Shown here: piece after piece, positions 1 to 32,000 of the stretch
Position numbering within the stretch: the first letter of the stretch is position 1
Layout of the letters: every line of letters begins with the position of its first letter
Origin: Flavobacteriaceae bacterium
GTDB taxonomy: Bacteria; Bacteroidota; Bacteroidia; Flavobacteriales; Flavobacteriaceae
DNA: 32,000 nt
Reading direction: 5' to 3'
NCBI GenBank assembly: GCA_965224465.1
Contig: OZ245049.1
Span: 4,230,001 to 4,262,000, forward strand
The notes under the pieces: generated by a model
Told to the model about the DNA's origin: nothing
Databases searched by the model: none
What the model saw: only the letters and a program-made list of their open reading frames with translations
Position numbers and translations under genes: made by a program

Positions 1-779
1 TCCACTTCTGTGAGTCCGTGTACTTCCTTATAAAAAAGAGGCATGGTTGTAAATAATTGAAAAAACACAAAACCCATTAAAAACATAATAGCTAAAAATA
101 TCCAATAAGGTTTGTCTTTGTATATAGAAATGGTTTTGTTTTTTTGAAACTCTTCTTTTGTTGTTTCTTTAATCTCTGGTGTGTTTATCTTTTTTTCTTT
201 TAAAACTGTTTTAAATACTAAAATTGCCGAAATACAGGTGAGTCCATCTATCCAAAATAATCCTTTGTAACTTAAGAAAGATATAATAATCCCTCCTAAG
301 AAAGGACCCAGTGAAAATCCTAAATTAATGGCCAAGCGGACTAATGTTAATGATCTAGTTTGGTTTTTAGGTTTACTGTACGCCTTAAGAGAGACATACA
401 TGGCAGGTCTAAATGTGTCTGCTATGGTCATAGTGATAAATATCCCAATACTAAATTCAGTAAAAGTACTCGCAAATTGTAAGCCTAAAAAACAAAGTCC
501 CGTTAAGAGTAAACTCCAAACCATTACTTTGTAAAATCCAAATTTATCTGTAAGTTTTCCGCCAAGCCATGAGCCCGCAAGAGAACCAAGTCCAAAGACA
601 CTCATTATCCAACCTACATTACTTAAAGAAAAATTTAAGTAGTCTGTTAGGTAGAGTGATAAAAAGGGTAAAACCATGGTGCCAGCCCTATTGATAAATG
701 TTACAAGTGCAAGCCACCAAATATCGTTTGATAGCCCAGAAAATGATGCTTTATAGTTTGTTAATAGTTTTCTTACCAT
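1..779 (-). CDS. MFS transporter, N-terminal ~259 codons (C-terminus lies beyond the window start)
   Basis: Absent from the ORF track because it has no stop in the window. Manual translation from ATG at 779 stays open to position 1: MVRKLLTNYKASFSGLSNDIWWLALVTFINRAGTMVLPFLSLYLT...SWLGGKLTDKFGFYK...QLFTTMPLFYKEVHGLTEV. It has successive hydrophobic TM segments and an MFS motif-A-like G-x-L-x-D-K-x-G loop. Confidence 0.75.
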   Translation of the reverse strand, partial: MVRKLLTNYKASFSGLSNDIWWLALVTFINRAGTMVLPFLSLYLTDYLNFSLSNVGWIMSVFGLGSLAGSWLGGKLTDKFGFYKVMVWSLLLTGLCFLGLQFASTFTEFSIGIFITMTIADTFRPAMYVSLKAYSKPKNQTRSLTLVRLAINLGFSLGPFLGGIIISFLSYKGLFWIDGLTCISAILVFKTVLKEKKINTPEIKETTKEEFQKNKTISIYKDKPYWIFLAIMFLMGFVFFQLFTTMPLFYKEVHGLTEV

Positions 780-793
780 AGTATAAAAATAAA

Positions 794-816
794 AAACCCG
801 GCGATGTGCCGGGTTT
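794..816 (-). terminator. Intrinsic-terminator-like hairpin 14 nt upstream of the MFS start codon (terminator of an upstream minus-strand transcript, or an attenuator)
   Basis: Stem CCCGGC (797-802) / GCCGGG (808-813) with a 5-nt loop. On the minus strand it is followed by TTTTTTATTTTTA. Confidence 0.5.
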
Positions 817-1515
817 AAATTGTTTTGAAATATTGTATATAAGTACTATCCATTCATGTCAATTTTTCCGGGGGTTCAGTGGAACCACGCGCGTATACTT
901 TTTGATATGTGAATAATAGATGTTCATTTATAAGCTGTTTGAAAATCAAAACTACATTATTTTTTAATTTCTTCGTTCTTTTATTTGTTATATTTGAATG
1001 CTGTATTTGTGATAGTAGGTTTTAACCTTCTTTTTTGCTTATAGATTGTACATAAAAAATAAAAACAATAAAAAAGAGAAGGCTTTTAAGTGATGCGTTT
1101 ACCCTACTTATAGTTGGGTCTTGGACTGCTTAGTATGCGTTTTAGTGATTTTAAGTGGGATGTTATCTAGAAATCAGTATTTTAGTTTTCGGAAGTAGAT
1201 GGCTTTGGATTTAGTTCCCAGAGGCACTTCCCTAAAATAGAACATCGTTTTCCTGAAGTATACCTCGTGTCTTTGCGGCGAGACTATTGATTTACAAACG
1301 AGAAATTCACTGATATTTTAAGGTGAAATAAAGAAATAATTGGGTGCTTATTTCTGTGAGAGAACATTATGAAATTGTGCATGAATTGCTATATTGTAAA
1401 GGCTAAAAAAAAACTATTTATGCGTTTTTTTTAAAGGTAATTTTAATAGCAAACGTATCAAATTATTTAAACAAAACCAATGAATTACAAATTGTTTGTC
1501 CATCGGTTATTAATG

Positions 1516-1670
1516 CCAAATACATTTTCAAGTGACGGTTTAGAAATGGGATTAGTTTTTGTTTTAGCTAAGCGATAATTCTAAGGATAGCCTTAGTTAT
1601 CGTTCTGTTTTTTAACAACGCTAGAACGTGAAATTAACTATTTATATCGGTTATTTTGGATTGTAATTGG
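1516..1670 (-). repeat. MITE-like intergenic repeat, copy A (full length, inverted relative to the other copies)
   Basis: The reverse complement reads CCAATTACAATCCAAAATAACCGATATAAATAG...TAGCTAAAACAAAAACTAATCCCATTTCTAAACCGTCACTTGAAAATGTATTTGG. This is collinear with the copies at 7498-7649 and 12897-13009. Confidence 0.8.
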
Positions 1671-1748
1671 TGTAAAACAGTTAGTAGCAACAAATAAAAG
1701 CGCATCCATATAGTAAAGTAGATTCCTTTAATTTTTAATATTATAAAG

Positions 1749-2384
1749 ATGAATATGAACAAAATTATAATACTTTTTCTACTCGCAAGTCTTGCAAGTT
1801 GTAATGCTCAAAAGAACGATTTTATAAAAGAAGTAGAGCAGTTCCAATATAAATTGAATGTGCAATATTCTGATGTAGACGATTCTCCTTTGACTCCAAA
1901 AGATATGAAGTCTTTTAAAAGTTTGGTCTTTTTTGAAATAAATAAGAATTTTAAAGTGATTGCAGATTTTAAAGAAACTCCAGATACCGATATTTTTGAA
2001 ATGCCTACGACCACCAATCGCAAACCGTTGTATCGGAAATATGGTATTGCAACGTTTGAAATACAAGGGGAAAAGCTGCAATTAAATTTGTATCAGAATC
2101 AACAATTTATAAGTTCAGTTGAATACGGGGATTCATTATTTTTACCCTATACTGATTTGACCAATGGTATTTCGACCTATGGTGGTGGACGTTATATTGA
2201 TGTAAAAATCCCCCCTGCTGATGCGACAACCATAGTGATCGATTTTAATCAATCATACAATCCTTATTGTGCATACAATATGAATTATTCTTGTCCTGTT
2301 GTTCCTTCTGAAAATAATTTAGAGTTAAAGATAAAAGCGGGAGTAAAACGATTGCTGAATTCAAGTCACAAACGCAACTTTTAG
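1749..2384 (+). CDS. DUF1684 domain lipoprotein; the last ~10 codons and the stop are supplied by the inserted IS30 element
   Basis: Lipoprotein signal MNMNKIIILFLLASLASC. DUF1684-type C-terminal signature STYGGGRYIDV...IDFNQSYNPYCAYN..YSCPVVPSENNLELKIKAG. The reading frame enters the IS left inverted repeat at 2354. Confidence 0.8.
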   Translation: MNMNKIIILFLLASLASCNAQKNDFIKEVEQFQYKLNVQYSDVDDSPLTPKDMKSFKSLVFFEINKNFKVIADFKETPDTDIFEMPTTTNRKPLYRKYGIATFEIQGEKLQLNLYQNQQFISSVEYGDSLFLPYTDLTNGISTYGGGRYIDVKIPPADATTIVIDFNQSYNPYCAYNMNYSCPVVPSENNLELKIKAGVKRLLNSSHKRNF

Positions 2385-3478
2385 TTAAATAATAATTGTT
2401 CCATTACAAATATAGGGTTTTGATATTTATGTCTCTTCCTAGGTCTGTTATTTAATTTTGTTTCTACCTCTTTGATTCTTTGATCTGTTAGGTTTGTAAA
2501 GTCACTTCCTTTGGCAAAATATTGTCTAATCAAACCATTTAAATTTTCGTTAGATCCTCTTTCCCAAGAGTGATATGGATGCGCAAAAAAGTAATCAATA
2601 CATAAATTTTCTGCAACCTGCTCATGGCCTGCAAATTCTTTTCCATTATCAGCTGTTATAGTATGTAGATAAGGCTTCCAGTCTTCTAATATTTCATTGA
2701 TAGCTTTAGTGACAACAACTGCTTCTTTAGAGCTTACTTTTTTCATTTTAAGCATTCCAGAAGCTCTATCATTTACGGTAAGTATGGCTTGATTATGGTT
2801 TTTACCTATGATTAAATCGACCTCTAAATCTCCAAATCGATTTCTTTGTTCAACAACTTCAGGGCGTTGTTCTATACTAATACGATTCTTTATAACCCCT
2901 CTAGAATCCTTTGATGAGCCACGTTTTCTATATCTCCTTCCCTGTCTGCGAAGGTGTGTATGTAAATCACCATCATTCCTCTTGTCTTCCCTAATATGCT
3001 GATATATACGCTCAATAGACACCGTTTCTTTACCTTGTTTTTTTAGGACACCAACTACTTGCTCAGGACTATAATCGTCTCGCAATAACAACTCTATTGC
3101 TTGTTGAATATCTTCTGTAAAGCGTTTTCTTTTAGGCTTTTCTTTATGACGTTTAGCATACTTTTTTTGGGCTAATTCATGCTTGTAAACTCCATTTCTT
3201 TTGTCTGAATTACGCTTAATCTCTTTGCTAATAACAGACTTGTCTTTTCCTATAGCAGCTGCTATCTCAACCTGTTTATAACCTTGTTTTAACATGCAAC
3301 AAATTGTGTATCTTTGCGCTTGGGTGATGTGTTTCATACAACTTCTTTTTTCGAGATTTGAGACCGTAAGATACATATCCATCAAGACAAGAAAGGTAGG
3401 TTTTCCTACTTTTCTGTTTTGAAAATATAACCATCATAGAATCAAATCGAAAAGTTGCGTTTATTAGTTGAATTTAAG
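2354..3478 (-). mobile_element. IS30-family insertion sequence (~1125 bp)
   Basis: It contains a single IS30-type transposase ORF. The terminal inverted repeats GCTGAATTCAAGTCACAAACGCAACTTTT (2354-2382) and the reverse complement of 3450-3478 (CTTAAATTCAACTAATAAACGCAACTTTT) match at 23/29 positions without gaps. ATT flanks both sides (2351-2353 and 3479-3481), a possible 3-bp target duplication. Confidence 0.8.
2381..3337 (-). CDS. IS30 family transposase
   Basis: N-terminal HTH region MKHITQAQRYTICCMLKQGYKQVEIAAAIGKDKSVISKEIKRNS, then a DDE core (..DLEVDLIIG.., ..TITADNGKEF.., ..WERGSNENLNGLIRQYF). The ORF track start at 3385 adds 16 residues; the MKHITQ start at 3337 fits the family better. 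Confidence 0.9.
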   Translation of the reverse strand: MKHITQAQRYTICCMLKQGYKQVEIAAAIGKDKSVISKEIKRNSDKRNGVYKHELAQKKYAKRHKEKPKRKRFTEDIQQAIELLLRDDYSPEQVVGVLKKQGKETVSIERIYQHIREDKRNDGDLHTHLRRQGRRYRKRGSSKDSRGVIKNRISIEQRPEVVEQRNRFGDLEVDLIIGKNHNQAILTVNDRASGMLKMKKVSSKEAVVVTKAINEILEDWKPYLHTITADNGKEFAGHEQVAENLCIDYFFAHPYHSWERGSNENLNGLIRQYFAKGSDFTNLTDQRIKEVETKLNNRPRKRHKYQNPIFVMEQLLFN

Positions 3479-3589
3479 ATTTAAAGCGCATGAGTAAATT
3501 GTTTTTTAGGTAGTTTTATGCTTGATTTGTGTTTGATGTTAATTTTTAAGAATTATGACCCCATGTGTCCCCTGTAAAAGAATAAGCTT

Positions 3590-4333
3590 ATGAAAAAATA
3601 TTTTGAAAAACAGTTTGAGTTGCGCTATTTCGAAATGAATGAATTTGGAGAAGCGTCTGCTACAACTATGCTAATGCTGCTGGAAGAGACAGCTGCAGAT
3701 CATTGTTATTCAATTGGATATGGTTTATATGATTTGATAGCTCAAAATGTAGGGTGGGTTTTGTTGTCCGGGGTAATGCAGATGGATCGCTATCCTAAAT
3801 ACAAAGAAAAAATTACAATTAAAACATGGCTGTCTTCCTATTCTATGATCAAAGGATTTCGAGAGAATATAATCTATGATGAACAAGGACTTGTAATTGG
3901 TAGGTCTAGAGGATTGTGGGTGTTTTTTGATATTCAAAAACGAAGACCTATTCGGATTTTTGATGCTATTAAACAGGCTTGGTCTAGTGATAGTACTTTG
4001 AGTATTGAACATAGTATTTCTGGAAAAATAGAAGTATTGGATATAGCTACCTTTTCTAAAAATTTTAAAGTGAATCGTTTTGATACCGATATGAACGAGC
4101 ATGTAAATAATATCCGTTATTTACAATGGTTGATGGAGTCGCTGCCAAAGGAGATTGTAGATCATTATTATTTAGTAAAAATTGAAGGGCGTTTTATTAC
4201 GGAGGCACTATTTGATGATACTATTATTTCTTTGACAAAAGGAGATGTAGCGCATTCATTTATTCATAGTATTAAAATAGAAGGGAGTAGTAAAGTATGT
4301 GCTACCGCTCAAACCTTTTGGAAGAAAAGATGA
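3590..4333 (+). CDS. Acyl-[acyl-carrier-protein] thioesterase (double hot-dog, FatA/B-like)
   Basis: 247 aa with family-typical segments NVGWVLLSGVMQMDRYPKYKEKITIKTW and FDTDMNEHVNNIRYLQW. Confidence 0.8.
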   Translation: MKKYFEKQFELRYFEMNEFGEASATTMLMLLEETAADHCYSIGYGLYDLIAQNVGWVLLSGVMQMDRYPKYKEKITIKTWLSSYSMIKGFRENIIYDEQGLVIGRSRGLWVFFDIQKRRPIRIFDAIKQAWSSDSTLSIEHSISGKIEVLDIATFSKNFKVNRFDTDMNEHVNNIRYLQWLMESLPKEIVDHYYLVKIEGRFITEALFDDTIISLTKGDVAHSFIHSIKIEGSSKVCATAQTFWKKR

Positions 4334-4357
4334 TGTGAGATTGTTTTTTTAAAAAAC

Positions 4358-4398
4358 TAAAAAGGTCTTGTTGCAAAATACGGTAACGCAACCTTTTT
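4358..4398. terminator. Possible bidirectional terminator between the convergent thioesterase and porin genes
   Basis: AAAAAGG..GTTGC / GCAACCTTTTT is an imperfect hairpin with a bulge and a long loop. An A-run and a T-run flank it. Confidence 0.35.
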
Positions 4399-4411
4399 AG
4401 TTGCCTATGTT

Positions 4412-5092
4412 TTATAATGAAAGCACAAAAACGAAATAGGCATCACTCGTATCTGGGTTGAAAACAATACGAGCAGTTGTGTTTATTGAAAACGCAGTGG
4501 TTATTGCAATGTTTTTGCTCGCGGATAGTCCAAAATTCATGAGCTTAAAATTTTTATTTCGGGTGTATTGTTCGTTTCCTGCTCCTGTAAAAACAGTTAA
4601 GTCTATGTTTTTTATTTTGAAAGGAAGTCCTAATTCTGTGTATATAGAATGCTTATCATCATTGTAGATGTTAGCACCAGCTTTTATTGTTATCGGAAGT
4701 TTATCTGTATTGTCGTAACCAATCATAATTTCTCCGATATGAGATTTTATTTGAAAGTACTTGTCTGTTAAGCCATCAACAGGAAATGAATAATCTGTAA
4801 AATCGATGCTAAAATCACCGAAGGCATAACTTGCGTAGATGTCAAATTCTTGCCCGATTACCTGTCCTCCAGTTTCGTAAGAAGCCCAAGCTCCTAAGGT
4901 GAGGTTTCTATAGCTAAATTCGATGTATGGTTGGATGGCTGGAGAATCCGAGAATTCAAGCCCTCTCCATACATATCTACTGGCTAGATCTGCTCCAAAA
5001 TCAACAGTAACTTTGGTGGATTCCTGAGCAAAATTACTAGTAAACATAAAGGTGATAAGAACAAGAGATGCATAGTATTTGTAAGTTTTCAT
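4412..5092 (-). CDS. Putative outer-membrane beta-barrel (porin-like) protein downstream of amtB
   Basis: Signal peptide MKTYKYYASLVLITFMFTSNFAQ, alternating beta-strand pattern, an ASRYVWRGLEF motif and a C-terminal aromatic-rich strand. It is co-directional with the P-II and amtB genes. Confidence 0.6.
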   Translation of the reverse strand: MKTYKYYASLVLITFMFTSNFAQESTKVTVDFGADLASRYVWRGLEFSDSPAIQPYIEFSYRNLTLGAWASYETGGQVIGQEFDIYASYAFGDFSIDFTDYSFPVDGLTDKYFQIKSHIGEIMIGYDNTDKLPITIKAGANIYNDDKHSIYTELGLPFKIKNIDLTVFTGAGNEQYTRNKNFKLMNFGLSASKNIAITTAFSINTTARIVFNPDTSDAYFVFVLSL

Positions 5093-5173
5093 TGTTTTTG
5101 ATATTTATGGATGTTATACGTAGGATGTGCTTGAGTTGCCTTTAGTTTTGAATTGCTTGCTTAGCTAGTTATG

Positions 5174-5243
5174 CCAATTACAATCCAAAATAACCGATAT
5201 AAGTAGTTTTTTTTTTTCGTTCTAGCATTGTTAAAAAATAGAA
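5174..5243 (+). repeat. MITE-like repeat, copy B (head half only)
   Basis: CCAATTACAATCCAAAATAACCGATATAAGTAG..CGTTCTAGCATTGTTAAAAAATAGAA matches the head of copy A nearly base for base. The tail module is absent. Confidence 0.7.
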
Positions 5244-5265
5244 GGGTAAGCTTAACTACCCCTCT
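5233..5265 (-). terminator. Candidate intrinsic terminator downstream of amtB
   Basis: Stem AGAAGGGTA (5240-5248) / TACCCCTCT (5257-5265) with one mismatch. On the minus strand it is followed by a T-run (plus-strand AAAAAA at 5233-5238). Confidence 0.4.
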
Positions 5266-5331
5266 GTTTTGTAAATAAATAACAACGGTAAAAACTTGAT
5301 TTTACAGAGGTCAGTTGAAATTGTATTGTTG

Positions 5332-6615
5332 CTAATGTTGGTTTAAACGGAAGTCTGGATACGCGTCCATTCCATGTTCATGAATATCTAAGCCTTCTAA
5401 TTCCTCTTGTTTAGAAACCCGGAGTCCTAAGGTTTTTTTGATTGTAAATAACAGGATAAAAGAAGTTAATAAGCAAAATATACCAACGGCTATAATTCCA
5501 ATAGCTTGGTATCCTAGCTGTTCCCAACTCGCCATTTTTCCAAATATTCCAACAGCAAGTGTCCCCCATATTCCGCAGAAGAGATGTACTGGGATTGCTC
5601 CTACAGGATCGTCTAATTTTAGCCTGTCTAGAAATGCAATTCCAAATACGATGATGGCTCCTGCAATGGATCCAATAACAACGGCGTTGCTAATTCCCAT
5701 TTGGTCCGCACCAGCAGTAATTCCGACAAGTCCTCCTAAAATACCGTTTAAGAACATGGATAAATCGTAGGTTTTGTATTTTATAAACGAAATCATAAAT
5801 GCTGTTAATCCTCCAGCTGCTGCGGATAAACAGGTGGTTACTAAAACGAGAGAAGTGGCTCCAGGGTCTGCAGATAAAACGGATCCTCCGTTAAATCCAA
5901 ACCATCCTAACCATAAAATTAAAACACCTGCTGTGGCTAATGGAATATTATGACCTGGGAGTACGCCTATTTTTCCGTTTTTCTTGAACTTTCCTATTCT
6001 TGAACCTAGCAACCATATAGCTATCAATGCAGCCCATCCTCCTACAGAATGTACGAGTGTAGATCCTGCAAAATCATAAAAACCAGCTTCTTTGATGGTT
6101 TCTCCGAGTCCGTTTACTTGGTTTCCTAGACTTGATAAAAAACCTCCTCCCCATTGCCAGGAGCCTGCTATAGGATAGACAAGTCCTACATAAAATATAG
6201 TAAATAACATAAAACTGCCAAGTTTAATACGTTCTGCAACAGCTCCTGAAACGATTGTTGCTGCTGTGGCTGCAAACATTCCTTGGAATAGAAAATCGGT
6301 GTAATAGGTGTATCCCGCGTCTGCATAAGCAGCAGTGAGCCCATTTTCTGGTAGGGATAAACCAAATAGTTTACTAAAATAGTCGGGCATAACTCCTCCT
6401 ATAAAACTTCCAGGATACATAAGGTTGAATCCTATGAGTGCGTATAATATAAGTCCGATAGAAATGATAAATACATTTTTAAATAAGATGTTGATAGCGT
6501 TTTTTTGGCGCGTAAATCCAATTTCTACAAGTGAAAATCCTAGATGCATAAAAAATACCAATGCCGTGCAGAGCATCATCCATACATTGTTTATTGTGAG
6601 TAGTGTGTTTTCCAT
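5332..6615 (-). CDS. amtB: Ammonium transporter (Amt family)
   Basis: 427 aa polytopic membrane protein with Amt signatures: DFAGSTLVHSVGGWAAL, GFNGGS, PVHLFCGIWGTLAVG. Confidence 0.92.
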   Translation of the reverse strand: MENTLLTINNVWMMLCTALVFFMHLGFSLVEIGFTRQKNAINILFKNVFIISIGLILYALIGFNLMYPGSFIGGVMPDYFSKLFGLSLPENGLTAAYADAGYTYYTDFLFQGMFAATAATIVSGAVAERIKLGSFMLFTIFYVGLVYPIAGSWQWGGGFLSSLGNQVNGLGETIKEAGFYDFAGSTLVHSVGGWAALIAIWLLGSRIGKFKKNGKIGVLPGHNIPLATAGVLILWLGWFGFNGGSVLSADPGATSLVLVTTCLSAAAGGLTAFMISFIKYKTYDLSMFLNGILGGLVGITAGADQMGISNAVVIGSIAGAIIVFGIAFLDRLKLDDPVGAIPVHLFCGIWGTLAVGIFGKMASWEQLGYQAIGIIAVGIFCLLTSFILLFTIKKTLGLRVSKQEELEGLDIHEHGMDAYPDFRLNQH

Positions 6616-6652
6616 AGTTCGTTTTTTTTTAGTTGTTAGTGAGTGGCTAGGG

Positions 6653-6991
6653 TTATTTTAAGGAGTCTGATCCAGTTTCTTTGGTTCTGATTCTGAACGT
6701 TTCTTCAATGTTTGAAACAAAAATTTTACCATCTCCTACATTTCCCGTATAGGCTACTTCTAAAAGTGTTTGGATTGTTTTTTCGTAAAAAGGCTCTGTA
6801 ACTACAATTGATAAATAGCGTCGCTGTATGTCTGTAGTGCAGTAACTTACTCCTCGGTACACATGTCCTTGTTGTTCGTTTCCAACGCCTGTAACATCCC
6901 AATAGCTGAAAAAATTGACGCCAATTGTGTGTAGTGCTTCTTTTACTTCTTCAAATTTTGATTCCCTAATGATCGCTTCAATTTTTTTCAT
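6653..6991 (-). CDS. glnK: P-II family nitrogen regulatory protein, immediately upstream of amtB
   Basis: 112 aa, MKKIEAIIRESKFEEVKEAL... with a T-loop-like GNEQQGHVYRGVSY and C-terminal GDGKIFVSNIEETFRIRT. The symbol is assigned only from the linkage to amtB. Confidence 0.85.
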   Translation of the reverse strand: MKKIEAIIRESKFEEVKEALHTIGVNFFSYWDVTGVGNEQQGHVYRGVSYCTTDIQRRYLSIVVTEPFYEKTIQTLLEVAYTGNVGDGKIFVSNIEETFRIRTKETGSDSLK

Positions 6992-7117
6992 ACCCCTTTA
7001 TTTTTACAGGTTAATTTCTTTAAACATATGATATATAAGAGTTAACCCCTAATTTTTACAAGGGTATTACTTAAATTTTATGATATTTATTATTTATACC
7101 CCTATTTTTTGAAGGGT
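6992..7117 (-). promoter_or_regulatory. Cluster of three ACCCCT-N8-10-A(A)GGGT repeats directly upstream of the P-II gene (a fourth is at 7291-7312); candidate operator sites
   Basis: ACCCCTTTATTTTTACAGGT (6992-7011), ACCCCTAATTTTTACAAGGGT (7045-7065), ACCCCTATTTTTTGAAGGGT (7098-7117). Confidence 0.3.
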
Positions 7118-7324
7118 AAAGAATCGGTTTATGTGTTTTTTTTGAGATAATTGAATCAAAAAAAAGGGGGTTGATGAAAAAAGGATGCTATTTTTTGGTT
7201 ATTTGGGAAGGAGAATGTTTTTTTTGAAGGTGATTTTCGGGGATAGTTGTGTTTTTATAAAAAAGAAAAATTGCCTATGTTTGATTTTATACACCCTTTA
7301 TTTTTGTAAAGTCATATTATTATG

Positions 7325-7397
7325 CCAATTACAATCCCAAATGGCTGATATAAATAGTTTATTCTACGTTATAGTGTTGTCACTTGGAAATGTATTG
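7325..7397 (+). repeat. MITE-like repeat, copy C (73-bp internally deleted derivative: head fused to tail)
   Basis: CCAATTACAATCCCAAATGGCTGATATAAATAGTTTATTCTACGTT..GTCACTTGGAAATGTATTG. Confidence 0.7.
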
Positions 7398-7497
7398 CAG
7401 ATGCATTTCTTAAGAACTGTTTACGTCAGTTATTTGAAGATGCTTTTAGTAATGCTACTGTTTATGAGTTTTGAAGGAGGATATTGCTTGTATTATA

Positions 7498-7649
7498 CCA
7501 ACTACAATCCAAAATGACAGATATAAATAGTTTATTTTACGTTCTAATGTTGTTGAAAACTGAAGGATAGAAGGCTATCCATCCATTTTTTGTCTAGCTA
7601 AAACAAAAAATAATTCCATTTCTAAACCTTCACTTGGAAATTTAATTGG
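7498..7649 (+). repeat. MITE-like repeat, copy D (full length)
   Basis: CCAACTACAATCCAAAATGACAGATATAAATAGTTTATTTTACGTTCTA...TAGCTAAAACAAAAAATAATTCCATTTCTAAACCTTCACTTGGAAATTTAATTGG. TA dinucleotides flank both ends. Confidence 0.8.
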
Positions 7650-7682
7650 TATTACTAAAGTATTGTTTAGAAATTATGTTTT

Positions 7683-8054
7683 TTAGTTTAAAAACCGAAC
7701 CAAATACACGCCTAAGAATACAGCACTAAGTCCTAGTATAATAGATCCAAAAGCATAAGAGAAAAAGCTGATAAAATCACCGTTTTTTAAGAATGTTTGG
7801 TTTTCAAAGGCAAAGGTAGAAAAGGTGGTGAATCCACCACAGAATCCAGTACCTATAAGTAGGATTAAGTGCTGGTTGGTGTTGGTGCTTTTCATAAAGT
7901 ACCCTAGTACGGCTCCTATAATTAAGCAGCCCAAAACATTGGCAAGTAAAGTGCCGTATGGTATTGAGCTGTTATTATTTAGCCATTTGCTCAGTGCGTA
8001 TCTGGTTATACTTCCAAAGCCTCCGCCTATAAAGATGAGCAAAAGTTGTTTCAT
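7683..8054 (-). CDS. crcB: Fluoride efflux channel CrcB/FluC
   Basis: 123 aa, four TM segments, with motifs GGGFGSITRY and GFCGGFTTFSTF. Confidence 0.92.
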   Translation of the reverse strand: MKQLLLIFIGGGFGSITRYALSKWLNNNSSIPYGTLLANVLGCLIIGAVLGYFMKSTNTNQHLILLIGTGFCGGFTTFSTFAFENQTFLKNGDFISFFSYAFGSIILGLSAVFLGVYLVRFLN

Positions 8055-8064
8055 GAGTGTTGTT

Positions 8065-9030
8065 TTATTCTATGATTAAGTCATTTGCGTCTGTCCAACT
8101 GCGTTTATCCATTACAATTCCTTTAGAGATAGTCATCAGTCCTGGGTTGGATCGGATGACCGTTTTTAAGGCTGTGCCATCACAAAAAAGAACTTCAAAA
8201 TCCAAACCATTTTTTTTGTTAATGGCATCAAATTCATCTTTTAGTGAAGAAGAAACACCGTAAATTTTATAGCCATTTTTTTTGGCTTTTGTTAGGATAG
8301 GTTTAAGATTTGCAAAGCCTTCTAAATCACTTTTGTCTAAGTTGTAAGCGATTACCAAAAGTAATTTTTCTTCTGCTAATAATGATGTTGTTAAATTTTC
8401 TGTTTCAGATTCTAAAAAGAAATCTTTGATAGGAGGGAAGTCTTCGTTATTTGTGTATTCCATACCTTTTGGAATGCTTTTTCCAATAGCAAAAGGTCTA
8501 AAATCTAGTATTGGTAAATGCACCAGTACGTAGTAGGTAATAAATAGAAATGTGAAAAGGGAGGCAAAAGTGACCCATTTTTCTGTTGTTTGACCAAAAA
8601 TAGGCGTGATGTCATAAGATTTAATTAGTAAAAATATGACAAGCGCTATCAGTATTATGTTTTTATAAAAGGTGTTCCAAGGCGATATTTTTAGAGCATC
8701 CCCAAAACATCCACAGTCTTGTACTTTTTCAAAATAGGCAGAATACCATGTTAAAAATAAAAAGACAAGCATTATAAGGAGTAGACTCCATGTTGTGAAT
8801 TTTTGTTTAAAGCCAATTAAAACCAAAACTCCAAGCATAATTTCTATAATAATTAAACCAATAGAGAAAGGCAAGGCGTAAGGAATTAGAAACTCTAGAT
8901 TCAAAACATCTTCGCTAAAATATTCTTGGAATTTATAAGCAGAACCTAAAGGATCTACTAGTTTTACAAAACCAGAATACAAAAATGTGATTCCAACTAA
9001 AAAACGGGCAATGCTAACAAATATTTTCAT
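8065..9030 (-). CDS. DoxX/MauE-type membrane protein with a C-terminal thioredoxin-fold-like domain (BT_3928-like)
   Basis: N-terminal TM bundle FLVGITFLYSGFVKLVDPLG and a DCGCFG motif. The C-terminal soluble domain is LLLVIAYNLDKSD...YKIYGVSSS...FEVLFCDGTALKTVIRSNPG. Confidence 0.7.
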   Translation of the reverse strand: MKIFVSIARFLVGITFLYSGFVKLVDPLGSAYKFQEYFSEDVLNLEFLIPYALPFSIGLIIIEIMLGVLVLIGFKQKFTTWSLLLIMLVFLFLTWYSAYFEKVQDCGCFGDALKISPWNTFYKNIILIALVIFLLIKSYDITPIFGQTTEKWVTFASLFTFLFITYYVLVHLPILDFRPFAIGKSIPKGMEYTNNEDFPPIKDFFLESETENLTTSLLAEEKLLLVIAYNLDKSDLEGFANLKPILTKAKKNGYKIYGVSSSLKDEFDAINKKNGLDFEVLFCDGTALKTVIRSNPGLMTISKGIVMDKRSWTDANDLIIE

Positions 9031-9034
9031 AAAA

Positions 9035-9571
9035 TTAATGGTTTAAATGGATTAATGCAAAAACGGCATAGTTAATCATGTCTTGGTAATTGGCATCTAA
9101 GCCCTCTGATACAATGGTTTTTCCTTGGTTATCTTCTATTTGTTTTACGCGTAAAAGTTTTTGTAAAATTAAATCGGTTAGAGAACTCACACGCATTTCT
9201 CTCCAAGCTTCTCCATAATCATGGTTTTTGTCCTCCATTAGTTTTTTGGTGATTCCAATGTGTTTTTTGTACAATTCAACCGCTTCTTGTGTAGATAAAT
9301 CAGGTTTGTTTGCAATTCCTTTTTCCAATTGGATCAACGCCATAATTGAATAATTGATAATACCTATAAACTCGGAAATTTCACCTTCATCAATCTTGCG
9401 AATGCTGTTTTCTTGTAATTGTCTAATGCGTTGAGCTTTGATGAATATCTGGTCTGTTAGTGATGGTAGTCTTAGAATGCGCCATGCACAACCGTAGTCT
9501 TTTAATTTGTTCTGATATAGTGTTTGGCATTTATTTATAATAGAATCGTATTGTTCTGTGGTATTATGCAT
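9035..9571 (-). CDS. DUF1599 domain-containing protein
   Basis: 178 aa with an internal two-fold repeat (KDYGCAWRILRLPSLTDQIFIKAQRIRQL / HDYGEAWREMRVSSLTDLILQKLLRVKQI) typical of DUF1599. Confidence 0.7.
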   Translation of the reverse strand: MHNTTEQYDSIINKCQTLYQNKLKDYGCAWRILRLPSLTDQIFIKAQRIRQLQENSIRKIDEGEISEFIGIINYSIMALIQLEKGIANKPDLSTQEAVELYKKHIGITKKLMEDKNHDYGEAWREMRVSSLTDLILQKLLRVKQIEDNQGKTIVSEGLDANYQDMINYAVFALIHLNH

Positions 9572-9704
9572 GGAACTCTTTTTAATTTGTTATTTTCGTG
9601 CCAACGCACGTGTTATTTGTTAATTCAAACGAATGTAGTCATTAGTTGTAATTCGAGCAAGAATTTTAAGAGTTTTACGTGATTTAAATAAATAAAATAG
9701 AGAT

Positions 9705-10286
9705 ATGGAAAGAGTAGCAGTGTTTTGTGGTTCAAGCCTTGGTTTTAATAAAAAATATAAGTTGGAAGCAGAAAAATTAGGTGTCTATTTTTGTAAGAAA
9801 GGAATTGACATGGTATATGGTGGTGGTAAAATTGGAATGATGGGGGCTATTGCAGATATAATGATTCGTAATAACGGAACTGTGATAGGGGTAATTCCTG
9901 AGCTCCTTGAAGACGAAGAAGTAATGCATGATGCTGTTGAAGAGATGATTGTTGCTAAGTCTATGAGTGATCGTAAAGTAATTATTAGTAGATTAGTAGA
10001 TGGCTATATTGCGATGCCCGGAGGTTTTGGGACAATGGATGAGTTGTTTGAAGTTTTGACATTAAATCAGTTAGGGGTAGAGCATAAGCCTGTAGGTCTA
10101 TTGAATACAAATGGTTTTTTTGATCATGTTTTGGCGCAATTAGATGTGATGGTAGCTGAGGGTTTTTTAAAACCTGAAAACAGGTCTCTGTTAATTGTCT
10201 CTGATACTGTAGAAGGTTTGTTCGCTCAAATGGATTCTTATGTAAAGCCAAAAAAATCAAAAATAATAGATAAAGTTGTACGTTAA
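9705..10286 (+). CDS. LOG family / TIGR00730 Rossmann-fold nucleotide-binding protein
   Basis: GGGKIGMMGA plus the diagnostic PGGFGTMDELFE motif. Confidence 0.88.
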   Translation: MERVAVFCGSSLGFNKKYKLEAEKLGVYFCKKGIDMVYGGGKIGMMGAIADIMIRNNGTVIGVIPELLEDEEVMHDAVEEMIVAKSMSDRKVIISRLVDGYIAMPGGFGTMDELFEVLTLNQLGVEHKPVGLLNTNGFFDHVLAQLDVMVAEGFLKPENRSLLIVSDTVEGLFAQMDSYVKPKKSKIIDKVVR

Positions 10287-11117
10287 ATGACGATAAATTG
10301 TAAGGGAATCCTAGTAGATTTAAGTGTGCCAAAAGTAATGGGTATTTTAAATATAACTCCAGACTCTTTTTTTGATGGAGGGAAGTATATGGAGGATACA
10401 ACGATCCTTACACAAGTTCAGAAAATGTTGGACGAAGGAGCTACTTTTATTGATGTTGGTGCTTATTCCTCACGCCCTGGAGCGATCCATATTTCTGAAG
10501 AAGAAGAATTAGATCGAATGCTTCCAATTATTGATTTATTGATGCTACATTTTCCACGTATTTTAATTTCGGTGGATACTTTTAGAAGTGAAGTTGCAAG
10601 ACAATGTATTGCTAGAGGAGCAGCGATGATTAACGATATATCCGCAGGAGAAATGGATGCGAATATGTTTGCTACTGTTGCTGAATTACAGGTGCCTTAC
10701 TGTATGATGCATATGCTAGGTACACCTCAAAATATGCAGTCAGATCCGAAATATAAGGATGTGGTGACATCTGTTTTGAGTTTTTTTGCGCATAAAACGA
10801 ACCAATTAAAATTATTGGGACTTAAAGATGTTTTAATCGATGTTGGTTTTGGTTTTGGGAAAACAATGGCGCATAATTATAAATTATTACAACAATTATC
10901 TTTGTTTAAAAACATTGGTTTTCCATTATTGGTAGGTGTTTCTAGAAAGTCTATGTTGTATAAGCCTTTAGGTGTAAGTGCTTCAGATGCATTAAATGCA
11001 ACTACAGTGGCCAATACGATAGCTGTACTAAATGGAGCTTCAATTGTTCGTGTTCACGATGTAAAGGAAGCCGCAGAGGCACTTAAAATTATTAGTTTGA
11101 CAATGGTGAATGACTAA
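10287..11117 (+). CDS. folP: Dihydropteroate synthase
   Basis: GILNITPDSFFDGG, DVGAYSSRPG, INDISAG, DVGFGFGKT, GVSRKS. The ATG directly abuts the LOG gene stop (TAAATG). Confidence 0.93.
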   Translation: MTINCKGILVDLSVPKVMGILNITPDSFFDGGKYMEDTTILTQVQKMLDEGATFIDVGAYSSRPGAIHISEEEELDRMLPIIDLLMLHFPRILISVDTFRSEVARQCIARGAAMINDISAGEMDANMFATVAELQVPYCMMHMLGTPQNMQSDPKYKDVVTSVLSFFAHKTNQLKLLGLKDVLIDVGFGFGKTMAHNYKLLQQLSLFKNIGFPLLVGVSRKSMLYKPLGVSASDALNATTVANTIAVLNGASIVRVHDVKEAAEALKIISLTMVND

Positions 11118-11227
11118 AAAAATCAAGAATATCAAAAAAACAATGTCTTTTCTAAACGGTTATTTAGGAATACATTTGCTTTCTATAAAAGAGGCAATGT
11201 TATTAGTGTCAATTTAAAAAACAAAAA

Positions 11228-11935
11228 ATGAAATTATTAAAATATATTGTGATGGCTTTGCTATTTGCAAGCTGTGCAAAAAAAGAAATCAAAGTGCCTG
11301 TAATTCCGATAGCAGGGATTCAAGAAATTAAAAATTTCTCTGAGGTTTGGGTGTTTTTTGAAGTAAAAGGTACGGATACGATTGCTTTATTAAATCGTTC
11401 AAATACTATTATATCTACTAATTGGGTGTTTAATATAGATAAAAAACTCCCATTAAAAAAAGTAATTCCAGTGCTTAAAAAGATGAAATATAAGCACAAA
11501 AATGGCATGCATGCGGATAAAAAAACACTGGACTTTTTTAGCTATTCAAATCAGACTAATAAGATGCTGTCTTTTATTGAATTTACTCAGGTTAAATATA
11601 AAGGAGATAGTACTACTTCTAAAGAGTTATTAAAATTAAAAGGAGATGTTTATGCCAATTATCACAATGTTAATTTGAGGTTTTATAAAAACACGGTGTA
11701 TATCAACGATTCTGATATCGGAAGCGAGGATATAAAAGATACCTTGCAAGAATTTATCGACTTTTCGGCTGAAGGAAGACAAACAATGATTCATTTGAAT
11801 TTTCAGGATAATTTAACATATCAAGCGTATTTAGAATATAGAACAATGGTGTTTTCTATGCAATCTGCTGCAATTAAGATTAGTGTGAACGAATTTGTTT
11901 TTGACCGTTCTAAAATCCCAGACTGTAATTGTTAG
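11228..11935 (+). CDS. Hypothetical lipoprotein (no family recognised)
   Basis: Lipobox MKLLKYIVMALLFASC. 235 aa with a coding-like composition, ending in IPDCNC. It lies between folP and cdaA on the same strand. Confidence 0.65.
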   Translation: MKLLKYIVMALLFASCAKKEIKVPVIPIAGIQEIKNFSEVWVFFEVKGTDTIALLNRSNTIISTNWVFNIDKKLPLKKVIPVLKKMKYKHKNGMHADKKTLDFFSYSNQTNKMLSFIEFTQVKYKGDSTTSKELLKLKGDVYANYHNVNLRFYKNTVYINDSDIGSEDIKDTLQEFIDFSAEGRQTMIHLNFQDNLTYQAYLEYRTMVFSMQSAAIKISVNEFVFDRSKIPDCNC

Positions 11936-11984
11936 CGGAATGCTACTGTTTTTTTTATTAATTTCACGTTTCAATTAAGAATTT

Positions 11985-12767
11985 ATGTTGTTGTTTTTAG
12001 ATTTTTTAAGTTTTTCTTTTTTAGATGCACTCGATATTGTTTTGGTAGCATTGCTTTTATATTATGTATATAAATTGTTGCGAGGTACTGTAGCTATTAA
12101 TATTTTTATTGGAATTGCTTTAGTAGTGTTGATTTGGAAAATAACTCAGGCTTTGCAAATGGAATTGCTCAGTGGGATATTGGGAACTTTGATTAGTGGA
12201 GGAGCCATTGCTTTGCTAATTGTATTTCAACAAGAAATACGAAAGTTTTTATTGATGATAGGTTCAACTAATTTTACTTCTAAGCGAAATTTTTTAAAAC
12301 AATTGAAGTTTTTAAACACAGAGATTCAGACAACGACCGATGTAGAGGCGATTATAGAAACCTGTATCAATATGAGAAAAACAAAAACGGGGGCATTAAT
12401 TGTCTTAGAGAGAACACAGAATCTAGATTTTTTAAAACATTCAGGAGACACAATGCATATTGAAGTAAATGGACCTATTATAGAAAGTATTTTTTATAAA
12501 AACAGCCCTTTGCATGACGGTGCAGTTATTATTAGCGATAATATTATAAAAGCCACAAGGGTCGTATTGCCTTTGTCTAAGAAAAACTTGCCTTCTCGTT
12601 TTGGTCTACGCCATAGAGCAGCCATCGGAATTACAGAAAAAACAGATTGTTTGTGTTTGATAGTCTCTGAAGAAACTGGAAAAATCGCCTATATTAGAGA
12701 CGGTGATTTTGTACTGTATGAAAAAGATATTGACTTGGTGGAAATGATTCGTAATGATTTGAATTAA
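11985..12767 (+). CDS. cdaA: Diadenylate cyclase CdaA (DisA_N/DAC domain, three N-terminal TM helices)
   Basis: TGALIVLER, SPLHDGAVII, GLRHRAAIGITEKTDCLCLIVSEETGKIAY. Confidence 0.9.
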   Translation: MLLFLDFLSFSFLDALDIVLVALLLYYVYKLLRGTVAINIFIGIALVVLIWKITQALQMELLSGILGTLISGGAIALLIVFQQEIRKFLLMIGSTNFTSKRNFLKQLKFLNTEIQTTTDVEAIIETCINMRKTKTGALIVLERTQNLDFLKHSGDTMHIEVNGPIIESIFYKNSPLHDGAVIISDNIIKATRVVLPLSKKNLPSRFGLRHRAAIGITEKTDCLCLIVSEETGKIAYIRDGDFVLYEKDIDLVEMIRNDLN

Positions 12768-12840
12768 CAGTTCTTGTGATCGTTTTAATGTTAGGGGGAA
12801 CTAATAGTAGCCTGCTTGGTTTTGCGCAGCAGGTCAAATT

Positions 12841-12888
12841 ACAAAAAGGAGAACAATTAAAATTAATTTTAATTGTTCTCCTTTTTGT
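12841..12888. terminator. Perfect 48-bp palindrome; likely bidirectional terminator after cdaA
   Basis: ACAAAAAGGAGAACAATTAAAATT (12841-12864) is the exact reverse complement of 12865-12888. The GC-containing stem GGAGAAC/GTTCTCC is followed by TTTTT on the plus strand and, by symmetry of the palindrome, on the minus strand too. Confidence 0.7.
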
Positions 12889-12896
12889 ATGTAATA

Positions 12897-13009
12897 TCAA
12901 TTACAATCCAAAATGACCGATATTAATAGTTTATTTTACGTTCTATTTTTTACCTAGCTAAAACAAAAAATAATTCCATTTCTAAACCGTCACTTGGAAA
13001 TGTATTTGG
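12897..13009 (+). repeat. MITE-like repeat, copy E (113 bp, short core)
   Basis: TCAATTACAATCCAAAATGACCGATATTAATAGTTTATTTTACGTTCTA..TAGCTAAAACAAAAAATAATTCCATTTCTAAACCGTCACTTGGAAATGTATTTGG. Confidence 0.8.
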
Positions 13010-13015
13010 TGTAAA

Positions 13016-15073
13016 TTAATCAATACGTCCAATCAACTTCGCTAAAATATCAATAGCAGAAGTAGCGATTTTTGTTCCAGGGCCAAAAACACCAGAAACT
13101 CCCGCGTCAAACAATGTTTGATAATCTTGAGCAGGGATAACGCCACCAGCAATAACCATAATATCGCCTCTTCCATATTTCTTTAAGGCTTCAATTACTT
13201 GAGGTACAAGTGTTTTGTGTCCTGCTGCTAATGATGATATTCCTAAGACATGCACGTCGTTTTCGACGGCTTGCTTGGCGGCTTCTTGAGGGGTTTGGAA
13301 TAGGGGACCTATATCAACATCAAAACCTAAATCAGCAAAACTAGAAGAGATTACTTTTGCACCTCTATCATGACCGTCTTGTCCCATTTTTGCTACCATT
13401 ATTCTCGGTCGCCTTCCTTCTAATTCATAAAATGTATCAGCCATTACTTTGGCTTTTTCAAATTCACTATCGTTTTTTATCTCTCTACTATACACTCCTG
13501 TGATTGATTTAATGGTTGCTTTGTACCTTCCGAAAACTGTTTCCAAGTCATCTGAAATTTCTCCTAAAGTAGCACGTAGCTCAGCTGCTTTGACCGCCAA
13601 ATCTAAGAGGTTTCCTTCTCCTGTTTCTGCGCAATTACTAATGTTTTTTAAGGCTGTTTTTACCGCAGTATTGTTTCTTGATTTTTTGATCGAATTTAAA
13701 CGTTCTATTTGGGATTTTCGAACGGCCTGATTGTCTACTTCTAGAATTTGTAAAGGGTCTTCTTGTGCTAGTTTGTGTTTGTTTACTCCTACAATAGTGT
13801 CTTCTCCACTATCTATGTGTGCCTGTTTAGTTGCTGCGGCTTCTTCTATGCGCATTTTGGGAATGCCTTGTTCTATCGCTTTGGTCATTCCTCCAAGTTT
13901 TTCAACTTCTAGGATAAGTTCCCATGCTTTTTGTGCAATTTCTTCAGTGCGTTTCTCTACAAAAGAGGCGCCTCCCCAAGGGTCTACCGTTTTTGTAATC
14001 CCTGTTTCTTCTTGGATAAAAAGTTGGGTGTTTCTCGCAATTCGAGCAGAAAAATCAGTGGGTAAAGCAATGGCTTCATCCAATGCATTTGTATGTAAAC
14101 TTTGTGTACCTCCTAAGGCTGCTGCCATGGCTTCTATAACTGTTCTAGCAACATTGTTAAAGGGGTCTTGTTCTGTCAGACTCCATCCGCTAGTTTGACA
14201 ATGTGTTCGCAATGTGAGTGATTTTTGATTTTTTGGATCAAATTGCTGTACTATTTTTGCCCAGAGCATTCTGGCGGCTCTCATTTTTGCTATTTCTGTA
14301 AAGTGATCCATTCCAATAGCCCAGAAAAAGGACAATCTTGGAGCAAAAGAATCAATGGTCATTCCGTTTGCAATCCCTATTTTTAAATATTCCAATCCGT
14401 CGGCTAAGGTATAGGCTAGTTCAATTTCTGCGGTAGCTCCTGCTTCTTGCATGTGATAACCAGAGATGGAGATGGAATTGAATTTAGGCATGTGATCCGT
14501 AGTGTATTTGAAAATATCAGCAATAATTTTCATGGAGGGGCTAGGAGGGTATATATAAGTGTTACGTACCATAAACTCCTTTAAAATGTCGTTTTGAATT
14601 GTGCCAGAAAGTAATTCCTGATCCACTCCTTGTTCTTTGGCTGCAACAATATAAAAAGCCAATATAGGAAGTACTGCGCCATTCATAGTCATAGAAACAG
14701 ACATCTTATCTAGGGGGATTTGGTCAAAGAGTACTTTCATGTCTTCTACGGAGTCAATGGCAACTCCAGCTTTTCCTACATCGCCTTGTACGCGCTCATG
14801 GTCGGAGTCATAGCCTCTGTGTGTTGCCAAATCAAAAGCAACAGAAAGTCCTTTTTGACCTGCGGCTAAATTTCTTCGGTAAAAAGCATTGCTTTCTTCT
14901 GCTGTAGAAAAACCTGCATATTGGCGTACCGTCCATGGTCTTCTAACATACATAGTGGAATAAGGTCCGCGTAAATTAGGTGCTGTTCCTGCAATATAGT
15001 TTTCGTGTTCAAAAATGGTTTCTTTTGAATCCGTTGTCTGTACTTTTAAATGAGAAAAATCTTTTCTGGACAT
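13016..15073 (-). CDS. mutB: Methylmalonyl-CoA mutase, large (catalytic, B12-binding) subunit
   Basis: 685 aa: [57 protein letters not shown]. The C-terminal B12-binding domain has [11 protein letters not shown]. Confidence 0.93.
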
Positions 15074-15099
15074 GCTGTTTTTTTTTAATGGAACTGCTT

Positions 15100-16455
15100 T
15101 TACTTTTCGCTCTGGATACGTTTTTTTTCGGATGCTGCTGCCAATCGTTTTTCCAAGAGAGGGACAATCGATGTTTTATAGGACGTTTTTTTCTTGAAAG
15201 GGTCTAATTCAAGCGTGTTTTTCATTTGGTCTAATGGGTTTGGATATTTATTACTCCCTAATAATACCAATGCACCCGTGTCAAATTGTTCCTGTTCCTT
15301 CTTATCGTTCTCTGCTATTTTACGTTGGATAGTACCTTGTTTTAATTGCTTTAAAAAGCCGCCTGATTTTTCTATTTCCTTAAATATAGCCAATGCCTTT
15401 TCTGCAATTTGTTTGGTGAGAGATTCGATATAATACGAATCATTTGCTATGTGTTGTGCATTGTTAAAATAGCTTTCCTCTTTTAATATAATCAATTGAT
15501 TTCTTGCAATGCGCTCTCCAAATTCGTTGGTTTTGTTAAACAGACGGTCATAGGGCTGGTTTGAGATGGTTTGTGCTCCTCCTAAAATGGCACTCATACA
15601 TTCGGTTGTAGTGCGTAGTAGATTTACATTGTAATCGTAAATAGTTTTATTGCGTAAACTAGGTTCGCAGAAGAGTTGTGTTGTTGTTTCAATTCCGTAT
15701 TCTTTACAAATTAAAGGATACAAATATCGCAAGGCTCTGAGTTTTGCAATTTCAAAAAAGTAATTGCTTCCTATTGCGAGGTTAAATTGTATGTAGGGTG
15801 CGATGCTCCCTCCAAACTCGGATAGGTATTCATTTGCATGTGCCAAACTATAAGCTATTTGTTGTACAGTGTTTGCTCCTGCATTTTGATAAATCGTTGC
15901 ATCTATCCCGAGAGTGTTTCTGGTAGGGTACTTCTGAATTATATTTTTTACTTGTTCAAAATCTTGGCTTTGGTTTTTACGCCAATTCCCAGTATGTGCA
16001 TAATTCCCAATACAGTCTATATTGAAATACACTGTTTCATTTTTTAAAAAATCATTCAAAGAGAGCAAGAAGTCTACGTCTATAAACTTAAAATCGAAAT
16101 GAAATGCCGTTGTGTTTTGTAATAAGTTATCAAATAGAATTGCGATGTCAAAAGGTTTGGTACATGTGAATTTTATGGCGTTTGCCCCTCTATTTAATAC
16201 GTCCAATGCTTTTTTATTGGCTTTCTTTTCAAATGATACCCAAATGTTTTCACAGATGATTACATCACTATTATGTGTTGGGATTTCTAATTTTTTAAAA
16301 TCGTCGCCATGGTAAAATGGTTTGATTGTTATTCCTTCGTTTGTTTGAGTTAATAAGGATTTATTGTAATCTGCACCTTTTAAATCTACTTGTATTTTTT
16401 GTTTCCAAGCAGCAGCTGAAACAGGATCGAAGTTATATGTGATAGATTGGCTCAT
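15100..16455 (-). CDS. mutA: Methylmalonyl-CoA mutase small subunit
   Basis: 451 aa directly upstream of the large subunit. It has mutase-fold similarity ([27 protein letters not shown]) but no B12-binding DxHxxG segment. Confidence 0.8.
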
Positions 16456-16537
16456 AGTCGTAATTATGATCCAAAATTCAGGAAAATATTTTTAATAATC
16501 ACAATAGTGTTAGAAAATATGCTAAATAGGTGTCGTT

Positions 16538-16852
16538 TTATTGTAAAGTGTCATATTCTATAAGGAAGATGTCTTCGTTTTCCTTCTTCATATGGTATTC
16601 TTCACGTGCAAATTTATCCAGTTTTTCCAGATCCTTTAAGTCGTTGATAACGGCATTGTCCTTGGTGATTTGTTCGATATAATATTTTTTTTGAGATTCT
16701 AATTTTTTCAATTCTTTATTGAACTCACGATGTACTAAATAAGAATTTTCATCCCAAAATAACATCCATAGTACAAAAACGGTAATTACGATAACATAGA
16801 AGTTTGTCGCTACCTTGAAAAATGAATTGTTTTTGAGTTCTTTTAAAGTCAT
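16538..16852 (-). CDS. Septum formation initiator family protein (FtsB/DivIC-like)
   Basis: 104 aa with a single N-terminal TM (FYVIVITVFVLWMLF) followed by a coiled-coil segment. Confidence 0.7.
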   Translation of the reverse strand: MTLKELKNNSFFKVATNFYVIVITVFVLWMLFWDENSYLVHREFNKELKKLESQKKYYIEQITKDNAVINDLKDLEKLDKFAREEYHMKKENEDIFLIEYDTLQ

Positions 16853-16855
16853 ACG

Positions 16856-17461
16856 TTATAGTTTGTCACTAATTACTGTTCTAACGATATCTATAGCAAC
16901 TGTATTGTGCCTATCATTAGGAATAATTATATCTGCATAATTTTTTGTAGGTTCTATAAAGGTTTGATGCATTGGCTTTAAGGTCTCTTGGTATCGCGTT
17001 AAGACCTCGTTTATATCTCTTCCTCGTTCTTGGATATCTCTTTTTATACGACGTATCAATCGTTCATCGGCATCGGCATGGACAAATACTTTGATGTCAA
17101 ATAAGTCGCGAAGTTCTTTATTATTAAATATAAGTATTCCTTCTACGATCAATACTTTCTTGGGGGGAGTTGTAAGTGTTTCTTGAGTTCTATTATGAGT
17201 CACAAATGAATAAACAGGTTGTTCTATTGTTTGTTCTGATTTTAATTTCTTTAAATCAGCAACCAATAGTTCAAAGTCTATAGCATTTGGATGGTCAAAA
17301 TTTATCTGAGTACGTTCATCGTAACTCATTCCTTGAGTGGCTTTGTAATAAGAATCTTGCGAGATTACACAAACTTCGTTTTTGGGTAGTTGATCCAATA
17401 TTTGTCTCACTACGGTTGTTTTTCCACTTCCTGTTCCTCCTGCAATTCCTATGATCAACAT
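16856..17461 (-). CDS. udk: Uridine kinase
   Basis: P-loop IIGIAGGTGSGKTT, then FDHPNAIDF and LIVEGILIF. The start MLIIGIAGG at 17461 is preferred over the ORF track start at 17491. Confidence 0.9.
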   Translation of the reverse strand: MLIIGIAGGTGSGKTTVVRQILDQLPKNEVCVISQDSYYKATQGMSYDERTQINFDHPNAIDFELLVADLKKLKSEQTIEQPVYSFVTHNRTQETLTTPPKKVLIVEGILIFNNKELRDLFDIKVFVHADADERLIRRIKRDIQERGRDINEVLTRYQETLKPMHQTFIEPTKNYADIIIPNDRHNTVAIDIVRTVISDKL

Positions 17462-17602
17462 CTGTTTTGTGTATTTAGTTACAGTGTACAAAATTACGAA
17501 ATTTTACTGCTAGTACGTGATAAAACAGATAAAAATCGATTTAATTTTCGAGTTTTATGTCAGTAAATAAGAATGATTTTTTTGAAAGTATCTTGAAAAA
17601 TG

Positions 17603-17683
<81 letters not shown>

Positions 17684-17786
17684 ATTTATACATTTTCAAA
17701 TAGCCATTAGGGAAAACCCTTTTGGAGTATTCAGTACTATTTCTTGTCTTAACTTGTAAAACAAGAAATAATCTGAATTAATTAAG

Positions 17787-17860
17787 AGCCAATGGAGGGA
17801 CTCGAACCCGCGACCTGCTGATTACAAATCAGCTGCTCTAGCCAGCTGAGCTACATCGGC
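17787..17860 (-). tRNA. tRNA-Thr (TGT), copy 1
   Basis: The reverse complement is GCCGATGTAGCTCAGCTGGCTAGAGCAGCTGATTTGTAATCAGCAGGTCGCGGGTTCGAGTCCCTCCATTGGCT. The anticodon loop is TTTGTAA. There is one C-U mismatch in the T stem. Confidence 0.85.
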
Positions 17861-17934
17861 TTTTTACTTTATTTTAAAGTTAAAGTGAAAACTTTTTCGC
17901 TTATTAAAAACGACTTTTTAAAATTTGAAAAATG

Positions 17935-18015
<81 letters not shown>

Positions 18016-18041
18016 ATTTATACATTTTCAAAATTTCAAAG

Positions 18042-18115
18042 AGCCAATGGAGGGACTCGAACCCGCGACCTGCTGATTACAAATCAGCTGCTCTAGCCAG
18101 CTGAGCTACATCGGC
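18042..18115 (-). tRNA. tRNA-Thr (TGT), copy 2 (identical to copy 1)
   Basis: The 74-nt sequence is identical to 17787-17860. Confidence 0.85.
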
Positions 18116-18148
18116 GTTACTTTATTTTAAAGTTAAAGTGAACTTTTG

Positions 18149-18223
18149 TCGGGGTGGCAGGATTCGAACCTGCGACCTCCTCGTCCCAAACGAGGCGCGA
18201 TAACCGGGCTACGCTACACCCCG
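18149..18223 (-). tRNA. tRNA-Pro (TGG)
   Basis: The reverse complement is CGGGGTGTAGCGTAGCCCGGTTATCGCGCCTCGTTTGGGACGAGGAGGTCGCAGGTTCGAATCCTGCCACCCCGA. The anticodon loop is TTTGGGA. Confidence 0.9.
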
Positions 18224-18243
18224 AGGTGCTTGTTTTGCGAGTG

Positions 18244-18274
18244 CAAATATAGCCACTTTTATGGTTCCTACAAA
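18244..18274 (-). promoter_or_regulatory. Bacteroidota-type promoter for the tRNA cluster
   Basis: The minus strand reads TTTG-N19-TATATTTG (-33 at 18271-18274, -7 at 18244-18251), about 20 nt upstream of the tRNA-Pro 5' end. It matches the published Bacteroides/Flavobacterium TTTG / TAnnTTTG consensus. Confidence 0.5.
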
Positions 18275-18277
18275 CAT

Positions 18278-18619
18278 TTATTCGAAAAATATTTTATAAA
18301 GCCGAGCAATGCTTTTTTCAAGGTCTTGTGTATTGATGTTTCTACTTTTTCTAATGCTTTCTTTTCCATTAAAATACACTAAAATTGTGGGCTCTACGAA
18401 GACAGAATGTGCCGCGCATATTTTTTTTGAAAAAGGTAAATTAATTTGGTAATAACTGATTTTAGGGAATTTTTCTTTGATTAATTTTTTAATTTTTGGA
18501 GCCAATGCTTCGGCAACACCACAAGAAATACTCGAATAGTAGAAGAGCACAGCTTCTTGCTGCGTTGTAATTTGTTTGTATTCTTCCAACGTGTCAATTA
18601 TTTGTTTAGAGGCATTCAT
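18278..18619 (-). CDS. Thioredoxin-fold protein with a single-cysteine (SCGV) motif
   Basis: 113 aa. AVLFYYSSISCGVAEALAPKI aligns with the position of the WCGPC motif, and a cis-Pro-like EPTILVYFNG lies downstream. The gene is divergent from trxB. Confidence 0.7.
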   Translation of the reverse strand: MNASKQIIDTLEEYKQITTQQEAVLFYYSSISCGVAEALAPKIKKLIKEKFPKISYYQINLPFSKKICAAHSVFVEPTILVYFNGKESIRKSRNINTQDLEKSIARLYKIFFE

Positions 18620-18780
18620 TTATATTTATTTTTTTTACAAAGATAAACCTCAAGCGTTAAATCGTGTAACGAATATTACATATAGGCTTTTTTTATACGA
18701 GTATTATAAAAAAAGATTGGAAACCAGTTCTCAAGCGCTAGAAAATTGATAAGTTTGTAGCAGTAATAAAACAAAAAATA

Positions 18781-19728
18781 ATGTCTGATACAATTGAAAG
18801 AATTAAATGCCTTATTATAGGTTCGGGGCCTGCAGGATATACTGCGGCAATATATGCTTCACGTGCTGATTTGAAACCAGTAATGTATACAGGAATGCAA
18901 ATGGGAGGTCAATTAACAACCACAACAGAAGTGGATAATTTCCCTGGATACCCTAAAGGTACTGATGGTACTGCTTTGATGGACGATATGAAAATTCAAG
19001 CGGAACGTTTCGGAACAGATGTTCGTTTTGGCTTGATTACCAAAGTTGATTTTAGTAAAGAGCTAGGAGGAATTCATAAAGTGGAAGTGGATGGTACGAC
19101 CATCATTGAAGCAGAAACTGTGATTATTTCTACGGGGGCTACTGCAAAATACTTAAATATTGAAAGTGAACAACGTCTAATAGGTGGAGGTGTTTCTGCA
19201 TGTGCTACTTGTGATGGTTTCTTTTATAAAAAACAAGATGTTATTGTTGTAGGTGCTGGAGATACCGCTGCAGAAGAGGCTACTTATTTATCTAATATTT
19301 GTAACAAAGTTACTATTTTGGTGCGTAAGGACTATATGAGAGCGTCTAAAGCTATGCAACATAGAGTCGCAAAAACTAAGAATATAGAAGTGTTATACAA
19401 CTCAGAAATTGATGAGGTGTTGGGTGATAATGTAGTGACTGGAGTTCGTGTTGTGAATAATATAACAAACGATACGCACGTGGTTGATGTAACAGGGGTG
19501 TTTATTGCGATAGGGCACAAGCCAAATACTGATATTTTTAAAAATGTATTGGATATGGATGATACAGGATACCTTATTACTCAAGGAAAATCTACAAAAA
19601 CGAATCTGCCAGGCGTGTTTGCAGCAGGTGACGTTCAAGACAAAGAATACCGTCAAGCAGTTACTGCGGCAGGGACAGGATGTATGGCAGCCTTGGATTC
19701 TGAGAGGTATTTGGGCTCGTTAATTTAA
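18781..19728 (+). CDS. trxB: Thioredoxin-disulfide reductase
   Basis: GSGPAGYTAAIY (FAD), redox-active CATCDG, GAGDTAAEEA (NADPH), GVFAAGDV. Confidence 0.95.
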   Translation: MSDTIERIKCLIIGSGPAGYTAAIYASRADLKPVMYTGMQMGGQLTTTTEVDNFPGYPKGTDGTALMDDMKIQAERFGTDVRFGLITKVDFSKELGGIHKVEVDGTTIIEAETVIISTGATAKYLNIESEQRLIGGGVSACATCDGFFYKKQDVIVVGAGDTAAEEATYLSNICNKVTILVRKDYMRASKAMQHRVAKTKNIEVLYNSEIDEVLGDNVVTGVRVVNNITNDTHVVDVTGVFIAIGHKPNTDIFKNVLDMDDTGYLITQGKSTKTNLPGVFAAGDVQDKEYRQAVTAAGTGCMAALDSERYLGSLI

Positions 19729-19757
19729 ACCGATATCATACTATAAATTAAAGGAAA

Positions 19758-19784
19758 ACTCAGACTTCGGTCTGAGTTTTTTTT
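19758..19784 (+). terminator. Intrinsic terminator after trxB
   Basis: ACTCAGAC-TTCG-GTCTGAGT followed by TTTTTTT. Confidence 0.8.
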
Positions 19785-19867
19785 ATGCAAATGTTTTCGT
19801 GAAATAGTAATAAATTAAAGGCTTATAAAAATGTAAAAGAGTAGTTTTGCTTGCTTAATCAAATATT

Positions 19868-21451
19868 ATGGATTTATTCTCGAATAGTTATTTTGTACTT
19901 TTTTTAATCATTGTAATTGGCTTTGTTTTAGGTCGCATAAAAATCAAAGGTATTTCTTTAGATGTATCAGCAGTAATTTTTGTGGCCTTGGTGTTTGGGC
20001 ATTATGGAGTGACCATCCCTAAAGACTTTCAATATTTGGGCTTGGTTCTTTTTATCTTTACGATTGGAATTCAGGCAGGTCCTAGTTTTTTTGAATCTTT
20101 TCGAATGAATGGGAAGGAGTTGGGGCTATTGGCAGGAATTTTAATTATTTCCGCTTCTTTAGTTACGTTTGCAGTGTATTATTTCTTTGGGATTGATAAA
20201 AATTTAGCCATTGGTTTATTGGCAGGTTCCCTAACAAGTACTCCTGGATTAGCCGCAGCAATTGATGCGACAGGTTCTCCCTTGGCTTCTATTGGTTACG
20301 GTATCGGCTATCCTTTTGGTGTTATTGGAGTTATTTTATTTGTGAGTTTTTTACCAAAAATATTACGTGTCAATATTTTAGAAGAGGAGCAAAAATATAA
20401 AGATGAGCTACAAGAAGGGTTTCCAGAAATTGTTCGTCAGTATTTTGTAGTAGAAAACGAGAAAGTATTAGGGAAGAGTTTGGCAGAATTGAATGTTCGT
20501 TTTATGACCAAGGCTGTAATCTCTAGAATTATGCAAGGTGATGTAGTGTTAGCGCCTTCTCCAGAAATTATATTTAAAAAAGGAGATATAATTCGTGCCG
20601 TGGGAACCAAAGATTCATTGGAGCGTATTCAATTATTAATGGGGTCTCCTACAGATAAAGAGATACCTCAAAACACGAATATTGAAGTGAGATCAGTATT
20701 GGTGACCAATAAAAATGTGGTGAATAAAACATTGGGACAACTGAATATATTTACTGCTTTTAATGCTACAATTACACGCATTCGTAGGTCTGGAATTAAT
20801 TTGTTACCAAAACCTTCTGCTAAGTTACAGTTTGGTGATAAGTTAGTTATAGCTTGTGATAAAGAACATATGAAATTGGTAACACGCTTTTTTGGAGATG
20901 ATGATAAAAAATTATCAAACACAGATTTTTTACCGATCGCTACAGGAATTATATTGGGGATATTGGTAGGTAAATTGAGCATTAATATGGGAAATTTCTC
21001 CTTTAGTTTAGGGTTGACAGGTGGTATTTTGTTGGTGGCACTGGTATTAGGTAGAACAGGAAAAACAGGACCAATTATGTGGACCATGACCGGGGCAGCA
21101 AATCAATTGTTACGCCAGTTTGGATTGTTGTTTTTCTTAGCTGCTGTTGGAACAAGTGCTGGGTCTAGCTTGGTGTCTACATTTCAAGAGTATGGCGTGG
21201 AGCTGTTTATGTATGGAATAGTCATCACTTTATTGCCCATGATTTTGACTACAATTGTTGCTCGTACATTTTTTAAAATGAATTTGTTAACCTTGTTGGG
21301 AACATTAACAGGAAGTATGACCAGTACCCCTGGATTGGCTACAGTGGATAATATGGTTGATACAGATGCGCCAGCTGTTGCTTATGCAACGGTGTATCCA
21401 ATTGCCATGGTCTTATTGATTATTGTGATACAAATATTGACAATGTTGTAA
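19868..21451 (+). CDS. Putative transporter of the AAE (AspT/YidE/YbjL) family with two central RCK_C/TrkA_C domains
   Basis: 527 aa with duplicated membrane halves. Both halves carry G..TSTPGLA (SLTSTPGLAAA / SMTSTPGLATV). The central soluble repeats are KSLAELNV...GDIIRAVG and KTLGQLNI...GDKLVIAC. Confidence 0.75.
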   Translation: MDLFSNSYFVLFLIIVIGFVLGRIKIKGISLDVSAVIFVALVFGHYGVTIPKDFQYLGLVLFIFTIGIQAGPSFFESFRMNGKELGLLAGILIISASLVTFAVYYFFGIDKNLAIGLLAGSLTSTPGLAAAIDATGSPLASIGYGIGYPFGVIGVILFVSFLPKILRVNILEEEQKYKDELQEGFPEIVRQYFVVENEKVLGKSLAELNVRFMTKAVISRIMQGDVVLAPSPEIIFKKGDIIRAVGTKDSLERIQLLMGSPTDKEIPQNTNIEVRSVLVTNKNVVNKTLGQLNIFTAFNATITRIRRSGINLLPKPSAKLQFGDKLVIACDKEHMKLVTRFFGDDDKKLSNTDFLPIATGIILGILVGKLSINMGNFSFSLGLTGGILLVALVLGRTGKTGPIMWTMTGAANQLLRQFGLLFFLAAVGTSAGSSLVSTFQEYGVELFMYGIVITLLPMILTTIVARTFFKMNLLTLLGTLTGSMTSTPGLATVDNMVDTDAPAVAYATVYPIAMVLLIIVIQILTML

Positions 21452-21468
21452 AAAAAACAAAAAATAAA

Positions 21469-21499
21469 TTTGCATATTTAAAAATAGATGTTACATTTG
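21469..21499 (+). promoter_or_regulatory. Bacteroidota-type promoter of the trp operon leader
   Basis: TTTG (21469-21472) - 19 nt - TACATTTG (21492-21499). Confidence 0.5.
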
Positions 21500-21529
21500 T
21501 CATATCTAAATTAAAGTAGATAAACAACA

Positions 21530-21589
21530 ATGACAAGAAATACAAACATATGGTGGTGGAACTCTCTTAATCAAACAAGCGAGCAATAA
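21530..21589 (+). CDS. trp operon leader peptide, 19 aa (MTRNTNIWWWNSLNQTSEQ)
   Basis: Too short for the ORF track. ATG at 21530, three consecutive TGG codons at 21551-21559, TAA at 21587-21589. It sits between the promoter and a terminator directly upstream of trpE. Confidence 0.7.
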   Translation: MTRNTNIWWWNSLNQTSEQ

Positions 21590-21616
21590 CCTCTATATAT
21601 AAACTATATAAATTTA

Positions 21617-21650
21617 AAAAGGACTTATCTCGCGATAAGTCCTTTTTTTT
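21617..21650 (+). terminator. Attenuator terminator 8 nt upstream of the trpE start
   Basis: AAAAA-GGACTTATC-TCGC-GATAAGTCC-TTTTTTTT: 9-bp stem (21621-29 / 21634-42), extendable by A-U pairs, followed by a T8 tract. Confidence 0.8.
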
Positions 21651-21658
21651 GTGCAATT

Positions 21659-23050
21659 ATGAAAAAAATAAAATACACCACTACCGTAAAAAATCAACTT
21701 TCGGATACGATCACTCCGGTTAGTTTGTACACAAAAATTAGAGATAAATTTCCGAACACATTATTGTTGGAAAGTTCCGATTATCACAGCAAGGAGGAGA
21801 GTTTTTCCTTTATATGTATTGAGCCTTTGGTGACTTTTAAAGTAGACAACGGTGTTTTTTCTTACGAAAAAGATACTGTGATTGAAGCAACAGAAACGAT
21901 AGACGGTAATTTTTATGAAATTTTTGAACGCTATAAGAAAACTATTGATGTAAGCTGTGACGATAAAGTGGCTGCTTTTAATGGCTTTTATGGCTATATT
22001 TCTTTTGATGCTGTTCAGTATTTTGAAAAGATACAATTTTCATCTAAAAAAGCACCTTCTGATATTCCAGAATTTCAGTTTAGCTTTTTTAAATACATTA
22101 TTTCAATCAATCATTTTAATGATGAAATGACCTTGATAGAAAACGTAAAGGAAGGTGAATTGCCTAGCATAGAAAAAATACAAACATTAATTAATACACA
22201 GGCATTTCCATTGTATGACTTTTCTATGGTGGGAGAAGAAAAATCAAATTGTACAGATGCTGAATTCAAAGAGTATGTACGTAAAGGAAAACAGCATTGT
22301 AAACGGGGTGATGTATTTCAATTGGTGTTGTCACGACAGTTTCAACAAGGGTTTGAGGGAGACGAATTTAATGTGTATAGAGCACTGAGATCCATCAACC
22401 CATCTCCTTATTTGTTTTATTTTGATTATGGAAATTTCAGACTCATGGGATCCTCTCCAGAAGCGCAAATTAAGGTCAATGCCACTAAAACTATTATCAA
22501 TCCTATTGCAGGTACTTTTAGACGTACTGGAAATATGGCGGAAGACATACTCTTGGGAGAGAAGTTGTTAAAAGATAAAAAAGAGAATGCAGAGCATGTG
22601 ATGCTCGTAGATTTGGCTCGAAACGATTTGAGCAAACATGCCAGTGATGTTAAAGTCAGTGTTTTTAAAGAGGTACAGTATTTTAGCCATGTAATTCATT
22701 TGGTTTCTACCGTAGAGGGAACTCCTAAAGGCGATGCTATAAAAATTGTTGGTGATACGTTTCCTGCCGGTACTTTGAGCGGAGCTCCAAAATACAAGGC
22801 GATGGAGTTAATAGATACTTACGAAAATCAAACACGTGGTTTTTATGGAGGTGCTGTTGGTTTTATCGGTTTAAAAAACGAGGTGAATCTAGCCATTGCC
22901 ATTCGTTCTTTTGTGAGTAAAAACAATGTATTGTATTCACAAGCAGGAGCTGGAATTGTAATCAGTTCAAGTGAAGAAAGTGAATTGCAAGAAGTAAATA
23001 ATAAATTGGCCGCCTTAAATAAGGCATTGACATTGGCAGAAAATATATAA
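21659..23050 (+). CDS. trpE: Anthranilate synthase component I
   Basis: 463 aa: LLLESS (Trp-feedback region), NPSPYLFYF, GTLSGAPK, GFYGGAVGF. Confidence 0.95.
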   Translation: MKKIKYTTTVKNQLSDTITPVSLYTKIRDKFPNTLLLESSDYHSKEESFSFICIEPLVTFKVDNGVFSYEKDTVIEATETIDGNFYEIFERYKKTIDVSCDDKVAAFNGFYGYISFDAVQYFEKIQFSSKKAPSDIPEFQFSFFKYIISINHFNDEMTLIENVKEGELPSIEKIQTLINTQAFPLYDFSMVGEEKSNCTDAEFKEYVRKGKQHCKRGDVFQLVLSRQFQQGFEGDEFNVYRALRSINPSPYLFYFDYGNFRLMGSSPEAQIKVNATKTIINPIAGTFRRTGNMAEDILLGEKLLKDKKENAEHVMLVDLARNDLSKHASDVKVSVFKEVQYFSHVIHLVSTVEGTPKGDAIKIVGDTFPAGTLSGAPKYKAMELIDTYENQTRGFYGGAVGFIGLKNEVNLAIAIRSFVSKNNVLYSQAGAGIVISSSEESELQEVNNKLAALNKALTLAENI

Positions 23051-23100
23051 TAGCGTTTTTGACAGTGATTAAAGACATTCAAACGATCAAAAAAAAAGAA

Positions 23101-23679
23101 ATGAAGATTTTAATACTAGATAATTACGACTCGTTTACCTATAATTTGGTGCACATGGTCGAAGATATTACAGGCACATACCCTGCAGTTTTTAGAAATG
23201 ATGAAATTAGCATTGCGGAAGTAGGCGCGTATGATTTGATTATTTTATCTCCAGGTCCTGGGATTCCTGAAGAGGCAGGGATTTTAAAAGAGGTGATCAA
23301 AGTTTATGCAGGTAAAAAACCAATTTTTGGAGTTTGCTTGGGATTGCAAGCGATTACAGAAGTTTTTGGAGGACGTATAGAAAATATGGATGAGGTATTT
23401 CACGGAGTGGCTACTACCATGTTTCAGACCGGTAAAGAAGCGGTGGTTTACAAAGGAATTCCTAAACAATTTGAGGCAGGACGTTACCATTCTTGGATTT
23501 CAAAAATAGAGGATTTCCCTTCAGAACTAGAAATTACAGCGATAGATGATGATGGGGGGATTATGTCTCTACAGCATAAAGCATATAATATAAGTGCTGT
23601 GCAGTTTCATCCAGAATCTATTTTAACACCCTTAGGAAAACAGATAGTACAAAATTTTATTGACGCAAATTCTAATTAG
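23101..23679 (+). CDS. trpG: Anthranilate synthase component II (glutamine amidotransferase)
   Basis: MKILILDNYDSFTYNL, GVCLGLQA (catalytic Cys), VQFHPES. The ORF track start at 23059 adds 14 residues that do not fit the family. Confidence 0.92.
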   Translation: MKILILDNYDSFTYNLVHMVEDITGTYPAVFRNDEISIAEVGAYDLIILSPGPGIPEEAGILKEVIKVYAGKKPIFGVCLGLQAITEVFGGRIENMDEVFHGVATTMFQTGKEAVVYKGIPKQFEAGRYHSWISKIEDFPSELEITAIDDDGGIMSLQHKAYNISAVQFHPESILTPLGKQIVQNFIDANSN

Positions 23680-23681
23680 AG

Positions 23682-24668
23682 ATGAAGGTAATTTTAAATA
23701 AGTTATTTGCTCATGAGCATTTGACAGCACAAGAAGCTAAGGAAATATTAATCAGAATTGCTAAAAACGAGTTTAATTCTTCTCAAATAGCCTCTTTTTT
23801 AACCGTTTTTTTGATGAGATCATTATCGGTAAACGAGTTGATTGGTTTTAGAGATGCCTTATTAGAATTGGCAATAAAAATTGATCTTTCAGATTTCAAT
23901 ACCATTGATCTATGTGGGACAGGTGGTGATGGTAAGGATACGTTTAATATTTCTACACTCACCTCGTTTATTGTAGCTGGTGCTGGATATAAAGTAGCAA
24001 AACATGGAAATTATGGTGTGTCTTCTACCTGTGGTTCTTCTAATATGTTAGAACATCTAGGCTATGAATTTACCAATAATGAAACAGTGTTAAAACGTCA
24101 ATTGGACAAGGCTAATATTTGTTTTTTACATGCACCTTTGTTTCATCCAGCTATGAAAGCAGTAGGGCCAATACGTAGAGAACTAGGCTTAAAAACCTTT
24201 TTTAATGTACTGGGACCTCTTGTAAATCCTAGCCAACCGAAAAATCAAATGGTGGGCGTTTTTAACATGGAAATTGCACGTTTATACGGCTATTTAATGC
24301 AAAAATCTTCTCGTAATTATAAGGTGGTTCACAGTTTTGATGGTTATGACGAAATCTCATTGACAAGTAAGTTTACGATTATTTCAAACCAAGGCACACG
24401 TATTTATACTCCTGAAGAAATTGGTTTTAAACGCTTGGATCAAGAGGCTATTGTAGGGGGGGCTTCCGTCGCTGCATCAGCAAAAATATTTAAGAATATT
24501 ATTGAAGGAAATGGAACAGATGCTCAAAACAATGTGGTGTTGGCAAATACTGTTTTTGCCATTCAAACCATTGCTCCAACTTGTTCTTTTGAACAGGCGT
24601 ATGAACAAGCAAAAGATTCCTTATTAGGATTAAAAGGCGCCAAGTGTCTCACCAATTTATTAGCATAG
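23682..24668 (+). CDS. trpD: Anthranilate phosphoribosyltransferase
   Basis: DLCGTGGDGKDTFNIST, KHGNYGVSS, and its position in the trp operon. Confidence 0.93.
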   Translation: MKVILNKLFAHEHLTAQEAKEILIRIAKNEFNSSQIASFLTVFLMRSLSVNELIGFRDALLELAIKIDLSDFNTIDLCGTGGDGKDTFNISTLTSFIVAGAGYKVAKHGNYGVSSTCGSSNMLEHLGYEFTNNETVLKRQLDKANICFLHAPLFHPAMKAVGPIRRELGLKTFFNVLGPLVNPSQPKNQMVGVFNMEIARLYGYLMQKSSRNYKVVHSFDGYDEISLTSKFTIISNQGTRIYTPEEIGFKRLDQEAIVGGASVAASAKIFKNIIEGNGTDAQNNVVLANTVFAIQTIAPTCSFEQAYEQAKDSLLGLKGAKCLTNLLA

Positions 24669-24674
24669 ATAAAC

Positions 24675-25466
24675 ATGACTATATTAGATAAAATTATCGC
24701 AGAAAAGCGAAAGGAGGTTGCTGTATTAAAAGAAAAAATAAGTATTTCAACATTGGAAAAGTCTCCTTTTTTTAAAAGGGATACACTTTCTTTAGAAACG
24801 TCTTTGTTGGCAGCAAATAGTACTGGAATTATTGCTGAATACAAAAGAAAATCTCCTTCGAAAGGATTGATTAACGGAATAAATACGATCCAAGAAGTAA
24901 CATTAGGGTATTTGGATGCCGGTGTAGCTGCTCAATCTATATTGACGGATACTTCTTTTTTTGGGGGCTTAAATGATGATTTATTAAGCGCAAGAGTCCT
25001 CAATAAATCGCTGCCAATTCTCAGGAAAGATTTTATGGTGGACGAATTTCAAATTGTTGAGAGTAAGGCAATGGGAGCAGATGTTATTTTACTGATTGCT
25101 GCTTGTTTAACGCGACAAGAACTGAAAAATTTTGGTGCTTTGGCAACAGATTTAGGATTGAGTGTTTTATACGAAGTACACAGTCAAGAGGAATTAGATA
25201 AAATAGAGTTGCAGGATAAAATTATAGGCATCAATAATCGAAATTTAAAGACTTTTGAAGTAGACTTAGAACATTCCATTCAGTTGGCGAGTCAAATTCC
25301 AGATAGCTGTATCAAAGTTTCTGAAAGTGGAATTAGCAGTCCTCAAACTATTTTAGACTTGAAAAAACATGGTTTTAAAGGGTTTTTAATCGGAGAAAAC
25401 TTTATGAAAACAACAAATCCTGGAGCGGCTTGTAAGGCGTTTATCCAACAATTAGACCGCTCATGA
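24675..25466 (+). CDS. trpC: Indole-3-glycerol-phosphate synthase
   Basis: IAEYKRKSPSKG, LRKDFMVDEFQI, GINNRNLKTFEVD. Confidence 0.93.
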   Translation: MTILDKIIAEKRKEVAVLKEKISISTLEKSPFFKRDTLSLETSLLAANSTGIIAEYKRKSPSKGLINGINTIQEVTLGYLDAGVAAQSILTDTSFFGGLNDDLLSARVLNKSLPILRKDFMVDEFQIVESKAMGADVILLIAACLTRQELKNFGALATDLGLSVLYEVHSQEELDKIELQDKIIGINNRNLKTFEVDLEHSIQLASQIPDSCIKVSESGISSPQTILDLKKHGFKGFLIGENFMKTTNPGAACKAFIQQLDRS

Positions 25467-26092
25467 AATTAAAAGTTTGTGGCATGCGTAATGCAGAAAA
25501 TATAAAGGAGTTAGTCCAGTTAAAACCAGATTATATTGGTTTTATTTTCTATGAAAAATCAAGTAGAAATGTGACGGATTTCCCTGAGGTTGAAATTCCT
25601 TCTTCGATTAAAAAAGTGGGGGTGTTTGTAAATGCATCATTGGAATATGTAAGCAATATTGTAAGGAAGAATTCCTTGGATTGTGTCCAGTTACATGGTG
25701 ATGAGACCGCTGCATATTGCAAGGGATTGAAAGCAATGATGGCTGCTAAAACACAAATAATAAAAGCATTTCCTGTAGGGGAGTCTTTTGATTTTGAAAA
25801 GTTAGAGGCGTTTGATGCTTATGTGGATTGTTTCTTGTTTGATGCTAAGGGAGAAAAAGTTGGAGGGAACGGAGTGGTGTTTGATTGGAATTTATTACAA
25901 AAAAACATGTCTAAGAAACCCTTTTTATTGAGTGGTGGATTGGGAGAGGACTCTGTGAGTGAACTTCAAAAGTTTATGAAAACCTCTCTCGCTGATACGT
26001 GTATTGGTTGGGATGTAAATAGTAAGTTTGAAATACGTCCAGGGTTTAAAAATATAGATAAGATTAAAGAATTTAAAAATAAGTTGGTATGA
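25463..26092 (+). CDS. trpF: Phosphoribosylanthranilate isomerase
   Basis: [33 protein letters not shown]. It overlaps the trpC stop by 4 bp (ATGA). Confidence 0.9.
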
Positions 26093-27276
26093 GTTGTTTT
26101 GTAGATGAAAACGGGTATTATGGTGATTTTGGAGGCGCATTTATTCCTGAAATGTTATATCCAAACGTAAAAGAATTAGGAGAACAGTATTTGGAAATAA
26201 TGAGTGAACCTTCCTTTAAAGCGGAGTTTGATAGTTTATTAAAAGATTATGTAGGGCGTCCTACACCTTTGTATTTTGCAAAGCGATTGTCAGAGAAATA
26301 CCAAACCAAAATCTATTTAAAACGGGAGGATTTAAACCATACAGGTGCACATAAAATTAACAATACCATTGGGCAGATTTTAATGGCACAACGTCTAGGG
26401 AAGAAACGTATTATTGCAGAAACAGGAGCAGGGCAGCACGGAGTGGCTACGGCGACCGTTTGTGCGCTTATGGGATTGGAATGTGTTGTGTATATGGGAG
26501 CAATAGACATTGCACGTCAGGCACCCAATGTGGCACGTATGAAAATGCTGGGGGCTACCGTGGTTCCAGCATTGTCTGGAAGTAAAACATTAAAAGATGC
26601 GACCAACGAGGCGATCCGTGATTGGATAAATAATCCGGTAGATACTCATTATATTATTGGTTCTGTAGTAGGCCCGCATCCGTATCCAGATATGGTGGCG
26701 CGTTTTCAATCCGTTATTTCTAAGGAAATGAAATCGCAATTATTAGAAAAAGAAGGGCGTGAGAATCCAGATTATGTGATTGCCTGTGTTGGTGGAGGAA
26801 GCAATGCTGCTGGGGCGTTTTATCATTATTTAGAGGAAGAATCAGTGCGGTTGATTGCTGTGGAAGCAGCTGGGAAAGGCGTAAATTCAGGAGAAAGTGC
26901 TGCTACAAGTGTGTTGGGGTACGAAGGTGTTATACATGGAAGTAAAACCTTATTGATGCAAACAAAAGATGGTCAAATTACAGAACCGTATTCCATCTCT
27001 GCAGGATTGGATTATCCTGGGGTAGGGCCATTACATGCTCATTTATATAAGACAAAACGTGCAGAATTTATTGCGGTAACAGATGATGAAGCCATGAAAG
27101 CAGGTTTGGATTTATGTCAATTGGAAGGAATTATTCCTGCCATAGAAAGTGCTCATGCACTGGCTGTTTTTGAAGCGAAGAAATTCAAAAAAGACGATCT
27201 AGTAGTGCTGAATTTATCAGGGCGTGGAGATAAGGATTTGAATACGTATATCAACTATTTTGGATTGGATTCCTAG
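26089..27276 (+). CDS. trpB: Tryptophan synthase beta chain
   Basis: [10 protein letters not shown], the PLP-lysine region [11 protein letters not shown], and GGGSNAAG. It overlaps the trpF stop by 4 bp (ATGA). Confidence 0.96.
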
Positions 27277-27359
27277 CGATTACTTTGCCTATTTGATCTT
27301 GTTTTTCGAATCTTAAATGATGAGAATAAGCGCATTCAATAACATTAAAAAGAAATAAA

Positions 27360-28121
27360 ATGAATAGAATTCAACATAAATTAAACGAAAATAAAAAACT
27401 ACTATCTATCTATTTTACGGCAGGATATCCCGAACCAGATAGTACGGTTAAAATAGTAGAGGAACTCGAAAAAAGCGGAGTGGATTTTGTAGAAATCGGC
27501 TTGCCTTTTAGTGATCCATTGGCAGATGGTCCTACCATTCAAGCGAGTTCTACCATCTCCTTAAATAATGGGATGACTACAGAAGTCTTGTTTGAGCAGT
27601 TAAAAGACATTCGGAAAACGGTTTCAATTCCCCTTATAATTATGGGTTATTTTAATCCTATGTTGCAATATGGGATCGAAGCGTTTTGTAAAAAATGTAA
27701 GGAAATTGGAATTGATGGCTTGATTATTCCTGATTTACCAATTAGGGAATACAACGAATTGTACCGAGAAACTTTTGAAAAATACGATTTGATCAATGTT
27801 CTTTTAATCACACCTCAAACATCCGAGGAACGCATTCGTTTTATCGACGATATTTCTAATGGATTTATTTATATGGTAAGCTCAGCGGGTGTAACAGGGG
27901 CGAAGAATACTTTTGGAGCGATTCAGAAATCCTATTTTAAACGCATTGATGATATGAAATTAAAGACACCTCAGGTGGTTGGTTTCGGCATTTCCAATGC
28001 AGAGACATTCCAACAGGCGACTATGTATGCCAAAGGGGCAATTATAGGTTCTGCATTTGTAAAGCACTTGACCGAAAAAGGGGTGGATACCATTGATGCT
28101 TTTGTACGTAGCATTCGTTAG
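27360..28121 (+). CDS. trpA: Tryptophan synthase alpha chain
   Basis: VDFVEIGLPFSDPLADGPTIQ, GYFNP, GFGIS. Confidence 0.93.
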   Translation: MNRIQHKLNENKKLLSIYFTAGYPEPDSTVKIVEELEKSGVDFVEIGLPFSDPLADGPTIQASSTISLNNGMTTEVLFEQLKDIRKTVSIPLIIMGYFNPMLQYGIEAFCKKCKEIGIDGLIIPDLPIREYNELYRETFEKYDLINVLLITPQTSEERIRFIDDISNGFIYMVSSAGVTGAKNTFGAIQKSYFKRIDDMKLKTPQVVGFGISNAETFQQATMYAKGAIIGSAFVKHLTEKGVDTIDAFVRSIR

Positions 28122-28801
28122 TGTACTGGAAAATTAAAATAAGTTTTAGGAAACGGTTCCCAACGGAGGGTGAAATGCCACCACTCTTTTGGGTAGTTTC
28201 TGAAATTATATTTTAGCATTGTAGTTTGTAATAAGTGCCTGTTCGCTATTTGAGAAGCTGTTAGCTTTGTGTTTGACACCCAGGATTCTGGGCCGAAAAA
28301 ATCAAAAGGGCTTCCCATATCCAATGCAATTCCTGTTTCTAAATCAATAAGAGTTAAATCAATAGTACTTCCTCTACTATGCCCAGATCTAGTAGCTATG
28401 TATTGTTTTTTAAATAAATTTTTCTTTTTTACATTGGGGTAGAAGTGTTGTTTCATCAAGGTATCATTGATGTTTCTTGCCCATTTCATAAAATGATTAA
28501 CAGCTTGCTGAGGTCGATATGCGTCATATACTAGTAAACCTAACCCTTGTTTGTTTAAGGAGGTTTGTGCTTTTTTTAACGCTTCTGTTGCGTTTAAACT
28601 TAAGATACATCGTGCTTTTTGGTAGCCCTCAATTGGAAGTCCAACAAAGTTATTATAGCTTGTATATCGCAAGTCTAGTGTTATGTTTGGAATTATTTCA
28701 TCTACATACACAAATCCTTTAGGAAGGTCTTGAGCAATGCATTTAGGAGATAGAAAAACCATTGCTAACAATAAGAGAATGTTTAAATAAATTGATTTCA
28801 T
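28118..28801 (-). CDS. D-alanyl-D-alanine dipeptidase-like M15 peptidase (VanX/DdpX family) with a signal peptide
   Basis: YDAYRPQQAV, SGHSRGSTIDLTL and EWWHF are zinc-ligand motifs of the VanX type. The N-terminus MKSIYLNILLLLAMVFLSPKCIAQ looks like a secretion signal. The start at 28801 is preferred over 28834. Confidence 0.8.
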   Translation of the reverse strand: MKSIYLNILLLLAMVFLSPKCIAQDLPKGFVYVDEIIPNITLDLRYTSYNNFVGLPIEGYQKARCILSLNATEALKKAQTSLNKQGLGLLVYDAYRPQQAVNHFMKWARNINDTLMKQHFYPNVKKKNLFKKQYIATRSGHSRGSTIDLTLIDLETGIALDMGSPFDFFGPESWVSNTKLTASQIANRHLLQTTMLKYNFRNYPKEWWHFTLRWEPFPKTYFNFPVH

Positions 28802-28935
28802 TTGTGTTGTTTTTTTGCTAAAGATATAAAGCAACCATTGATATTAATGAACTGATTAGGATCTGTTTATTTTTAATAGGATTTAAAAAATAAGATAATT
28901 CTATTTATTGAGATATAGCCAAAATCGTTCCTTTT

Positions 28936-30561
28936 TTATTTTTTGTAAACAATCTCACCATTTATATAGGTTTCTTCTACATGTATTTTTAGAATTTCGG
29001 CTTCTGGAATTTCCATAATGTTTTTATTCAATACTGTGAAATCTGCAAATTTACCTGTGATTAAACTTCCTTTTTCATCTTCTTCAAAGTTAGCGTATGC
29101 CGCCCATATTGTCATGCCTTTTAATGCTTCTTTTCTTGTTAAGGCGTTTTCTTTTTGAAAACCGTTTGCAGGAAATTGTTTCATGTCTTTCCTTGCAACT
29201 GCTGCATAAAAAGTTAAAATAGGGCTTACTTTTTCGATAGGGAAATCTGTACCTAATGCTATTTTTCCATGTGCTTTTAATAGTTTTTTATAAGCATAAG
29301 CCGTTTTTACACGTTGTTCTCCTAGCCTGTCTTTTGCCCAGTACATATCAGAAGTGGCATGGGTAGGTTGTACGGATGGGATTGTGTTTTTGAACAATGC
29401 TATATCACTTGGACTTACAATTTGTGCGTGCTCAATTCTCCAACGTCTATTTGTTTTGCCTTTTAAAACATTTTTATAGATGTTCAATAACATGGAATTT
29501 GCAGAGTCTCCAATAGCATGTGTATTCATTTGAAATTCGGAGTTTGCTAATTGTAAGGCTATTTTTTTAAATGATTCTGGAGAGGATAATAAGGCTCCAA
29601 AGTGATTGTGTTTGTCACTATATGGTTTTTTTAATGCGGCACCTCTAGAACCTAAAGAACCATCAGCATATACTTTTATGGAACGTACATTTAATTTATT
29701 AGTTTTGTAAATTCCTTTTTGAAGGTAGTAGTCTACGTCTTCTTTTTGATTTGAAACCATGGCGTAAATTCTCATTTTTAAGGCGCCAGTTTGTTGTAGA
29801 CTGTCAATGAGCTCGATGCTGTTTCTACTGAGTCCTGCGTCATCTACGGTTGTAAGTCCAAAATATAAGCAGTGTTTTTGAGCGTCTAACAATGCTTTTA
29901 TTTGTTGTTTTCTTGAGGTAGTTGGAATTTTATTCTCAATTAAATCCATAGGCATGTCTATAAACACACCTGTCAACTGTCCTTCTTTTTGTAAGATTTC
30001 TCCTCCTTTAAAAGGAGTGTTAATAGTTACTTGGGCAAGATCTATAGCTGCTTGGTTTGCCAATAAGGCATGTCCATCAATACGGCGTATGGCAATAGGA
30101 GTGTTCGGAAATAGTTTGTCTAACTTTTCTTTTGTTGGGTATTCCTTGATCTTCCAATCATTTTGATCCCATCCATGACCTGTGATATAAACTACATTTT
30201 TATCTTTTTGAAAATTGACGATGCGTTCAATTACTTCGTCAAAACTTTTAGTGCCTACTAAGTTTACTTTTTGCTTGGAGAGCCCCAGTCCTAAAAAATG
30301 ACAATGAGCATCTATAAACCCTGGTACGATGGTTTTTCCTTCTGCATCATTAATATATTCAGGTCTGTATTTAGCTTGAATTTCTAAATTACTTCCAATT
30401 GCGACAATTCGTCCATCTTTGATAGCCATGGATTGAACCACATCGAAATTATCGTTAACCGTATAAATGTTTGCATTGATAATGATGGTATCTACTGCGG
30501 ATTTTAATTCACAAGAAAGTAAAAGAATACTGCTAGCAATTAATATTAAGTACGTTTTCAT
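28936..30561 (-). CDS. Amidohydrolase family (Amidohydro_3, YtcJ-like) lipoprotein
   Basis: Lipobox MKTYLILIASSILLLSC, metal-binding PGFIDAHCHF, later HAIGD and GTDFP. Confidence 0.8.
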   Translation of the reverse strand: MKTYLILIASSILLLSCELKSAVDTIIINANIYTVNDNFDVVQSMAIKDGRIVAIGSNLEIQAKYRPEYINDAEGKTIVPGFIDAHCHFLGLGLSKQKVNLVGTKSFDEVIERIVNFQKDKNVVYITGHGWDQNDWKIKEYPTKEKLDKLFPNTPIAIRRIDGHALLANQAAIDLAQVTINTPFKGGEILQKEGQLTGVFIDMPMDLIENKIPTTSRKQQIKALLDAQKHCLYFGLTTVDDAGLSRNSIELIDSLQQTGALKMRIYAMVSNQKEDVDYYLQKGIYKTNKLNVRSIKVYADGSLGSRGAALKKPYSDKHNHFGALLSSPESFKKIALQLANSEFQMNTHAIGDSANSMLLNIYKNVLKGKTNRRWRIEHAQIVSPSDIALFKNTIPSVQPTHATSDMYWAKDRLGEQRVKTAYAYKKLLKAHGKIALGTDFPIEKVSPILTFYAAVARKDMKQFPANGFQKENALTRKEALKGMTIWAAYANFEEDEKGSLITGKFADFTVLNKNIMEIPEAEILKIHVEETYINGEIVYKK

Positions 30562-30720
30562 GTTGGTTTTATAGAGGTCAAATGTTGATTTTGATGAATG
30601 TTCAAAAATACAAAAAAGGAGTGTAATAAGATAGTTTTGTCTTGGAATACCAAAACATTTCCATTGATGGTTTACAAATGAAATTACTTTGTTGAATTAT
30701 GGAGGAGTGTTTATTACACA

Positions 30721-30760
30721 GAAAAATTCGCGCAGATTTTAATCTTAAATCTACGCGAAT
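30721..30760 (-). terminator. Intrinsic terminator after the M28 peptidase gene
   Basis: ATTCGCGCAGAT (30726-37) / ATCTACGCGAAT (30749-60): 12-bp stem with one mismatch. A minus-strand T-run follows (plus-strand AAAAA at 30722-26). Confidence 0.6.
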
Positions 30761-30840
30761 CGTTATTGTGTATTTTTAGTATAGAAGTAAATTCTCACTT
30801 GTTTGTCATGTGTTTTCTATATGTATTATTTAAAAATAGA

Positions 30841-32000
30841 TCAGTCCAAATGCTGATCTAACAAATAGATAAGTGAAGTCATGGCTGCCGTTCCTAATTG
30901 AAGCTCTCGTTTGTTTACTTTATCAAAAGTATCGTTTGCAGAATGGTGGTAATCAAAATAGCGTTGTGAGTCTGGTAGATATCCCGTAAGAACAATAGAA
31001 TCAGATTTTAAAGGGGCAATATCTACTCCTGTATGTCCTTTTTCCCATTCGTGCAATCCATAAGGAGATAATAGTTTTTTCCAACTTTTAAACAATTCGA
31101 TTTTATCTATATTTCCGTCGTAACTAAAGCCTCTAGGGGTGTGTCCTCCAGCATCTGATTCTAGGGCTGCAACATGAATTTCTTTATTTTCTCTTGCTGC
31201 TTCTGCGTATCGTTTCCCTCCTCTATTTCCGTTTTCTTCATTCATAAAAAGAACCACTCTTATACTGTGTCTCGGTTGAATTTTATTTGTTTTAAAAATA
31301 CGTAAAACTTCAAGAGACTGTACAACTCCAGTTCCGTCATCGTGTGCTCCGTCTCCTAAGTCCCAAGAATCTAAATGCCCTCCAACGGTGATGTATTTGT
31401 CAGGGAATTGAGTGCCTTTTAATTCACCAATTACATTAAAAGAAGGAGCGTCTGGCAATGTTTTACACGATTGTTGAAAGTGAAATTTTAATTTAGGACT
31501 TGCTTTAAGAGCAGCACTTAATTCTTCGGAAGCCTTTGTACTAATGGCTGCAGCAGGGACACGTTGCTCTTTTGGTAAGTTTTTGTATCCCATAGAACCT
31601 GTATGTGGGAAATCGTCAATATTCCCTGTCATAGATCTAACAATTACGCCTAATGCTCCATAAGTCCCTACGGCATGAGCACCTGCCCATCGTTGGTCTA
31701 CACAACCTCCGTAGGCATGAAATGTATTGACGAGTGTTGGATCAAAAGGTCTGTTAAAAAACACGATTTTTCCTTTTAGTTTTTCTCCGTATTCTTTTAC
31801 CTGTTTAATGCTGTGTAGTTCTATAACCTCAGCAGTTATTCCGTTTTTAGGAGTAGCAACCGAGCCGCCTAATGCGCAAATTGCAACGGTTGTTTTGTTG
31901 TTTTTTGTGGTGAAAAAGGCAGTTTCTTGTGCGCCTCGTACCCAGTGTGGAACCATTATGGCTTGTAGCCAAACAGAATCAAATTGTTGTGTTTTCATTA
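30841..32000 (-). CDS. M28 family metallopeptidase (N-terminus probably beyond the window end)
   Basis: GGHLDSWDLGDGAHDDGTGV and MNEENG are zinc-ligand motifs. The frame upstream of the first in-window ATG (31998) cannot contain a stop within the window, and no signal peptide is present, so it is likely 5'-truncated by the window. Confidence 0.8.
   Translation of the reverse strand, partial: MKTQQFDSVWLQAIMVPHWVRGAQETAFFTTKNNKTTVAICALGGSVATPKNGITAEVIELHSIKQVKEYGEKLKGKIVFFNRPFDPTLVNTFHAYGGCVDQRWAGAHAVGTYGALGVIVRSMTGNIDDFPHTGSMGYKNLPKEQRVPAAAISTKASEELSAALKASPKLKFHFQQSCKTLPDAPSFNVIGELKGTQFPDKYITVGGHLDSWDLGDGAHDDGTGVVQSLEVLRIFKTNKIQPRHSIRVVLFMNEENGNRGGKRYAEAARENKEIHVAALESDAGGHTPRGFSYDGNIDKIELFKSWKKLLSPYGLHEWEKGHTGVDIAPLKSDSIVLTGYLPDSQRYFDYHHSANDTFDKVNKRELQLGTAAMTSLIYLLDQHLD

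Follow-up and report, generated by a model that had tools for sequence, protein, structure and literature searches.

A probable ribosome-mediated trp attenuator of the Bacteroid-trp family ahead of trpEGDCFBA in a Flavobacteriaceae bacterium

The window that we analysed, a 32,000-nt stretch of a Flavobacteriaceae genome, carries a complete trp operon, trpE-trpG-trpD-trpC-trpF-trpB-trpA (21659-28121, from ORFs and NCBIfam assignments; this and all features below are on the + strand), whose nearest TrpE proteins, at 70-75% identity, are those of Lutibacter, Polaribacter and Tenacibaculum. Directly 5' of the operon, ahead of the trpE ATG at 21659, lies a leader, and the question raised by this locus is whether the leader adjusts transcription to tryptophan and, if so, by what switch. 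A first-pass annotation had proposed attenuation logic of the E. coli trpL type, and our results support it through the conservation of the element at 77 of 80 loci, covariation in the antiterminator and folds computed with a masking ribosome. In all likelihood, the element at 21469-21658 is a ribosome-mediated, trpL-type transcription attenuator of trpEGDCFBA, homologous to the Rfam family Bacteroid-trp. Very probably, the flavobacterial trp operon would be turned on only at tryptophan shortage, via a WWW mini-ORF and a terminator hairpin.

The leader ORF, its conservation and its promoter

The leader contains a 19-codon ORF, MTRNTNIWWWNSLNQTSEQ plus stop, that runs from an ATG at 21530 to a TAA at 21587-21589 and holds three consecutive, in-frame Trp codons, UGG UGG UGG (TGGTGGTGG, 21551-21559), both as described in the first-pass annotation. 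These UGG codons would be the regulatory ones, on which a shortage of charged tRNA-Trp would stall the ribosome. Three of the 19 codons, ahead of a trp operon, are thus for Trp. By chance, 0.13 copies of TGGTGGTGG would be expected in the window, which has three; the other two (at 2180 and 9818) lie within long ORFs in another frame (GGT GGT) and were rejected as leaders. The UGG codons are invariant in our alignment A1, and 28 Flavobacteriaceae genomes have homologous M..WWWNSL.. ORFs. Between the third UGG and a downstream GYGAG motif, the spacing is conserved at 21-23 nt, as counted by hand on the relatives' sequences.

In 77 of the 80 Bacteroidota genomes, trpE is preceded by a W-run mini-ORF with an intrinsic terminator behind it, and at all 77 loci the terminator begins 7-41 nt after the leader stop (20-41 nt everywhere except L029). 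In a congener (L190) with 80-84% identity in the aligned flanking DNA, the leader differs at 3 of 121 positions, compared with about 18% in the flanking genes (P about 1e-7), and the leader ORF itself shows no differences over 60 nt; by this comparison, the leader RNA appears to be under purifying selection.

Upstream of the ORF, a Bacteroidetes-type promoter can be read where it had been proposed, with a -33 TTTG at 21469-21472, a 19-nt spacer and a -7 box, TACATTTG, at 21492-21499. The pattern by itself shows no enrichment over chance (3 matches in the window against 2.24 expected), and a sigma-70 promoter scan is irrelevant to Bacteroidota. A homologue of the promoter is found at the equivalent place in relatives, however, nearly identical in the congener. 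By analogy with F. johnsoniae, in which 4-5 nt separate the -7 element from the start (PMC6847099), transcription would begin at about 21504-21505. In most relatives, the -7 box ends just 5-10 nt 5' of the leader AUG, which suggests a nearly leaderless mRNA. The window's transcript has a small predicted hairpin at its 5' end (21505-21520; UCUA at 21505-08 paired with UAGA at 21517-20 in minimum-energy folds), located in a 23-nt segment of the 5' UTR that is missing from most relatives. The congener has at the equivalent place, judged by eye, a different yet self-complementary sequence, UCUAAU / AUUAGA.

Alternative pairings of the leader RNA

Compared with shuffled sequences, the 161-nt region has a folding z-score of -4.88. 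Its terminator has a core made of the left arm GGACTTATC (21621-29), the loop TCGC (21630-33), the right arm GATAAGTCC (21634-42) and a T8 tract (21643-50), so that the terminator at 21621-21650 ends 8 nt before the trpE ATG, as first annotated. With the flanking A5 and T5, the stem reaches 14 bp (21616-21647) and -17.2 kcal/mol; the 9-bp core alone gives -12.5. We refer to the left arm AAAAAGGACUUAUC with the loop UCGC as segment 3 (21616-21633), which folds and covariation indicate to be common to terminator and antiterminator, and to the right arm GAUAAGUCCUUUUU, the last five U's of which begin the U8 tract at 21643-50, as segment 4 (21634-21650; sequence and folds). In 29 relatives, the terminator helix is 97.5% paired, with two compensatory pairs, and the terminator arm GGCUUAUCG is common across Bacteroidota.

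Could this hairpin with its T-run simply end transcription of the YidE/AspT-like transporter gene upstream (19868-21451), as a constitutive terminator, or be a bidirectional one, the WWW mini-ORF being coincidental? An A-run and a T-run border the hairpin, and a generic terminator scan reported it on the minus strand only; that call is a scanning artefact, caused by greedy stem extension that consumes five of the T's. Between the transporter stop at 21451 and the trp promoter there is no further terminator, so read-through from upstream would end at the hairpin too, and a secondary role as terminator of the transporter gene is plausible. As an account of the whole element, however, this is hardly credible, given that the transporter gene is separated from the hairpin by a conserved promoter, that no minus-strand gene converges on the hairpin, and that the terminator loop covaries with the sequence at the leader stop codon. 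Moreover, trpE has the mini-ORF and terminator ahead of it at 77 of the 80 loci and the transporter gene at only 3; the element therefore travels with trpE. We keep to the attenuator reading, in which the hairpin is one of three competing structures.

The second of these is the antiterminator, formed by segments 2 and 3. The alternative pairing of about 12 bp put forward in the first-pass annotation (21579-83:21629-33, 21586-89:21625-28 and 21590-92:21620-22) holds in that all 12 pairs are canonical, with a joint energy of -6.5 kcal/mol, but its middle AUAA:UUAU block is specific to the window; the general part of the antiterminator is a GYGAG:CUCRC core, with CCU:AGG added in many leaders. 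The upstream partner had been said to cover the last two sense codons and the stop; it actually reaches into the last three sense codons and extends through the stop and 3 nt past it. It belongs to segment 2 (21577-21598), which holds GCGAG (21579-83), the stop codon (21587-89) and CCU (21590-92) and, from folds and covariation, alternates between segment 1 and segment 3.

Covariation is seen in the core. Among 120 unique leaders, GYGRG and its UCRY partner combine as U:A in 83 and as C:G in 37, with no mixed case, and one leader (L129) has the window-type stem together with the other Y:R state. In the formal analysis of 84 sequences, the antiterminator is 88.3% paired, with UA:53 and CG:24 at the covarying pair, and none of 500 shuffles matched this covariation, which rests on one variable pair and probably on only a few independent evolutionary events. 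In a fixed register, 13-14 of the 84 sequences score as unpaired at the loop-adjacent antiterminator pairs. These are largely the 15 alignment rows with GCGA, GCAA or GCAC loops (18 of the 120 leaders), in which the UCGC partner is retained, shifted 2 nt upstream, with variation at the unpaired loop positions. The relatives bear out both expectations raised at the outset, since the W-run mini-ORF recurs at the 77 loci and compensatory changes occur in the terminator and in the antiterminator core.

The third structure is a hairpin between segments 1 and 2. The layout had been called minimal; instead, the leader has the full 1:2 / 2:3 / 3:4 design of the E. coli style, with a 1:2 hairpin at 21548-21598 (-12.1 kcal/mol, z = -2.78). 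Its 5' arm, segment 1 (AUAUGGUGGUGG plus AACUCUCUU, 21548-21568), pairs in the minimum-energy fold through 21548-53:21593-98, 21555-57:21589-91, 21562-64:21581-83 and 21566-68:21577-79. In this model, the Trp codons and the next three codons are predicted to pair with the antiterminator strand (21577-98), which would make the hairpin a classical anti-antiterminator. It corresponds to the helix of the RF01692 consensus, with the UGG codons within the 5' arm, and a leader's own segments pair better than those taken from other leaders (-7.04 vs -5.94 kcal/mol, permutation p < 0.0005). In fixed columns, the inner helix (CUCUCUUA:UAAGYGAG) is 78% paired, with no covariation above controls; support for this helix comes from conservation, the rare-codon argument given below and folds. 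RNAalifold, applied to a 29-sequence alignment, recovered the terminator and a 3-bp CUC:GAG helix only, and misses the other helices because consensus folding in fixed columns cannot follow indels or short helices that slip (UGG repeats, CUCUCU). For the ORF, the terminator, the antiterminator core and the 1:2 hairpin, the sequences show presence, conservation and covariation.

The strong conservation of the whole leader (3 of 121 positions against about 18% in the flanking genes) and that of the WWWNSL peptide motif also bear on a further possibility, namely a trans activity, on top of the cis role, of the terminated leader RNA or of the WWWNSL peptide. A precedent exists in Sinorhizobium meliloti, where trpL lies before trpE(G) and where, according to published reports, the rnTrpL RNA and the peTrpL peptide have documented trans functions (PMC6614838, PMC7298713). 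We regard such an activity here as very improbable. The NSL codons, AAC UCU CUU, are explained by their pairing with AAGYGAG in the 1:2 hairpin, and this includes the rare Leu codon CTT, which is kept in the leader and makes up 4% of the Leu codons in the window's genes. In addition, no target or other evidence of trans action was found. Attenuation in cis, through the three pairings described above, is the reading that we develop further.

Ribosome position and the choice of structure

From these elements, we infer a mechanism that would involve a defined start site, coupling of transcription and translation, ribosome stalling and a response to tryptophan. Transcription would begin a few nucleotides past the -7 box, at about 21504, and a ribosome would translate the 19-codon leader from 21530 while RNA polymerase proceeds. 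If charged tRNA-Trp is scarce, the ribosome would stall on UGG UGG UGG (21551-59) and cover segment 1 (21548-68); in this stalled state, GCGAG and CCU of the free segment 2 (21577-98) could pair with 21620-33 before the right arm is made, and this 2:3 pairing would block terminator nucleation so that polymerase enters trpE. If tryptophan is plentiful, the ribosome would reach the stop codon and mask segment 2, since the stop codon (21587-89) lies inside that segment; the 14-bp terminator and U8 would then form, and transcription would stop near 21650. On an untranslated leader, segment 1 would pair with segment 2 at -12.1 kcal/mol, and the terminator would again form. The leader geometry is compatible with ribosome footprints.

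Folding of the masked transcript is consistent with this scheme. When the stop codon is in the A site, the expected ribosome footprint is about 21572-21599. In folds of the window's transcript cut at 21633, a ribosome on WWW leaves 21579-83:21629-33 and 21590-92:21620-22 formed, with a pairing probability of at least 0.98 for 21629-33; this probability is 0.14-0.62 with the ribosome at the stop codon and 0.19-0.71 with no ribosome. Folding with and without constraints had been suggested in the first-pass annotation as a check on its helices, and at this cut the two just named are part of the minimum-energy fold under the WWW mask only. Across 78 leaders, sequestration of the terminator left arm is higher with a ribosome on the Trp codons than with one at the stop (Wilcoxon p = 1.6e-5) or with none (p = 1e-8). 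For the window, a narrow measure of sequestration, taken over the upper 8 nt of the left arm, gives 0.44 with the ribosome on the Trp codons or absent and 0.40 with the ribosome at the stop, and ribosome dependence emerges once the loop and AGG are counted. In silico, then, ribosome position would select the leader structure, a stall freeing segment 2 and a ribosome at the stop masking it. An AU-only spacer hairpin (21594-99:21605-10) is predicted in the antiterminated conformer only; it partly overlaps the sole leader differences from the congener, at 21600, 21602 and 21604.

At equilibrium, every minimum-energy fold of the full-length transcript includes the terminator, even when a ribosome is stalled on the leader. 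We therefore discard a thermodynamic switch; antitermination has to be a kinetic, co-transcriptional event, possibly a leaky one. The antiterminator is indeed thermodynamically weak, worth about -6.5 to -8.7 kcal/mol where the terminator reaches -17.2, and this weakness lends something to the idea that the leader ORF and the terminator regulate trp by a different switch: another antiterminator, control of trpE translation by the hairpin, or Rho or some other factor acting on the untranslated leader. When distant Bacteroidota loci are included (78 loci), 2:3 duplexes within a locus average -8.85 kcal/mol and those with partners from other loci -8.01, a median of 47% of foreign partners being equally good. 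Furthermore, the last base of the stem, 21647, is 12 nt away from the trpE AUG (21659), within the region that a ribosome initiating there would occupy, and initiation in Bacteroidia is reported to be sensitive to mRNA structure (PMC6847099). We nevertheless judge a different switch improbable. The GYGAG:CUCRC pairing covaries perfectly in Flavobacteriaceae and is what the folds predict under a stalled ribosome, and the distance between terminator and trpE ranges from 10 to >200 nt in relatives, so the overlap with the trpE start region is not conserved.

Relation to known attenuators and to the Bacteroid-trp family

Leader-peptide attenuation has been dissected chiefly in Proteobacteria and Actinobacteria. 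In E. coli, trpL has tandem Trp codons, and its segments form a 1:2 hairpin, a 2:3 antiterminator and a 3:4 terminator followed by a U-run; segment 2 becomes free when the ribosome stalls on the Trp codons and is masked when it reaches the stop, and without leader translation termination is full. The window's leader follows the same four-segment logic, but with three Trp codons instead of two and with an antiterminator that extends into the terminator loop and is far weaker than the terminator. Its translation must also begin without a Shine-Dalgarno sequence, as reported for initiation in Bacteroidia. No sequence or model similarity accompanies the shared logic, RF00513 (Trp_leader) giving no match in the region at E up to 10; the element works like the RF00513 family and is not a member of it. 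In Firmicutes, T-box RNAs and TRAP make the choice between terminator and antiterminator at trp genes by sensing uncharged tRNA or, for TRAP, through activation by Trp, whereas the sensing element in the window is a conserved translated WWW ORF, so that ribosome position would be sensed. The T-box model (RF00230) had no match at its gathering threshold in the window, nor at E up to 10 in 21440-21700. With S. meliloti trpL, the window shares a ribosome-dependent Trp attenuator before trpE and a small leader ORF, but no homology by any test run, and nothing in the window points to trans functions.

Of the Rfam models, RF01692 (Bacteroid-trp) matches the region best, at 31.7 bits (E = 0.051 in a 261-nt search) over the full model, 1-131. 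The window has no match at the family's 49-bit gathering threshold, an operational cut-off and not a biological feature, so Rfam annotation at that threshold misses this element. Five relatives score above it (L080, L009, L027, L005 and L011; 49.7-58.4 bits), of which all except L080 are aligned with the window in A1. Bacteroid-trp was described by Weinberg et al. 2010 as a Bacteroidete tryptophan peptide leader RNA with a "loosely conserved hairpin"; attenuation was presumed by the authors, with no consensus diagram and with neither terminator nor antiterminator named (PMC2864571). The 2:3 pairing and its covariation, both lacking from the published family description, were worked out here. 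We found no experimental work on the family in the literature, for any organism or any Bacteroidota member, in line with an earlier remark that attenuators in Flavobacteriia are without experimental characterisation, and Bacteroidetes go unmentioned in Naville and Gautheret 2010.

As in Bacteroid-trp, the window's element lies directly 5' of trpE in Bacteroidota (the family's site is trpE or trpB), has a short ORF with conserved UGG codons and a hairpin enclosing them, and carries the AAAAGGCUUAUC terminator arm that stands at the model's 3' end. It differs in a 5' UTR that is 23 nt longer, in a leader ORF that is three codons longer and passes through the GCGAG element, and in a stem of the GGAC type. 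The attenuator before trpE is thus an additional member of a catalogued, previously predicted family and is ordinary in kind.

Beliefs about trp regulation in these bacteria are unchanged by this analysis; what had been a presumed mechanism is now filled in. Bacteroidota ribosomes ignore Shine-Dalgarno sequences, and we know of no demonstration of close transcription-translation coupling in this phylum. Because the attenuator would work only if the ribosome trails RNA polymerase by a few tens of nucleotides, it would be indirect evidence for such coupling, and Bacteroid-trp attenuators offer a compact system in which to test it. If initiation on the leader is Shine-Dalgarno-independent and nearly leaderless, the family would be a ready-made coupling reporter for Bacteroidota. 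Two further ideas seem unlikely to us. One is a trans function for the attenuated RNA, some 145 nt long, or for the WWWNSL peptide; the other, separate from it, is that the family might be the first attenuator with Shine-Dalgarno-independent leader initiation.

The approximately 120 unique leaders and the explicit 1:2 / 2:3 / 3:4 model could sharpen the RF01692 family model. In A1, the window shares with L005, L009, L011 and L027 the invariant blocks UGGUGGUGG, CUUAUC and UAAG, the last in the terminator right arm. Near-invariant in the same leaders and the window are CUCUU (C at column 38 in at least 90%; column 41 varies) and AAG/G.GAG (A at column 58 in at least 90%).

Layout of the leader and its linkage to trpE

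The promoter, leader ORF, terminator and start codon proposed by the first-pass annotation were each found at their coordinates when 21300-21800 was read and the pieces extracted. On the forward strand, TTTG (21469-72), a 19-nt spacer and TACATTTG (21492-99) are followed by a leader ORF (21530-21589) that encodes MTRNTNIWWWNSLNQTSEQ, with three UGG codons at 21551-59, and by a terminator (21621-21650) composed of GGACUUAUC, UCGC, GAUAAGUCC and U8. The trpE AUG lies at 21659, and seven ORFs with family assignments (trpE, G, D, C, F, B and A) occupy 21659-28121. Including the flanking A/U runs, the terminator stem has 14 bp (21616-47) and a free energy of -17.2 kcal/mol, the 9-bp core alone giving -12.5 kcal/mol. 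TGGTGGTGG occurs three times in the window against 0.13 expected, the other two copies being out of frame within long genes. The promoter motif alone is not rare (3 matches in the window, 2.24 expected); its support comes from its conserved position in relatives.

Scanning the window's TrpE against one genome per species gave 80 loci, the best matches being in Lutibacter (75% identity), followed by Polaribacter and Tenacibaculum, which places the window in the Flavobacteriaceae. At 77 of the 80 loci, the 350 nt preceding trpE contain a Trp-run mini-ORF (<60 codons), and all 77 carry an intrinsic terminator starting 7-41 nt past the leader stop codon (20-41 nt except at L029, an Ichthyobacteriaceae locus). 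A metagenome scan with the 19-mer after the first UGG as query added 120 loci with 93 unique leaders, including that of a congener (L190; 80-84% identity over ~13 kb of synteny). The transporter gene upstream of the element in the window was found at three Lutibacter loci only, so the element belongs to trpE and not to the upstream gene. This linkage, the conserved promoter in between and the covariation of the terminator loop described below together rule out that the hairpin is chiefly a plain terminator of the transporter gene, a reading to which we assign almost no probability. Since no other terminator follows that gene, the element may double as its terminator as a by-product. The earlier attenuator reading is upheld by the trpE-linked conservation, the covariation and the ribosome-masked folds: from comparative sequence analysis, we consider this element a real, functional-looking Trp leader-peptide attenuator.

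Comparison with the congener gives evidence of selection on the RNA. Across 21530-21650, only 3 of 121 sites differ (21600, 21602 and 21604), all within the AU-rich spacer, whereas 16-19% of sites differ in the flanking genes (P ~1e-7 for the contrast); the 60-nt leader ORF has no change. The codons after the Trp run are AAC UCU CUU in nearly all relatives even though only 4% of the Leu codons used by the window's genes are CUU, and the keeping of this rare codon points to constraint on the nucleotides rather than the peptide. That the leader RNA or its peptide acts in trans seems to us very improbable.

Alternative structures of the leader RNA

We propose an explicit three-structure model, which is new, in which segments 1-4 form an anti-antiterminator (1:2), an antiterminator (2:3) or the terminator (3:4). 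Among 29 Flavobacteriaceae leaders, 97.5% of cells in the terminator helix are paired, and compensatory changes occur at two pairs (GGAC/GUCC versus AGGC/GCCU stems). The alternative pairing first suggested, 21579-92 with 21620-33, consists of 12 canonical pairs and gives -6.5 kcal/mol as an isolated structure. Its core in the window is GCGAG (21579-83) with CUCGC (21629-33), the latter being the final stem base plus the loop of the terminator; in Polaribacter and Tenacibaculum it is GUGAG with CUCAC, and a Tenacibaculum variant, CUCAU, makes a G.U pair. The second base of the core and its partner are U:A in 83 of 120 unique leaders, C:G in 37 and mixed in none. The claim of a core that excludes the terminator by sharing its stem and loop bases is borne out. 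The antiterminator helix reaches 88.3% pairing in an anchored 84-sequence alignment, with UA in 53 and CG in 24 sequences at the covarying pair, and the observed covariation was reached by 0 of 500 shuffles. This covariation evidence for an antiterminator invading the terminator loop is also new.

When the register was fixed, the loop-adjacent pairs were scored as unpaired in 13-14 sequences out of 84. These sequences largely correspond to 15 alignment rows (18 of the 120 unique leaders) with GCGA, GCAA or GCAC loops, which retain the UCGC partner two bases upstream while loop positions outside the pairing vary, as would be expected if the pairing, and not the loop, is selected. One leader (L129) combines the window-type GGAC stem with GUGAG/UCAC; the Y:R state is thus not simply tied to stem type. 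Many leaders share the second antiterminator block, CCU (21590-92) with AGG (21620-22); the middle block, AUAA:UUAU, is window-specific.

The first-pass annotation had described a minimal layout, which did not hold: a full segment 1 exists, and the Trp codons themselves sit in the 1:2 hairpin. Folded without constraints, the RNA pairs 21548-53 with 21593-98, 21555-57 with 21589-91, 21562-64 with 21581-83 and 21566-68 with 21577-79. This hairpin, which is that of the Rfam RF01692 model, has -12.1 kcal/mol by itself (z = -2.78) and sequesters both GCGAG and CCU. The repetitive UGGUGGUGG lets its outer part shift register from one clade to the next, making fixed-column counts unsuitable, and so we compared pairing with a leader's own partner and with those of other leaders. 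Pairing was stronger with own partners (-7.04 kcal/mol; others, -5.94 kcal/mol), a result matched by none of 2000 permutations; examples are CCAC/GUGG in Tenacibaculum and AAAUAUGAAUUGG/CUAUUAUAUUU in Lutibacter. For the inner part, CUCUCUU with AAGYGAG, conservation was seen without covariation.

Ribosome position and the leader 5' end

We folded a transcript that stops where the terminator loop does (21633), with a masked ribosome footprint extending 15 nt 5' and 12-14 nt 3' of the first A-site nucleotide. Whichever of the UGG codons the ribosome occupies, the MFE fold contains 21579-83:21629-33 and 21590-92:21620-22 around a spacer hairpin. The pairing probability of 21629-33 is then 0.98-1.0, compared with 0.19-0.71 with no ribosome and 0.14-0.62 at the stop codon, a fall that agrees with the masking predicted earlier for a ribosome there, as far as these models go. 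Among 78 leaders, sequestration of the terminator left arm with the ribosome at the last Trp codon exceeded that with the ribosome at the stop codon in 52 (Wilcoxon p = 1.6e-5) and that with no ribosome in 60 (p = 1e-8). The contrast is sharpest in Flavobacteriaceae, typically ~0.7 versus 0.1-0.3. In all Flavobacteriaceae the third UGG is 21-23 nt from GYGAG despite a shifting stop codon: most relatives have UAA directly before GUGAG, and in the window and its congener the ORF runs through GCGAG to a stop two codons further. In both arrangements a terminating ribosome would cover GYGAG.

In the full transcript the terminator is always in the MFE fold, so only a kinetic mechanism, of the kind known from classical attenuators, can give antitermination. 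The comparatively weak antiterminator is, in these models, the chief mechanistic uncertainty. That another kind of switch operates in the window, for instance a hairpin 12 nt before the trpE AUG controlling translation of that gene, appears unlikely. Such an arrangement is not conserved, the terminator-trpE distance ranging from 10 to >200 nt in relatives.

The -7 box TAnnTTTG ends 5-10 nt, most often 7, short of the leader AUG in most relatives from the Flavobacteriaceae (short-gap loci L001, L003, L004, L006-L008, L013-L015, L018, L020, L021, L023, L024 and L026-L028; leader regions ~2330-2500). Given this gap and the 4-5 nt between -7 element and start site in F. johnsoniae (PMC6847099), the relatives' leader peptide is probably translated from an almost leaderless mRNA. 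This new observation would be unusual; in F. johnsoniae, leaders exceed 10 nt in 87% of predicted transcripts (PMC6847099). The window (21499-21530) and the congener instead have a 30-nt gap. The extra 5'-UTR segment in the window (21503-21522) forms a small hairpin at the predicted 5' end (UAUCUA...UAGAUA), and the congener's equivalent region, read by eye, is different in sequence and likewise self-complementary (UCUAAU...AUUAGA). The hairpin might be a 5'-terminal stabilising stem-loop.

Family membership and neighbouring features

At gathering thresholds, Rfam reports only five tRNAs in the whole window. In a permissive search of 21440-21700, RF01692 ranks first, scoring 31.7 bits (E = 0.051; threshold, 49 bits), the alignment spanning the whole model from just 5' of the leader AUG to the terminator left arm. 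Five of 20 loci tested pass the threshold (L080, L009, L027, L005 and L011), and the last four align block for block with the window. The element is thus a sub-threshold member of a known, experimentally untested family, a catalogued status that the first-pass annotation had missed. Rfam titles the family "Bacteroidete tryptophan peptide leader RNA". Weinberg et al. (2010; PMC2864571) ascribed to the motif control of trpB and trpE in Bacteroidetes, where no Trp attenuation leader had been reported up to then, and described "a loosely conserved hairpin" whose consensus diagram was not drawn; a 2019 Flavobacterium psychrophilum paper mentions it as an in-silico element. Our literature searches found no experimental study of the RF01692 motif, in line with the lack of such work noted earlier. 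The element would work like E. coli trpL, yet is unrelated to it.

Other features were seen near the leaders of relatives. About 300 nt upstream of trpE, L029 (an Ichthyobacteriaceae MAG) has tandem WWW ORFs, MITINKIWWWQSKL and MINSKLNNWWWPVLTQYVGQSRYKNI, with one terminator each, which looks like a duplicated attenuator in series. In Prolixibacteraceae/Draconibacterium (L039, L043, L051, L052, L054 and L070), a second conserved mini-ORF, M.KINTIWLPWWGLLT, lies 5' of the WWW leader, 220-340 nt upstream of trpE, and may encode a small protein or be a further Trp-rich leader. Insertions at L007, L012, L017 and L019 place 107-140 nt between attenuator terminator and trpE; those of L017 and L019 share an inverted-repeat element (...ctcgagcgcagtcgagagg... 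/ ...ctcgactgcgctcga...) that resembles a small repeat, mobile or REP-like.

Flavo-1 RNA (RF01705) matches lie on the minus strand of two Tenacibaculum genomes (L006 3896-3971, 55.9 bits; L010 3896-3974, 65.1 bits), directly after the trpE stop codon and antisense to the trp operon; the window has no equivalent, trpG beginning 8 nt past trpE. In Tenacibaculum soleae, a cobalamin riboswitch (RF00174, 89 bits; L006 914-1114) unrelated to the attenuator precedes the trp leader by ~1.4 kb. In the window, the tRNAs form a minus-strand cluster (17603-18223), in which two pairs with identical scores suggest tandem duplication, and a TTTG-N19-TATATTTG promoter match (18244-18274) lies just upstream on the same strand.
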